Shown here piece after piece: positions 1 through 60,972 of a stretch of DNA of 60,972 nt. The position numbers were made by a program, and so were the translations under genes. The notes below the pieces were generated by a model. It was not told the DNA's origin, ran no database searches, and saw only the letters and a program-made list of their open reading frames with translations. Source of the DNA: Methanobacteriota archaeon (GTDB lineage: Archaea > Thermoplasmatota > Poseidoniia > Poseidoniales > Poseidoniaceae); NCBI GenBank assembly GCA_002726495.1, contig PBTH01000047.1, positions 1-60,972 on the forward strand, in the 5' to 3' direction. Position 1 is the first letter of the stretch. Every line of letters begins with the position of its first letter.

Positions 1-165
1 CAAAAATACGATGGAAACGGCGATGGTTGCACCCGCTGAAATGTTGAGTTGACGTCGGCCTTTTCCTTCAACGGGGTCAAACGGGGCATCGTCTGACGGC
101 ATCTCGTCAACGAGTATGGCTTCGAGCTCCAAACCGACACTGACAGCATCTGCATCTGCGCTCAT
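1..165 (-). CDS. Partial hypothetical protein (runs off window start)
   Basis: Minus-strand frame opens at ATG 165 (MSADADAVSVGLELEAILVDEMPSDDAPFDPVEKEK...) and has no stop before base 1. It is divergent from the cyclophilin gene. No motif recognised. Confidence 0.4.
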   Translation of the reverse strand, partial: MSADADAVSVGLELEAILVDEMPSDDAPFDPVEGKGRRQLNISAGATIAVSIVFL

Positions 166-315
166 GGTGCGACGAGTCAGTTCATTCTCAAGAGGCTGAC
201 GCTTTGATGAGTTTGTTCAAGAAGTCTGTAGGATTCAACCAATGGAATCCTTTCGTATCGTATTGTTGTTCATTTTACCCGCACGATTCATGGGGGAGAT
301 GGTACTGCGATACCC

Positions 316-1335
316 ATGAGTCGCCCGATGGTGATACGGTCGTTGCTGATGGTTGGCTTGTTTCTGACCGTTATGGTGCCTTCGACCATCAGCGCGCAGG
401 AAGCCGAGCCGCTTTGGCGTAGCAATGGCCTGGACCCAACCCTTTGGGAAGACCGCCCGGATACAGAAGAATCTCCTATGATGAAGTCGTACACTGGCAA
501 TGCCATTATTGAACTTCAGGTCACCTATTCTGAAGGACATGGGAGTGGGCAGAGCGACGGTATCATCATCATTGAATTGTTTGAACAGTGGGCTCCAATC
601 ACAACGGACAACATGATTTCTCATGTTGAATCGGGACTCTACGATGGAATTTTCTTTCATCGTGTCATCAATGACTTCGTGACTCAATCCGGTGACCCCA
701 CGTGTAAAACCATTTTCGTATATCCTGCAACGAGCCCGTCTTGCGGGAGTGGAGGAACTGGAGAAACGATTCCTTTGGAACTTAATGAGAACCTTTCCCA
801 TGTAGACGGCGCCCTAGGAATGGCCCGCAGTCAAGACCCTGATTCAGCAGATGCACAGTGGTACATTGCAGAAACGGAAGCACACAATTTGGACCCTGAG
901 AATCGAGAAGATGAAGGCTATGCTACCTTCGGAATTGTTAGGGATGGAATGACACACATCAGAGCCATTGCGGAGACTCCAACATCGGATGAACCCACAG
1001 GAACCGATTTGGACAACCCGTTTGCGTCTGGGGGAAGGCCGGTTTATGAAGCTAAAATCATCTCAATGGAAATGATTGGAGTAGCGGACCCGGATGGTGT
1101 GATTCGTAATCCACCCGAAGATACTGTACAGAGTAATTCCTTTGCAGAATCAGCCGTGAAGGTCGTATCCATTTCATTGGTTCTCTTGTTGGTGGTAGCT
1201 GTCCCCGTGATTCTGCTTCGGGGGCGCAGTGAAGAACCGCTTAACATGTACAAAGACGCCGTTATTTTGGATGCAGAACTTGTTGATTCTCCACAAGATG
1301 GTTTCTGGGACAAGATGGCAGATGATGGATTGTGA
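316..1335 (+). CDS. Membrane-anchored cyclophilin-type peptidyl-prolyl cis-trans isomerase
   Basis: Cyclophilin motifs FFHRVINDFVTQSGDP, GALGMAR and YATFG; N-terminal signal peptide; C-terminal hydrophobic helix (VVSISLVLLLVVAVPVILL). Confidence 0.9.
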   Translation: MSRPMVIRSLLMVGLFLTVMVPSTISAQEAEPLWRSNGLDPTLWEDRPDTEESPMMKSYTGNAIIELQVTYSEGHGSGQSDGIIIIELFEQWAPITTDNMISHVESGLYDGIFFHRVINDFVTQSGDPTCKTIFVYPATSPSCGSGGTGETIPLELNENLSHVDGALGMARSQDPDSADAQWYIAETEAHNLDPENREDEGYATFGIVRDGMTHIRAIAETPTSDEPTGTDLDNPFASGGRPVYEAKIISMEMIGVADPDGVIRNPPEDTVQSNSFAESAVKVVSISLVLLLVVAVPVILLRGRSEEPLNMYKDAVILDAELVDSPQDGFWDKMADDGL

Positions 1336-1339
1336 AACT

Positions 1340-1906
1340 ATGTCTCGTTCACGTCAGATTACCATGCTTTTCACTCTGAGCCTGCTCCTCTCAGGTTGTG
1401 TGTCTCAAGAGGCAGAAGTCACTCCTCCGATTGAAGAGGAGTCAATCCCTATGTTGGAAGCCCAACAGATTCCTAACTGGGCCGCTACAGCCCATGACGG
1501 GCAGAATTACAACAAGTCGTCCTTGGCTCTTTTACCCTATGTCGCTTATTTTTCAGCCCCTTGGTGTTTGCACTGTGAAGCCACCCTCGACACCTATGAC
1601 CAAGTGATTCCTGAGGGGAGAATGATGATTTTTTCACAAGAAGATGATGACGAATACTCGAACATGAGCCAATGGCACGAGACCACCGAATCCAATCTTA
1701 ACCGTTCAATTGATCGCCCGTTTATGCTTTCACCAGAGTTTGCAAAACAAATGGGTGTGACTTCAATACCCCATGTTATTTTTGTTAACGAAGAGGGGTA
1801 TGTCTTCCAAAACGAACATGGGAAACGGACCAATCAAAGTATGTTGCAAGATATATGGAATGCAACCTTGCTCGCAAGATACAATTCTTCATCGGGATGG
1901 TCATGA
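1340..1906 (+). CDS. Thioredoxin-like (TlpA/ResA-type) lipoprotein
   Basis: Likely start MSRSRQ at 1340. Lipobox-like LLLSGC, WCLHC CxxC motif, and cis-Pro-type motif TSIPHVIF. Confidence 0.8.
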   Translation: MSRSRQITMLFTLSLLLSGCVSQEAEVTPPIEEESIPMLEAQQIPNWAATAHDGQNYNKSSLALLPYVAYFSAPWCLHCEATLDTYDQVIPEGRMMIFSQEDDDEYSNMSQWHETTESNLNRSIDRPFMLSPEFAKQMGVTSIPHVIFVNEEGYVFQNEHGKRTNQSMLQDIWNATLLARYNSSSGWS

Positions 1907-3064
1907 TTTCTTGGGTCTGCATTCAATATCAAAAACGACATGACGCACGAATGGAGCATACCATTTCACCCGTTCAAGATGGTCGCCTCGTATTGAAAAA
2001 CCAAGATTCAGTTCATCGTTAAGGGATTTGAATCGTTCAAGAGTGGATTTCTTCCAACGCCCGATTTTTTCTTCTTCTACATTCATGTGGACATGAAGCC
2101 AACCACCTTCGGCTTTGAGGGCTTCAAGACAAGCTCCCCATACGGCTTCTGAAGATGGTAGTAGGCCAAGATGGCATCGGTCTGCTTTGCCCTTCAGCAA
2201 TGGAAGCGTTGTTTGATTGTCTCCTTGGTGAACGGTGATCTTATCCTCAATCTGGTTTTTCTTCGCCCCAAGAAGTAACCCCTCTATTGAAGCAGGGTTC
2301 ATTTCGCATGCGTGAACATGGGCCGCACCTGCGTTGATGATCATTGGGAACGAATAATACCCTATTCCTGCATAGGCATCAACGACCGTTTCACCCTTCA
2401 TGTTTAGTGCTCCAATCCGTCTTCTCTCTGTGATGTTCCCGGATGAAAACATGACCTTAGCAGCATCAAATTGATAGTGAATACCATGATCAAGAAAGCT
2501 GACTTGAGAATCCCCGAGGAGTATGGTTGCTTGAGAAGAGCGAAGCACATTATCTGCGATAGGCGATTGAATTCCGATGCCTTTTACCTTCAGGGCAGAT
2601 GCTATCGTGGTCCAAAGATATGTTTGCGAATCGTTGGAAAGTTTCACCCAGATGTCTTCACTAAAACTCCCATTTGGAAAAAGAATGAGGTCTCCTAAAC
2701 GCTCCCACTTACGGGGTAGAAGTTCAAGAAACGATTCTAAATGTCCTAAAGTAGTGTCTTTTGGGATGTCATTCCACCATTCTGTTACCATTGAATGAAG
2801 CCGCTTATGGGGTTGAGTTGGCTCCATGTAATGAGGGGGGAGAAAAACGAGTTCCAATGGAATGCTTGAAATTGCGACCACCTTCTCTCTACCCTGTTCA
2901 TACACCTGCAAAGAAATGAGCGGAAATGCAATGGTTTGATGCTCCAACACAACTGGGGCAACGTCATTGTCAAGCATGTTATTTTGCTTCAAACAGGAAT
3001 GAATTCGTTCCCCATCCAGACGGTGAACGATAACAAAAGGATGATGACTATCATCTTCCTTCAT
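1901..3064 (-). CDS. Trm5/Taw2 (Met-10+ family) SAM-dependent tRNA-G37/wyosine-pathway transferase
   Basis: Motifs LPRKWERLGDL, FDAAKVMFSSGNITERRR, VVDAYAGIGYY, CEMNP, ADRCHLGLLPSSE and WLHVHMNV. Start placed at ATG 3064 (MKEDD); the ORF-track start at 3229 overlaps the divergent gene. Confidence 0.8.
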   Translation of the reverse strand: MKEDDSHHPFVIVHRLDGERIHSCLKQNNMLDNDVAPVVLEHQTIAFPLISLQVYEQGREKVVAISSIPLELVFLPPHYMEPTQPHKRLHSMVTEWWNDIPKDTTLGHLESFLELLPRKWERLGDLILFPNGSFSEDIWVKLSNDSQTYLWTTIASALKVKGIGIQSPIADNVLRSSQATILLGDSQVSFLDHGIHYQFDAAKVMFSSGNITERRRIGALNMKGETVVDAYAGIGYYSFPMIINAGAAHVHACEMNPASIEGLLLGAKKNQIEDKITVHQGDNQTTLPLLKGKADRCHLGLLPSSEAVWGACLEALKAEGGWLHVHMNVEEEKIGRWKKSTLERFKSLNDELNLGFSIRGDHLERVKWYAPFVRHVVFDIECRPKKS

Positions 3065-3115
3065 GGTAAGGGCATGAGGGGAACTGCTTTCAAGTTCCCG
3101 TTCATAGCCTGCACG

Positions 3116-6100
3116 ATGTCGGCACCCAGTCACGAGGTAAATCCGCCCAAACCACTCATCCCCTTCCTCCTTGTTGGATTCTTTGTTCTTCAGATTTGGG
3201 CGCCTCTTGCAAGTGCTGCGGGAATGCAATCATGCAGTTCTGCTGGAGGGGAATGCGATGAATACGACCATGCTGAAGACATGACGCCTCACCGGCAAGA
3301 TTGGGTTGAGGGAATGTATGTTTTTGACCTAATATCAACCTCGAGCATCCAACTTGAACTCACATGGGCAGTCCGAGAATTCGAGCGTGATTCACTCGGA
3401 CTTGGTTCGGGAACTATTTTGGGCAACACCTTGGAAACTACAGATGGTTTGGATTCTAACGACGGTGCGCCAGCGGACTTAATTCGTGAGACGTTTAACA
3501 CTCCAACCGGTGGAGCAGGTACGCCAACGGTGGGTCAAAAGTTGAAGAATGAAGTCCAATCCGCTATTGAGTCCGCCTTGACCAGTGGGTTTGGGACCGT
3601 GACCAGTATCAGTACGGATTATGTTAACCAATACACCAACGCAGGAACTACCACACAATGTTCGACGGATGATACGACCGATTCAGAAGCGGAAGGTGCC
3701 AGTGAAAACAACGTGTTTGAGCCACCATTGTGCTTTACTTCTGTAGCATCAGTTGACCTCGCAGCTTCAAATTTCAATCTTAATGGAACCGAAGATTTGG
3801 ACCTTGAACGTACTTACAAGGGTCTTTTGACCATGGGTGCAGACATCAACACTGGTTTTGAGTTGACCGCACAACCGGGCCACAAAGCCGATTTCATCAT
3901 CAATCCACCAGCCTATTCAACCGTTCTTTCTGTTGATGAAAACGGCTCTCTCGCCGCTCGTAATGGCCCTCCAAGTTTCTGGGCTGCTGAATGGTCAATG
4001 AACCACCTAAATGCCCAAGAGGTGGATACCGACTTGTTGCAAAAAGTCAACCTTCAAATGGGTCACAGAAATTCAACAGAAACTCCAACCGTTTGGGTCG
4101 AAGACGGAACAAAAGCTCTGGATTTGAATCTCGTTTTAGACTTAAGAGATGAAGGGGAAGCAACGGTGGACTTTGTTGCTGGTTTGTACTATCTTGACGA
4201 GGCTACTTTGTCGGATTGGGGCATCGATATGTTTGAAGTTTCATCGGATGCAAGCGTCCCTGTGATTACATCCGACGGAATACGTCTTGCTTATCATAAT
4301 GGCATCGTTGACCTTACTCAATTTACCAATCAATTTCCTATCACAGATATCGTTGAAGGCCTTGCCTCTACCGTAACCGATGGCTCGGAGGACATCGTTA
4401 TGAGCGACTTGGCATGGGTTTCCGAAACAGACGGAACCGGTAATTTTGAACAACCAGGGGGTCTCAATTACAGCCATTCTACTGGGTGTACCGAGTCCGT
4501 AGTTGCTGGGCAACAATTGAATTATTGCCTTGAGGGAACTGTTGCAATGGATGCATCTTATCCAGTTTACCTTCAAACTTCAAGTCAAGGGTTCAACATG
4601 TCCCTCGTCGATATTCTCGAAGGATATGCTCCTGAAGGAACAGCTAAAAATTTCTTGGAAGCCATCCAACAAAATGACTTGGAACGTTTGATGAATTCGG
4701 GCATCACTTTAGAAACTGCCATTGATTCAAGTTATTTGAACGATATTATCCCATCTGGGCTCCCTCCTTCTGAACTGACGGTTGAAATTCTCGTACCATC
4801 ATGGATTACCACCGCTGATGGAAGCTCAAAGATCGTCTTAACCAAAACCATTGAGGGCACGCAAAAAACCGATGTTTCATTCACTGGAATCGGGCCAAAA
4901 TATAGTTATGAAACGGAGATCAAAGACGACGATGGCAATGTCTTGTGCTTCGCAAATCAATCAACATGTGTAACCAGCGCAATTGAAATGGATTGGCAGA
5001 AGTTCAACATCAATGAATGGTCTCAGTCAGTGAGTTTCACATTTGCACTTGATGCTGAATTAAGCATTTATCGTATCGGAATTCCACTTGACGACCTCCC
5101 TCAAGATGGTGACACAAAAGTTACCATGGAAGCGGTTCCCTCTGACCTCATCCGATTAATTCTTGACCTTTCAAGCAGAATGGACCAACCGTGGAGTTCA
5201 GGTGACTTGAGTAAGCATTGTCCTGATGATCTTAAAGACAAAATAAATGCTTGTAATGATGAACTGGAACTGACGGCAACACGTCAAGGATTGAAGGACT
5301 TCACGACCCTTTTCGGGGAAGTTGTGACCGATATCATCCATGAATCGGGCAATGAACTTGAGTCTACTTCCAATGTCAAAGAAATGGACTTGAGCGGCTT
5401 GGTAATCAAGACAAAAATTTCGGGAATTGAAGCACCTGATGATATTGTTTCGGATGAGGAACCCATCAAACTCAAAGTAACCATTCCAAAAGTGACGTTC
5501 AAAATTAAGCTTGATGTTGATACAGATAAACTTCAGAGCGATGACCCAGATGTTCAAGCGCAAGGCATCGGAATTGGCGTCGTCACCGACACCCTTTCTT
5601 CCTCCATCATTCGTCCTATGGAATGGGCGGCAAATACGCTTACTACAGGACTGAGAAATTCGATTATCAGCAGCAAAGGGCTCACCTATCCTCCTGAAGG
5701 ACAGGACAGTATTACCGTTCCAATAAAGGGAGACACATCGGTGCCAGAAGACTCTGGGATCCCTTCGGACTACGGTTTTAATTTGACAGGCCCGGTCTCC
5801 TTCTCTCTTCCACGAGGCATCCAAATCAAGGATTATAGCTCAATTTCTGGAAACTTCATCGTTACCGAAGATGGAGGACGTCAAACCATTACCTACATCA
5901 TCCCTCCAGGCAATATTGACGATGAAATCACATTCAGCTTCCATGTGAGTTGGATGTACTTCTTGATTCAGTTCTGGATTTATCCGACCATTGTCATCTT
6001 CTTACTCGTGATGTTTATTCGTCGTCGTCGGCGAAAGAAGAAAGCCAAGAAAAACAAATTAAAGCAACGGGAGGCCAACATCAACAAGGCTCAACTTGGT

Positions 6101-6193
6101 GACCATGAGTTCTCGGACTTGGTTGGATATTCAAGTCCAGGATTACGACGCGGAGAGTCCATTGAAGATATGGCTACAATTGATGATTACTGA
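3116..6193 (+). CDS. Large secreted/membrane-anchored hypothetical protein (about 1025 aa)
   Basis: Likely start MSAPSHE at 3116. Signal-like hydrophobic stretch, T/S/D-rich ectodomain, C-terminal TM helix followed by RRRRRKKKAKK stop-transfer tail. Confidence 0.8.
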   Translation: MSAPSHEVNPPKPLIPFLLVGFFVLQIWAPLASAAGMQSCSSAGGECDEYDHAEDMTPHRQDWVEGMYVFDLISTSSIQLELTWAVREFERDSLGLGSGTILGNTLETTDGLDSNDGAPADLIRETFNTPTGGAGTPTVGQKLKNEVQSAIESALTSGFGTVTSISTDYVNQYTNAGTTTQCSTDDTTDSEAEGASENNVFEPPLCFTSVASVDLAASNFNLNGTEDLDLERTYKGLLTMGADINTGFELTAQPGHKADFIINPPAYSTVLSVDENGSLAARNGPPSFWAAEWSMNHLNAQEVDTDLLQKVNLQMGHRNSTETPTVWVEDGTKALDLNLVLDLRDEGEATVDFVAGLYYLDEATLSDWGIDMFEVSSDASVPVITSDGIRLAYHNGIVDLTQFTNQFPITDIVEGLASTVTDGSEDIVMSDLAWVSETDGTGNFEQPGGLNYSHSTGCTESVVAGQQLNYCLEGTVAMDASYPVYLQTSSQGFNMSLVDILEGYAPEGTAKNFLEAIQQNDLERLMNSGITLETAIDSSYLNDIIPSGLPPSELTVEILVPSWITTADGSSKIVLTKTIEGTQKTDVSFTGIGPKYSYETEIKDDDGNVLCFANQSTCVTSAIEMDWQKFNINEWSQSVSFTFALDAELSIYRIGIPLDDLPQDGDTKVTMEAVPSDLIRLILDLSSRMDQPWSSGDLSKHCPDDLKDKINACNDELELTATRQGLKDFTTLFGEVVTDIIHESGNELESTSNVKEMDLSGLVIKTKISGIEAPDDIVSDEEPIKLKVTIPKVTFKIKLDVDTDKLQSDDPDVQAQGIGIGVVTDTLSSSIIRPMEWAANTLTTGLRNSIISSKGLTYPPEGQDSITVPIKGDTSVPEDSGIPSDYGFNLTGPVSFSLPRGIQIKDYSSISGNFIVTEDGGRQTITYIIPPGNIDDEITFSFHVSWMYFLIQFWIYPTIVIFLLVMFIRRRRRKKKAKKNKLKQREANINKAQLGDHEFSDLVGYSSPGLRRGESIEDMATIDDY

Positions 6194-6196
6194 CCT

Positions 6197-7921
6197 TCAG
6201 TGGAGCGAATTATAGATTCGTTGGGCCAAGGATGGCCCGATCCCAGGTACGGTAAGCAATTCGTTAATGCTAGCATGTTCGATTCCCTTCCGTCCTCCAA
6301 ACTGACGGAGAAGGGTCTGCAGTTTCTTTGCTCCAAGACCTTCAACGCCTTCCAAGGGGTCAGCCAATCGATTCCTGCTGCGTCGTTTCCGATGGAAGGT
6401 ATTGACGAAGCGGTGAGCTTCATCTCTTGCGTGAACCATGACTCTACCTTGACGGTCAAGAATTAACGGTTCATGCCCTTTCCTGTAGACCGTTTCCTCA
6501 CGTTTTGCTAGAGCAGCAACGGGAAAACGGTCCGACCATCCGTGTTCTTCAAGGGCAGCAGAAATCGTACTTAGGTGTGTTTCACCACCATCAATAAGCA
6601 AGAGGTCGGGCCATTCTTCTTGTCGTTTAGCCCACCGAACTACCACTTCCTTCATCATGCGTAAATCATCGATAGCCTCACCCTTTACGACGTACTTCCG
6701 ATATTCATCCTTAGCCGGTCGTCCGTTGCGCATAACAACGCTTGCTCCGACTCGCTCACTGCCCAGCAATTGTGCCATATCAAAACAGACGATGTGATTC
6801 AGTTGAGCCATTTCCATAAGTTCCGCTCCATCATCTGCGGCTCGTTGTTCAAGAGAGCCGCTGGATTTAGTTGACATTCGTTGAAGTTGAATCTCAGCAT
6901 TTTGACGAGCAAGGGTTGCTAAATTCTCGAGGTCTCCTCGCTGAGGCGAGCGAATCTCAACAGAACTTCCTCTGCGTTGGTTCAACCAGGATTGAAGTCC
7001 ATCAAAAATGGGCACGGGGCTCAAAAGCAGTCGCGGTGGTCTTCGATGAGCGTAGTGTTCGGAGATGAACATTGAGATGGTCTCGCCGATGTCTCCAGCA
7101 TATACTACTGGCCATGCTTCTTGTCCTTGGACCATACCTTCGTCCGCATGCAAGACCACAATTGCGCCCATGTCTCCTTGCGTTGCTAATCCAATGGCAT
7201 CACAATCACGGTACACTTTGCTTGAGACAACATGTTGGCTTGTGGTGGCGCGCACGGCTTGTATTGTGTCACGGTATCTCGCCGCCTCCTCAAAGGCCTC
7301 TTTGGAAGAGGCCTCTTCCATTGCAGCAACCAGTTCTTCTAACAAGGGTCCAGCGTTCCCATTCAGTATTTCGCGTACATTCTTGACATTTTCTTTGTAA
7401 CCTTCGGATGATACACAGGGCCCGGTGCATAGGCCAATATGCATGGACAGACATCCTTGAGGAAGCAATTCTTTGCAGTCTCGTATTCCAAATTGTCGCC
7501 GAGGCAGTTGCATCACTTGTTTTGCGGCCCCTGCATTTGGAAACGGCCCCCACTGCTCTGCATTTTTTGGTGGATGCCGGGTGTACATGATGCGTGGAAA
7601 TTCGTGTTCGGTCAAGACAAGATAAGGAAACGATTTTCCATCTTTCAACATCGAGTTGAAACGAGGCATGTGTTCACGAATCAACTGGCGTTCAAGGATC
7701 AGTGCTGCCTGTGGTGTTTGGGTCACGATGCACTCAATATCATCCGCTTTTGTGATCAGTTCAGGGATCATTTGACGGTCTGGATTTGAAGCAAAATATG
7801 AGCGTATCCGTTCATTGAGGCGCGTCGCTTTTCCGACATACAAAACCCTTCCTTCATTTGTTTTGAACAAATAAACACCCGCCTCTTTGGGGAGGTCAGC
7901 CGAACTGAGGTCGACGGGCAT
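6197..7921 (-). CDS. uvrC: Excinuclease ABC subunit C
   Basis: GIY-YIG domain (GVYLFK...YVGKA..L..RI.SYF), UVR coiled coil (FEEAARYRD), RNase H-like domain (CFDMA, PDLLLIDGG, RDEAHRF) and HhH pair (GLGAKK, VPGIG). Start MPVDL at 7921. Confidence 0.95.
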   Translation of the reverse strand: MPVDLSSADLPKEAGVYLFKTNEGRVLYVGKATRLNERIRSYFASNPDRQMIPELITKADDIECIVTQTPQAALILERQLIREHMPRFNSMLKDGKSFPYLVLTEHEFPRIMYTRHPPKNAEQWGPFPNAGAAKQVMQLPRRQFGIRDCKELLPQGCLSMHIGLCTGPCVSSEGYKENVKNVREILNGNAGPLLEELVAAMEEASSKEAFEEAARYRDTIQAVRATTSQHVVSSKVYRDCDAIGLATQGDMGAIVVLHADEGMVQGQEAWPVVYAGDIGETISMFISEHYAHRRPPRLLLSPVPIFDGLQSWLNQRRGSSVEIRSPQRGDLENLATLARQNAEIQLQRMSTKSSGSLEQRAADDGAELMEMAQLNHIVCFDMAQLLGSERVGASVVMRNGRPAKDEYRKYVVKGEAIDDLRMMKEVVVRWAKRQEEWPDLLLIDGGETHLSTISAALEEHGWSDRFPVAALAKREETVYRKGHEPLILDRQGRVMVHARDEAHRFVNTFHRKRRSRNRLADPLEGVEGLGAKKLQTLLRQFGGRKGIEHASINELLTVPGIGPSLAQRIYNSLH

Positions 7922-8032
7922 GAGTGATGCTTGAAGGCGGTGGCTCAAAAGGGCAACCCTGTGGCTTGAACAATCACGCAACGAATGCGATGATTGATGA
8001 AGGAGAGGTTCAAGGTTCCAATTGGTACAACC

Positions 8033-10228
8033 ATGTTGACACGTTCCCAAGAGAGATTACTCCGTCATCTGGGCACCTTTCCAGAGGACATGGAGCAAGC
8101 ATGGGACGTCCCAAGAGCCCTTTCACTTCCAGGCCTTGCAGAGGTGATGGGAGTTGTTCGTTCGGGGCTAAATCAACCTCTGACGAACCTTGAGTCGGAC
8201 GGTATGATTTCAGTTCGTGTAGCGCATGTCATTGGTGGAGGTTCTCGTCGCAGACAAGTATACCATCTTACAGAAAAAGGTAGATTGTGGCTTATTGAAC
8301 ATCCACTTGCAACAGAGCATTCGGATGAAAAAAACACCTCAAAAACAGAAGCAACCGAGTTTGCTCTTATTGGGCGCATGGAAACCCTTCTTGAATTGGA
8401 ATCGCTGCAGGAAGACCAGAAAACAATCATGTTGAGTGGGCTTTCAGGTATTGGTAAAACCAGTGTCGCTCAAGCCCTAATTCATCGTGCAATCGGCAAC
8501 GGTACGTCGGTTCATTCTGCTGTTGTTAACGAGTTTTCAGATCTGAGAGATATTGTCAATCAATGGTTGCCCGAAATAGACCCACTACCGTATGATGTCA
8601 AAGCACTAACTGCGTTGCTCGCACCGTCTTCTTCAAAGCGATTGTTTGTTCTTGACGATGTTCATTTGGTATCGCCTCGACACGCACCCGACATCACCTC
8701 AATGCTCAAAGAACTTGATTCAGATGTGACGATGACGCTTCTGCTGGTAGGTCGCTCGCCATTACCGTTTGACTTTGAGTGTGAATCCTATCAACTCCCC
8801 GCTCTCAAATCAAAAGATGCTGCTGAGTTGTTGGGTGACCATATGGACTTTGACCAACGCATATCGATTGCGAAATCACTTGGAGGCCATCCAATGGCTC
8901 TTCAATTGTATTCCGAAGGAACGCTTCTTCCTGAGGCGGGAGAGGACATTCAAAAGTTCGTAGAGCAAACCATTTTGCAAAATCTTGACCAAGATGCTTT
9001 GGCAGCATTGGACCAATATGTACTGTTTCCCAGGCCACTGGCGGTTTCCAGCCTCCCTCATCAAGACCACATAGGGGAATTGGACCTCCATGCTTTGTTA
9101 CGATGGGAACATGAAACGACGAAACTCGAAATTCAACACTTTGTCCGGAATGTCCGAAGAACCATGTTCGCCACGAGTGAGTTAGATGCATTGCACAAAA
9201 AGGCACTCAGTCATTGGATGACAAGTGAAGATACCCCTGACACTCAAATTCTTCGTCTTTACCATCAACTTGCTCTTGATGACTCGGATTTCATTGAAAG
9301 AATTGAAAAACAGGTGGACCACCTTGTACCCGTTCAAGGTGCCGCAATTGCCGTCATTCTCAATCGAGCATTGGACCAAAAACCAGAGGATGAACGACTT
9401 CACTACTGGGCGGGTAAGGTTGCACTTCACCGTCACGAAATCAAACAAGCCGAGTCTCACATTGCCTCAATTAATGACCAAAGCCTCCGCAGTGACTTGG
9501 AGTATCAAAAAGCACTTCTCGAAGGAAACGAAGCAGCATCTGAACGATTGCTTGACCAAGTTATTGCGGGCGCAAGTGATATCGTAGCCGCACGAACCCT
9601 CTTATCTGCTGCAGTCAGTCGTCTTGAAGACCGATTGTTTGATGAATCCACCGAACAAATATCTTCCGACCTTCATGAAATCGTCAACGCAATAACATTG
9701 CCAAAGCAGCAAGAATACCGCTCTGCCATGATGGTGAGCCTCTCTATGATTCAACATGCACTTGCACTCTTTGATGAGTCTCCGAAACGAGCAAAGGAGA
9801 TTCGCGGAGCTCTTGCCTCCATCAGCAGCGAGCAAGATCCATTTGTTCAGTTGCTTCAGTTGAAAGCTATGTTCCATTTTCATGCATCAGATTCACTTGA
9901 AGCCGTGATGAAAGAAGCAGAGTATGTCATCGAATGTCAAACCACCAATTTTCATAAATCAGCCTTGAGGATGACTTATGCAGAATTTTTGTGGAGCCAT
10001 GATCTTGAAGAAGCCAAATCTGTATTTGAACATGTGATACGACCGGATCGCCTTCTTACCCCTGGCGTCGCACAGCAACGGTATGCTGGCAGGTGGTGGT
10101 ATCTGTACTCCAAAACTTCACCTGAACATGCGCTTATGGCATTGCGGGAAGCCAGCAGATGCTATCGCTCTGCAGGCTGTCACAGTGCGAGTCGGACCAT
10201 TGTCAAACGAATGCATCGCTTGTTGTGA
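8033..10228 (+). CDS. Winged-HTH + STAND (NB-ARC-like) ATPase + helical/TPR-like repeat protein
   Basis: N-terminal wHTH (LAEVMGVVRSGLNQPL..LE..G...RRRQVYHLTEKG), Walker A GLSGIGKT, Walker B LFVLDD, GxP motif LGGHPMAL, alpha-helical C-terminus. Start MLTRSQ at 8033. Confidence 0.8.
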   Translation: MLTRSQERLLRHLGTFPEDMEQAWDVPRALSLPGLAEVMGVVRSGLNQPLTNLESDGMISVRVAHVIGGGSRRRQVYHLTEKGRLWLIEHPLATEHSDEKNTSKTEATEFALIGRMETLLELESLQEDQKTIMLSGLSGIGKTSVAQALIHRAIGNGTSVHSAVVNEFSDLRDIVNQWLPEIDPLPYDVKALTALLAPSSSKRLFVLDDVHLVSPRHAPDITSMLKELDSDVTMTLLLVGRSPLPFDFECESYQLPALKSKDAAELLGDHMDFDQRISIAKSLGGHPMALQLYSEGTLLPEAGEDIQKFVEQTILQNLDQDALAALDQYVLFPRPLAVSSLPHQDHIGELDLHALLRWEHETTKLEIQHFVRNVRRTMFATSELDALHKKALSHWMTSEDTPDTQILRLYHQLALDDSDFIERIEKQVDHLVPVQGAAIAVILNRALDQKPEDERLHYWAGKVALHRHEIKQAESHIASINDQSLRSDLEYQKALLEGNEAASERLLDQVIAGASDIVAARTLLSAAVSRLEDRLFDESTEQISSDLHEIVNAITLPKQQEYRSAMMVSLSMIQHALALFDESPKRAKEIRGALASISSEQDPFVQLLQLKAMFHFHASDSLEAVMKEAEYVIECQTTNFHKSALRMTYAEFLWSHDLEEAKSVFEHVIRPDRLLTPGVAQQRYAGRWWYLYSKTSPEHALMALREASRCYRSAGCHSASRTIVKRMHRLL

Positions 10229-10462
10229 TCAGAGTTCAGCCCCGATCAACGTCTTTGTGTCTGCAATGCCAGGGAGCGCACGGATGTCTTCAACAATACA
10301 CCGAGTGAGAGCAAATTCTTCGTCGGCCTGCACGCGTGCAATGATATCGTATTCTCCAAACAACATCCAACGATTGGTAACCATGTCAATGCTATCAAGT
10401 GCGTTTCTGACGCTCTCTTCTTTTCCCGGAAGCGTGGTAATGAGTACAAATCCAATGGCCAT
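10229..10462 (-). CDS. Stand-alone Lrp/AsnC ligand-binding (RAM) domain protein
   Basis: 77 aa; motifs LFGEYDIIARV and LPGIADTKTLI; no HTH. Confidence 0.9.
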   Translation of the reverse strand: MAIGFVLITTLPGKEESVRNALDSIDMVTNRWMLFGEYDIIARVQADEEFALTRCIVEDIRALPGIADTKTLIGAEL

Positions 10463-10470
10463 TCTATCAC

Positions 10471-10704
10471 CTATCCTTCAACAGCAATCAGCGTTTGTGT
10501 TTCCTTTACACCGGGTATTTTTCGGAATACGTTCATGACAAGGTCCGATAGGAGTTTGGAATTCCCTGCTGTTATCCGAACCAAAAGGTCAAACTCACCG
10601 TACAGCGCATGAACTTCTGCAACATCTTCATGGTTTGAGAGCGTCAAATATACTTCACGTTCATGCGTGGGCTCGGTTTTGAACAGAATAAAAGCCTCAG
10701 GCAT
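10471..10704 (-). CDS. Stand-alone Lrp/AsnC ligand-binding (RAM) domain protein (paralogue)
   Basis: 77 aa; motifs ALYGEFDLLVRI and IPGVKETQTLI; no HTH. Confidence 0.9.
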   Translation of the reverse strand: MPEAFILFKTEPTHEREVYLTLSNHEDVAEVHALYGEFDLLVRITAGNSKLLSDLVMNVFRKIPGVKETQTLIAVEG

Positions 10705-10806
10705 GATTCGTGGAACGAAAGTCGGGATTTATTGCTTCCTCTTGGAGTGTTTGGGCCGACACAAAGCAGCGAACTATTGAAAGGGTATCGCATTGGGTTG
10801 AATTGT

Positions 10807-13800
10807 ATGACAGCGTCACCTTCTTCCGCGCAACGGGTGATTTTTGTCACCTTTCTCTTTCTCTTTCCTCTACTATGCGCAACATACCCAATCAATCAGC
10901 AAGATTCGGAGGAATCTCAGTCGGTCGTACACAACACCCAAGCCCGCGCTCAGGTCACTTGGTCAGGAACCCAAGTTTTGTCAACAACCTATACGGTTTC
11001 AGTTTCTGATGAATTGGTGATTCAAGCCTGCACAGTGGTGCAAATGGGTGGGGGCGTTCGTATTGTCGTTGATGGGCGCTTGACAGTCTTAGGAACTCAG
11101 AGTTGTCCGGTTACTTTGGAAGCAAGTGGACTCTCAGACCATGAAGGAATTCAATTCAACTCTTCTTCTTCAGGGCGCGGTTCCATCATTCAAAATCTCA
11201 CCATTGAGGATTCAATTTACGGCATGACCATCTACGGTTCAAACCCAGTCATTGAGAATTTGACGGTAGTGAATCCCGACCGAGTCGGAGTTGATATGTT
11301 CAACAATGCGGGTCCAAGGATAACGGATTTGTTCATCGATCAGGCTGGTCGTAGTTTGCCCTTCCAAGGGGATTGGCGATATGGGATTGGCCTTTCCATC
11401 GGAGCGGGGTCAACGCCCATCATCAACAGGGCCGTATTTTCCGATATTCTGACCAGAGCAGTGAACATCTGGGGGGGTTCCGGTGGACTCATACAAGGGA
11501 TTACTGTTGACAATTGCTCAGGTTCAAGTTGGGCCATGGTCGCAGGAATTTGGGTTGAAGACAGTCAACCCCTTCTCACCGACATTTCCGTTGATAAGTC
11601 CGATTCAGGAATGGTCATTCGTCATATCGACGATGGAGGATATACACGTGCGGTAGTACGCGATGCAACGATTACGAATTCGATGTACCGCGGCGTTTAT
11701 GTGGACAAAAACAACCACACGAATTACACGAATTATGAGACTGCTGATTTCACCAATTTGACCGTTCGGGGAACCGGTACAAGCGGTGCCACAACTGCAA
11801 ACATTGGATATGCAGCTTTGGAGGTTAACGCAACGGGTGCATGGTTTGACAATACACTCATCGAGGATTCAACCACGGTTGGGGTTCGCTTGTATTTCGT
11901 TGATGATACCACGACCTTCCGTAATCTCACCATTAGAGATTCGGGGGATCCTGGCCAAGGACCCCATGAAGCGGGCCTTGCAGTTCGCTCGTCATTTTTC
12001 GCTCCCCACTTTGAGGGGATTGATATTTCAGGATCGGTTGGACCAGGAATTTCATCAACCTCTGGTGGGGCAATGCAAGGCTTTGATTGGACCCTTCACA
12101 ACAATACCAAACAAGGTTTACTGATCAATCGGGCAACCGTAGTGGTCAATGACCTCAACCTCTATGATAATCTTCAATCAGGTGCCCATGTTCTTGATTC
12201 TAGATATGTACACTTTGAGAATGTCACTGCAATCAATAACGGCGGAGATGCTTCAACCAATGCACTGGCAAAAAACCAAGCAGGCCTCTATTATGAGGAA
12301 TCAAATGATTTGGAATCAGAATCGGGGGATGTACGATGCAGAAATTGTGTGGTTTCAGGCTCAACAGGCTCCGGAATATTTGCAGAAAATTCTGTTGACC
12401 TATGGCTTGAGAACATTTCCTTGTCTAACAACAGTGTTACTGCTCCAGCATTGTTGATTGATAATCAAGATACAATGCCTTCTGGGGCCACCGGCCGAGT
12501 CAATATTCTCAATGCTGTTATCAACACAGAAAGCCCTTCACAACCTGCTGCCCAGTTTCTAAGAACTGCAGCACATATCGATGGTATGTCATTTTCTGGA
12601 AACCATACTGGTTTGGATTGGAACGGGGACAACAACGGAAACTTTGCTTCCTCCATTTCCAACAGTGCATTTTCGGGAACGGCATGCCTTAAGTTGATTG
12701 ACCACCCAAGCCTTGGCGGTCAAGGAAATACAATATCAGCCTCATGCACTGGATATGTGCAATTGACGAACAGTCAAGTGAATTGGTCAGGGCTTGGCGA
12801 TGTGTCAGGTGCTACCGTGATTCAACTGGATAGCGCCTCGGACCTTCATCTCCATCAACCCAGTAACATCGATCTTAATTCGGCTTCAATTCTTGGTTCC
12901 GCAACCGTTGATGTTGCTTGGGACCTCACTGTTTGGGTGGTCAATAATTTCACAAACGGAATTCCCAGCGCAAGCGTCGATACTACGTTTTCTAATTTTG
13001 AACCGACCGTCCAAGAATATACCAACGACCTAGGTTATGTCTTCCTTCCAGATTTTATTGGTCAACGCTGGACTTCAACGGGTCCTTCAAGTTCTAATTC
13101 AGTTACGATACAGTGTGCCTATGATAGCGTGACCAACTCATCAAGTACAGTTCTAGATCAGAATCGATTCGTCAACTGCCTCTTGCCCCTGGACAATCAA
13201 GCACCATTCCTCATTTGGGCCACTCCTGAAGACGCCTCTATTTATCCGTCAAATTCCGAAGTCGTTTTCGATGCCAATGAGTCATGGGACCTTGATGATG
13301 ATGAACTCACGTTCTCATGGACGAGCAGTATTGATGGCAATATTTTGTCATCATGCACCGGGTCCGGAAATCCACTTTGGGACCTGAGTGATGGAGTTGC
13401 ATTCACCGTCAATTCAAACGATGTCTGGGGTTGTACGCTCTCGGATGGGATTCACCTCATTACTTTGGAACTATGCGATGAAACAGGGCAATGCGTTTCT
13501 CAAAGTCGCACGATTGAGTTGGTCAACCTCCCGCCGGTTTTGGTGGTTGATTTTGAACCTTCATTGAATCCGTGGAGTGAATTGATTATGCCACAAACGG
13601 GAACGGTCAACATTTCAACAAACGGAACATATGACCCTGAAGGTGAACCGGTTGCATGCACGATTGAATTCGTTGGTTACATCATCAGTGATATTGGTTG
13701 GGACGGAACCTACAATTGCCCCAATACACTAACTTACACATTTGATCACACAACAGAATCCCCACCTGCTTTGTTTGAATTAAGGGTGAAAGTCTGGGAT

Positions 13801-15588
13801 GAAATTGGAAACAATGCAACCCGTTCAGTTGATGTGATACTCTACAATGAATTACCAGAGCCGGTTTTTGAAATTCAGCGACAAGGAAACGAGAGCCAAG
13901 AACTTGTCACTCTCGACGGGACTTCAACGACTGACCCCGAAGGAGATGAGATGACGGTGACCTTTTCCTCCAGTCTTGATGGGACTTTAGCCGAATTGAC
14001 CAATGGCTCAACATCGTGGAGCGGTTATCTTTCAAGAGGCGTTCACACCATCACGATGCAGGTTACGGATGATCGGGCTGAACATGTCAACCAAAGCAGG
14101 ACTTCTTCCGCATTGGTCACCGTTGACAATTCCTTGCCCCTTGCTGTAATTGAATCGCCTTCATTGACAACCTTCGATTCATCCGAATTGATTGAATTCT
14201 CTGCAAACGGTTCGGGAGATTTTGATGCAGCATGCGACACATTCCCTATGGATGGAACATGGCATTGTGCGCCCTTCTCGCCGCATGGTGGTTCTGAATT
14301 TTTGGTTGTAACTTGGACGAGTGATCTTGACGGTCGCTTGACTCCTGAAGGTGAAGACTGGCTGATTTTTGAATCCAGGCTAAGTCCTGGAACGCATCTT
14401 GTGACGCTCTACTTGGACGATGGCATTCACGAACCAGTAACGGCAACTGTAGGACTAGAGGTCGTGGCTTCAGCACCCGTTCTTGGCTTGGTGAGCCCAG
14501 TTGATGGTTCCAGTCACCCGTCCTCTGCGGTCTTGATGCTTGATGCCTCTGAAAGTACAGATTATGACAATGACAGTTTTGTTATGACCTTACGAACTTC
14601 TCTTGAAGACGATCCCCTTTTGGTAGATGTTTCTCCACTTGTATCCCATCAACTCAATCTACGTGCAGGATACCATGTTCTCACGGTTACACTCAAAGAT
14701 GAGACCGGAATGTCTCGTGATGAGACATTTACACTCACGATCAATGAATCTGGGCCGACACTTCGTCTTATCTCTCCAGAAAACCGTCAATCAATCCTAC
14801 CCGGAGGCTCTGTGTTGTTGGAAGAGGCATCCTTTGATGCGGATAACGACTTGGTCACGCGTGAGTGGCGCCTTTGGTCCGCCGACAAGAGTTTCCCAGA
14901 GATTGTCTCTACAAGCTCCATTGAAGAACTCACAGGGCTTTCTCCCGGAGAATACCATCTCTCACTTTACATCGAAGACTCCCAAGGGAATTGGGAAGAA
15001 GAGCATGTCAACATCACCATTCAATCAAGCCTGCCCTCCTTCGTTCGCGAGTCGTTGTTTTTGAGTGACACCACGTTCCCAGCAGGGGAACTCTCTGAAC
15101 TCAACATTTCAATTCAACTTGAGGATGCAGACGGTACTACCAAGGATGTTCGAGCCAATTTGACCCACAATATTCAGCAGTGGGAAATCAATCTTACCGA
15201 TACGGATGGAGACGGTGTTTGGGAAGGCGTTCTAAAGTGGCGTCCAGAAGAAACAGGCCGTCCAAGTTTGAAGATTATCGCAAGAGACGGCGAAGGTCAA
15301 AGCGCAAATGTTGACATTGTTACTCGAACGTTAACCGTCGAGGAGATTGAACAAGATCAACGAGTTTTCTTCATGGTCGTGGGAACTACAGCTTCCTTTG
15401 GAATCATTGGACTTCTTGCGTTCATGATTTCTCGGCGACGTCGTGCCATCGCCGAAATTGATCTCATCGCTTCGTGGGATGCGTTTAGGGCTCCAGAGCA
15501 ACGACCAACAGAGGATAAGACTCCACTTGAGGGCAACATCATGGACGGAACGGAAGAAGTTCAATCGGAATTGGATGAATCAATGTGA
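10807..15588 (+). CDS. Large surface protein: right-handed beta-helix repeats + PKD/Ig-like domains + C-terminal TM
   Basis: Likely start MTASP at 10807. N-half has parallel beta-helix-like repeats (I.NL.I.ds..GI, alternating N/S/G-rich strands). C-half has PKD-like repeats (FDANESWDLDDDELTFSWTSSIDG, LDGTSTTDPEGD, G.H.ITL.V.D). TM helix plus RRRR. Confidence 0.8.
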   Translation: MTASPSSAQRVIFVTFLFLFPLLCATYPINQQDSEESQSVVHNTQARAQVTWSGTQVLSTTYTVSVSDELVIQACTVVQMGGGVRIVVDGRLTVLGTQSCPVTLEASGLSDHEGIQFNSSSSGRGSIIQNLTIEDSIYGMTIYGSNPVIENLTVVNPDRVGVDMFNNAGPRITDLFIDQAGRSLPFQGDWRYGIGLSIGAGSTPIINRAVFSDILTRAVNIWGGSGGLIQGITVDNCSGSSWAMVAGIWVEDSQPLLTDISVDKSDSGMVIRHIDDGGYTRAVVRDATITNSMYRGVYVDKNNHTNYTNYETADFTNLTVRGTGTSGATTANIGYAALEVNATGAWFDNTLIEDSTTVGVRLYFVDDTTTFRNLTIRDSGDPGQGPHEAGLAVRSSFFAPHFEGIDISGSVGPGISSTSGGAMQGFDWTLHNNTKQGLLINRATVVVNDLNLYDNLQSGAHVLDSRYVHFENVTAINNGGDASTNALAKNQAGLYYEESNDLESESGDVRCRNCVVSGSTGSGIFAENSVDLWLENISLSNNSVTAPALLIDNQDTMPSGATGRVNILNAVINTESPSQPAAQFLRTAAHIDGMSFSGNHTGLDWNGDNNGNFASSISNSAFSGTACLKLIDHPSLGGQGNTISASCTGYVQLTNSQVNWSGLGDVSGATVIQLDSASDLHLHQPSNIDLNSASILGSATVDVAWDLTVWVVNNFTNGIPSASVDTTFSNFEPTVQEYTNDLGYVFLPDFIGQRWTSTGPSSSNSVTIQCAYDSVTNSSSTVLDQNRFVNCLLPLDNQAPFLIWATPEDASIYPSNSEVVFDANESWDLDDDELTFSWTSSIDGNILSSCTGSGNPLWDLSDGVAFTVNSNDVWGCTLSDGIHLITLELCDETGQCVSQSRTIELVNLPPVLVVDFEPSLNPWSELIMPQTGTVNISTNGTYDPEGEPVACTIEFVGYIISDIGWDGTYNCPNTLTYTFDHTTESPPALFELRVKVWDEIGNNATRSVDVILYNELPEPVFEIQRQGNESQELVTLDGTSTTDPEGDEMTVTFSSSLDGTLAELTNGSTSWSGYLSRGVHTITMQVTDDRAEHVNQSRTSSALVTVDNSLPLAVIESPSLTTFDSSELIEFSANGSGDFDAACDTFPMDGTWHCAPFSPHGGSEFLVVTWTSDLDGRLTPEGEDWLIFESRLSPGTHLVTLYLDDGIHEPVTATVGLEVVASAPVLGLVSPVDGSSHPSSAVLMLDASESTDYDNDSFVMTLRTSLEDDPLLVDVSPLVSHQLNLRAGYHVLTVTLKDETGMSRDETFTLTINESGPTLRLISPENRQSILPGGSVLLEEASFDADNDLVTREWRLWSADKSFPEIVSTSSIEELTGLSPGEYHLSLYIEDSQGNWEEEHVNITIQSSLPSFVRESLFLSDTTFPAGELSELNISIQLEDADGTTKDVRANLTHNIQQWEINLTDTDGDGVWEGVLKWRPEETGRPSLKIIARDGEGQSANVDIVTRTLTVEEIEQDQRVFFMVVGTTASFGIIGLLAFMISRRRRAIAEIDLIASWDAFRAPEQRPTEDKTPLEGNIMDGTEEVQSELDESM

Positions 15589-15593
15589 TTGAT

Positions 15594-16370
15594 TCACTTC
15601 TTTTGTTCAGGTAGGTCGCCTTTTGTCGAGTCCGGGTTTTCTTCCCTTCCACCCCATGGGGTTCGAGTTTTGTTAAGGCCGACTCGGCGAGCAAAAAGGA
15701 ACTTCAGATTCTTCCACCCGTCACCCCATGTGTGGATTTCTGCTTCTCCGACACGAGGACGGTAAGGCACAGAAATCTCAACTGCTTTTTTCTTTCCAAG
15801 GTGACGCCTTGTAATTATTTTCATTTCTTCACTCAATGGCATGCCATCGTTGGTCGGACGTAGGCGCTCATCATCAAAGATAGATTTCTTGAACACCCAC
15901 ATTCCCGATTGTGAATCTTTGACGCCGTATCCAAACAAGAGACGTGCGGTAAACGATAGAACCCAGTTTCCAAAATTATGCAGCCCGGACATTGAACCGT
16001 CTTCTGCTAGAGATAATCGGTCGCAGGTGATGAAATCCAAGTCGTCATCAATGAGTCGCTTGACGAGTTCTGGAACGAGTTCTGCAGGATAAGTACAATC
16101 TGCATCCATGGTTACGATGATGTCATTCGTTGCAACATCAAAACCTGTCCGGTAGGCTCGTCCGTAGCCTTTTCTATCTTCAAGGTGGACACGTATCCCC
16201 TTCTCAAGGGCGATTTCTCGTGTCTTGTCGGAAGAGTTTCCATCAACGATCATGATTTCCAAATCTTTGCACCATCCACGCGGGATTGCATCAATGGTTG
16301 GGCCCAAGGCTTCTTCTTCATTGCGTGTAGGTAGAATGACCGTAACGGTCACGGGCAACACATCGGCCAT
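15594..16370 (-). CDS. Glycosyltransferase family 2 (polyprenol-phosphate glycosyltransferase-like)
   Basis: VILPTRNEE, IVDGNSSDKT, KGYGRAYRTG, DxD motif TMDADCTYP, DSQSGM. Confidence 0.9.
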   Translation of the reverse strand: MADVLPVTVTVILPTRNEEEALGPTIDAIPRGWCKDLEIMIVDGNSSDKTREIALEKGIRVHLEDRKGYGRAYRTGFDVATNDIIVTMDADCTYPAELVPELVKRLIDDDLDFITCDRLSLAEDGSMSGLHNFGNWVLSFTARLLFGYGVKDSQSGMWVFKKSIFDDERLRPTNDGMPLSEEMKIITRRHLGKKKAVEISVPYRPRVGEAEIHTWGDGWKNLKFLFARRVGLNKTRTPWGGREENPDSTKGDLPEQKK

Positions 16371-16475
16371 GTTTCTCCGACCGTTGGGGTGGACTTGAAA
16401 GGTTTGCCCATATTTTCAGCAGAACTCAGTTCATCATCAATGACATTCAAATGTCCGATTGTTTTGGTCGCATTA

Positions 16476-17741
16476 ATGCACATCGCCATGGTCTCAGGCG
16501 AATATCCACCTCGTTGGGGTGGAATTGGCTCGGTTGTGTTCCATCTCGCAGGGTATCTTGCCCAACGGGGCCATGATGTAACGGTCATCACACGGACTCA
16601 CAAAAGGCGCACTCCAAGACAACCTGGGGTGAGTGTACTCCATGTGCCATGGCTCAAAGCACCGATGGCATTTACTCGGTCTTACGGCAAGCATGCTCTT
16701 TCGACATTGCGTCTTCTTCATTTGGAAAAGCCAGTTGATGTCGTCCATACACTTCTTCCCCTCGTCAGTTGGAAACGGAGTGAATATGAGTGGGTGGAGG
16801 AGAACATCGCTCCAGTTGTTTCCGCATTAAATGGCAGTTGGATTGGTGAGCGAGAAGGCATGAAACTTGCTGCTCGGCACAAAGAGGCTGCAACTTGGAA
16901 GAACCCGAATGACCTTGCAATCCTACTCACGGCCAAGCATTATGCGAAATATGAGCAAGCGGGAATTGAGGGCTCGACCCTAAGCGTGGCCATTTCCGAA
17001 TCAACACGCCGCGAATTTGAGCAATGGTACCAACCTCCAGAGGATTGGGATTGTGAAACGGTCCTCTATGGGGTTGACCATCATGTGTTCCGCCCGGTTA
17101 ATCATGACAACGAAGAAGACCATTTAGCGTATGAATCGATTCGCACGGAGTATGATGTTGCTGATGAAGCAGCCCTCATCGGTAGAGCGGACACAACAAC
17201 ACCTCTTCTCCTTGCAGTTGGTCGTCTCGTCGCTCGGAAAGGACACCTTACATTGCTGCGTGCCATGCCTGCAATTGTCAAAGCACATCCTGGGGCCAAA
17301 CTGGTTATTATCGGCCGAGGACACATGAGGAAAACCTTGTTGCGTCAAGCAAAACGCTTGGGAGTAGGAGATGCAGTGACCATTCAGCCGGGAATGGACT
17401 TTGAACGCTTAGCCCTCCATTTCCGTTCAGCTGATTTGGTAATTTATCCGTCTTACTACGAGGGCCAAGGCCTTATTCCATTGGAATCATTGGCCAGTGG
17501 AACTCCAGTTGTGACGGTAAATCAAGCACCTTTGACGGAGATGATTGACGAAACAGTCGGTGGTTTATTCACTTGTGGAGACCCTCAGGATCTTGCTCGT
17601 AGTGTGATTGAATCGTTGAATGAACCTGAACTTCGCCAACAACAGGCTGAACTCGGCCGTGAGCGAGTTCTCAACATGTACACCTATGAGCACAATGCAG
17701 AGGCATATGAAGCGATTTACCAGCGAATGCTCCAAGATTAA
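16476..17741 (+). CDS. Glycosyltransferase family 4 (GT-B fold)
   Basis: MHIAMVSGEYPPRWGGIG, LAVGRLVARKG, SADLVIYPSYYEGQGLIPLESLASGTPVV. Start at ATG 16476. Confidence 0.9.
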   Translation: MHIAMVSGEYPPRWGGIGSVVFHLAGYLAQRGHDVTVITRTHKRRTPRQPGVSVLHVPWLKAPMAFTRSYGKHALSTLRLLHLEKPVDVVHTLLPLVSWKRSEYEWVEENIAPVVSALNGSWIGEREGMKLAARHKEAATWKNPNDLAILLTAKHYAKYEQAGIEGSTLSVAISESTRREFEQWYQPPEDWDCETVLYGVDHHVFRPVNHDNEEDHLAYESIRTEYDVADEAALIGRADTTTPLLLAVGRLVARKGHLTLLRAMPAIVKAHPGAKLVIIGRGHMRKTLLRQAKRLGVGDAVTIQPGMDFERLALHFRSADLVIYPSYYEGQGLIPLESLASGTPVVTVNQAPLTEMIDETVGGLFTCGDPQDLARSVIESLNEPELRQQQAELGRERVLNMYTYEHNAEAYEAIYQRMLQD

Positions 17742-17814
17742 GCGCACAGAACGCAAAAAACCTCGTGGTGGTTGAAGCGGAAGGTCATTATTGGACGAGA
17801 GGTTGGGAAGGTAC

Positions 17815-19290
17815 ATGCAGGCTAAGGCGCTCCTTCTGGCTCTCCTCGTAGCAACGGTTTCGTTGTCGGGTTGTTTCGGAGAAGAAATGGAAAAAGCGAC
17901 CGTCTTGGAAATTGAGGAGGAGGACACAAGAACCTTTGTCACTGACAAGTATGGGATGCCTGTTCAAGAGACACTTCTAGAAATGGAGTTCATGTTTAGC
18001 GATGTTGGAGAAACTGGAAAGGAGCCCAGTATTGGAATTACCTCAAGCGGTTGTATCTTTTTCATCGCAATGGAGAAAGTCATGAGGTCATGTGATGGTG
18101 GTGTTACATGGGAAGAAACCCAAGACCCGATACAATGCTCTCCAACGACCAGTGACCCGTACGGTTGGGTTGACCCAATTACAGACCGAATTTTCGGTGT
18201 CCAAATGATCGGGTTGGAAACCTCTTGGATCTGTTGGAGTGATGACGACGGCGAATCCTGGCTAGGAAACCCGCACGATTCAGGAACCACTCCGATTAAC
18301 GACCACATCAAATTAGCAACTGGGCCTTGGACAAGTTCGGGCTACGGAGCATTAGGACAAATCACCGGCAGTTTTTATGAAACTGCCGTGTATTATTGCT
18401 ACAATAAACTCGCAGGAATCTTCTGCTTCACAAGTTTTGACGGAGGCGCAACCTTCGAGGCTGGTGGCCAAATTATTGGACTTGCCACAACCAATGGAGG
18501 CTTACACGGAGCGATTTCAACTGCTGCAGATGGAACGGTATACGTTACTCCCAGAGTAGCGACTCCAACAGTGATCGTCTCGAAGGACAATGGCTTTTCT
18601 TGGTTTGAGCGATACATGGGAGAAGATGTTGGAACGCCGAATCCTCGCAAAAACTCAGAAGTATCAACCGATACCGACTCAAATGCTTACCATATCTGGA
18701 CGGGAGGAGATGAAGGAATTTACATGTCAAGGTCCACGGATTCCGGAGAAAGTTGGGAGCAAGAGAGTATTCGTATCTCACCAAATCAAGTGATTTCAAC
18801 GGTCTTCCCCCAAACCGATGCAGGCGACCCGGGAAGAATCGCCATAACTTACCTCGGTAGTGAGAATTCAGAGATGCTCAATGAATCAAACATTGATGGA
18901 AGTCCATGGGACGGAAATGCCCACTTTGCTCCAAACAACGCCACTTACCACCTTTACATCACCTACAGTTTGAATGCATTGGATGATGAACCAACCTTCC
19001 ATACTTACCGGGTAACCGATGACCCTGTTCAAATCGGCTCAATCTGCTTGAACTCCGGCGATTGTAGGGACATTGGTGGTTCAAATCGTAATTTACTCGA
19101 TTTCAATGACTTGCATATCGACCGTGAAGGAAGAGTGTACGTCGCTTTTGCTGATGGATGTACGGGTGATTGCGCCTCGAACGGCAATTCCACCGCCGAG
19201 GATTCACGAGACGGGCGCGGCTCGGTTTACTATCTCGCACAGGGCCCGAGTCTCTACGTCGATAAAGGTGAACTTTCACCTCTGGTTTGA
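17815..19290 (+). CDS. Asp-box (BNR) repeat beta-propeller lipoprotein, sialidase-like fold (paralogue 1)
   Basis: Lipobox-like SLSGC; Asp-boxes SCDGGVTW, SDDDGESW, SFDGGATF, SKDNGFSW and STDSGESW. Confidence 0.8.
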   Translation: MQAKALLLALLVATVSLSGCFGEEMEKATVLEIEEEDTRTFVTDKYGMPVQETLLEMEFMFSDVGETGKEPSIGITSSGCIFFIAMEKVMRSCDGGVTWEETQDPIQCSPTTSDPYGWVDPITDRIFGVQMIGLETSWICWSDDDGESWLGNPHDSGTTPINDHIKLATGPWTSSGYGALGQITGSFYETAVYYCYNKLAGIFCFTSFDGGATFEAGGQIIGLATTNGGLHGAISTAADGTVYVTPRVATPTVIVSKDNGFSWFERYMGEDVGTPNPRKNSEVSTDTDSNAYHIWTGGDEGIYMSRSTDSGESWEQESIRISPNQVISTVFPQTDAGDPGRIAITYLGSENSEMLNESNIDGSPWDGNAHFAPNNATYHLYITYSLNALDDEPTFHTYRVTDDPVQIGSICLNSGDCRDIGGSNRNLLDFNDLHIDREGRVYVAFADGCTGDCASNGNSTAEDSRDGRGSVYYLAQGPSLYVDKGELSPLV

Positions 19291-19339
19291 TATCTGTTCA
19301 AGCGGAAGTTCATTATCCCAACAACGGTTCGCCTGCTCC

Positions 19340-20788
19340 ATGCAGCTAAGGGCATTGTTTCTCTCTTTGATGGTCATGACGCTCTCCCTATCGGGATGCT
19401 TTGGAGAGGAAGACATCACCGAGGTTGTGCAGGAGCCAACTCCGTTTGATTCACTTCCAAGCACAACAACATGGTACCATTATCCCGGTGGAGTCAATGC
19501 AACCAATGCCTCGATTGGATTTGATAATCTAACAGGCAATTCAACTCCTTACCCGGCTTTGGGGACCTATTATGGAATCGGAGATACAACATTTGAGCCA
19601 ACGATAGGCGTCACTTCAACTGGAGGCATTCATTTCTCTTCATTTGGAGGCGCCGGCTCAGGTACCATGGTCTACACTTCCATGGACCAAGGTCAGACAT
19701 GGAATAACATGGGTCCCTTTAACCCGGTTTTCCCGATAACAGATGTTGGCCAAGTCCCGTCTTCAAATGACCCTTACATCTACGTTGACAAATGGACGGA
19801 TCGGATTGTTAAATTCGATATGCACGCTTTGACGGCTATGTTCGTTGAGTATTCCGATGATGACGGCCAAACATGGTCGATACCGTTCTCCGCAGAGGGG
19901 TATTACAGTCCTCAAGACCACCAATCAATTGCTTCAATGCCAGATGTTGACGGAATCGGTTTCTACGATACAATCTATGTGTTTTGCATCAACACAGGAA
20001 GTTCAGCCGCTGGGCCACAATGTTCACGCTCTCTGGATGGAGCACATACTTGGGATCTTCAGCGCCCTGGGTACCCAACAGGAACCGCTCAATGTTCAGG
20101 ATTGCACGGGCATCTTGCTGGTTCTAACGACGGAGCCATTTACCGAGGCAACCCCTCCTGTGACGGCCCTGCTGTATATCGCAGCGTTGACGGCGGTTAT
20201 TCATGGACTGAGCACACCATTACAACCGAAGTCCCCATGCAAGATGGATGGCACAGTCATGAAGTCGCAGTTGGTGCTGATGAAGCAGGAAATCTCTTCG
20301 CATCTTGGATCAGCATTGACCATATGCCCTGGATGGCTTATTCAAGGGACCAAGGAGATACGTGGTCTGAACCGATGATGGTCGCACCCCCCGAAGTCAC
20401 AGAAACTGGCTTCCCAACAATATTTGCAGGCGATGAAGGGCGCGTTGTCGTTGGCTACATTGGTGAAAACGTAGACAATGGCGGTTGGTCCGGATACATG
20501 TCGGTCATGACAGATGCCTTCGCAGACAACCCCCTCATAACGACTGTAGCTGTAAATTCAGCAGATGACCCTCTTGACGCTACTGATGACTGTGGAAATG
20601 TTCGTTGCGGTGGATTTGGTGACTTTATCGATGTTGAAATTGATGACGAAGGCCGTCCATGGATTGCACTGGCCCACAACGTCAATGGGGAACTCGGAAT
20701 TGTTGGAACCTATGTCTATGGTCCTTCTTTGTACGGTGACCTGCGTCTGCTTCCAGCGATAACAGCCGGTGGACCTGAAACGTTGTGA
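19340..20788 (+). CDS. Asp-box (BNR) repeat beta-propeller lipoprotein (paralogue 2)
   Basis: Start MQLRALF at 19340; SLSGCFGEE; Asp-boxes SMDQGQTW, SDDDGQTW, SLDGAHTW, SVDGGYSW and SRDQGDTW. Confidence 0.8.
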   Translation: MQLRALFLSLMVMTLSLSGCFGEEDITEVVQEPTPFDSLPSTTTWYHYPGGVNATNASIGFDNLTGNSTPYPALGTYYGIGDTTFEPTIGVTSTGGIHFSSFGGAGSGTMVYTSMDQGQTWNNMGPFNPVFPITDVGQVPSSNDPYIYVDKWTDRIVKFDMHALTAMFVEYSDDDGQTWSIPFSAEGYYSPQDHQSIASMPDVDGIGFYDTIYVFCINTGSSAAGPQCSRSLDGAHTWDLQRPGYPTGTAQCSGLHGHLAGSNDGAIYRGNPSCDGPAVYRSVDGGYSWTEHTITTEVPMQDGWHSHEVAVGADEAGNLFASWISIDHMPWMAYSRDQGDTWSEPMMVAPPEVTETGFPTIFAGDEGRVVVGYIGENVDNGGWSGYMSVMTDAFADNPLITTVAVNSADDPLDATDDCGNVRCGGFGDFIDVEIDDEGRPWIALAHNVNGELGIVGTYVYGPSLYGDLRLLPAITAGGPETL

Positions 20789-20792
20789 TGGC

Positions 20793-21071
20793 ATGGTCCT
20801 TCTGAACCTCTGGTCCTTGTCTCATCTGTTGATTTGGCTCTCAGCAGGACGTTGGACTACCCTTCGTTGGCCATTGTTTGTAGTGCTGTCACTCGCTTGG
20901 GAGTGTTTTGAATGGGCTATTGACGGTCAATCATGGGCTTCATTCGCTGTGGAGCCCCTTGAGAATAAAATCGCTGATGTTGTAGTGAATACCATAGGGT
21001 TCTGGATTGGTTCGCGATTGCGTATTGATTCAACGGACTCAGTTGTCCTCAGTACATCGTTCAAGAACTGA
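20793..21071 (+). CDS. Small multi-pass membrane hypothetical protein
   Basis: Hydrophobic 92-aa ORF with patterned polar residues (WSLSH...AWECFE...E..ENKIADVVVN..G). Confidence 0.65.
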   Translation: MVLLNLWSLSHLLIWLSAGRWTTLRWPLFVVLSLAWECFEWAIDGQSWASFAVEPLENKIADVVVNTIGFWIGSRLRIDSTDSVVLSTSFKN

Positions 21072-22056
21072 ACAGTCTTGCTTTGACTTTGCGCATGTTG
21101 AGCCGGACTCCAAGGAGTAGTTTACGCCATAGAGGAAGACGTACAGGGTGGCTGAATACATCTCCAGACCTACGAACAATTTCATTCAATATGGATTGAT
21201 ATGCATCAGACATGATTTGAGGCTGTACTCGTGCGCGTGCATCCAGGTATCCGAAGAGATGGTTTGCTGAAGAGCGATGTCGCTTTATCATCTCAACGTA
21301 TTCGATAATGAAGCCACGCCACGATGGCGATTTTGCAACATTCGTTTGATGCAAATCATGGATTGAGATATTGTGAGATGCGAGAATGTCCAAGGGTAGG
21401 TAGATTCGTCCACGCTCCATATCTTCGTTGATGTCTCTTAGGACATTGATAAGTTGCATTTGGATTCCTAAATCAACGGCATGAAGCCGTGCTGCTCTGT
21501 CTTCATATCCATAAATTTCAATCAAAATTAGGCCCACAGCGGATGCAACCTTGTAACAGTATGAGCGGAGTTCATCCCATGTTTTGTTTTGAACGGGGTA
21601 GAGGTCGTCTTCCATACCTTCTAGCACGGTCTCAAAGTCGTGAATTTTGATGGGAAACCTTGCGAAAACATCTTGCAAAGCGATGAAAATAGGATGGTCA
21701 CTGGAGGTGATTTCCTCGTCCTGGGCCTTCTTTATTTTAATTCGGATATCAACAAGGGCCATCAAGCGACGACGGTACTCATCTTCAGGTAGTGCCGGTT
21801 CCTTTCCAGCATGAATTTCACTGATGATGCGCTGTCGAGCATCGGTTGCTTTTCGCAGTGAGTTGGTTTCCAAAATAGAGGGCTCTTCGTCTCCATCTAC
21901 AATGTCGTCCACCCATCGGCACAAGGCATAGACCGCATGAACGGCTCTTCGCTTGTCATACTGAAGTGCTGAAAATGAAGAAAAGAAGGTCGTAGATGCC
22001 TCTCTGCATACCGACTCGCAGTAAGTGTAGGCATTGTCAACGAGAAGTTGTTTCAT
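21061..22056 (-). CDS. crtB: Phytoene/squalene synthase family protein (phytoene synthase)
   Basis: YALCRWVDDIVD, YCYKVASAVG, LGIQMQLINVLRDINED..RGRIYLP; directly downstream of crtI. Confidence 0.9.
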   Translation of the reverse strand: MKQLLVDNAYTYCESVCREASTTFFSSFSALQYDKRRAVHAVYALCRWVDDIVDGDEEPSILETNSLRKATDARQRIISEIHAGKEPALPEDEYRRRLMALVDIRIKIKKAQDEEITSSDHPIFIALQDVFARFPIKIHDFETVLEGMEDDLYPVQNKTWDELRSYCYKVASAVGLILIEIYGYEDRAARLHAVDLGIQMQLINVLRDINEDMERGRIYLPLDILASHNISIHDLHQTNVAKSPSWRGFIIEYVEMIKRHRSSANHLFGYLDARARVQPQIMSDAYQSILNEIVRRSGDVFSHPVRLPLWRKLLLGVRLNMRKVKARLFSS

Positions 22057-22065
22057 GTTGATTCC

Positions 22066-23679
22066 TCAAGCCGATGATGGTGCCCCAGTGACAGTTTCTT
22101 TTCGCTTTTGTTTGAGTGCGTTTCGACCTTCCTTTGATCGTTTCCGGCTTTCAAACCACGAGTCTACGCCGTTCCAATCAGGGATGATTCCAAGGCGGTC
22201 AAGGATTAGTTTGCTACTGATTCGAGCGGATTCGTAGATGACGGGAAGCCCGCTTCCCGGATGGGTGCCTCCACCAACGAGGTAAAGATTTTTGATTTCA
22301 TCAAACTGGTTTTTTGGACGTCGCCAGAGCATTTGATCCAGGCCGTGAGCAAGGTTGAATACAGCCCCTCTGTAACAGTGGTCGCCCCAATCTTCGGGGG
22401 TGATGATGAGTTCAGTTTGGATGTGGTCTCGGAGGTTTCCAAATCCGAGTTTGGTTTCAATTTGGTCGATAATGCGATCGCGGTAGGCACTCTTCTCATC
22501 GTCCCAGTTGATGTTTTCGTGAATGTGAGAAACGGGGACAAGGGCGTAGATGGTGGAACATCCTTCAGGAGCAAGACCCGGGTCGGTAACACATGCGTTT
22601 TGAACATATACAGAGGGGTCATCCCATGTAAGCCTGTGATGATTTTCAATGTCTTCAAGATTTGATTCGTAATTTTCGGAAGCGTAAATTTGGTGGTGTG
22701 GTAAATTGTCAAAGGTCTTGTCAACTCCGAGATAAAGCATGAAGGTTGAACAAGAGTATTTTTTCGTGTCCAATTTCTTATTGCTCCATTTTTTACGCAC
22801 ATTGTCAGGGAATAATTGAGTCATTCCGTTTGCAAAATCAGCATTCATAATGACTTTGTCCGCCATGAAGTCACCTTGTTTTGTGGTCACTCCTTTGATG
22901 GTTTTACCTTCCATAATCACTTTCTGAACTTCTTCTTCCATGCGGAAGGTAACACCCAGGTCACGTGCGATTTCGGCCATTCGTTCGCTGACGCTACCGA
23001 GGCCTCCAATCGGATGAAAAATACCATATTCGTATTCGAGATATGCCAGCATTGTGAACAAGCTGGGGCAATTGAAAGGTGACATTCCGAGGTACTTCGT
23101 TTGAAAGGACATAGCAAGCATGAGGCGGTCATCATCAAACAGTTTCATCAAGTCTTTCGCAACACTTCGATGAGGGCGAAGCACGCTCGATACACGAATT
23201 GCGCGCTTGCTCAGAAGGTCGGTTGGACCGTACCAAGGCTCTTGTAGGCAAGCTTTTGACTTGTTGAGTTTGTTACTGTTGTCTTCAACATAGCGTTGGA
23301 AAGCGCTCGCGTTGCTGTCTCCCGAGAGGGTTCGGATTCGTTCAGTCATTTCATCAAGGTCACTGGTGCAGTCCAGTTGCCCACCTTGGCCGAATATTAG
23401 ACGGTAATTCATATCGAGTTTGTGGAGTTTAAGTTCTTCATGAGCATCCATCCCGATGGCTTTGAAAATGTCTTCAATGACCTCTGGATAGTGAAAGAAG
23501 GTTGGACCGAGGTCAAACTTATATCCGTCTCGCTCAAACACTTTATTTCGTCCACCAACAGCCTTTGAGCGTTCAAACACGGTTACATCTACACCGGATT
23601 TCGCAAGAAGAAGGGATGATGCAAGACCCCCAGGGCCAGCGCCAATAATAGCCACCTTTGGTCGCACGCTGGTCGTCAT
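22066..23679 (-). CDS. crtI: Phytoene desaturase (CrtI/CrtN family)
   Basis: FAD-binding GAGPGGLA...VGGR, FDLGPT, SCSTFMLYLG, and C-terminal NLYLVGGGTHPGSGLP. Confidence 0.92.
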   Translation of the reverse strand: MTTSVRPKVAIIGAGPGGLASSLLLAKSGVDVTVFERSKAVGGRNKVFERDGYKFDLGPTFFHYPEVIEDIFKAIGMDAHEELKLHKLDMNYRLIFGQGGQLDCTSDLDEMTERIRTLSGDSNASAFQRYVEDNSNKLNKSKACLQEPWYGPTDLLSKRAIRVSSVLRPHRSVAKDLMKLFDDDRLMLAMSFQTKYLGMSPFNCPSLFTMLAYLEYEYGIFHPIGGLGSVSERMAEIARDLGVTFRMEEEVQKVIMEGKTIKGVTTKQGDFMADKVIMNADFANGMTQLFPDNVRKKWSNKKLDTKKYSCSTFMLYLGVDKTFDNLPHHQIYASENYESNLEDIENHHRLTWDDPSVYVQNACVTDPGLAPEGCSTIYALVPVSHIHENINWDDEKSAYRDRIIDQIETKLGFGNLRDHIQTELIITPEDWGDHCYRGAVFNLAHGLDQMLWRRPKNQFDEIKNLYLVGGGTHPGSGLPVIYESARISSKLILDRLGIIPDWNGVDSWFESRKRSKEGRNALKQKRKETVTGAPSSA

Positions 23680-23701
23680 ATTCCTCGTGGAGGTGATTGG
23701 A

Positions 23702-23709
23702 CATATAAA
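23702..23709 (-). promoter_or_regulatory. Putative archaeal TATA box of crtI-crtB
   Basis: Minus strand reads TTTATATG, ending 23 nt upstream of the crtI ATG (23679), with an A-rich BRE-like stretch further upstream. Confidence 0.6.
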
Positions 23710-23771
23710 GGGAGGTTTTTACTCGCAAAGATTTACCTTCAAAAAATAACACATGGGCGGCAATAAAAGGA

Positions 23772-25001
23772 CTACTTGATGATACTGTTCGGGTCAATAA
23801 GGACTGAGAATTCATCCAAATATGGCCCCATTGAACTGATCAGATCAACTTGAGGGTGTCCCTTGAGTACCATGCCATCCATGTACATCAAGGAGCGGAT
23901 GATTGGAAAGGCCTCTTCGCCGAAGGAACATCCTGCTAACACTGCAGCCTTCACGGTTTTCATCATTTGTTCCGTCAAAGAAACTTCGCTGACCGAGGTT
24001 CCTACGAACCCGTCATACAAAGCCCCCATTGAATCATAATATGTTTGAAGCGTTTTTCCTGTTGGCTGAACATCAGCCATGGTCAGCATGGCGTCGTAAG
24101 CGTTTCGCAATTCACCCTTTGCCAAGAAGTAAAAGAAACCAAACAAAGCATTGCGAACATGGTCTGGAGCGTTGCATATTGCACCGGTGTCAATGAAGAT
24201 GAAGTTCCCCTCATCGTCCATCATTGCATTGCCTGGGTGGAGGTCTCCGTGAAAGGTTCCGATTCCAAACATAAACGCCCCATGTATTCGAAACAGTTCA
24301 AGCATATCTGGCCAACTTAATGTGCCCTTTTCGAGGTGTTGCTCAAGGGTTGGATGGGTGATTTCTTCCATGACCAAAACATGACTATTGGAAAGTTCCT
24401 GCCACATTTTTGGAAATTTTAGTTTCGGCATGGGGAAATGAATCTCAATTTCATTTGCCTTTTCAATGAGGTTATTGCGCCCAGATATCTCATTTGTAAG
24501 ATTTAACTCACGTAGTGTATAATCTTCAATGTGAGCTAAAAGACCAATTGGGTTGCCCACTTTTCTGAGCTTTCTACGGAAGAAAAGGCCAATGGTAATC
24601 CAACGCTTCATTCTACGGACATCCCGCTTGAACGATTCTTCAAAATCAGCCTTGATAATTTTCACAACAACTTTGGTGCCGTCTTTGAGTACACCACGGT
24701 GAATTTGACCGATACTCGCTGCTGCAAACGGCTCTTTTTCCAATGATTCAAAATTACCAATGAACCCTTCGGGTGCAAAGCGTTCGAGTAACTTCTGTGA
24801 ATCCTCTGTAGGAATAGTCGCTCCTCTGCTGTACAACTGTTGTAATTCAATGCAACGTTCAGGTTCGATTAGATCTGGCCGTAGGGCAAAAATTTGGCCC
24901 AATTTTACCGCCAAAAGGCCCATGGATTGGATCTTGTTAACATCCACGGGTTTTTTGCCTTTCAACTGACGAAAGAAACGAAGGAACGTCAGCAATTTCA
25001 T
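23772..25001 (-). CDS. UbiB/ABC1/AarF family atypical kinase/ATPase
   Basis: KxGQ motif (VKLGQIFALRPDL), FAAASIGQIHR, VVKI, FHGDLHPGN, FIDTG. Confidence 0.9.
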   Translation of the reverse strand: MKLLTFLRFFRQLKGKKPVDVNKIQSMGLLAVKLGQIFALRPDLIEPERCIELQQLYSRGATIPTEDSQKLLERFAPEGFIGNFESLEKEPFAAASIGQIHRGVLKDGTKVVVKIIKADFEESFKRDVRRMKRWITIGLFFRRKLRKVGNPIGLLAHIEDYTLRELNLTNEISGRNNLIEKANEIEIHFPMPKLKFPKMWQELSNSHVLVMEEITHPTLEQHLEKGTLSWPDMLELFRIHGAFMFGIGTFHGDLHPGNAMMDDEGNFIFIDTGAICNAPDHVRNALFGFFYFLAKGELRNAYDAMLTMADVQPTGKTLQTYYDSMGALYDGFVGTSVSEVSLTEQMMKTVKAAVLAGCSFGEEAFPIIRSLMYMDGMVLKGHPQVDLISSMGPYLDEFSVLIDPNSIIK

Positions 25002-25018
25002 TGTCGCTCCTTCCTTGT

Positions 25019-26419
25019 TTAGTCGACCAGCTCAATGGCCTTGAGCTCATGGCGATGAATTAGGTAATGCCACAGGTTATCGGGTGTTCCTTCACCTTCA
25101 GTTCGCTGAATGACAATATTAGCATCTTTTGTGAATCGAGTTGAGAGTGCGCCCTCGATAATCCCATCGTCCATCTCCCACATAGGTAGCGCATCAGGGT
25201 CTGAGACCGGTGGATGGTTCAATCCTACAATCACATGGAATTGAGGGTCTACATCGTACTGTAACATGCCGAGCCCAGCGTGCTCCCACCAATCCATCAT
25301 TTCGTCCAAGAACTCAATGTCATTATCTATAGAGCGTAGGGAGAAAGCGATTTCCCGACCGACACGATTTCCAATCTGGCGTAGCATGCGTCCCAAATCT
25401 ATTCCCAAGACTTTCAAATTCGATAACTTACCTTCCGTCAGTCTCTTGCGAGCTTCATTAACTTCCTTACCCGCAGCGAAGAAAGCATCAGGGTCAAACG
25501 GAGTATCCTCATTAGGCAATTCTCCGTCAAATCCGAGCGCAACTGATACATTCTTCAAGAATGAACCTTCTCCAATCGTCAACCTTAATGGGTCGTTGAT
25601 TTGGTTTTCAGTAAACCTTGCACGAGCTGTTTCCAAGGGCACAGCGGCTTCCCATATGGCATCGATCAGGTGAAGATGTGCTTGAGAAAAGGGTGATGAC
25701 TCAATGATCAGAGCCGCATCTTCCTTTCCACGTCCTACTGGGTTGTCTTCAATGTTAAGGTATTGAATCACTTCAGATTGGTCTTGAACAAAGCCGAGGG
25801 AGTCCAATTCGTCGGAGTGACGTACCTCAATACTCGTATCCAATTTTTCAAAGAATCTGAGAGTACGTCCGTCCAAGTGTGTGATGATTTGTACGACTAC
25901 TCCACGTACAGCAGCCGTATTAACTGCCTCAAGAGCGTCAGGATTTCTACAGAGGTGCAATATTCCAAACTGGCCGAGAAGGAGAATCAGTCGTTCTTCA
26001 GACTCATTAGCCATCTTTTGTAGCCGGTTGTAAATGTGTGTACGTTCTTTGAGTACGGCAAACCGTGGGTCATCTAAATCCCGACGTTGCTTCTCATAGG
26101 ATGCATCGGTTTCGGTGATTCCTTGGGAAAGGTCTTCAAATCCACCTACGAGTCTGTCGAGTTGTTGTTTCCTCGATTGAATGATATGTTCCATGGCCTC
26201 GTTTACTCTGAGGCTCGAGAAAAGCATCGGGCGGTCTGCTGTTGCAGTAACGATTCCCATTTCTTGCAAACGAGAGAGGCTATTATAAGCGTCCAAACGA
26301 GTTGTATTGAGCTCTTTTGCAAGTTCGGATGCCTTCATTTTTGGTCTTGAGCCCAGAATAAGGATGGATCGGACCTCACGTTCATTGAGACCTGCTTCAA
26401 GGAGTAATTCTTCCCACAT
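25019..26419 (-). CDS. TrmB-family transcriptional regulator with additional C-terminal (V4R-like) domain
   Basis: N-terminal TrmB wHTH (GLNERE...ASELAKELNTTRLDAYNSLSRLQEMGIV....RP..F), coiled coil, TrmB effector/PLD-like domain (RGVVVQII...IEVRH...WEAAVP), then about 190 extra aa with L..IG..VG..IA / W...GLG / GIIEGAL pattern. Confidence 0.8.
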   Translation of the reverse strand: MWEELLLEAGLNEREVRSILILGSRPKMKASELAKELNTTRLDAYNSLSRLQEMGIVTATADRPMLFSSLRVNEAMEHIIQSRKQQLDRLVGGFEDLSQGITETDASYEKQRRDLDDPRFAVLKERTHIYNRLQKMANESEERLILLLGQFGILHLCRNPDALEAVNTAAVRGVVVQIITHLDGRTLRFFEKLDTSIEVRHSDELDSLGFVQDQSEVIQYLNIEDNPVGRGKEDAALIIESSPFSQAHLHLIDAIWEAAVPLETARARFTENQINDPLRLTIGEGSFLKNVSVALGFDGELPNEDTPFDPDAFFAAGKEVNEARKRLTEGKLSNLKVLGIDLGRMLRQIGNRVGREIAFSLRSIDNDIEFLDEMMDWWEHAGLGMLQYDVDPQFHVIVGLNHPPVSDPDALPMWEMDDGIIEGALSTRFTKDANIVIQRTEGEGTPDNLWHYLIHRHELKAIELVD

Positions 26420-26420
26420 T

Positions 26421-26888
26421 TCAAGCGCCTCCAGTAACCTTTGAGATATCGGCCAAAATTTTCGCTACGTGGCGACGTGGACGAAACAACCAATCGTACA
26501 CATAGTGAATCGTGTTGTCAGGGCCAATAAGGAACGATGATTTTGCCGGGAATTGGCCTAGATGCATTGGTACGTTGTACATGACGCCAACAGCTCGTTC
26601 AGGGTCAGCTAGCAACGGGAAGGGTAGATCGCCGAGCCCCAATTTGAATGAGGCCTGTTCTTCTACGGTGCCAGGTCCAATGCCAACAATTGAGCAGCCC
26701 GCAGACTGGAAGAGGTCATGTTGTTGCTTGAAGGTGAGGCATCCGCGCTTGCAGGTCGGGGAGTTGTGTCTGGAATAGAAGAATATCACACGCCAAGTTC
26801 CGTCGAGCGAGGTACTGTCAAAGAACTCACCAGTATCGGTTTCAAGTTTGAAAGATGGCGCTGCTTGTCCTACGAGATTGATTTTCAT
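26421..26888 (-). CDS. Peroxiredoxin (Bcp/PrxQ)-fold protein with atypical active site
   Basis: G..AP.F.L, IFFY, SIVGI, FPLLADP, FLIG; active-site region reads YSRHNSPTCKRGC. Confidence 0.8.
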   Translation of the reverse strand: MKINLVGQAAPSFKLETDTGEFFDSTSLDGTWRVIFFYSRHNSPTCKRGCLTFKQQHDLFQSAGCSIVGIGPGTVEEQASFKLGLGDLPFPLLADPERAVGVMYNVPMHLGQFPAKSSFLIGPDNTIHYVYDWLFRPRRHVAKILADISKVTGGA

Positions 26889-26897
26889 ACTAATTCC

Positions 26898-27509
26898 TCA
26901 GACCGGTAGAATGTGGCCCATGCGAGACGCCTTGGTCCGCAGGTATGAACGATTCTGTGCACATTGCCCAACAATCAAGGGCACTCTGGTTTTTACATTG
27001 ATGCCATATTGGAGCAACTGCGCTTCCTTGTCGGGATTATTTGTAATCAAATCGATTGATTCAACGCCCATGGTGTACAACATCTCAGCAGCGAAGTCAT
27101 AGGTTCGCCCGTCCGCAGGCAAACCGAGAGCGAGGTTCGCATCCAACGTATCGTATCCCTCATCTTGCAGAGCATAGGCTTGCATCTTGGAATAGAGACC
27201 GATTCCTCGACCTTCTTGACGTAGGTAGACTATAGCTCCGTTTCCGGCTTCTTGTACAGCTTTCATAGAGGCATGCAATTGTGGCCCACAGTCGCATCTC
27301 AAGGAGCCGAAGGCATCTCCAGTCAAACACTCGGAGTGCATCCGCACGAGAGGTGTGCCTTGGGAAAGGTCGCCCACATAGAGGACTGAATGCTCCTTAC
27401 CGGTATGGGGGTCGCGAAACGCCCTGATGCGGAATTCGCCGTGCTCGGTAGGTAGGATCGCATCAGCTTCTGGGTTTTTGACTACAGGTGTTTGGCTTGG
27501 TGGCTGCAT
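26898..27509 (-). CDS. ribA: GTP cyclohydrolase II
   Basis: RMHSECLTGDAFGSLRCDCG, YLRQEGRGIGL, LITNNPDK, YLRTKASRMGH. Confidence 0.95.
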   Translation of the reverse strand: MQPPSQTPVVKNPEADAILPTEHGEFRIRAFRDPHTGKEHSVLYVGDLSQGTPLVRMHSECLTGDAFGSLRCDCGPQLHASMKAVQEAGNGAIVYLRQEGRGIGLYSKMQAYALQDEGYDTLDANLALGLPADGRTYDFAAEMLYTMGVESIDLITNNPDKEAQLLQYGINVKTRVPLIVGQCAQNRSYLRTKASRMGHILPV

Positions 27510-27531
27510 GTTAGAAAAATCAACATTTTCT

Positions 27532-27539
27532 CATATAAA
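27532..27539 (-). promoter_or_regulatory. Putative archaeal TATA box of ribA-prx-trmB-ubiB unit
   Basis: Minus strand reads TTTATATG, ending 23 nt upstream of the ribA ATG (27509): same octamer and spacing as upstream of crtI. Confidence 0.6.
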
Positions 27540-27583
27540 CCCCTGTTCGTATCCGGCATAGGGTCTAAACGGTTCTTGATATA

Positions 27584-28093
27584 GTGAAAGAAGAACTTTT
27601 GACCATGGGCGGCTTAATCTGTGACCTGGGTGTTGCTGCTCGTGTGGTCACTGACAACAGGGTTCTCCTCGTTCAAGAGGCCCGAGGAAAGTACTCTGGG
27701 TGTTGGGGCCTCCCTAAAGGATACGTGGACGAGGGAGAGAGTCCTGAGCAAGCCGTCCTAAGAGAACTGCGTGAAGAAACAAACCTAGACGGCTCGGTGA
27801 TCGGACTCGCTGCTGTTCGCACTGCACTCAGGAAAGACTGTCCAGCCATCTTCTTGTGTTACGATGTATCTGCTGCGCCTTCTGCCCTTCTTCGAAAATC
27901 AGAAGAGATTTCAGCCGCAGGTTGGTACACGCTGAGCGAAGTAGGACAACTGGACTGGGTCTCAGAAACCATGCAACAACTTGCAATAGAGGGTCTTAGG
28001 CACCGAAAAACAATGAAACCATCTCACAGCCTCACGACTCGCCAAACACCCTACGCTGTTTACAGTACTTCACACAAGGGGGGCTTGCAATGA
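27584..28093 (+). CDS. Nudix hydrolase
   Basis: Nudix box WGLPKGYVDEGESPEQAVLRELREETNL. GTG start (alternative ATG at 27605). Confidence 0.9.
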   Translation: MKEELLTMGGLICDLGVAARVVTDNRVLLVQEARGKYSGCWGLPKGYVDEGESPEQAVLRELREETNLDGSVIGLAAVRTALRKDCPAIFLCYDVSAAPSALLRKSEEISAAGWYTLSEVGQLDWVSETMQQLAIEGLRHRKTMKPSHSLTTRQTPYAVYSTSHKGGLQ

Positions 28094-29634
28094 TTCCGCC
28101 CAGTCGGCTTAACGTCCACGGTGCAGTCAACTCTTCGGGGAACTTCATTGTCTACTGGATGACATCAGCCCGCAGAGCACATTGGAATCATGCTCTTGAG
28201 CATGCAATAGATCTTGCAAATCAACATCAACAGCCTCTCGTCGTCATCGAGTGCTTGGCCCTCAATCATCGATGGGCAAATGACCGAATCTCGACGTTCG
28301 TGCTTCAAGGAATGATCGATAACCGTGCGGCGTTTGCCCAAACAGGAGCCACCTACATTCCGTATGTTGAAACCCGCCCAAAGGAAGCTTCAGGTTTGCT
28401 TGAAGTATGGCTTGGTCAGGCAACAGCTTGCGTCATTGATGACTTTCCAACCTATTATCCAAGGTATGTCTTGGAAACTGCGCTAAAATTCAAAACTTGC
28501 GAACTTCATGTTGTTGATTCCAATGGTTTTATGGCCATGCGTGCTCAAGGGAGAGATTTCAAAACCGCTTACTCACTCCGTCGTCATCTGCACAAAACCA
28601 TACTTGAGCACATGCATGAATTCCCGCTTGCCAATCCCTTGGACAATGCAAAAGACTTGCCAATGATTGATGCGACCCTAATTGAGGGTATTTTTGCTAA
28701 GAGCAACACCCCCCTCACGCCCTATGAGTATTTGTGGAGAGTCTCTGAAGGGGGCGATGTTGGTAAGGCTGCCCTTTCCAAACTGAATATTGATCATACT
28801 GTTCCGCCTGTCCTAACCAAGAAGGGCGGCAGCGTGGAAGCTCGCCGGCGATGGAAAGAGTTCCTTGCTCGCCGGCTCGTCAACTACAAGGAAATGCGCA
28901 ATCAACCTCAAGAAAACGGGGCAAGCGGAATTTCACCATGGCTTCATTTCGGCCATATTGGCATCCACCAAATCCTCAACGAAATTTTCACAGCATACCG
29001 TTGGGATGTTTCGATGGTAACTCTGCCAAATAACGGACGAAGGCAAGGCTGGTGGGGATTGCCTGAGCCGGTTGAAGCCTTCCTTGATCAGGTCATCACA
29101 TGGAGGGACATAGGGTTCATTCATTGCTCAATGATACCCGACCACACCGAATATTCATCACTTCCACAATGGGCACAAAAAACCCTCGCAGAACATTCTC
29201 AGGACCCCCGTTCCTATGTTTATACCTTTGAGCAATTTGAGCAAGCTCAAACTCACGACCCCTTGTGGAATGCGGCGCAGCAGCAACTAAGGCAAGAAGG
29301 AATCATACACAATTACCTCCGAATGCTCTGGGGAAAGAAAATTTTGGAATGGTCACCTGACTCACAAACCGCCATGGAATGGATGATTGCAATCAATGAC
29401 CGTTGGGCTCTGGATGGAAGGGATCCGAATTCATACACTGGAATTGGATGGGTTATGGGTAAATTTGACAGAGGATGGACTGAGCGTGAGGTTTATGGAA
29501 AGATTCGCTGCATGACAACGGCGTCCACGATGAGAAAATTCAAGACCAAAGATTACATTGAGAAATACAGTAAAGACTCAACGAAGCAAACGGTCTTGGG
29601 TTCAGGGCCGTCACTTTACACTGCTCACCAATAA
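28090..29634 (+). CDS. phr: Class II CPD DNA photolyase
   Basis: IVYWM...R...NHAL, SGISPWLHFGHI, and class II C-terminal signature HNYLRMLWGKKILEW...INDRWALDGRDPNSYTGIGW..G.FDRGW.ER.VYGKIRCM. Confidence 0.92.
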   Translation: MIPPSRLNVHGAVNSSGNFIVYWMTSARRAHWNHALEHAIDLANQHQQPLVVIECLALNHRWANDRISTFVLQGMIDNRAAFAQTGATYIPYVETRPKEASGLLEVWLGQATACVIDDFPTYYPRYVLETALKFKTCELHVVDSNGFMAMRAQGRDFKTAYSLRRHLHKTILEHMHEFPLANPLDNAKDLPMIDATLIEGIFAKSNTPLTPYEYLWRVSEGGDVGKAALSKLNIDHTVPPVLTKKGGSVEARRRWKEFLARRLVNYKEMRNQPQENGASGISPWLHFGHIGIHQILNEIFTAYRWDVSMVTLPNNGRRQGWWGLPEPVEAFLDQVITWRDIGFIHCSMIPDHTEYSSLPQWAQKTLAEHSQDPRSYVYTFEQFEQAQTHDPLWNAAQQQLRQEGIIHNYLRMLWGKKILEWSPDSQTAMEWMIAINDRWALDGRDPNSYTGIGWVMGKFDRGWTEREVYGKIRCMTTASTMRKFKTKDYIEKYSKDSTKQTVLGSGPSLYTAHQ

Positions 29635-29647
29635 AGAGAGGACTCCC

Positions 29648-40000: not shown

Positions 40001-43000
40001 GTCAGGATTTACAATCGTCATTGATTTCAAATCAGTCTGATCTCGATGTTCAAATTTCAACAGCGCTTCTCAGTAACGGGTCACTTTTGGTGGCGACATT
40101 AACCTCCACAGGAGAACTTTCTCTATTCGAGCAATATCCTGGTTCGGCCAGTTGGCAGAATCACACGATTGCACAACCTACGGGCACAGACAATGAGTAC
40201 CGACTTGACCTCTTTGGGGGGCAACATCCAGTGTTAGCAGTGCGGGCCAATTCAGTATCCTCCATTTACGGTATGAATGAGAGTGGATCTTGGCTTGCGA
40301 TTGCTGAACGTCCAGCAGCAGCGGTAAACGGAGCCTGGGATGTTCTCCATACCGGCAGCCATTTGCTTCTTCTTACAAGCGAACCCAATACTCAACGAAT
40401 AACGGTCAACACTCTCGACTTGAATCCAGCCACAAACTCATCAGCATCCTGGTTCACTGTACAATTTGGAACCATTGAATCATCAGGTCCAATGAACGGT
40501 ATAATCGATGCCAACGGAACTGTACACCTTTCGTTTTGGGATACGGCCGCTGACGACGTCATTGCTCTGCGACTTTATGCAGACCAAGACCGAGACTTGG
40601 TGTTTGACCTCATCGATGCAATGCCTGCGGTAGGAAATCAATGGATGAATGCCGATTCTGATAATTACGGAGACAATCCACTTGGTCCGTTAGGAGATGA
40701 TTGCCCCAATACAGCTGGCGTTTCAGGATGGCTTGTACAAGGCTGCTCCGACTTTGATACCGACGGATTTGCAGACCAAATTGATGATTGTCCCAACAAT
40801 GGAGAAACATCTTGGATTGACCGATTTGGTTGTGAAGATGCTGACCAAGACGGCTGGTCTGATAACGGCCAAAGCTACATGGATGGTGACAGGTTCCCCG
40901 ATAATTGGAAAATTTCTCTCGACAGTGACGGGGATACTTACGGTGATAATCACGGCCCGGATTGTTGTGATACAGTTTGGGATACGGCCATTGGAGATCT
41001 ATTCCCTTACATTGCAAGCCAATACAAGGACAGAGACGGTGATGGCTTTGGAGATAACGATTCAGACAGTGTTCACGGAGACTTTTGTCCCTTTGACTGG
41101 GGTGGCTCTTACCGTGACCGAAACGGCTGTCTTGATTCAGACGGCGATGGGGCAAGCGACCCATCCGACTTTGGGACATCGCTTGAGTGGAACGAATCTA
41201 TGGGGGCCGATATGTGGCCCAATGATGGGACGCAGTGGGCAGACAGTGACGGTGATGGCTTTGGAGACAACGGTTCTCTCAACGCAACAAACCCTGACAG
41301 TTTCCCCAACAATATCGCTGTAGCAAACGATTCAGACCAAGACGGTTATCCTGACCAATGGACTCAATTCTATAACGCTACATTTGATGACGACGGCGAT
41401 GGTGTTGAAAATGCATTTGACCAATGCGGGGATTCCAATCTATCAATGGATGATATAGATGCGGAGGGATGCAATGAATTTGATTTTAGAAATCAAACAA
41501 AATCACCTCCTGTCTTGAACAACAAAGGCCTAACGCTTGATGGCTGCCCGACTCAATGGGGCAATTCAACCAAACCTGTTGTTGGATGTATGGATTCGGA
41601 CGGGGATTCCTGGAGCGACATTAGCGATGCATTCCCTCTGGAACCAACGCAATGGTCTGACATTGATGGTGATGGTTTTGGTGACCAAATCAACGGTTTC
41701 CAAGGTGATGTTTGCCCGGCTGAAGTTGGCGTTCTCAACGGCACTGCTGGTGTAGGATGCAGGTACATTGATGCTTCAGATTCCGACGTAGACGGAGTGA
41801 TCAACCAAGATGATATCTGCGCCAACACCCCCGCTGGCCAATCGGTTGACCAACAAGGCTGTGCACAATCACAACTCGACGATGATAACGATGGAATCAC
41901 CAACGATATTGATCTGTGTCCTGGTTCGGTTCAAGGAGCGACTGTTGATACAGAAGGTTGCAGTTCCTTGCAGCGAGAGTCCGATTCTGATGGAGACGGT
42001 TTAAACGACCCTGAAGATTCCTGCCCAGGCACTGCTTCGGGTGCAGAAGTTGATGGAAACGGATGTTCAGAAGCCCAACGAGATTCAGATGGCGACGGAA
42101 TATCGGACCTTGACGATGCCTGCGATGATACACCCGATGGGTTCCCAATTCTTGCCAACGGTTGTACTGACGAAGGTGCACTTGATACAGACCTGGATGG
42201 TGATGGTTATTATGGCGCTTACTCGTTCAATATTGACCCAGATACATTACTACGAACCAATCAACAAGGAGACCTCTATCCCACCGACGGTTCACAATGG
42301 TTTGACACGGATGGCGACGGCTACGGTGACAACAGTTCAGGAGTTAATGGAGACGATTGCCGAACTGAATTTGGGACCTCATTCGAAGATTATCTCGGTT
42401 GTTTTGATGACGGCGATGGTTGGCGAGATGAGTTTGAACCTGAAAACCTCAGAAACGATTCAACTCAGTGGAAGGATTCTGATGTTGATGGGTTTGGTGA
42501 TAATTGGGGCGACCCTACTTGGAATTCTACCCGCGACCCCTCATGGCCTGGAATCTTCGTTGAAGGGGCTCAAAATGCTGATTTGTGTCCCAAAACAGTA
42601 CCTGCACTGCGTCAAGCCGTTGATGAAAATGGATGTCACATTTCGGAACGAGACACCGACGGGGATGGAGTGTATGACAGTGATGACAATTGTGTAGATG
42701 AACCAAAGGGTTCGGATGGATACTCAGATGGTTGCCCGTATGTTCCTCTCTCAAAGAACGATGACGATGGTGGATTGTTGAGTGGTGGGACATTGATGAT
42801 TGGCCTTGCAGGCGGTGGATTACTGCTCATCGTTATCGTCGTTGTTTCTCTGAGAATGATGAATCTTGAAGATGATGAAGATGATGACGACGATTATGAC
42901 GACGATTATGACGGCGATTATGAAGATGATGATGACGAAGATGACGTGTTCAAGGCTCTGGATCGCAAAGCGAGTGCAGGTGCCTCACGCACTGTGAATC

Positions 43001-43407
43001 GTACGCAAAACCGCTCGTCAGCAAACGAAGTGAAAAAGGGCCCAAGTACACCGGCTCCTCAACAGCGTTCAGCTCCAGCAAGAAAGACTTCATCGAGCCC
43101 TCCCAGCCGTTCACCTGTTTCAAGAGGGCCACCTGGTGGAGCCAAGAAGGAAGTCCAGAAAGTCGCGAAGAAGAAGGCTGTGCCTTCTCAAGAGGAACCG
43201 TCTGCAAAGGTTCGCAAAGCAAAAATCAATGTTGACTTGAGTATTTTTGAAGACTGGCAAGTCGATGATAGAGATTCTGCTGTTGACTGGGTGGTGGACG
43301 AACTGAGTGATGGCGAAGAAGAGCGAGGAATCCTCATGCAGTTGCAGGGAATAGGTTGGTCAGCAGAACAATCGCGGGCTATCTTCAACCTTGCTCGAAA
43401 TAAGTAA
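37015..43407 (+). CDS. Giant single-pass surface protein: FG-GAP (integrin-alpha-like) propeller, beta-repeat domains, TSP3-like Ca-binding repeats, TM, acidic/low-complexity cytoplasmic tail
   Basis: Six clear FG-GAP Ca loops (GDLNGDGFSD, GDFNGDGLHD, CDINGDSYDE, ADINSDGMEE, GDINDDGYGD, GDVDGDGLNE); D.D.DG..D..D.CP repeats; TM GLAGGGLLLIVIVVVSL; poly-Asp tract. Start MADARF at 37015. Confidence 0.85.
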   Translation: MADARFGTPVQKSVMILMLFLLTSLSPMVNHHDGEVLGDSFENPQFSSPFTLSSGDGHDFAGAVISFDGLESATVRDESALDYWTSVELNNSSVEHHGVPDMKLTRHFTEHYCWSTEEGSIRTAIHTPSGYWTSMLVDNVAPASTSELVDCAIAVTEQERPRVLYADGDDLKMGRYAAQSQNYWQGARWHTRTIFENVNPSHLEMDITPEGLEWGLMRTEDGALHQVNFSGNYWTKYLLDAGPVGTDMELKVDSDGVAHIFYTRVSDGSAVLLRIDEWTHETQILSQDALMSSELGMGLDANNIEQVATVLQGPNGFSIELIRSLEGQDSGRINPTPSLIIDGQEDTTEGTMAMGDLNGDGFSDLVVATPTADVLGHSNNGRVDVYHGSSTGLSSVPDVILAGEGDDFHFGMGMSLGDFNGDGLHDLAVGIPGWYNLTQSVGIQGQVQIFNGHDDGLLSQPTWTASGFTNDGLGSVVQSLEQGTGHSVLAVSAHGWGNGLTGTENKSGKISLFTFENGAMLLERNLSQTSNGNMFGRSMEACDINGDSYDELIVGNTGTYNNALSFSSVEYFEGSSTGYDGTPIHVIESNQQGRLFAHTIACLADINSDGMEEHIITEPFNSTGGGFSAGKLWLFNGTNNTMSVEPDWTYLSSEANARIGTDIKSVGDINDDGYGDVLISKLGGGNAGSIEIFLGSNEGLQAESQLLAQGSSNQYLGALLSGYGDVDGDGLNEVVYSMRNTSEGTNFGVEYPVLSERNWESISFGYDGVLNGLELGTATRGETSMVFGVENNNGHQIMKLEHMNDGTPTGQWLEQCIVASIDPSTQFTFDVRSSGIPILLTEDDQHIVLHTATSMTAVQMDVATTGTMGQYLGAALDDDGQQILAYTSGTGQQIFVSQESTSGWTHEMVRSAASLGGPISVTADASGIPSLVYRLSTDQLELAQKSSGWSLTSLGAEGEAVSTHHPSIMMPDGTLSIALVTSDGNATNLSLWNYDGQDLQSSLISNQSDLDVQISTALLSNGSLLVATLTSTGELSLFEQYPGSASWQNHTIAQPTGTDNEYRLDLFGGQHPVLAVRANSVSSIYGMNESGSWLAIAERPAAAVNGAWDVLHTGSHLLLLTSEPNTQRITVNTLDLNPATNSSASWFTVQFGTIESSGPMNGIIDANGTVHLSFWDTAADDVIALRLYADQDRDLVFDLIDAMPAVGNQWMNADSDNYGDNPLGPLGDDCPNTAGVSGWLVQGCSDFDTDGFADQIDDCPNNGETSWIDRFGCEDADQDGWSDNGQSYMDGDRFPDNWKISLDSDGDTYGDNHGPDCCDTVWDTAIGDLFPYIASQYKDRDGDGFGDNDSDSVHGDFCPFDWGGSYRDRNGCLDSDGDGASDPSDFGTSLEWNESMGADMWPNDGTQWADSDGDGFGDNGSLNATNPDSFPNNIAVANDSDQDGYPDQWTQFYNATFDDDGDGVENAFDQCGDSNLSMDDIDAEGCNEFDFRNQTKSPPVLNNKGLTLDGCPTQWGNSTKPVVGCMDSDGDSWSDISDAFPLEPTQWSDIDGDGFGDQINGFQGDVCPAEVGVLNGTAGVGCRYIDASDSDVDGVINQDDICANTPAGQSVDQQGCAQSQLDDDNDGITNDIDLCPGSVQGATVDTEGCSSLQRESDSDGDGLNDPEDSCPGTASGAEVDGNGCSEAQRDSDGDGISDLDDACDDTPDGFPILANGCTDEGALDTDLDGDGYYGAYSFNIDPDTLLRTNQQGDLYPTDGSQWFDTDGDGYGDNSSGVNGDDCRTEFGTSFEDYLGCFDDGDGWRDEFEPENLRNDSTQWKDSDVDGFGDNWGDPTWNSTRDPSWPGIFVEGAQNADLCPKTVPALRQAVDENGCHISERDTDGDGVYDSDDNCVDEPKGSDGYSDGCPYVPLSKNDDDGGLLSGGTLMIGLAGGGLLLIVIVVVSLRMMNLEDDEDDDDDYDDDYDGDYEDDDDEDDVFKALDRKASAGASRTVNRTQNRSSANEVKKGPSTPAPQQRSAPARKTSSSPPSRSPVSRGPPGGAKKEVQKVAKKKAVPSQEEPSAKVRKAKINVDLSIFEDWQVDDRDSAVDWVVDELSDGEEERGILMQLQGIGWSAEQSRAIFNLARNK

Positions 43408-43484
43408 GTCTACCACTGTTAGAACTCATCACCCGTGAGGTCTTAAATGGAGGGCCGCGGTGGAACTTCACGGGGAGGGGTAAA

Positions 43485-45023
43485 ATGGCCGATGACAATA
43501 CCACCCCCAATCAACAAACCATTGCAGTTGATGATGCTGCAGCCTATTTTGGGGCCACGACATCCTCAGATATGCTGCATACGATGATGTCGATGCCTCG
43601 TGAACAAGCAATGGTCCAATTTTTTGATTTGCTTTCTGATATCGTTCTTCGGCCTGGAGACTTTGATTTTGAAGCCGCCAGTGAGCGCATGCAATGTGAA
43701 GGGGGAGAAATCTACTATCTTGTTGCAGGCCATCTTGGTCTGATGAGCATGCCTGACCCTCTTTTGGATGCATTAGGACTTCCCAATTCATCGGGTGATG
43801 TCTTGGGAGCAAAACTCGCTGCAATCGCCGCACCTCAAGAGTCTTCGTTGACTCAACTTGCAGATCCAATGCGCATGATGAAACTCTTTGCCGTTGCTCA
43901 TCAAACTGGAAAAGCGGATGAGGTCCTGAAGTATATTTCTACATTTGAATCGTACATGAACTCGATTGAATCATCGGTGGAAACTCTTGTCAGCATCAAC
44001 AACGAATTGGATGCAGCGCTTGATGTAAGTGGTCACGTACTACCAATTCCATCACTTGCAAGCGGCTCAGCATCCCCGGCCGAACTGAGTTTGCCAGAGG
44101 TTAAGGATACCCTTGAAACAGTGCCCAAAACCGTTGTTCCTCTTCCGTCAGTAGAGCCAACCCCCCAACCATCAAGCAACATCGAAGAAGTTGCAACCGT
44201 ATCTGTTCCCCTGCCCAGTGAATCGGTCGAATTACCAACAGTCAAAGCGGAAGTAGTGCCTGAAGAGCCGATCAACGTTGAGAGTGAAAAACAAGTCGCT
44301 CGAGCAACACAGAATGCTTTCGCAGGAGCTTTTGACATCGAGCTTGGAAGCGATGATCAGCCGTCCGATACTGAAGCAGTGCTTGCTGAGGAGAACCCCG
44401 TTTCTGACCCTGTGATTGAGACAGAATCATCACCAGAACCAAAACCCGAAATTGGAGAGGAGGCTCCTGAAACAGAGGAAGAATTTGTCAGCGCTGCTGA
44501 ACAATTCATTGCCGCTGACGAGGATAACAGCGGAGCCCTTTCAGTGGAAGAACTCGCTCATGCAACTGGGTCCACCCTTGAAGAGGCTACTGAATTGCAT
44601 GCTGAAGCAGATACCGATGGCGATGGTGTCGTGACTCTTTCAGAATTTATTTCCTCTCCAGCAAGTGAACGGTCAGCCAGCATGCCAAAACCGATCGCTC
44701 CAGTTCGGAAACCACTGGCAGCGAATCAACAACCAACGCCGACTTCACCACCTGAAGTAAGGCAGAGGCCACAACCCCTTCCTCAACAAAACTGGCAACA
44801 GCCTCAACAGCAACGTGCGCCACAGCAAAATTGGCAACAACCTCAACAGCAACGGCCACCACAGCAAAATTGGCAACAACCTCAACAGGGTTGGCAGCAA
44901 CCTCAAGCACCGGTGGTCCAACCAACCATTCGCTCAGGGGTGCACTGTAGAAGTTGCGGCATAGGCTTGGACCCATATTGGCGATTTTGCCCTATCTGTG
45001 GGCAACAGAATGTTGGTTACTGA
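43485..45023 (+). CDS. Cytoplasmic protein with EF-hand pair, Gln/Pro-rich repeats and C-terminal Zn ribbon
   Basis: EF loops DEDNSGALSVEE and DTDGDGVVTLSE; PQQNWQQPQQQR repeats; CRSC...CPIC. No signal peptide or TM seen. Confidence 0.85.
   Translation: MADDNTTPNQQTIAVDDAAAYFGATTSSDMLHTMMSMPREQAMVQFFDLLSDIVLRPGDFDFEAASERMQCEGGEIYYLVAGHLGLMSMPDPLLDALGLPNSSGDVLGAKLAAIAAPQESSLTQLADPMRMMKLFAVAHQTGKADEVLKYISTFESYMNSIESSVETLVSINNELDAALDVSGHVLPIPSLASGSASPAELSLPEVKDTLETVPKTVVPLPSVEPTPQPSSNIEEVATVSVPLPSESVELPTVKAEVVPEEPINVESEKQVARATQNAFAGAFDIELGSDDQPSDTEAVLAEENPVSDPVIETESSPEPKPEIGEEAPETEEEFVSAAEQFIAADEDNSGALSVEELAHATGSTLEEATELHAEADTDGDGVVTLSEFISSPASERSASMPKPIAPVRKPLAANQQPTPTSPPEVRQRPQPLPQQNWQQPQQQRAPQQNWQQPQQQRPPQQNWQQPQQGWQQPQAPVVQPTIRSGVHCRSCGIGLDPYWRFCPICGQQNVGY
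44781..44906 (+). repeat. Imperfect 39-bp tandem repeat encoding PQQNWQQPQQQR(A/P)
   Basis: About three copies of the (CCT/CCA)CA(A/G)CAAAA(C/T)TGGCAACA(G/A)CCTCAACAG unit, plus a degenerate GWQQPQ copy. Confidence 0.85.
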
Positions 45024-45028
45024 AGGAA

Positions 45029-46189
45029 TCATTCAACAAGGAATGTACCGTTTTCAACAATCACCGTTTCGTCAAGCCAAATACTTGGTGAATCCATAAC
45101 CCCCGAAACATGAATCCCAACTGCGGAAGTACCGCCTAGTGTTGTGTTGTCACCGATTGAGAAGTAGGCAGTGCCGAGTCGCTTTTCATCTTCGAGCACG
45201 CTCCCCATGAGTCTTGCTTGAGGGTTCATTCCGAATCCGAACTCTGCAACCGTCCAAACATTTTCCTGATCTTTACTTCGTAAGCGTTTGGCAGCTTCGC
45301 CAAAAGCTTGACGAATTTGAGCGGCCGCAGTACCGCCTTTAACATCCACGACCAAACCATCTTCAATCTGAAGAACAACGGGTTCGTCAACCAGTGCGGA
45401 GTCCCACGACCCATCAATAACCACTGTGCCGTTCATGGTACCTTCTCTTGGTAGGGTGAAAATCTTCCCGGCAGGCAGATTGGTCAGCATCCTTGGACGG
45501 TTGCAGATTCCGTTATCATCAAGTTTCCATTCTCTCCAATTGACTTCAAAGGTAACGTTTGTTCCTGCATCTGATTTCACATTCACAATTCGCTTTCTTC
45601 GTAACACTGGAGACATTTCTCCCATGTGTTTTTTGATTGATGCAAAGTCTGCTGACATCCCACCTTGGGTAAACATCTCATTGGTCATTCCAGGCATTGT
45701 TGCCACTCTAGCACCATCTTTGATGGCTTGTCGGACGGCTCTCGTATGGGTGAGTGAATAGCGAGTTGGTGCGATGACGACCTGTTGTTGTCTCATGAGA
45801 TTTGCGACAGGAGAGGGGGGCTCTTCTCCATGATGACGTCCTTTGGGCATGACCACAAGCAGTACCCTGTCAGACCGTTTTCCTGCCGCATCGTGGAGGG
45901 CCTGACCGATATCGGTGGTGGTTGGGTCGCACACAATCAGAATGTTCTCTCCGCGGCGCACATCCATACAGGTATCGATGACGGTGATTGCACTTTTCCC
46001 CATCAGCAGGCGTACGTCCACATCGTTATGGGCATGCGCATCATCATGCGTTTCTTCAACATCCGTGGCTGAATTCATTTCTTCTTCAATGGCAATGCCC
46101 TCATTTTCCGCAACCGCATCATCAAGGTCTGAATCGTCGGTAATCTCGGAGGAGTCGTCCTGACCTTTTCGCCGGAAAGGAGACACCAT
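45029..46189 (-). CDS. M29/AmpS-type (COG2309) aminopeptidase homologue with substituted metal ligands
   Basis: Family pattern TNLPAG.IF..P...T.NG..VIDGS, VAEFGFGMNP, LEDEK..GT...SIGDN...GG....IH. Acidic N-terminal extension. Confidence 0.8.
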   Translation of the reverse strand: MVSPFRRKGQDDSSEITDDSDLDDAVAENEGIAIEEEMNSATDVEETHDDAHAHNDVDVRLLMGKSAITVIDTCMDVRRGENILIVCDPTTTDIGQALHDAAGKRSDRVLLVVMPKGRHHGEEPPSPVANLMRQQQVVIAPTRYSLTHTRAVRQAIKDGARVATMPGMTNEMFTQGGMSADFASIKKHMGEMSPVLRRKRIVNVKSDAGTNVTFEVNWREWKLDDNGICNRPRMLTNLPAGKIFTLPREGTMNGTVVIDGSWDSALVDEPVVLQIEDGLVVDVKGGTAAAQIRQAFGEAAKRLRSKDQENVWTVAEFGFGMNPQARLMGSVLEDEKRLGTAYFSIGDNTTLGGTSAVGIHVSGVMDSPSIWLDETVIVENGTFLVE

Positions 46190-46306
46190 GATACCCGTAG
46201 AATTCTATTCTTCTTGAATGTGTGGTTCGTTCCTAAGGGTAAAGGAAAATTTTCATTCGTCAAGGTTGAAGGGAGTGTTCAAGAATACCAAGGTATTGGT
46301 AAACGC

Positions 46307-47806
46307 ATGCAAGCCTATGACGACTTCCTTTCACGCGTTCAAGACATCCATAGATACAGTTCATTGCAAGGTCATCTGGGATGGGACCAAGAAGTATTGA
46401 TGCCTTCTGGAGGCGGTGAATCAAGGGGCGAAATTTTAGCTTGGTTGGCGGGGAAGCGTCACGAGCATCTTACCGCACCAGAGCTGGGAGTCCTTCTAAC
46501 TGAACTTGAATCACAGGAACTTGATGCAGACCAAGGTGCAAATGTTCGTGAAATGAGGAGGGCATACGATCAGGCAGTAAAACTTCCAAAGGAATTTGTT
46601 GAATCTTTCGCTAAGGTTCGCTCTGAAGCCCTTGTTGCATGGCAGGAAGCAAGAGCAGCGTCCGATTTTTCGATGTTCAAAGATACCCTTGAATCGTTGA
46701 TTGGCATGACGCGAACAAAAATCAACTATCTCGGTATTTCAAGTACGCCATACGATGTCTTGTTGGATGAGTACGAAGTTGGTATGACCGTTGCAGATTA
46801 TGACCCTTTATTTGCTGGGTTGAAAGAACGTTTGGTCCCTCTTCTACAATCCATCACAGAAGCACAAAAGAACATGGAGGAGCCCATCTTACCCGAGACA
46901 CTTCGTTTTCCAACTTCGGGACAAGAGCGCTTTTGTGAAGAGATTTCAATCCGTATGGGCTTTGATTTTAGTGCTGGAAGAATGGATGCTTCAACCCACC
47001 CATTTTCAGCTGGACTTTGGCCGGGCGATACGAGATTCACGACCCGCTTTGACGAACAGGACCCGTTTTCATGCCTCTACGCAGTCATGCATGAGACTGG
47101 CCATGCACTTTACGAACAAGGCTTGGAACATTCCCATCGATACACTCCACGGGGAGCAGCAGTTTCACTTGGAGTTCACGAATCTCAGAGTCGTTTCTGG
47201 GAAAATCAAGTTGGCAGAACCGCAGCGTTCTGGGATGTCGCACTGCCGTTGTTTTACAATGAATTTCCAGATGCGCCCGAATGGGATTCCAATACCATGA
47301 ATCAAATCGCAAATCGGGTCGAAAAAGGCTTTATCCGTGTTGAAGCGGATGAAGTAACTTATAACTTACATGTTATGATAAGATATGAGATTGAAAAACA
47401 ACTCTTCAATGGAGAACTCACGGTTGAGGAGTTACCAAACGCCTGGAATACGATGTTCAGTGAATGGTTTGGAATTGAAGTTCCTGAAGATCGCCTTGGC
47501 TGTCTTCAAGACATTCACTGGTCAATGGGTGCCTTCGGTTATTTCCCGACCTACACCCTCGGCAATCTCTATGCTGCTCAACTTCTTGATGCTATGAAAG
47601 ATGCTCTTGGAGACATTGACAGCATTATTTCTTCAGGAGATTGGGGTCCAATGCTCGATTGGCTTCGTCCCCGCATACATGAACGTGGAAGCCAGGTGAC
47701 TCCGAGTCAACTTATTGAGGACGCCACCGGTAAGGCACCGACGCCAGAACCGTTTCTAGATTATGTTGAAAAGAAATATCGCACGCTGTACGGTCTGAAT
47801 GACTGA
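46307..47806 (+). CDS. Carboxypeptidase, M32 family (carboxypeptidase Taq-like)
   Basis: WDQEVLMP, PYDVLLDEYE, HPF, RFTTR, HEXXH motif MHETGHALYEQG, HESQSRFWEN, IRVEADEVTYNLH, LQDIHWS, GYFPTYTLGN. Start MQAYD at 46307. Confidence 0.95.
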   Translation: MQAYDDFLSRVQDIHRYSSLQGHLGWDQEVLMPSGGGESRGEILAWLAGKRHEHLTAPELGVLLTELESQELDADQGANVREMRRAYDQAVKLPKEFVESFAKVRSEALVAWQEARAASDFSMFKDTLESLIGMTRTKINYLGISSTPYDVLLDEYEVGMTVADYDPLFAGLKERLVPLLQSITEAQKNMEEPILPETLRFPTSGQERFCEEISIRMGFDFSAGRMDASTHPFSAGLWPGDTRFTTRFDEQDPFSCLYAVMHETGHALYEQGLEHSHRYTPRGAAVSLGVHESQSRFWENQVGRTAAFWDVALPLFYNEFPDAPEWDSNTMNQIANRVEKGFIRVEADEVTYNLHVMIRYEIEKQLFNGELTVEELPNAWNTMFSEWFGIEVPEDRLGCLQDIHWSMGAFGYFPTYTLGNLYAAQLLDAMKDALGDIDSIISSGDWGPMLDWLRPRIHERGSQVTPSQLIEDATGKAPTPEPFLDYVEKKYRTLYGLND

Positions 47807-49216
47807 TCAGTTCCACGGTGTCATCAAGATGGGTTCACCTACTTCTCCAGGTTGAACCAATAATTTTCCTTTTTGTCCCGTACTCTCTGTTCGTTCAAAC
47901 ACCGGTACCCCTGCGACGACTGTGATTTGAGCCCATCCGACAAGTGACCGGCCTCTAAACGGGTTCCACCCGACGCGGCTCCACGAATTATGGTCTTCAA
48001 CGACTGCCTCACTGCTCATGTCCACAAGTACAATGTCGCCATCATACCCTTCTTCCAAACGGCCTTTGCCAGTCATGTTGTAGCAATCTGCAACGTATGT
48101 TGACATCCATAGAACGACGTCTTCGATACTGCACATGCCATTCTTAGCGTGTGTAAGCATGACTGCTAACGATGTTTCGACTCCAGGCATGCCACTTGGG
48201 GCATTGGGGAATCCAAGGTTCTTCGCTTCCGTGGTATGGGGGGCGTGATCTGTTGCGATGCATTGGATGGTTCCATTTTTCATGTGCTTCCACAGGAGTT
48301 CTCGATCCTTTTTGTATCGTATCGGAGGATTCATTTGCAACCGTGTGCCTTCTCTTAGTACATCTTCTTCATCAAATGTCAGGTGTTGAGGCAGTGTTTC
48401 AGTCGTAATGATTGCCCCCTCGCCCTTTGCCTTGCTCGGGAGGGTCGTTCTTCCTTCCAACCATTCGCCTTCAATTCCACTGGTCAAGTGAAGGACATGC
48501 AGTCGGTGACCGGTCGCTTCTGCTAATTCTACAGCAAGTTGTGTTGCCAACAGTGCGGTTTTGTCATCTCTCCATTCAGCATGTGCTGCAATATCGGTTC
48601 TCGTTTTGTATGTCTCGTAGCGCTTGATAAGACGCTGCTCATCTTCTGCATGAACGGCGATGAGGCCAGCGGTTCCACCAAAAATAGCCTCAAGGGCCTT
48701 GCGCTCGTTGACCAAAAGCGTTCCAGTTGATGAGCCCATGAAGATCTTGATGCCGCATATTCCAGGAATCGCTAGAGGTGAATCAGGAGTCCCAACCGCA
48801 TCTTGCAAGTCAGTGACGTTGTCGGGGGTAGCTCCAATGAAGAATCCATAATTGTTGACGCATTTTTTTGCAGCAGTATCGAGTTTCATGTTCATGCCTT
48901 CCAATGTTGTAATAGATGGCTTGTTGTTGGGCATGTCAAGAAATGAGGTCACTCCTCCGCTAACAGCAGCAGCAGATCCTGAGCCCAAATCCTCCTTTTC
49001 AGGCTGGCCAGGGTCGCGGAAATGACATTGCGGGTCAATGATTCCAGGGAGTAAATGCAGCCCTTCTGCATCAATCAATAACTCCCCATCGTTATGTGTT
49101 AGAGAGCCAGTGATATCGATTGATTCAATGACCCCGTTTACGATACGAAGGTCTCCTGTTGTTGTTTGGTTGGGCAGGACCATCGTCGCCCCCCGAATCA
49201 GCATGTTGCCTCTCAT
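47807..49216 (-). CDS. pyrC: Dihydroorotase (amidohydrolase superfamily)
   Basis: LLPGIIDPQCHFRDPG, GGVTSFLDMPN, KIFMGSS, AVHAED, HVLHL, ETLPQHL, QMNPPIR, ATDHAPH, SGMPGVET. Confidence 0.85.
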   Translation of the reverse strand: MRGNMLIRGATMVLPNQTTTGDLRIVNGVIESIDITGSLTHNDGELLIDAEGLHLLPGIIDPQCHFRDPGQPEKEDLGSGSAAAVSGGVTSFLDMPNNKPSITTLEGMNMKLDTAAKKCVNNYGFFIGATPDNVTDLQDAVGTPDSPLAIPGICGIKIFMGSSTGTLLVNERKALEAIFGGTAGLIAVHAEDEQRLIKRYETYKTRTDIAAHAEWRDDKTALLATQLAVELAEATGHRLHVLHLTSGIEGEWLEGRTTLPSKAKGEGAIITTETLPQHLTFDEEDVLREGTRLQMNPPIRYKKDRELLWKHMKNGTIQCIATDHAPHTTEAKNLGFPNAPSGMPGVETSLAVMLTHAKNGMCSIEDVVLWMSTYVADCYNMTGKGRLEEGYDGDIVLVDMSSEAVVEDHNSWSRVGWNPFRGRSLVGWAQITVVAGVPVFERTESTGQKGKLLVQPGEVGEPILMTPWN

Positions 49217-49273
49217 GTATATTCTCCAAACATGCCGAGTGCGATTCAGCACATCAACATAATGCTCAAACAC

Positions 49274-49858
49274 TCAGCGTCGTAAGGCACCTTTTGGACG
49301 AAATGAATTGCATATCTTTTCGTCCATGTCCATGTAAGGCCCGTTCATCAAGTCAATACAATATGGTACAGATTTCCAAATTTCATCAATGGTTTCCCGT
49401 ATTGCTTTTGGCCTTCCAGGGAGATTGAATATGAGGCTTGAACCTCTCAAGCCCCCAACTTGTCGGGAGAGTATTGCAGTAGGGACAAACGCCAGTGAGA
49501 TACTGCGCATTTGTTCTCCAAAGCCGGGCATGATTCGATCGCAGACGGCAGTTGTCGCTTCAGGAGTAACATCACGTTCAGCCGGCCCTGTCCCTCCAGT
49601 GGTCACTACGACGTTGCATCCAACATCATCTACCAAGGATTTTATCGCCGTTTCAATGATGGCTTGGTCGTCCTTGACGCACCGGTAGTGAGCAATAAAT
49701 GGACTTAGGATTGCTTCTTCAAAAAATGAAAGGATTGCTGGGCCTCCTTCATCTTCATACACTCCTTGGCTGGCTCTGTCACTGACCGTAAGAATCCCAA
49801 GACGAATAAGGTCGCCTACGTGTCCTTCTTTCCCTTCTCTTGAAGACTCATGCTCCAT
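49274..49858 (-). CDS. mog: Molybdopterin adenylyltransferase
   Basis: GILTVSDRAS.GVYED.GGP, TTGGTGPAERDVTPEAT, MPGFGEQMR, PTAILSRQ, NLPGRPKAI. Confidence 0.93.
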   Translation of the reverse strand: MEHESSREGKEGHVGDLIRLGILTVSDRASQGVYEDEGGPAILSFFEEAILSPFIAHYRCVKDDQAIIETAIKSLVDDVGCNVVVTTGGTGPAERDVTPEATTAVCDRIMPGFGEQMRSISLAFVPTAILSRQVGGLRGSSLIFNLPGRPKAIRETIDEIWKSVPYCIDLMNGPYMDMDEKICNSFRPKGALRR

Positions 49859-49867
49859 GGAAACAAC

Positions 49868-51967
49868 TCACTGGTCGCCGTATTTGGCTACAATATCAGC
49901 ATGGAAGTTGTCGAGGAGCGTGTCTTCAAACAATTCGGTTTGTCTACGCATTTTAGTGGAACGAATATGGAGAACCGCCATCAGAATAAAGACAATAATA
50001 ATCATCGGAATGAAAACTTCAAGCTTGTATTGATGCATGAATTTGACGATGCCCTCGGCGGTATAAGCCCATGTTATGGAAGCGATGGATCCTCCAATAA
50101 ATGTTGCAAGCAACACTCGCATGAACTGCATACGTGAAAGGAGCCCGAGCATGGCACCGACCAAGACGCCAGAAGCCATGAACGGAATCCATACAAAGAC
50201 GATAAGGCCCCAGAATCCCCATTTGTTGATCATTTCTCGTTTCTCGTTTGCCATGTATTCAACCGTGGACAATGTGTCCCCAAGGAATTTCGTTTGAAGC
50301 ATGCGACCGCCGAGCCCATCTTGACGTGCAATAGCAACGATCCGGTCGTCATTGGCGGATTTTCTCTCCACGCGTCCGGCTCCAGAACGGTCGGCTAGGG
50401 TGGAAATTTCGTTTCGAGTCTTGACAATCAATTCCTGACTTCCAAGGTGGTCCTCATTTCGTTCTGATATGAAGGTAAACAATTCATCTCTAATTTGGGT
50501 GGATGTTTTGTCAAAACGGAAGAAAGCGAATCGTTGTGTTGGGCGGTAGATGACCGAAACAAAGACGACACGGTCATCACTTGTGACGACTGCCCCATTC
50601 ATTTCGACATCATTTCTGCGCGTGAAAAAGAGGTCCAAACTGTCTCTTACATCGTCTTCTACTCTTGAAAGGGAGTGCAATTCCGAGAAAAACGAGGAGT
50701 AATCCTGTTGCCCTTCTTCCTCAGCCTCAGATACTTCACGGGTTCCAATGCCTAAGCCGGAATCGAAGTCAATGGATTGACCTGCTCCAATTGTGCGTAC
50801 GTTGAGTTGTACGGGTTTAAAGACTCTAAATATCGCAAATTCTTCCAGTAAATTTCTTAGAATCTCTGCACGAATTTCCTTGGCATCTGAGAGGGTGTTT
50901 TCAGTATTTTTGTAGGCAACCATGATGTCAATAGACAGGTCACGCGTTTCAATTTTGAATAAATCCTCGTCGACGTCAATGTTCAAACGGTCTGCGATCT
51001 CGTTGACGGTATCTTCAACCAAACGTGCAATGTGATTTCGGGACAGAATATCGTCAGTGTCTTGATGGTAGACCTTGTACATCACAGGGTAGAGGACAAG
51101 CAACGAGATAATTGAGAGTGATAGCGAGATAAATGCCATCCACCATGCTGGTATGCCAGCTGCCCCTCCGGTGAGCATGGCTGTTTCACGTCCGCCTCCC
51201 AATTCAGCCCCCATCAAGAGGTATCCCCAGTCTCCTAAGTCTTGAACGGTCCAGCATGAGCGAGAGCCTGCATCAGCAATACGAACATCTGAATGTTCAG
51301 TGTCGTCAACAAATGGAAGGAATGAAAGCGTTTCTTTGGAAATCGACAACTCAAAAGTCAGCGTTTTACTCATGTCTTGCATAACGATCGGAGAACTTGC
51401 ATTGTTTTGCTCTCGGACACTGACCCTGAAGGTTAAGTCGTAGTCGCCTTCAGTTAGTTCGGAAAAGGGGGCTTTGAAATATGCACGGCCAGAATTGTTC
51501 TCCGTTTCTTCAATGATCCTCGTGGTTTCATCTGTAACTTGGAGTTCCTTGTCGCCATCCGCTTCAACAATTGAATAGTTGAGGAAGGCGACGCCGTTAG
51601 GTAAGTTGTGCCCAGCGATTGAGAACAATTCTCGGTCGGGGTCGGGGAAAATATTGAGCCAAGGCTCTTCAGAGATCTCTTCGCATTCATCGCCGATGTC
51701 CAAGAAAGTAGTGGACGCCTTATGATCCAGTGCCGTTGTGTTTCCAAAAACGCCTGAGGACATTGAAAAGAGGAGAAGGGCGAACAAAACCCCATAGGCG
51801 ATGCCACCCATCAGCACGAAATCTTCTATTTTAGAGAGGAAGAGTTTGCCTCCACCCATACGACGTTGCCGTATTTCTTGGAGTTCTTTCGCTTCCTTGT
51901 CACGAGATTTTGAGTGCTCCTCATGGGCGTCGGAAGTTGCCTCGTGACCATCTCCTCCTTTGCCCAT
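49868..51967 (-). CDS. Multi-domain membrane protein with C-terminal small multidrug-export-like (COG2426) domain
   Basis: N-terminal TM, soluble domain, second TM, cytoplasmic region, then KWGFWGLIVFVWIPFMASGVLVGAMLGLL..M....LLA...G pattern. Start MGKGG at 51967 preferred. Confidence 0.7.
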   Translation of the reverse strand: MGKGGDGHEATSDAHEEHSKSRDKEAKELQEIRQRRMGGGKLFLSKIEDFVLMGGIAYGVLFALLLFSMSSGVFGNTTALDHKASTTFLDIGDECEEISEEPWLNIFPDPDRELFSIAGHNLPNGVAFLNYSIVEADGDKELQVTDETTRIIEETENNSGRAYFKAPFSELTEGDYDLTFRVSVREQNNASSPIVMQDMSKTLTFELSISKETLSFLPFVDDTEHSDVRIADAGSRSCWTVQDLGDWGYLLMGAELGGGRETAMLTGGAAGIPAWWMAFISLSLSIISLLVLYPVMYKVYHQDTDDILSRNHIARLVEDTVNEIADRLNIDVDEDLFKIETRDLSIDIMVAYKNTENTLSDAKEIRAEILRNLLEEFAIFRVFKPVQLNVRTIGAGQSIDFDSGLGIGTREVSEAEEEGQQDYSSFFSELHSLSRVEDDVRDSLDLFFTRRNDVEMNGAVVTSDDRVVFVSVIYRPTQRFAFFRFDKTSTQIRDELFTFISERNEDHLGSQELIVKTRNEISTLADRSGAGRVERKSANDDRIVAIARQDGLGGRMLQTKFLGDTLSTVEYMANEKREMINKWGFWGLIVFVWIPFMASGVLVGAMLGLLSRMQFMRVLLATFIGGSIASITWAYTAEGIVKFMHQYKLEVFIPMIIIVFILMAVLHIRSTKMRRQTELFEDTLLDNFHADIVAKYGDQ

Positions 51968-52102
51968 GGTTAGGGCAAGTCGGAACTTCCTCATGAACCC
52001 TTTTCCCTTCTTTGTTGAGGCAAGGCATGAAAGGGGGTCATTCTATAGATTATCCGGTGCGTGAAAAAGCGCTCCAAACTGAGCGTTATATTTTCCAAGG
52101 GT

Positions 52103-52504
52103 TCATTCAGGTTTCACACTGGACCAAAAGTTTCCATCGCTTTCTACCTGGTCTTCCCTCACTTGTGTTCGTTGTTCGGCAGGTGATTTGGAAGAAAAGT
52201 AGTCTTCTGAGTTGTTTGAGCGTGTTTTTTCCAATTGCTTTTGAGCGAATTCACTGTTCGGGAAAAGAGCGAGTCGGAAGGCCCCCAATGCGATGATTTG
52301 TACGGTAATGCCTGCAAGGAGAAATGGAATTGAAAAGCAGACCATGAAGATACTCAACATTACGCTCTCTCCAAAGACGCCGGGCAGAATGAACAGGGGT
52401 GCAAGCGTAAATGGCATTCCAAAGAAAAACAAGAACACGCCACTGATTGCCGAACCCAACCGTTGACTGGTGGGTAATGGGGTCGAGTCAGAATCTATTT
52501 CCAT
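52103..52504 (-). CDS. Small two-TM membrane hypothetical protein
   Basis: Two hydrophobic helices (FLFFFGMPFTLAP; FMVCFSIPFLLAG) and a polar tail ending FWSSV. Start MEIDS at 52504. Confidence 0.7.
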   Translation of the reverse strand: MEIDSDSTPLPTSQRLGSAISGVFLFFFGMPFTLAPLFILPGVFGESVMLSIFMVCFSIPFLLAGITVQIIALGAFRLALFPNSEFAQKQLEKTRSNNSEDYFSSKSPAEQRTQVREDQVESDGNFWSSVKPE

Positions 52505-52524
52505 GGTTAAACCCCGATACATGT

Positions 52525-52600
52525 TGGTGGGTTAGGCCGGACTTGAACCAGCGACCTCGGCATCTTCAGTGCCGCGCTCTCCCAACTAAGCTACTAACCC
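52525..52600 (-). tRNA. tRNA-Phe(GAA), intron-less, 3' CCA encoded
   Basis: Minus strand GGGTTAGTAGCTTAGTTGGGAGAGCGCGGCACTGAAGATGCCGAGGTCGCTGGTTCAAGTCCGGCCTAACCCACCA: acceptor stem GGGTTAG/CTAACCC, anticodon stem CGGCA/TGCCG, loop CT-GAA-GA, T-loop GTTCAAGTC. Confidence 0.97.
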
Positions 52601-52686
52601 GTGTGTTCTTCGCGAGAACCCTCGCCATATCAAGCCTTCCGATGAGACCGTTTCACAACGATGCCGAAATCACTCAAAGCCACCGT

Positions 52687-53463
52687 TCAAACTGCATCTT
52701 TCAATACATCGTTTTGCATCTCAAATAGGGTCTTCATACCACCATCTGCACTTGACAATAATGCCGTCAATTCTTCAGCAGAAAAGGTCGATTCTTCACC
52801 CGTCCCTTGGACTTCAACATACTTGCCATCGCTGGTTTTGATAACATTCATATCAACATCTGCATTTGAGTCAAGAATGTAATCCAAGTCGAGGTAAACA
52901 TCGCCTTCAATCAGTCCTACTGAGATTGCCGCAAGGTCATGAGGGAGGACATCCATTTCGTGATTTTTCCGTTCAATAGCAGAGAGTTGGGGCGGTGTCC
53001 AACCTTCCTTGCGTTGTTCAAATGTGGGGCGAAGATCAGAGGGCAGACAATCACCACTTGCAATGAGGCGTCGTACAGCCAAACGCAAAGCGATGTTTGC
53101 TGCAGTAATTGAAGCACAACGTGTCCCTCCATCGGCGTTGAGTACATCACAGTCCAGGTTGAGAGCGACAGGGCCCAATGCTTCAAGATCTACAGCAGCA
53201 CGAAGTGAGCGCGCAATGAGACGTTCAATTTCTTGTGTGCGCCCTTTTGCACCATTACGTTCCCGGCGAAATCGTGAATCCGTTGACCCTGGGAGTAGAG
53301 AGTATTCAGCATGAACCCAACCCTTGGTAGCGTCTCGAGGAAACCATCGTGGCAGTTTGGATTCCTTTGTACAGCATGCCAAAACAACCGTATCTCCTTG
53401 GCGATAAAGTACCGATGCAAGGGCATTTGGGGTGAAGTCCAGTTGAACTTCAATGTCTCGCAT
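52687..53463 (-). CDS. rph: Bacterial-type ribonuclease PH
   Basis: GWVHAEYSLLPGST..R..RE...GRTQEIERLIARSLRA, DCDVLNADGGTRCASIT, AAISVG...LDLDY..DSNADVDMNV, VEVQGTGEE..F. Start MRDIE at 53463 (or 53511). Confidence 0.92.
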   Translation of the reverse strand: MRDIEVQLDFTPNALASVLYRQGDTVVLACCTKESKLPRWFPRDATKGWVHAEYSLLPGSTDSRFRRERNGAKGRTQEIERLIARSLRAAVDLEALGPVALNLDCDVLNADGGTRCASITAANIALRLAVRRLIASGDCLPSDLRPTFEQRKEGWTPPQLSAIERKNHEMDVLPHDLAAISVGLIEGDVYLDLDYILDSNADVDMNVIKTSDGKYVEVQGTGEESTFSAEELTALLSSADGGMKTLFEMQNDVLKDAV

Positions 53464-53602
53464 TTCATCTTCTTTTCTAGAGAGTTCCAAGTTGGTCTTG
53501 AATTTGGCCATGTTTGGCCCAGCGGGTTTGCTTCATCAAGCCTTCTCACAGACCATAATGGCCAACACGCACCTTCAAAGCGTCTTACTAGGTGGAGTAT
53601 TC

Positions 53603-54799
53603 ATGTCCCAGCCACAAGCAGTAATTTGTGGAGTTGCCCGAACACCCATCGGTAAATTCCTCGGCACATTATCTGGCTTTTCAGCAGTTGAACTCGGTTC
53701 GTTGACGGTGAAGGAATTATTGAAGCGAACCAACATCAATCCAGAGTCCGGTATCATTGAAGAAGTTATTTTCGGACAAGTTTTGCAAGCGGGATCCGGC
53801 CAAAATCCGGCGCGACAGGTCGCATTGGGCGCTGGATTGCCAGTGACGACCCCTTGTACGACCGTCAACAAAGTATGCGGGTCTTCACTTAAGGCGGCTA
53901 TGATGGCTGCGAACAGCATTCGTGCTGGAGAATACAAGGTTCTCATCGCCGGAGGTATGGAGAGCATGAGTAATGCTCCGCAGTTGTTAATGGGTCAACG
54001 CAAAGGGAAAAAGATGGGTTCATCCACTCTCGTTGACTCAATGATTCACGACGGACTATGGGATGTTTACAATGACGTACACATGGGATTAACCGGTGAA
54101 ACTGTTGCAAAAGAATGCAACATAAGCCGAGATGATGCGGACCAGTTTGCATTACGTAGCCAACAACGAGCAGCGAAAGCAACCGAAGAAGGATGGTTTG
54201 ATTGGGAAACCTTCACTGTCGAAGTTCCTCAGCGAAGAGCCGACCCCATATCTTTCGCATCAGATGAAGGAATCCGCGGCCAAACGACTCTTGAATCGCT
54301 ATCAAAACTGCGCCCTGCATTTGACCGAGATGGCATGGTGACTGCTGGAAATGCAAGCACGCTCAATGATGGTGCGAGTGCAGTATTGGTTGCTGAGGAA
54401 TCCTTCGCTCGAGAGCAAGGGTGGGAAATAATCGCTTATATTCGAGATTATTGCACATCTGGCGTTGAGCCGGCCCGGGTCATGAGTGCTCCGATTCCCG
54501 CCGTCAAGACATTGTTAGAGAGAAACGAACTTGATGTTCTTGACGTTGATGTCTATGAGCATAACGAGGCTTTCGCTTCTGCGTCTTGCGCCGTGGCCCA
54601 AGAAGTTGGAATACCCGATGACCGCTTCAATCTTCACGGTGGTGCAGTAAGTCTTGGACATCCGCTTGGTGCAAGTGGAACGCGCTGCTTGATTACACTA
54701 TTAGGGGTTATGCGACGCATTGAAGCAGCCTCTGGGATCGTGACTCTTTGCCTCGGTGGAGGCAATGCCGTAGCGATGTACGTAACACGCGATGTTTGA
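53603..54799 (+). CDS. Acetyl-CoA C-acyltransferase (thiolase)
   Basis: ARTPIG, GQNPARQ, NKVCGSSL (catalytic Cys), GGMESMS, TAGNAS.LNDGA, EHNEAFA, GHPLGASG, LCLGGG. Start MSQPQ at 53603. Confidence 0.95.
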   Translation: MSQPQAVICGVARTPIGKFLGTLSGFSAVELGSLTVKELLKRTNINPESGIIEEVIFGQVLQAGSGQNPARQVALGAGLPVTTPCTTVNKVCGSSLKAAMMAANSIRAGEYKVLIAGGMESMSNAPQLLMGQRKGKKMGSSTLVDSMIHDGLWDVYNDVHMGLTGETVAKECNISRDDADQFALRSQQRAAKATEEGWFDWETFTVEVPQRRADPISFASDEGIRGQTTLESLSKLRPAFDRDGMVTAGNASTLNDGASAVLVAEESFAREQGWEIIAYIRDYCTSGVEPARVMSAPIPAVKTLLERNELDVLDVDVYEHNEAFASASCAVAQEVGIPDDRFNLHGGAVSLGHPLGASGTRCLITLLGVMRRIEAASGIVTLCLGGGNAVAMYVTRDV

Positions 54800-54879
54800 A
54801 CTCAAGCCCCATTTTCCCCTTCTTTGAACGGTTCATGCTAAATAGGGAGCGGCGGGGGCTTCACATTGGGTGTGTACCA

Positions 54880-56718
54880 ATGGGTTCCTTTCAAGACCTC
54901 GGCATAAGTGATGCACTTGCGGAAGTATTGTCTTCCCAAGGTATCAATGAGCCGTTCGAAGTTCAAGTTGAATCTATTCCTCCAGCAATGGAAGGAAAAG
55001 ATGTTTCATGCAGAGCCCCAACCGGTTCAGGAAAAACTCTCGCTTTTGGACTTCCCATGTTGGAACAGGTTTCCTATGCAGAACCAAATCGCCCACGCGC
55101 GCTTATTCTCACTCCGACCCGAGAACTTGCTGAACAAATATACGGTGTCCTCAAACCTCTTGCTCGTGTAATCGACCGAACGGTTGGCACCGTATATGGC
55201 GGTGTTTCCTACAAGAATCAATACCGCGCTCTTGAGCGTGGATTGGATGTTGTCGTTGCGTGTCCAGGGCGTCTTCTTGACTTGATGGAACGAGGAGCAG
55301 TCGTGCTCAAGGATGTTGAAGTTGTTGTTATTGACGAAGCTGACCGAATGGCTGACATGGGATTCATGGAACCTGTTTGCGATATCCTTGATCGCTGTTT
55401 ACCCGACCGCCAAACTGTCCTTTTCAGCGCCACGCTTGATGATGAGGTTGCCGACCTCATCAAACGATATCAGCGAGACCCTGTCCGTCTTGAAGTTGGA
55501 GCAGAAGAAGTATCCATCACGGATATGGAGCATCATTTCTGGCTCATGCCTCATTCAAAGAAATCACCCATCTCTGCCGAACTGATACGTAGTTGCGGAC
55601 GAACGGTTGTTTTCTGCCGAACTCGTCTCGGCGTTGAGCGAGTAAACGAAGAATTACTTGACGACGGTATTGGTGTCCGTGGGCTCCATGGAGGTTTGTC
55701 ACAACGTCAACGTGATAGAGCAATGCAGGCGTTCAAACACGGAGAATGTATGGCTCTTGTCGCTACAGATGTTGCTGCAAGGGGACTGGATGTTGAAGGA
55801 GTCAACTGTGTGATTCATTACGATCCACCCGAGAATGGCAAAGCGTACAAGCATCGCAGTGGCCGAACTGCTCGCGGTGGAGCGAGCGGTGTCGTAGTTT
55901 CTCTTGTACAACGGCCGCAGAAGAAAATGTACAACCGTCTTCAGAAGAATGTTGGTGTGAATGTTGATTTCACTCCACCCGACTTTGGCTCATTGCCCAC
56001 ATTTGAAGTTGAATACATACCGCCAGAACCGCGTTCAAGAAACCGCCGCGAGCGAAATCATGGGCGCTCTGGCGGTGGAGGATACGGCTCACGTGGCCGA
56101 GGAGACCGCCGAGATGGAGGCCGCCGAGATGGAGGCCGCCGAGATGGTGGAGGAAATTACGGACGCCGAGATGGTGGGCGTCGGGATGGAGGCCGCCGAG
56201 ATGGCGGGCGTCGAGATGGAGGTCGCCGAGATGGTGGAGGAAATTACGGACGTCGAGATGGTGGTCGGCCAGATTACAACCGCAACGAGCGCAATCAACG
56301 TGATGGCGGATATCGCAGAGGCGATGACCGTGGTGGCGAAAGAAGGTCTCAGGATGGTGAACGCCGAGATCATCGTGGAGGTGGTGAACAACGCCACAGC
56401 GACCGAAGAGACAATCGTGGAAATTACGGCGGAGGTCAGCGTGGTGAAAACCGTGACGGTGGCCGCCAAGAGAGCCGTGGTGGCCGTCAAGGTGGTCGGG
56501 AGAGTCGTCGCGACGAACCACGTCAGGACAGCGGATATCATGGGCGTTCAGCTCCTCAACGAGAGAATGCCTCTCGTGGCGAAAGCACCGGAGAGAAGAA
56601 GCAATCCAAGGGCAAGCGAGCACCTCCACCCAGACCCCGTTCTGGGCCTCGGCCACCAAGGGCTAACTTTGCACGGCGCCGTGGTTCACCAGTCCGAACA
56701 TTCAAGCGAAAGAAGTGA
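54880..56718 (+). CDS. DEAD-box RNA helicase with long Arg/Gly/Asp-rich C-terminal tail
   Basis: APTGSGKT, PTRELA, DEAD, SAT, ATDVAARGLD, HRSGRTARG. Start MGSFQ at 54880. Confidence 0.95.
   Translation: MGSFQDLGISDALAEVLSSQGINEPFEVQVESIPPAMEGKDVSCRAPTGSGKTLAFGLPMLEQVSYAEPNRPRALILTPTRELAEQIYGVLKPLARVIDRTVGTVYGGVSYKNQYRALERGLDVVVACPGRLLDLMERGAVVLKDVEVVVIDEADRMADMGFMEPVCDILDRCLPDRQTVLFSATLDDEVADLIKRYQRDPVRLEVGAEEVSITDMEHHFWLMPHSKKSPISAELIRSCGRTVVFCRTRLGVERVNEELLDDGIGVRGLHGGLSQRQRDRAMQAFKHGECMALVATDVAARGLDVEGVNCVIHYDPPENGKAYKHRSGRTARGGASGVVVSLVQRPQKKMYNRLQKNVGVNVDFTPPDFGSLPTFEVEYIPPEPRSRNRRERNHGRSGGGGYGSRGRGDRRDGGRRDGGRRDGGGNYGRRDGGRRDGGRRDGGRRDGGRRDGGGNYGRRDGGRPDYNRNERNQRDGGYRRGDDRGGERRSQDGERRDHRGGGEQRHSDRRDNRGNYGGGQRGENRDGGRQESRGGRQGGRESRRDEPRQDSGYHGRSAPQRENASRGESTGEKKQSKGKRAPPPRPRSGPRPPRANFARRRGSPVRTFKRKK
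56107..56265 (+). repeat. 15-bp tandem repeat encoding RRDGG (9 copies, interrupted twice by GNYG)
   Basis: Units such as CGCCGAGATGGAGGC; the protein reads RRDGG x3-GNYG-RRDGG x5-GNYG-RRDGG. Confidence 0.9.
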
Positions 56719-56742
56719 TGAAGAGTTCCATCTCATTTGAGA

Positions 56743-56895
56743 TTACACTTTTCTTCGAATTGTCAGGAACAAGAATACTAGGAGAATGAGTGCCAACGCC
56801 CACCCTCCATAAATCAGCATCTGTTCTTCTGTGGAACTTGATAGACCGTTGGGCTCCCAAGCGCATATGCAGCCTAAATCTAATGTTGCTTTCAA
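56743..56895 (-). CDS. Unannotated 50-codon single-TM membrane protein
   Basis: TTG-initiated frame (L/M)KATLDLGCICAWEPNGLSSSTEEQMLIYGGWALALILLVFLFLTIRRKV*. It fills the intergenic gap, has a clean TM helix and a basic tail, and is below the ORF-track cutoff. Confidence 0.6.
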   Translation of the reverse strand: MKATLDLGCICAWEPNGLSSSTEEQMLIYGGWALALILLVFLFLTIRRKV

Positions 56896-56907
56896 TCCGT
56901 CATAGCA

Positions 56908-57552
56908 CTATGTCTTGGTCAAATGAAGGCGAACGACCCTTGCCTCTCCTCTGTGCAAGTCGGATTCATCAAGTACTGTGGTTTCCACAGATGCATGAAT
57001 GATATCCATTTTTGGTGCATATTCACCGGTCATTTCGGCAAGCAGAAGATCAAGGTCAAAGAGCAAATCCAACGATTTGGGTCCGCCACTCGAGAGTGGG
57101 AGTTGGCTTTGGTGGTAGCCCTCCATCACAAAATGCCCTCCAGGATTAAGTGAATGGAGCATACGAGGCATGTGTCGCTTACGAATCACAGATGGAGTAT
57201 GAAACCAGGAGCAAGCGATTAAATCGTATTTTTCCTGGTCAAACGACCTCGTGACCAAATCATCAATATGATAGTCGACGGCTACTTGATGTGCTTCAGC
57301 TAAAAGAAAGCACTTTTTCATGCCCTCTTTTGAGAGGTCAAAGACCTCTGCCTTCCAACCTTTGGTAGCCGCCCATACTGCATTTCTCCCTTCCCCATCA
57401 GCGGGAAATAACGCCCGAGAGTTGGATTTTGGGGTCATTGATTCAATACGAATCTTGAGCCATTGGTTTGGTTCTCTACCGTAGGCATATTCATCCAACC
57501 CGAACCTTCGGTCCCACATTTCCGCACTTGATGTTGCATTTTCATCCATCAC
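56908..57552 (-). CDS. Class I SAM-dependent methyltransferase (TehB-like family)
   Basis: WDRRF...YAYG.EPN, motif I LFPADGEGRNA, VFDLS, YDLIAC, SLNPGGHFVMEG. Start overlaps the rqcH stop (ATGA). Confidence 0.88.
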   Translation of the reverse strand: MMDENATSSAEMWDRRFGLDEYAYGREPNQWLKIRIESMTPKSNSRALFPADGEGRNAVWAATKGWKAEVFDLSKEGMKKCFLLAEAHQVAVDYHIDDLVTRSFDQEKYDLIACSWFHTPSVIRKRHMPRMLHSLNPGGHFVMEGYHQSQLPLSSGGPKSLDLLFDLDLLLAEMTGEYAPKMDIIHASVETTVLDESDLHRGEARVVRLHLTKT

Positions 57553-59714
57553 TCTTCCTCCGAACCGGGCGATGGTGCAGACATGATTCCAGACTCCTCA
57601 ACAACCTCGCAAGCACCAGGAAGCACTCCCAATAAATCGTCAGTAGAGAGTCCTGTTATCTTGTAGATTTGATTTGCAACACGTTCTTTCTTGACCATTC
57701 CTGGCCGAAGTACGGCGTATCTTGGGCACATTGTCTTGATCTCATCAGGCGAACCTGTAATCATGAGAGGAACTCCGTTAATTGCTACGATTCCGATTCC
57801 GATTTCAACATTCAAGTCCTTGTACCAAGTTCGTTGTCCACGAACAATAAATGCGCCTTTCCCAACATACTCTCCGGTTTGTGCAGTCTTGGATACTTGG
57901 GCTGGCTTGACGCTATAGACCGTTCCATGTGAGCCGCCACTGTTCCATGCACGACTCCATGAAAGAGCTAAAGTGGCGGCCTGAGAGAGTTTATTTTCAT
58001 TGATTCGTTCATCCCCCAGTTTGTCCACGAGGCGGTAAGCTGGCACATCTTTTGGAAGATGGCTTGGTCTACGTTCTTCAAGGGCAAAACCCTGTGTAGC
58101 TCTGAGGCTGCAAGACGGGGCGCCATGCAGGTCTGCATGCAGGTACATATCTGAGCCTGACAAATGCTTTTTGACGATTGCATCGTTTCCTTTTGCATCC
58201 TTTCCTCCAACCAGAAGATGTCCACCACTGACAACACCCCAGCGGTGTTGTTCAAACCACATACGCTTGCTGCGCTTGAGTCGATTGAGCTTGCCGCTTG
58301 CTTTCTGTTTCATTTCTTTCTTTTTCGCTCGTTTGAGTTGCCGTTCCGTTTCTTCAAGGGCCTCAACAGCACCGCTCGTCTTGTTCTTTTGTTTTCTCGC
58401 TGATTCGAAATACCGTTGGGCATTTTGGTGAACCGTTGCATCAAGTTCGAGCAGTACCTGTGGGCCCTTTGCTTCGTTTTCTTCATCAGGGAGGATAATA
58501 TTGATTTCACGTTTTGAAGGATTCACAGAAGTGATCCAAGGAATTGATTTGGATGCTTTTTTGACCGCATCCCATCCATTTGCTTCTACGGCTTCTTTGG
58601 TTTGATTCAACAGACTTTCCACATGGGTCCAATGTTCTTGAATCAAGTGTCCAAGGCGCTGCTGCTTCTCAATTTTGACGCCAAATCCAGAAAGTGCCTT
58701 TTCTTGTTGTGCCTTTCGACGTTCAAGCCGTTCTGCTCCAGTTGATTGACCCCTTCCAGGTCCCGCCTGTTCAAACCGTTCTTCTTCTCTCCGTTGGAGG
58801 GCGTGAGCGTCGTGACTTCCCTTCCAAGCATCCACAGATTGGCGTAGTGAGGGGAAACTTACTATGGCGCTTCCATCATGTGAAGGCAATAAAATAGGTG
58901 TTGCTTCCTTTGTTCGCTGCTCAAGCCACTGGTGTTGTTCGACCAAGGGCAAAGCTTGGTACTCATCTTCCCAATTTTCCTTGTCATTTTCGGTTAATTG
59001 AACAATGAGATGACCATTATCGGATGAGTCAAGGTCCTCAAGCAGAGATTTTAGTGCATTGTACACTTCCTTAACATCTGCTTCTGCAGGGTTCATGTTC
59101 GGTTCATGCTGGGCAAGTTCGCACACAGCATTGGCATGAGTTCCTCCGAGGTTTGCCTTTCCTCCTAGCGTTGAAACAAGGTCACGGTCGGATTTAGCGA
59201 GAAGTTCATTCATTGCTTCAAGAGTCAGTGAGTAAGGGTCCATTGCAGCAGGAGGAGGGATGTATTCCACTCCTTTCTTGAGTGTTCGTCCTGCGTATGA
59301 TGCATGGGTTAAGGGTTGCACGATGATCCCGTTTTCATCAACGAGGATGATGTTACCGTCGCGAAAAACTTCTACGTAGAGGGTTCGTTCTCCACCTTTT
59401 GTGTCAAAATGGAAAGACAGAACACGGTCAAAGCCAACCTGCTTTACTGCTGTAAGTCGAGCATTCCGCAGGTGTTTTCGCAGAACCATTGCGAACGGAG
59501 GAGGAGTCATCGGCATGGGGCGGTCTCGCTGCGATGTGTAGATTCGTTCGCCTCGGACCAAAACCAAATCAGATTGTTCAGAGCCCTTTGGATTGATTCT
59601 AAGAACAACTTGTTCGTAATGTGGCATGTAGGCTTTTTTGACATAGGCTCCGGCGAATTGGTTGAGTTCACGGGCGATGGCGCGCAAATCAAAACCAGAC
59701 ATTGCCTTCTTCAA
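57549..59714 (-). CDS. rqcH: Archaeal Rqc2/NFACT (aRqcH, FbpA/DUF814) ribosome quality-control factor
   Basis: MS..DL..I..EL, PPPFAMVLRKHL, FDRVL, YVE.F.DGNIIL, HhH (NLGGTHANAV), NAQRYF..A.K, WFEQHRW, VGGKDAKGND..VKK, HADLHGAP, YVGKGAFIVRG.R. TTG start. Confidence 0.9.
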   Translation of the reverse strand: MKKAMSGFDLRAIARELNQFAGAYVKKAYMPHYEQVVLRINPKGSEQSDLVLVRGERIYTSQRDRPMPMTPPPFAMVLRKHLRNARLTAVKQVGFDRVLSFHFDTKGGERTLYVEVFRDGNIILVDENGIIVQPLTHASYAGRTLKKGVEYIPPPAAMDPYSLTLEAMNELLAKSDRDLVSTLGGKANLGGTHANAVCELAQHEPNMNPAEADVKEVYNALKSLLEDLDSSDNGHLIVQLTENDKENWEDEYQALPLVEQHQWLEQRTKEATPILLPSHDGSAIVSFPSLRQSVDAWKGSHDAHALQRREEERFEQAGPGRGQSTGAERLERRKAQQEKALSGFGVKIEKQQRLGHLIQEHWTHVESLLNQTKEAVEANGWDAVKKASKSIPWITSVNPSKREINIILPDEENEAKGPQVLLELDATVHQNAQRYFESARKQKNKTSGAVEALEETERQLKRAKKKEMKQKASGKLNRLKRSKRMWFEQHRWGVVSGGHLLVGGKDAKGNDAIVKKHLSGSDMYLHADLHGAPSCSLRATQGFALEERRPSHLPKDVPAYRLVDKLGDERINENKLSQAATLALSWSRAWNSGGSHGTVYSVKPAQVSKTAQTGEYVGKGAFIVRGQRTWYKDLNVEIGIGIVAINGVPLMITGSPDEIKTMCPRYAVLRPGMVKKERVANQIYKITGLSTDDLLGVLPGACEVVEESGIMSAPSPGSEEE

Positions 59715-59852
59715 TTCAAACCGCCCCTAATTTCTCTGCAAGGTTGAGGTCTATTGAAGGTTCTTCATGTATCATAGGCAACCGCATGGCCTTTGATTTT
59801 CTACTTTGATTGCAAATCGATCCCAAAAGAGGTTCTATTTCCAAACGAGGAA

Positions 59853-60884
59853 TCATTCTTCTTTTTCAGAAAATTTCAGCAAGACCTTTCCGATATTCTT
59901 GGCATCGTGGATGAATTGGTGCGCTTTTTGCACCTCTTCTGCAGGGAAAATCCGGTCAACAGTTGGATGAAGATGCCCCTCTTGGATTCCTTCAATAATC
60001 CGAGTGAGTTGTCGCTGCATGACCTCTTCATCCGTCCATGTCCCCATGTGTACGCCAAACACAGAGCGGTTACGTGTCATCAATCGGAGAGGGTCAAACT
60101 TTGGCGTTTTTCTTAATGCCAACAGAGCTTTGATTCGAGAACGCTTTGATGTGGGGGCTGCAGCAGATAGGCCGTAAGTGTACAAGCGCCCCCCTTCAGC
60201 AACTACTGAGAGGCTCCGTTTGAGATGCTCTCCACCAATCGGGTCCAGAACGTGATCAACACCTCTTCCTTCCGTTTCTTTGCGAACGATGTCCACGAAA
60301 TCTTCGTTATGGCGATCGATAGGTCTGCCTCCATATTGCTCGATGATGTTATGCTTAGGAGCCGAAGATGTAGCCCAAACGCGCTTGACACCTGCCCATT
60401 TACAAAGTTGAAGGGCAGCGATTCCGACACCACCTGCTCCTCCATGGATCAAGACGCTATGCTCTGGTTCCATGTGGCCAAGATGATGAAGCATATGGTG
60501 GGCTGTTAGGTATACGACAGGTGTTGCTGCAGCGGCTTCCAATGAGATGCCTTCGGGCAGTGGAATTGCCCTTGAAGTATCACAGATAGCATGGCTGGCC
60601 TGGCTCCCATTTCGCATTGCAGCAACAACCCTTTGACCGAGTGTAAACGAAGTTACACCTTCACCAAGGGCATCAACATAGCCGCTCAATTCGTATCCTG
60701 GTGTGAAAGGGTACGGCGGGCGAGGGTTGTAAAAGCCCATACGCATCAGCAGATCTGCAAAATTAATGCCTGCAAAAACTACCCTTATTCGGATTTGATT
60801 TCTCCCAGGTGTTGGCATGTCCATTGATTGGACATTGATGGTGGATACACCACCCGATTTGTTGATGACGACTTTTCTTGGCAT
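59853..60884 (-). CDS. MDR-family quinone oxidoreductase (VAT-1-like)
   Basis: GINFAD, PFTPGYE.SG, AAA.PVVYLTA, VLIHGGAGGVG, GRGVD.VLDPIGG, AHQFIH..KNIGKVLL. Confidence 0.9.
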   Translation of the reverse strand: MPRKVVINKSGGVSTINVQSMDMPTPGRNQIRIRVVFAGINFADLLMRMGFYNPRPPYPFTPGYELSGYVDALGEGVTSFTLGQRVVAAMRNGSQASHAICDTSRAIPLPEGISLEAAAATPVVYLTAHHMLHHLGHMEPEHSVLIHGGAGGVGIAALQLCKWAGVKRVWATSSAPKHNIIEQYGGRPIDRHNEDFVDIVRKETEGRGVDHVLDPIGGEHLKRSLSVVAEGGRLYTYGLSAAAPTSKRSRIKALLALRKTPKFDPLRLMTRNRSVFGVHMGTWTDEEVMQRQLTRIIEGIQEGHLHPTVDRIFPAEEVQKAHQFIHDAKNIGKVLLKFSEKEE

Positions 60885-60887
60885 GAA

Positions 60888-60971
60888 TTACACTCCTTGT
60901 TGATTTACAGTCCAAATACTGTTGTTGTTGGAAACATGCCCTTCCATTTCAAGAGAAATCAGATGGGAAAT
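60888..60971 (-). CDS. 3' end of a gene entering from beyond the window
   Basis: Open minus frame ISHLISLEMEGHVSNNNSIWTVNQQGV* ends 3 nt before the oxidoreductase ATG. Too short to assign. Confidence 0.4.
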   Translation of the reverse strand: MSHLISLEMEGHVSNNNSIWTVNQQGV

Positions 60972-60972
60972 G

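What the first reader, a model, noticed from the sequence alone, without database searches (positions are those of the whole stretch)
25019..26419. TrmB-type regulator carrying an extra Cys-free V4R/H-NOX-like C-terminal domain
Seen: wHTH, coiled coil and TrmB effector domain, followed by about 190 aa with L.RQIG..VG.EIA, W.HAGLG and MDDGIIEGAL. That pattern resembles V4R small-ligand domains but lacks the Zn-binding cysteines. Established: TrmBs are usually sugar sensors, and there are no sugar-uptake genes around this one. Inference: a two-input sensor that may bind a hydrophobic ligand (heme, flavin, carotenoid breakdown product) and is embedded in the operon it likely controls.
Basis: partly seen in the sequence, partly recalled or inferred. 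Interest (0 to 1): 0.65.

Follow-up and report, generated by a model that had tools for sequence, protein, structure and literature searches.

The report
Cysteine-less V4R regulator paired with peroxiredoxin
This gene from a Marine Group II archaeon encodes a DNA-binding regulator whose only sensor part is a cysteine-less V4R domain; it always sits right after an unusual peroxiredoxin gene, inside a conserved photolyase, carotenoid and antioxidant cluster that it probably controls.

Summary
Window 25019-26419 (-) encodes a 466-aa protein. It has a TrmB winged helix, a long helix that matches the TrmB/TrmBL2 dimerisation helix, a PLD-like domain and about 190 extra C-terminal residues carrying the quoted motifs.

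The extra domain is a real but diverged V4R domain of the H-NOX/Bet3 superfold. The four cysteines kept by its paralogues and distant relatives are all replaced.

The "two-input sensor" idea fails. The N-terminal module resembles TrmBL2 and lacks TrmB's sugar-binding subdomain, so V4R is the only candidate sensor. H-NOX-type heme ligands are not conserved.

New points:
- The Cys-less clade arose once, inside Cys-bearing Poseidoniales paralogues that lie next to an Fe-S carrier gene.
- The protein's single cysteine, C157 in the PLD-like domain, is Cys in 155 of 159 orthologues.
- In 401 Thermoplasmatota genomes the gene co-occurs 67/67 with an atypical peroxiredoxin (CKRGC motif, catalytic Arg replaced by Lys), and the two are always adjacent.
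- The order ribA-prx-regulator-ABC1-crtI-crtB, divergent from NUDIX-photolyase-SDR, is conserved in about 80 species.

Most likely it is the local regulator of this photo-oxidative-stress island, and its V4R does not sense through thiols. The ligand, the operator and any effect on transcription are unknown. It is a new variant of a known kind, of moderate interest.

The parts
25019..26419 (-). Regulator gene, 466 aa: TrmB-family wHTH, long helix, PLD-like domain and a Cys-less V4R domain
26207..26419 (-). Residues 1-71: TrmB-type winged helix-turn-helix
   Evidence: Pfam PF01978, 34.4 bits. It is the most conserved domain, with 0.80 mean column identity in non-redundant orthologues.
26078..26206 (-). 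Residues 72-114: long helix in the position of the TrmB/TrmBL2 dimerisation helix, followed by a variable spacer
   Evidence: helix 72-99 in the model; aligned with TrmBL2 and TrmB
25634..26077 (-). Residues 115-262: PLD-like domain, equivalent to the N-terminal half of the TrmB effector domain, without the sugar-binding subdomain
   Evidence: Foldseek hits to TrmBL2, TrmB and Nuc/PLD; PF11495 matches only positions 2-134 of 233 in relatives
25949..25951 (-). Codon of C157, the only cysteine of the protein (motif GILHLCR)
   Evidence: Cys in 155 of 159 orthologues and in 1 of 49 paralogues or distant relatives
25418..25633 (-). Residues 263-334: conserved connector (DPLRLTIGEGSFL) and N-terminal helices of the V4R domain
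   Evidence: P277, L278, G283, G285, S286 and F287 are at least 90% conserved across orthologues and paralogues. Model confidence is low here.
25052..25417 (-). Residues 335-456: V4R core. The four ancestral cysteine positions are P404, W414, T440 and W450.
26421..26888 (-). Atypical peroxiredoxin PrxA (invariant SPTCKRGC; FPxKSSF where the catalytic Arg normally sits). Its stop codon lies 1 nt before the regulator's start codon.
   Evidence: strict co-occurrence and adjacency with the regulator
26898..27509 (-). ribA (GTP cyclohydrolase II), first gene of the regulator's transcription unit
27510..27604 (.). Divergent control region between ribA and NUDIX. It has two outward-facing TATA boxes 22-24 nt upstream of the start codons. 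A conserved block sits next to each box: CSGTTT beside the NUDIX-side box and RACRRG beside the ribA-side box.
23772..25001 (-). ABC1/UbiB-type atypical kinase, starting 17 nt after the regulator's stop codon
23680..23771 (-). crtI promoter region (AAAACCTCCCTTTATATG, 24 nt upstream of the ATG), conserved across species
22066..23679 (-). crtI (phytoene desaturase)
21061..22056 (-). crtB (phytoene synthase)
27605..31511 (+). Divergent unit: NUDIX hydrolase, photolyase/cryptochrome-like protein (28090-29634), SRPBCC-SDR/DUF1731 fusion and a canonical BCP-type peroxiredoxin

Best explanation
The gene encodes a one-component transcription regulator of Poseidoniales (Marine Group II archaea).

Shown here:
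- The DNA-binding and dimerising part (wHTH, long helix, PLD-like domain) is of the TrmBL2 type and has no sugar pocket.
- The only sensory module is a C-terminal V4R domain. After a gene duplication it lost all four cysteines that its paralogues and distant relatives retain, and it has been kept under strong constraint since.
- The gene forms an obligate module with the atypical peroxiredoxin directly upstream. The 1-nt gap, or 4-nt overlap in other lineages, suggests translational coupling.
- The module lies inside a conserved photo-oxidative-stress island: ribA-prx-regulator-ABC1-crtI-crtB, divergent from NUDIX-photolyase-SDR.

Inferred:
- The protein binds the roughly 70-bp divergent ribA/NUDIX control region, and possibly the crtI promoter. 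It probably acts as a repressor that overlaps the strong TATA/BRE elements.
- It releases or changes its DNA binding when the V4R domain receives a signal that does not depend on thiols.
- The most likely signal is a hydrophobic small molecule tied to photo-oxidative damage or isoprenoid pigments, for example the substrate or product of the partner peroxiredoxin. The alternative is the state of that peroxiredoxin itself.
- C157 may add a redox input in most lineages.
For: Architecture.

V4R identity:
- NCBIfam MsvR partial match.
- Pfam V4R above the cut-off in full-length relatives P0165 and P0178 and precomputed for the paralogues.
- The family profile hits MJ1460 at E 3.9e-7.
- 39 of the top 40 fold hits are H-NOX, Bet3/TRAPP, BcsD/CesD, YslB or DmpR-sensor folds.

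Cysteine loss and constraint:
- None of 159 orthologues keeps the four-Cys cluster, and 151 have no Cys at all in the C-domain. The cluster reads CCCC in 46 of 49 paralogues and distant relatives.
- The Cys-less clade is one branch (SH-aLRT 100, stem length 2.45) nested among Cys-bearing forms.
- V4R column identity is 0.72 in non-redundant orthologues.
- The regulator is more conserved than each of the ten neighbouring genes compared, for example 92% against 51-85% in L013.

Genomic context:
- The gene order is conserved in about 80 species genomes and down to 56% protein identity.
- A 39%-identical relative keeps only ribA-prx-regulator.
- PrxA and the regulator co-occur in exactly the same 67 of 401 genomes and are always adjacent.
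- The Cys-bearing paralogue sits elsewhere, next to an Fe-S A-type carrier gene. This points to divergence of function after the duplication.

Precedent: MsvR, an HTH+V4R protein, regulates oxidative-stress genes (PMC3729527). V4R domains are thought to bind hydrophobic ligands (PMC2253512).
Against: - No operator was found. The conserved blocks beside the TATA boxes look like BRE elements, and a similar A-rich block plus TATA box precedes the rhodopsin gene.
- No ligand can be named.
- The query does not reach Pfam's V4R model on its own.
- The fold hits are marginal (E 8e-4 to 7e-2, TM 0.4-0.5).
- TrmBL2, the closest structural match for the N-terminal part, is a chromatin-like protein with no known ligand, so a non-sensing role is conceivable.
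Confidence: 0.5

Rival explanations
1. Peroxiredoxin-to-regulator thiol relay. The atypical Prx reacts with peroxide and oxidises C157 of the regulator, forming a mixed disulfide or an inter-subunit disulfide, as in Orp1-Yap1 or 1-Cys OhrR. The V4R domain serves only as a docking or structural module.
For: - PrxA and the regulator co-occur 67/67 and are always adjacent. The 1-nt gap or 4-nt overlap suggests translational coupling.
- C157 is the only Cys and is Cys in 155 of 159 orthologues, against 1 of 49 paralogues. It was gained in the same clade that lost the V4R cysteines.
- PrxA keeps an invariant CKRGC pair.
- The island is rich in antioxidant genes.
Against: - The P0107 lineage (66% identity, seen on 35 contigs up to 1.9 Mb) has no cysteine at all in the regulator, yet it keeps PrxA and the cluster.
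- P0127 has H and P0129 has M at this position.
- A relay therefore cannot be the mechanism common to the family.
- It does not explain why the V4R domain is so conserved.
Confidence: 0.2
2. No small-molecule sensing. The protein is a TrmBL2-like architectural or constitutive repressor, and the Cys-less V4R is an oligomerisation or protein-protein interaction module, as Bet3 and BcsD folds are in their complexes.
For: - The best structural match of residues 1-265 is TrmBL2, a chromatin protein with no known ligand.
- The top fold hits of the C-domain are assembly subunits: BcsD/CesD and TRAPP Bet3/Trs31.
- The loss of the Cys cluster removes the canonical metal or redox site.
Against: - There is a single copy per genome, fixed in one gene cluster and strictly paired with one enzyme gene. 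That pattern is typical of local regulators, not of chromatin proteins.
- Many polar residues in the V4R core are at least 95% conserved in non-redundant orthologues: R347, R352, E356, E373, E379, D417 and R428.
Confidence: 0.15
3. Chromophore-based sensor. The V4R/H-NOX-like domain binds heme or a flavin and senses light, O2 or NO.
For: - The fold belongs to the H-NOX/V4R superfold. H-NOX proteins appear at ranks 7, 9, 16 and beyond and sub-threshold in the profile search.
- ribA, the first step of flavin synthesis, and a photolyase-like gene are in the cluster.
Against: - The position that roughly maps to the H-NOX proximal His (H380) varies among H, Y, A and F in orthologues.
- The segment before the conserved helix (VSDPDALPMW) has no YxSxR motif.
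- No known flavin-binding motif was found.
- ribA also occurs in known oxidative-stress regulons such as E. coli SoxRS (from my own knowledge), which explains its presence without any flavin sensing.
Confidence: 0.08

Closest known systems
MsvR (methanogen-specific V4R regulator; NCBIfam NF053755)
   Same: It is a DNA-binding domain fused to a C-terminal V4R domain, it controls oxidative-stress genes, and it is transcribed divergently from or next to its targets. The query's residues 335-440 align with MsvR model positions 119-224 (E 1e-6).
   Different: MsvR has a different HTH, is about 250 aa, and has no coiled coil or PLD-like domain. Its mechanism depends on three conserved V4R cysteines (PMC3729527), which are all absent here. 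The query scores 28.7 bits against a cut-off of 220.
TrmBL2 / TrmB (Thermococcales; PDB 5bpd, 3qph, 2f5t)
   Same: The wHTH, dimerisation helix and PLD-like domain match. Foldseek gives E 7e-13 to TrmBL2 over about 265 residues, and Pfam TrmB is met.
   Different: TrmB senses sugars through a C-terminal subdomain that is absent here. TrmBL2 ends after the PLD-like domain, whereas this protein continues into a V4R domain.
Cys-bearing TrmB-V4R paralogues of Poseidoniales (e.g. P0303, P0316) and distant TrmB-V4R proteins (P0165, P0178)
   Same: They share the same full-length architecture at 22-37% identity and the conserved connector PL..(L/I)GEGSF. IMG names both kinds 'TrmB / predicted hydrocarbon binding protein'.
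   Different: They keep the four-Cys cluster and match Pfam V4R. They lack C157. They lie next to an Fe-S A-type carrier gene, not next to the peroxiredoxin or the carotenoid cluster.
Phenol-sensor domains of DmpR/PoxR/MopR (XylR_N + V4R)
   Same: They have the same superfold (DmpR 6iy8, rank 38, E 0.067). They are the paradigm of a V4R-type domain that binds a hydrophobic effector and controls a transcription factor.
   Different: They are bacterial sigma-54 activators, and their pocket is braced by a Zn site with three conserved cysteines (PMC5847659). That site is absent here.
OhrR-Ohr and similar regulator-peroxidase gene pairs
   Same: A regulator gene is strictly linked to the gene of a thiol peroxidase that it controls, and in 1-Cys OhrR the regulator has a single conserved cysteine. 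This is an analogy from my own knowledge.
   Different: The protein families are unrelated (MarR and OsmC). Here some lineages have no cysteine at all in the regulator.

Membership tests
TrmB family (Pfam PF01978) | TrmB-type winged helix-turn-helix at the N-terminus, above Pfam's gathering score | tested here: met
   Residues 8-69, 34.4 bits against a cut-off of 25.6.
Sugar-sensing TrmB / TrmBL1 (PF11495; NCBIfam NF047392, NF047390) | Complete effector-binding domain, including the C-terminal sugar-binding subdomain | tested here: not met
   The query has no PF11495 hit. Relatives match only profile positions 2-134 of 233. The NCBIfam equivalogs score 16.5 against 500 bits and 11.3 against 650 bits.
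TrmBL2-like | wHTH, dimerisation helix and PLD-like domain as the whole protein | tested here: not met
   The fold of residues 1-265 matches TrmBL2 at E 7e-13. The protein then continues for about 200 residues into a further domain.
V4R domain (Pfam PF02830 / COG1719) | Homology to V4R domains | tested here: met
   The query alone does not reach the Pfam model. Full-length relatives do, at E 1e-17 to 2e-17, and the hit is precomputed for the paralogues. The family profile hits the solved V4R protein MJ1460 at E 3.9e-7. The fold search returns the H-NOX/Bet3/V4R superfold.
V4R domain (Pfam PF02830 / COG1719) | Conserved cysteine cluster (metal or redox site) | tested here: not met
   The four positions are P404, W414, T440 and W450. 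None of 159 orthologues keeps the cluster, while 46 of 49 paralogues and distant relatives have CCCC.
MsvR (NF053755) | Equivalog score over the whole protein, and three conserved V4R cysteines | tested here: not met
   28.7 bits against a cut-off of 220, and only the V4R part aligns. The cysteines are absent.
H-NOX (heme-NO/O2 binding) | Proximal heme-ligating histidine and YxSxR propionate-binding motif | tested here: not met
   The similarity is at fold level only. H380 varies among H, Y, A and F, and no YxSxR precedes the conserved helix. The mapping is approximate and rests on the alignment.
Local regulator of the surrounding cluster | Sequence-specific binding to the cluster promoters and signal-dependent control | not testable with these tools
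   Only conserved synteny and co-occurrence are available. No operator was recognised.

The most novel reading that the evidence does not exclude
The atypical peroxiredoxin (CKRGC, catalytic Arg replaced by Lys) and the Cys-less V4R regulator form a new kind of peroxide or lipid-hydroperoxide signalling pair. The V4R domain would read the peroxiredoxin's state, or its hydrophobic substrate or product, without thiol chemistry. This would switch on photoprotection (photolyase, carotenoids, flavin supply) in the ocean's most abundant planktonic Euryarchaeota.
Probability: 0.15. Interest if true: 0.75.

Novelty: new variant of a known kind. Interest (0 to 1): 0.5.

Why it matters
Marine Group II archaea are abundant in surface oceans, live in the light and remain uncultured. 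I know of no characterised regulator in them, and the paper library holds none that mentions Poseidoniales together with TrmB.

This protein is the best candidate for the switch of their conserved photoprotection and carotenoid island. That island probably also supplies the retinal precursor for the genome's rhodopsin.

The evolutionary pattern is also useful. One duplication was followed by loss of the V4R cysteine cluster and gain of a single cysteine elsewhere. The Cys-less clade is also strictly linked to an atypical peroxiredoxin gene. Together these give a natural experiment on how V4R sensors change their input.

The questions can be tested in vitro with recombinant proteins, without culturing the organism.

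Tried and rejected
1. Sequence search of PDB with the whole protein or its family profile gave nothing significant. There was a weak local resemblance of residues 210-261 to the C-terminal part of 2-Cys peroxiredoxins (E 0.02-0.2). I judge it a chance beta-hairpin similarity, because the model has a strand where the peroxiredoxin has a helix.

2. Foldseek with the full-length model returned only N-terminal-domain hits in the 50 matches listed. A separate C-domain model was needed.

3. Operator search:
- The conserved CSGTTT and RACRRG blocks in the ribA/NUDIX region form no clear palindrome.
- The composite AACRG-N3-TTKATAT occurs three times in the genome: twice in this region and once before an unrelated ABC ATPase, which is about the chance expectation.
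- The crtI and rhodopsin promoters have similar A-rich blocks plus a TATA box, so these blocks are probably BRE elements.

4. A crude genome-wide promoter profile failed, because start codons were too imprecise. Only 13 of 726 genes had a strict TATA box at the expected place.

5. I first thought C157 occupied the Lys position of a PLD HKD motif and rejected the idea. By position, the HKD-equivalent His would be H201 on the strand 198-201, whereas C157 lies on helix 152-158.

7. The Blh search in the window's own genome found nothing, but the control genomes were silent too, so it is uninformative.
Full report
**What is there**

The ORF at window 25019-26419 (-) encodes a 466-aa protein, P0001.

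Identical or near-identical proteins occur on many marine metagenome contigs and in MAGs named Poseidonia or Poseidoniaceae, that is Marine Group II archaea. JGI already labels them 'sugar-specific transcriptional regulator TrmB / predicted hydrocarbon binding protein'. So automated annotation has noticed the TrmB+V4R combination. The paper library holds no paper that mentions Poseidoniales together with TrmB. Only two papers hold both V4R and TrmB, and the one I opened does not describe this fusion.

**N-terminal module**

- Pfam places a TrmB wHTH at residues 8-69, at 34.4 bits against a cut-off of 25.6.
- An AlphaFold model built from 16 orthologues has mean pLDDT 76.9. It shows the wHTH, a long helix at 72-99 and an alpha/beta domain at 119-258.
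- Foldseek against PDB matches about 265 residues to TrmBL2 (5bpd, E 7e-13) and TrmB (3qph). It matches the alpha/beta domain to PLD/Nuc-type folds.
- The query has no hit to the TrmB effector-domain model PF11495. Its distant relatives match only positions 2-134 of 233.

The sugar-binding C-terminal subdomain of TrmB is therefore missing. From my own knowledge of the TrmB structure, most of the maltose contacts lie in that subdomain. A 'two-input sensor' is not supported.

**C-terminal module**

Five lines of evidence agree on V4R:

1. NCBIfam MsvR aligns residues 335-440 to the V4R part of its model (E 1e-6, far below the family cut-off).
2. An exhaustive search of 1.84 billion representative proteins found full-length relatives at 25-38% identity. 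Two of them, P0165 and P0178, carry Pfam V4R at E about 1e-17, and two more match below the cut-off.
3. The Poseidoniales paralogue family at 30-37% identity has PF01978 plus PF02830 precomputed.
4. A profile of the C-domains of orthologues, paralogues and distant relatives hits the solved V4R protein MJ1460 (2osd/2oso) at E 3.9e-7. H-NOX and archaeal TRAPPC3 follow below threshold.
5. A separate model of residues 286-466 has pLDDT 79.9 and pTM 0.69. In Foldseek, 39 of its top 40 hits are BcsD/CesD, TRAPP Bet3/Trs31/TPC6, H-NOX, YslB and the DmpR phenol sensor, which belong to the H-NOX/V4R/Bet3 superfold. The scores are marginal, with E 8e-4 to 7e-2 and TM 0.4-0.5.

So 'V4R/H-NOX-like' is right at the level of homology and fold, although the query does not reach Pfam's V4R model on its own.

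**Cysteines**

In a 209-sequence alignment the four cysteines of canonical relatives map to P404, W414, T440 and W450 of the query.

- Among 159 orthologues (at least 50% identity) none keeps the cluster, and 151 have no cysteine at all in the C-domain.
- Among 49 paralogues and distant relatives, 46 have all four cysteines.
- A quick maximum-likelihood tree puts the Cys-less proteins on one branch (SH-aLRT 100, stem 2.45 changes per site). That branch is nested within Cys-bearing Poseidoniales paralogues, with distant Cys-bearing TrmB-V4R proteins outside. The careful tree search did not finish, so the finer topology is provisional.
- The domain is not decaying. In non-redundant orthologues the V4R core has 0.72 mean column identity, against 0.80 for the wHTH and 0.73 for the PLD-like domain.
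- The regulator is more conserved than each of the ten neighbouring genes compared.
- The protein's only cysteine, C157 on a helix of the PLD-like domain, is Cys in 155 of 159 orthologues but in only 1 of 49 of the others.
- One widespread lineage (P0107, 66% identity) has no cysteine at all.

**Heme**

The alignment to Shewanella H-NOX puts the proximal histidine roughly at H380. (It is H103 in that protein, as the PDB title of the H103G mutant indicates.) H380 varies among H, Y, A and F across orthologues. No YxSxR motif precedes the conserved helix. H-NOX-type heme binding is therefore unlikely. Flavin or carotenoid-derived ligands cannot be tested here.

**Context**

- On the minus strand lie ribA (26898-27509), a peroxiredoxin (26421-26888), the regulator, an ABC1/UbiB kinase (23772-25001), crtI and crtB.
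- On the plus strand, divergent from ribA, lie a NUDIX hydrolase, a photolyase/cryptochrome-like protein, an SRPBCC-SDR/DUF1731 fusion and a canonical BCP peroxiredoxin.
- No sugar-transport genes are nearby.
- A tblastn survey of the 102 loci fetched so far, 100 of them carrying this orthologue or its 39% relative, shows the arrangement conserved across about 80 Poseidoniaceae species genomes. It holds, with small changes, down to 56% regulator identity in MGIIb.
- A 39%-identical Cys-less relative keeps only ribA-prx-regulator.
- The peroxiredoxin's stop codon lies 1 nt before the regulator's start codon. In other lineages the two genes overlap by 4 nt.

**The peroxiredoxin partner**

PrxA is atypical. 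It has invariant FFY(S/A)xxxSP(T)CKRGC and FPxKSSF. Compared with the canonical BCP in the same cluster, the active-site Pro and Arg are replaced and the cysteine spacing is CxxxC.

In 401 Thermoplasmatota genomes, PrxA (E at most 1e-25) is found in 67. These are exactly the 67 that have the Cys-less regulator, and the two genes are adjacent every time. Genomes that have only the Cys-bearing paralogue lack PrxA.

That paralogue sits next to an Fe-S A-type carrier gene (PF01521), in one case beside formate-dehydrogenase genes and Ni-SOD. Many genomes carry both paralogues. The sampled genomes of the window's own genus have only the Cys-less one.

**Promoters**

The roughly 70-bp ribA/NUDIX region has two outward-facing TATA boxes 22-24 nt upstream of the start codons, which suggests leaderless transcripts. 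A conserved block lies next to each box: CSGTTT beside the NUDIX-side box and RACRRG beside the ribA-side box. crtI has its own conserved promoter, AAAACCnnCCTTTATATG.

I found no palindrome and no regulon. The composite motif occurs only here plus one hit at about the chance level. A similar A-rich block plus TATA box precedes the rhodopsin gene on another contig. The blocks are most simply BRE elements, and the operator remains unknown.

**Interpretation**

Shown:
- The architecture and the V4R homology.
- The single-origin loss of the cysteine cluster, followed by strong constraint.
- The conserved C157.
- The obligate pairing with PrxA.
- The conserved island.

Inferred:
- The protein is the local regulator of this photo-oxidative-stress and carotenoid island.
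- V4R is its only sensor.
- The V4R signal is not thiol-based.

On general knowledge of V4R domains (PMC2253512), a hydrophobic small molecule is the most likely input. A plausible candidate is the substrate or product of the partner peroxiredoxin, or an oxidised isoprenoid. A thiol relay from PrxA to C157 is attractive but cannot be universal, because Cys-free lineages keep the module. A ligand-free architectural role and a chromophore-based sensor are less likely.

MsvR, which is HTH+V4R, cysteine-dependent and controls oxidative-stress genes (PMC3729527), is the closest functional analogue. This protein is not a member of that family.

**Verdict**

This is a new variant of a known kind (HTH+V4R one-component regulators and the TrmB family) in an ecologically important, uncultured group. 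Interest is moderate, at 0.5.

Noticed in passing
window 26421-26888 (-): The peroxiredoxin directly upstream of the regulator is an atypical subfamily. It has invariant SP(T)CKRGC (CxxxC spacing, with the first Pro of PxxxT/SxxC replaced by Ser or Ala) and FPxKSSF (Lys where the catalytic Arg sits in the canonical BCP of the same cluster). It occurs only in genomes that carry the Cys-less regulator (67/67 of 401).
   Followed up: yes
L100 7001-8801; L101 7001-8777: The Cys-bearing TrmB-V4R paralogue of Poseidoniales is followed by an Fe-S A-type carrier gene (PF01521). In L100 it also lies beside FdhD/formate-dehydrogenase genes and Ni-SOD. It may be an Fe-S or redox sensor.
   Followed up: partly
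window 27510-27604 and 23680-23771: The three island promoters (ribA, NUDIX, crtI) carry near-consensus TATA boxes (TTTATATG or TTGATATAG) 22-24 nt upstream of the start codons, each preceded by an A-rich/AAC block. Only 13 of 726 genes with free upstream sequence had a TATA box of that strength at that position in a crude genome scan.
   Followed up: partly
window 25634-25792 (residues 210-261 of the regulator): Weak local similarity to the C-terminal part of typical 2-Cys peroxiredoxins (FIIDPNGVIKHLSVNDLPVGRS...; E 0.02-0.2). It is not significant and is probably a chance hairpin resemblance. It is curious only because a peroxiredoxin gene is adjacent.
   Followed up: partly
L046, L079: Contigs that carry this archaeal cluster are filed in MAGs named 'Verrucomicrobiales bacterium' and 'Salinimicrobium sp.'. 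They are probably mis-binned Poseidoniales contigs.
   Followed up: no
L004 14885-15963; L006 14359-15473: In other Poseidoniales genera, crtI is followed by an unannotated protein of about 190-200 aa and an ABA4-like (PF14108) protein. In L004, crtB is inverted and Ni-SOD is nearby. These genes are absent from the window's version of the island.
   Followed up: no
window 31577-35390 (+): Two large proteins with no Pfam match (839 aa and 447 aa), followed by an Lnb_N-domain protein, lie downstream of the divergent unit. In L004 an MMPL transporter occupies the equivalent place.
   Followed up: no
genome contig C6 35857-36555 (+): The genome encodes one rhodopsin (PF01036, 114 bits) on another contig. 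No Blh (PF15461) match was found, but the control genomes were silent too and the genome is 81% complete.
   Followed up: partly
G351:C1:70564-71940; G149:C13:809-1842: In two related genomes the regulator gene is interrupted: one has an in-frame TGA and the other is split into two ORFs. These may be pseudogenes or assembly errors.
   Followed up: no
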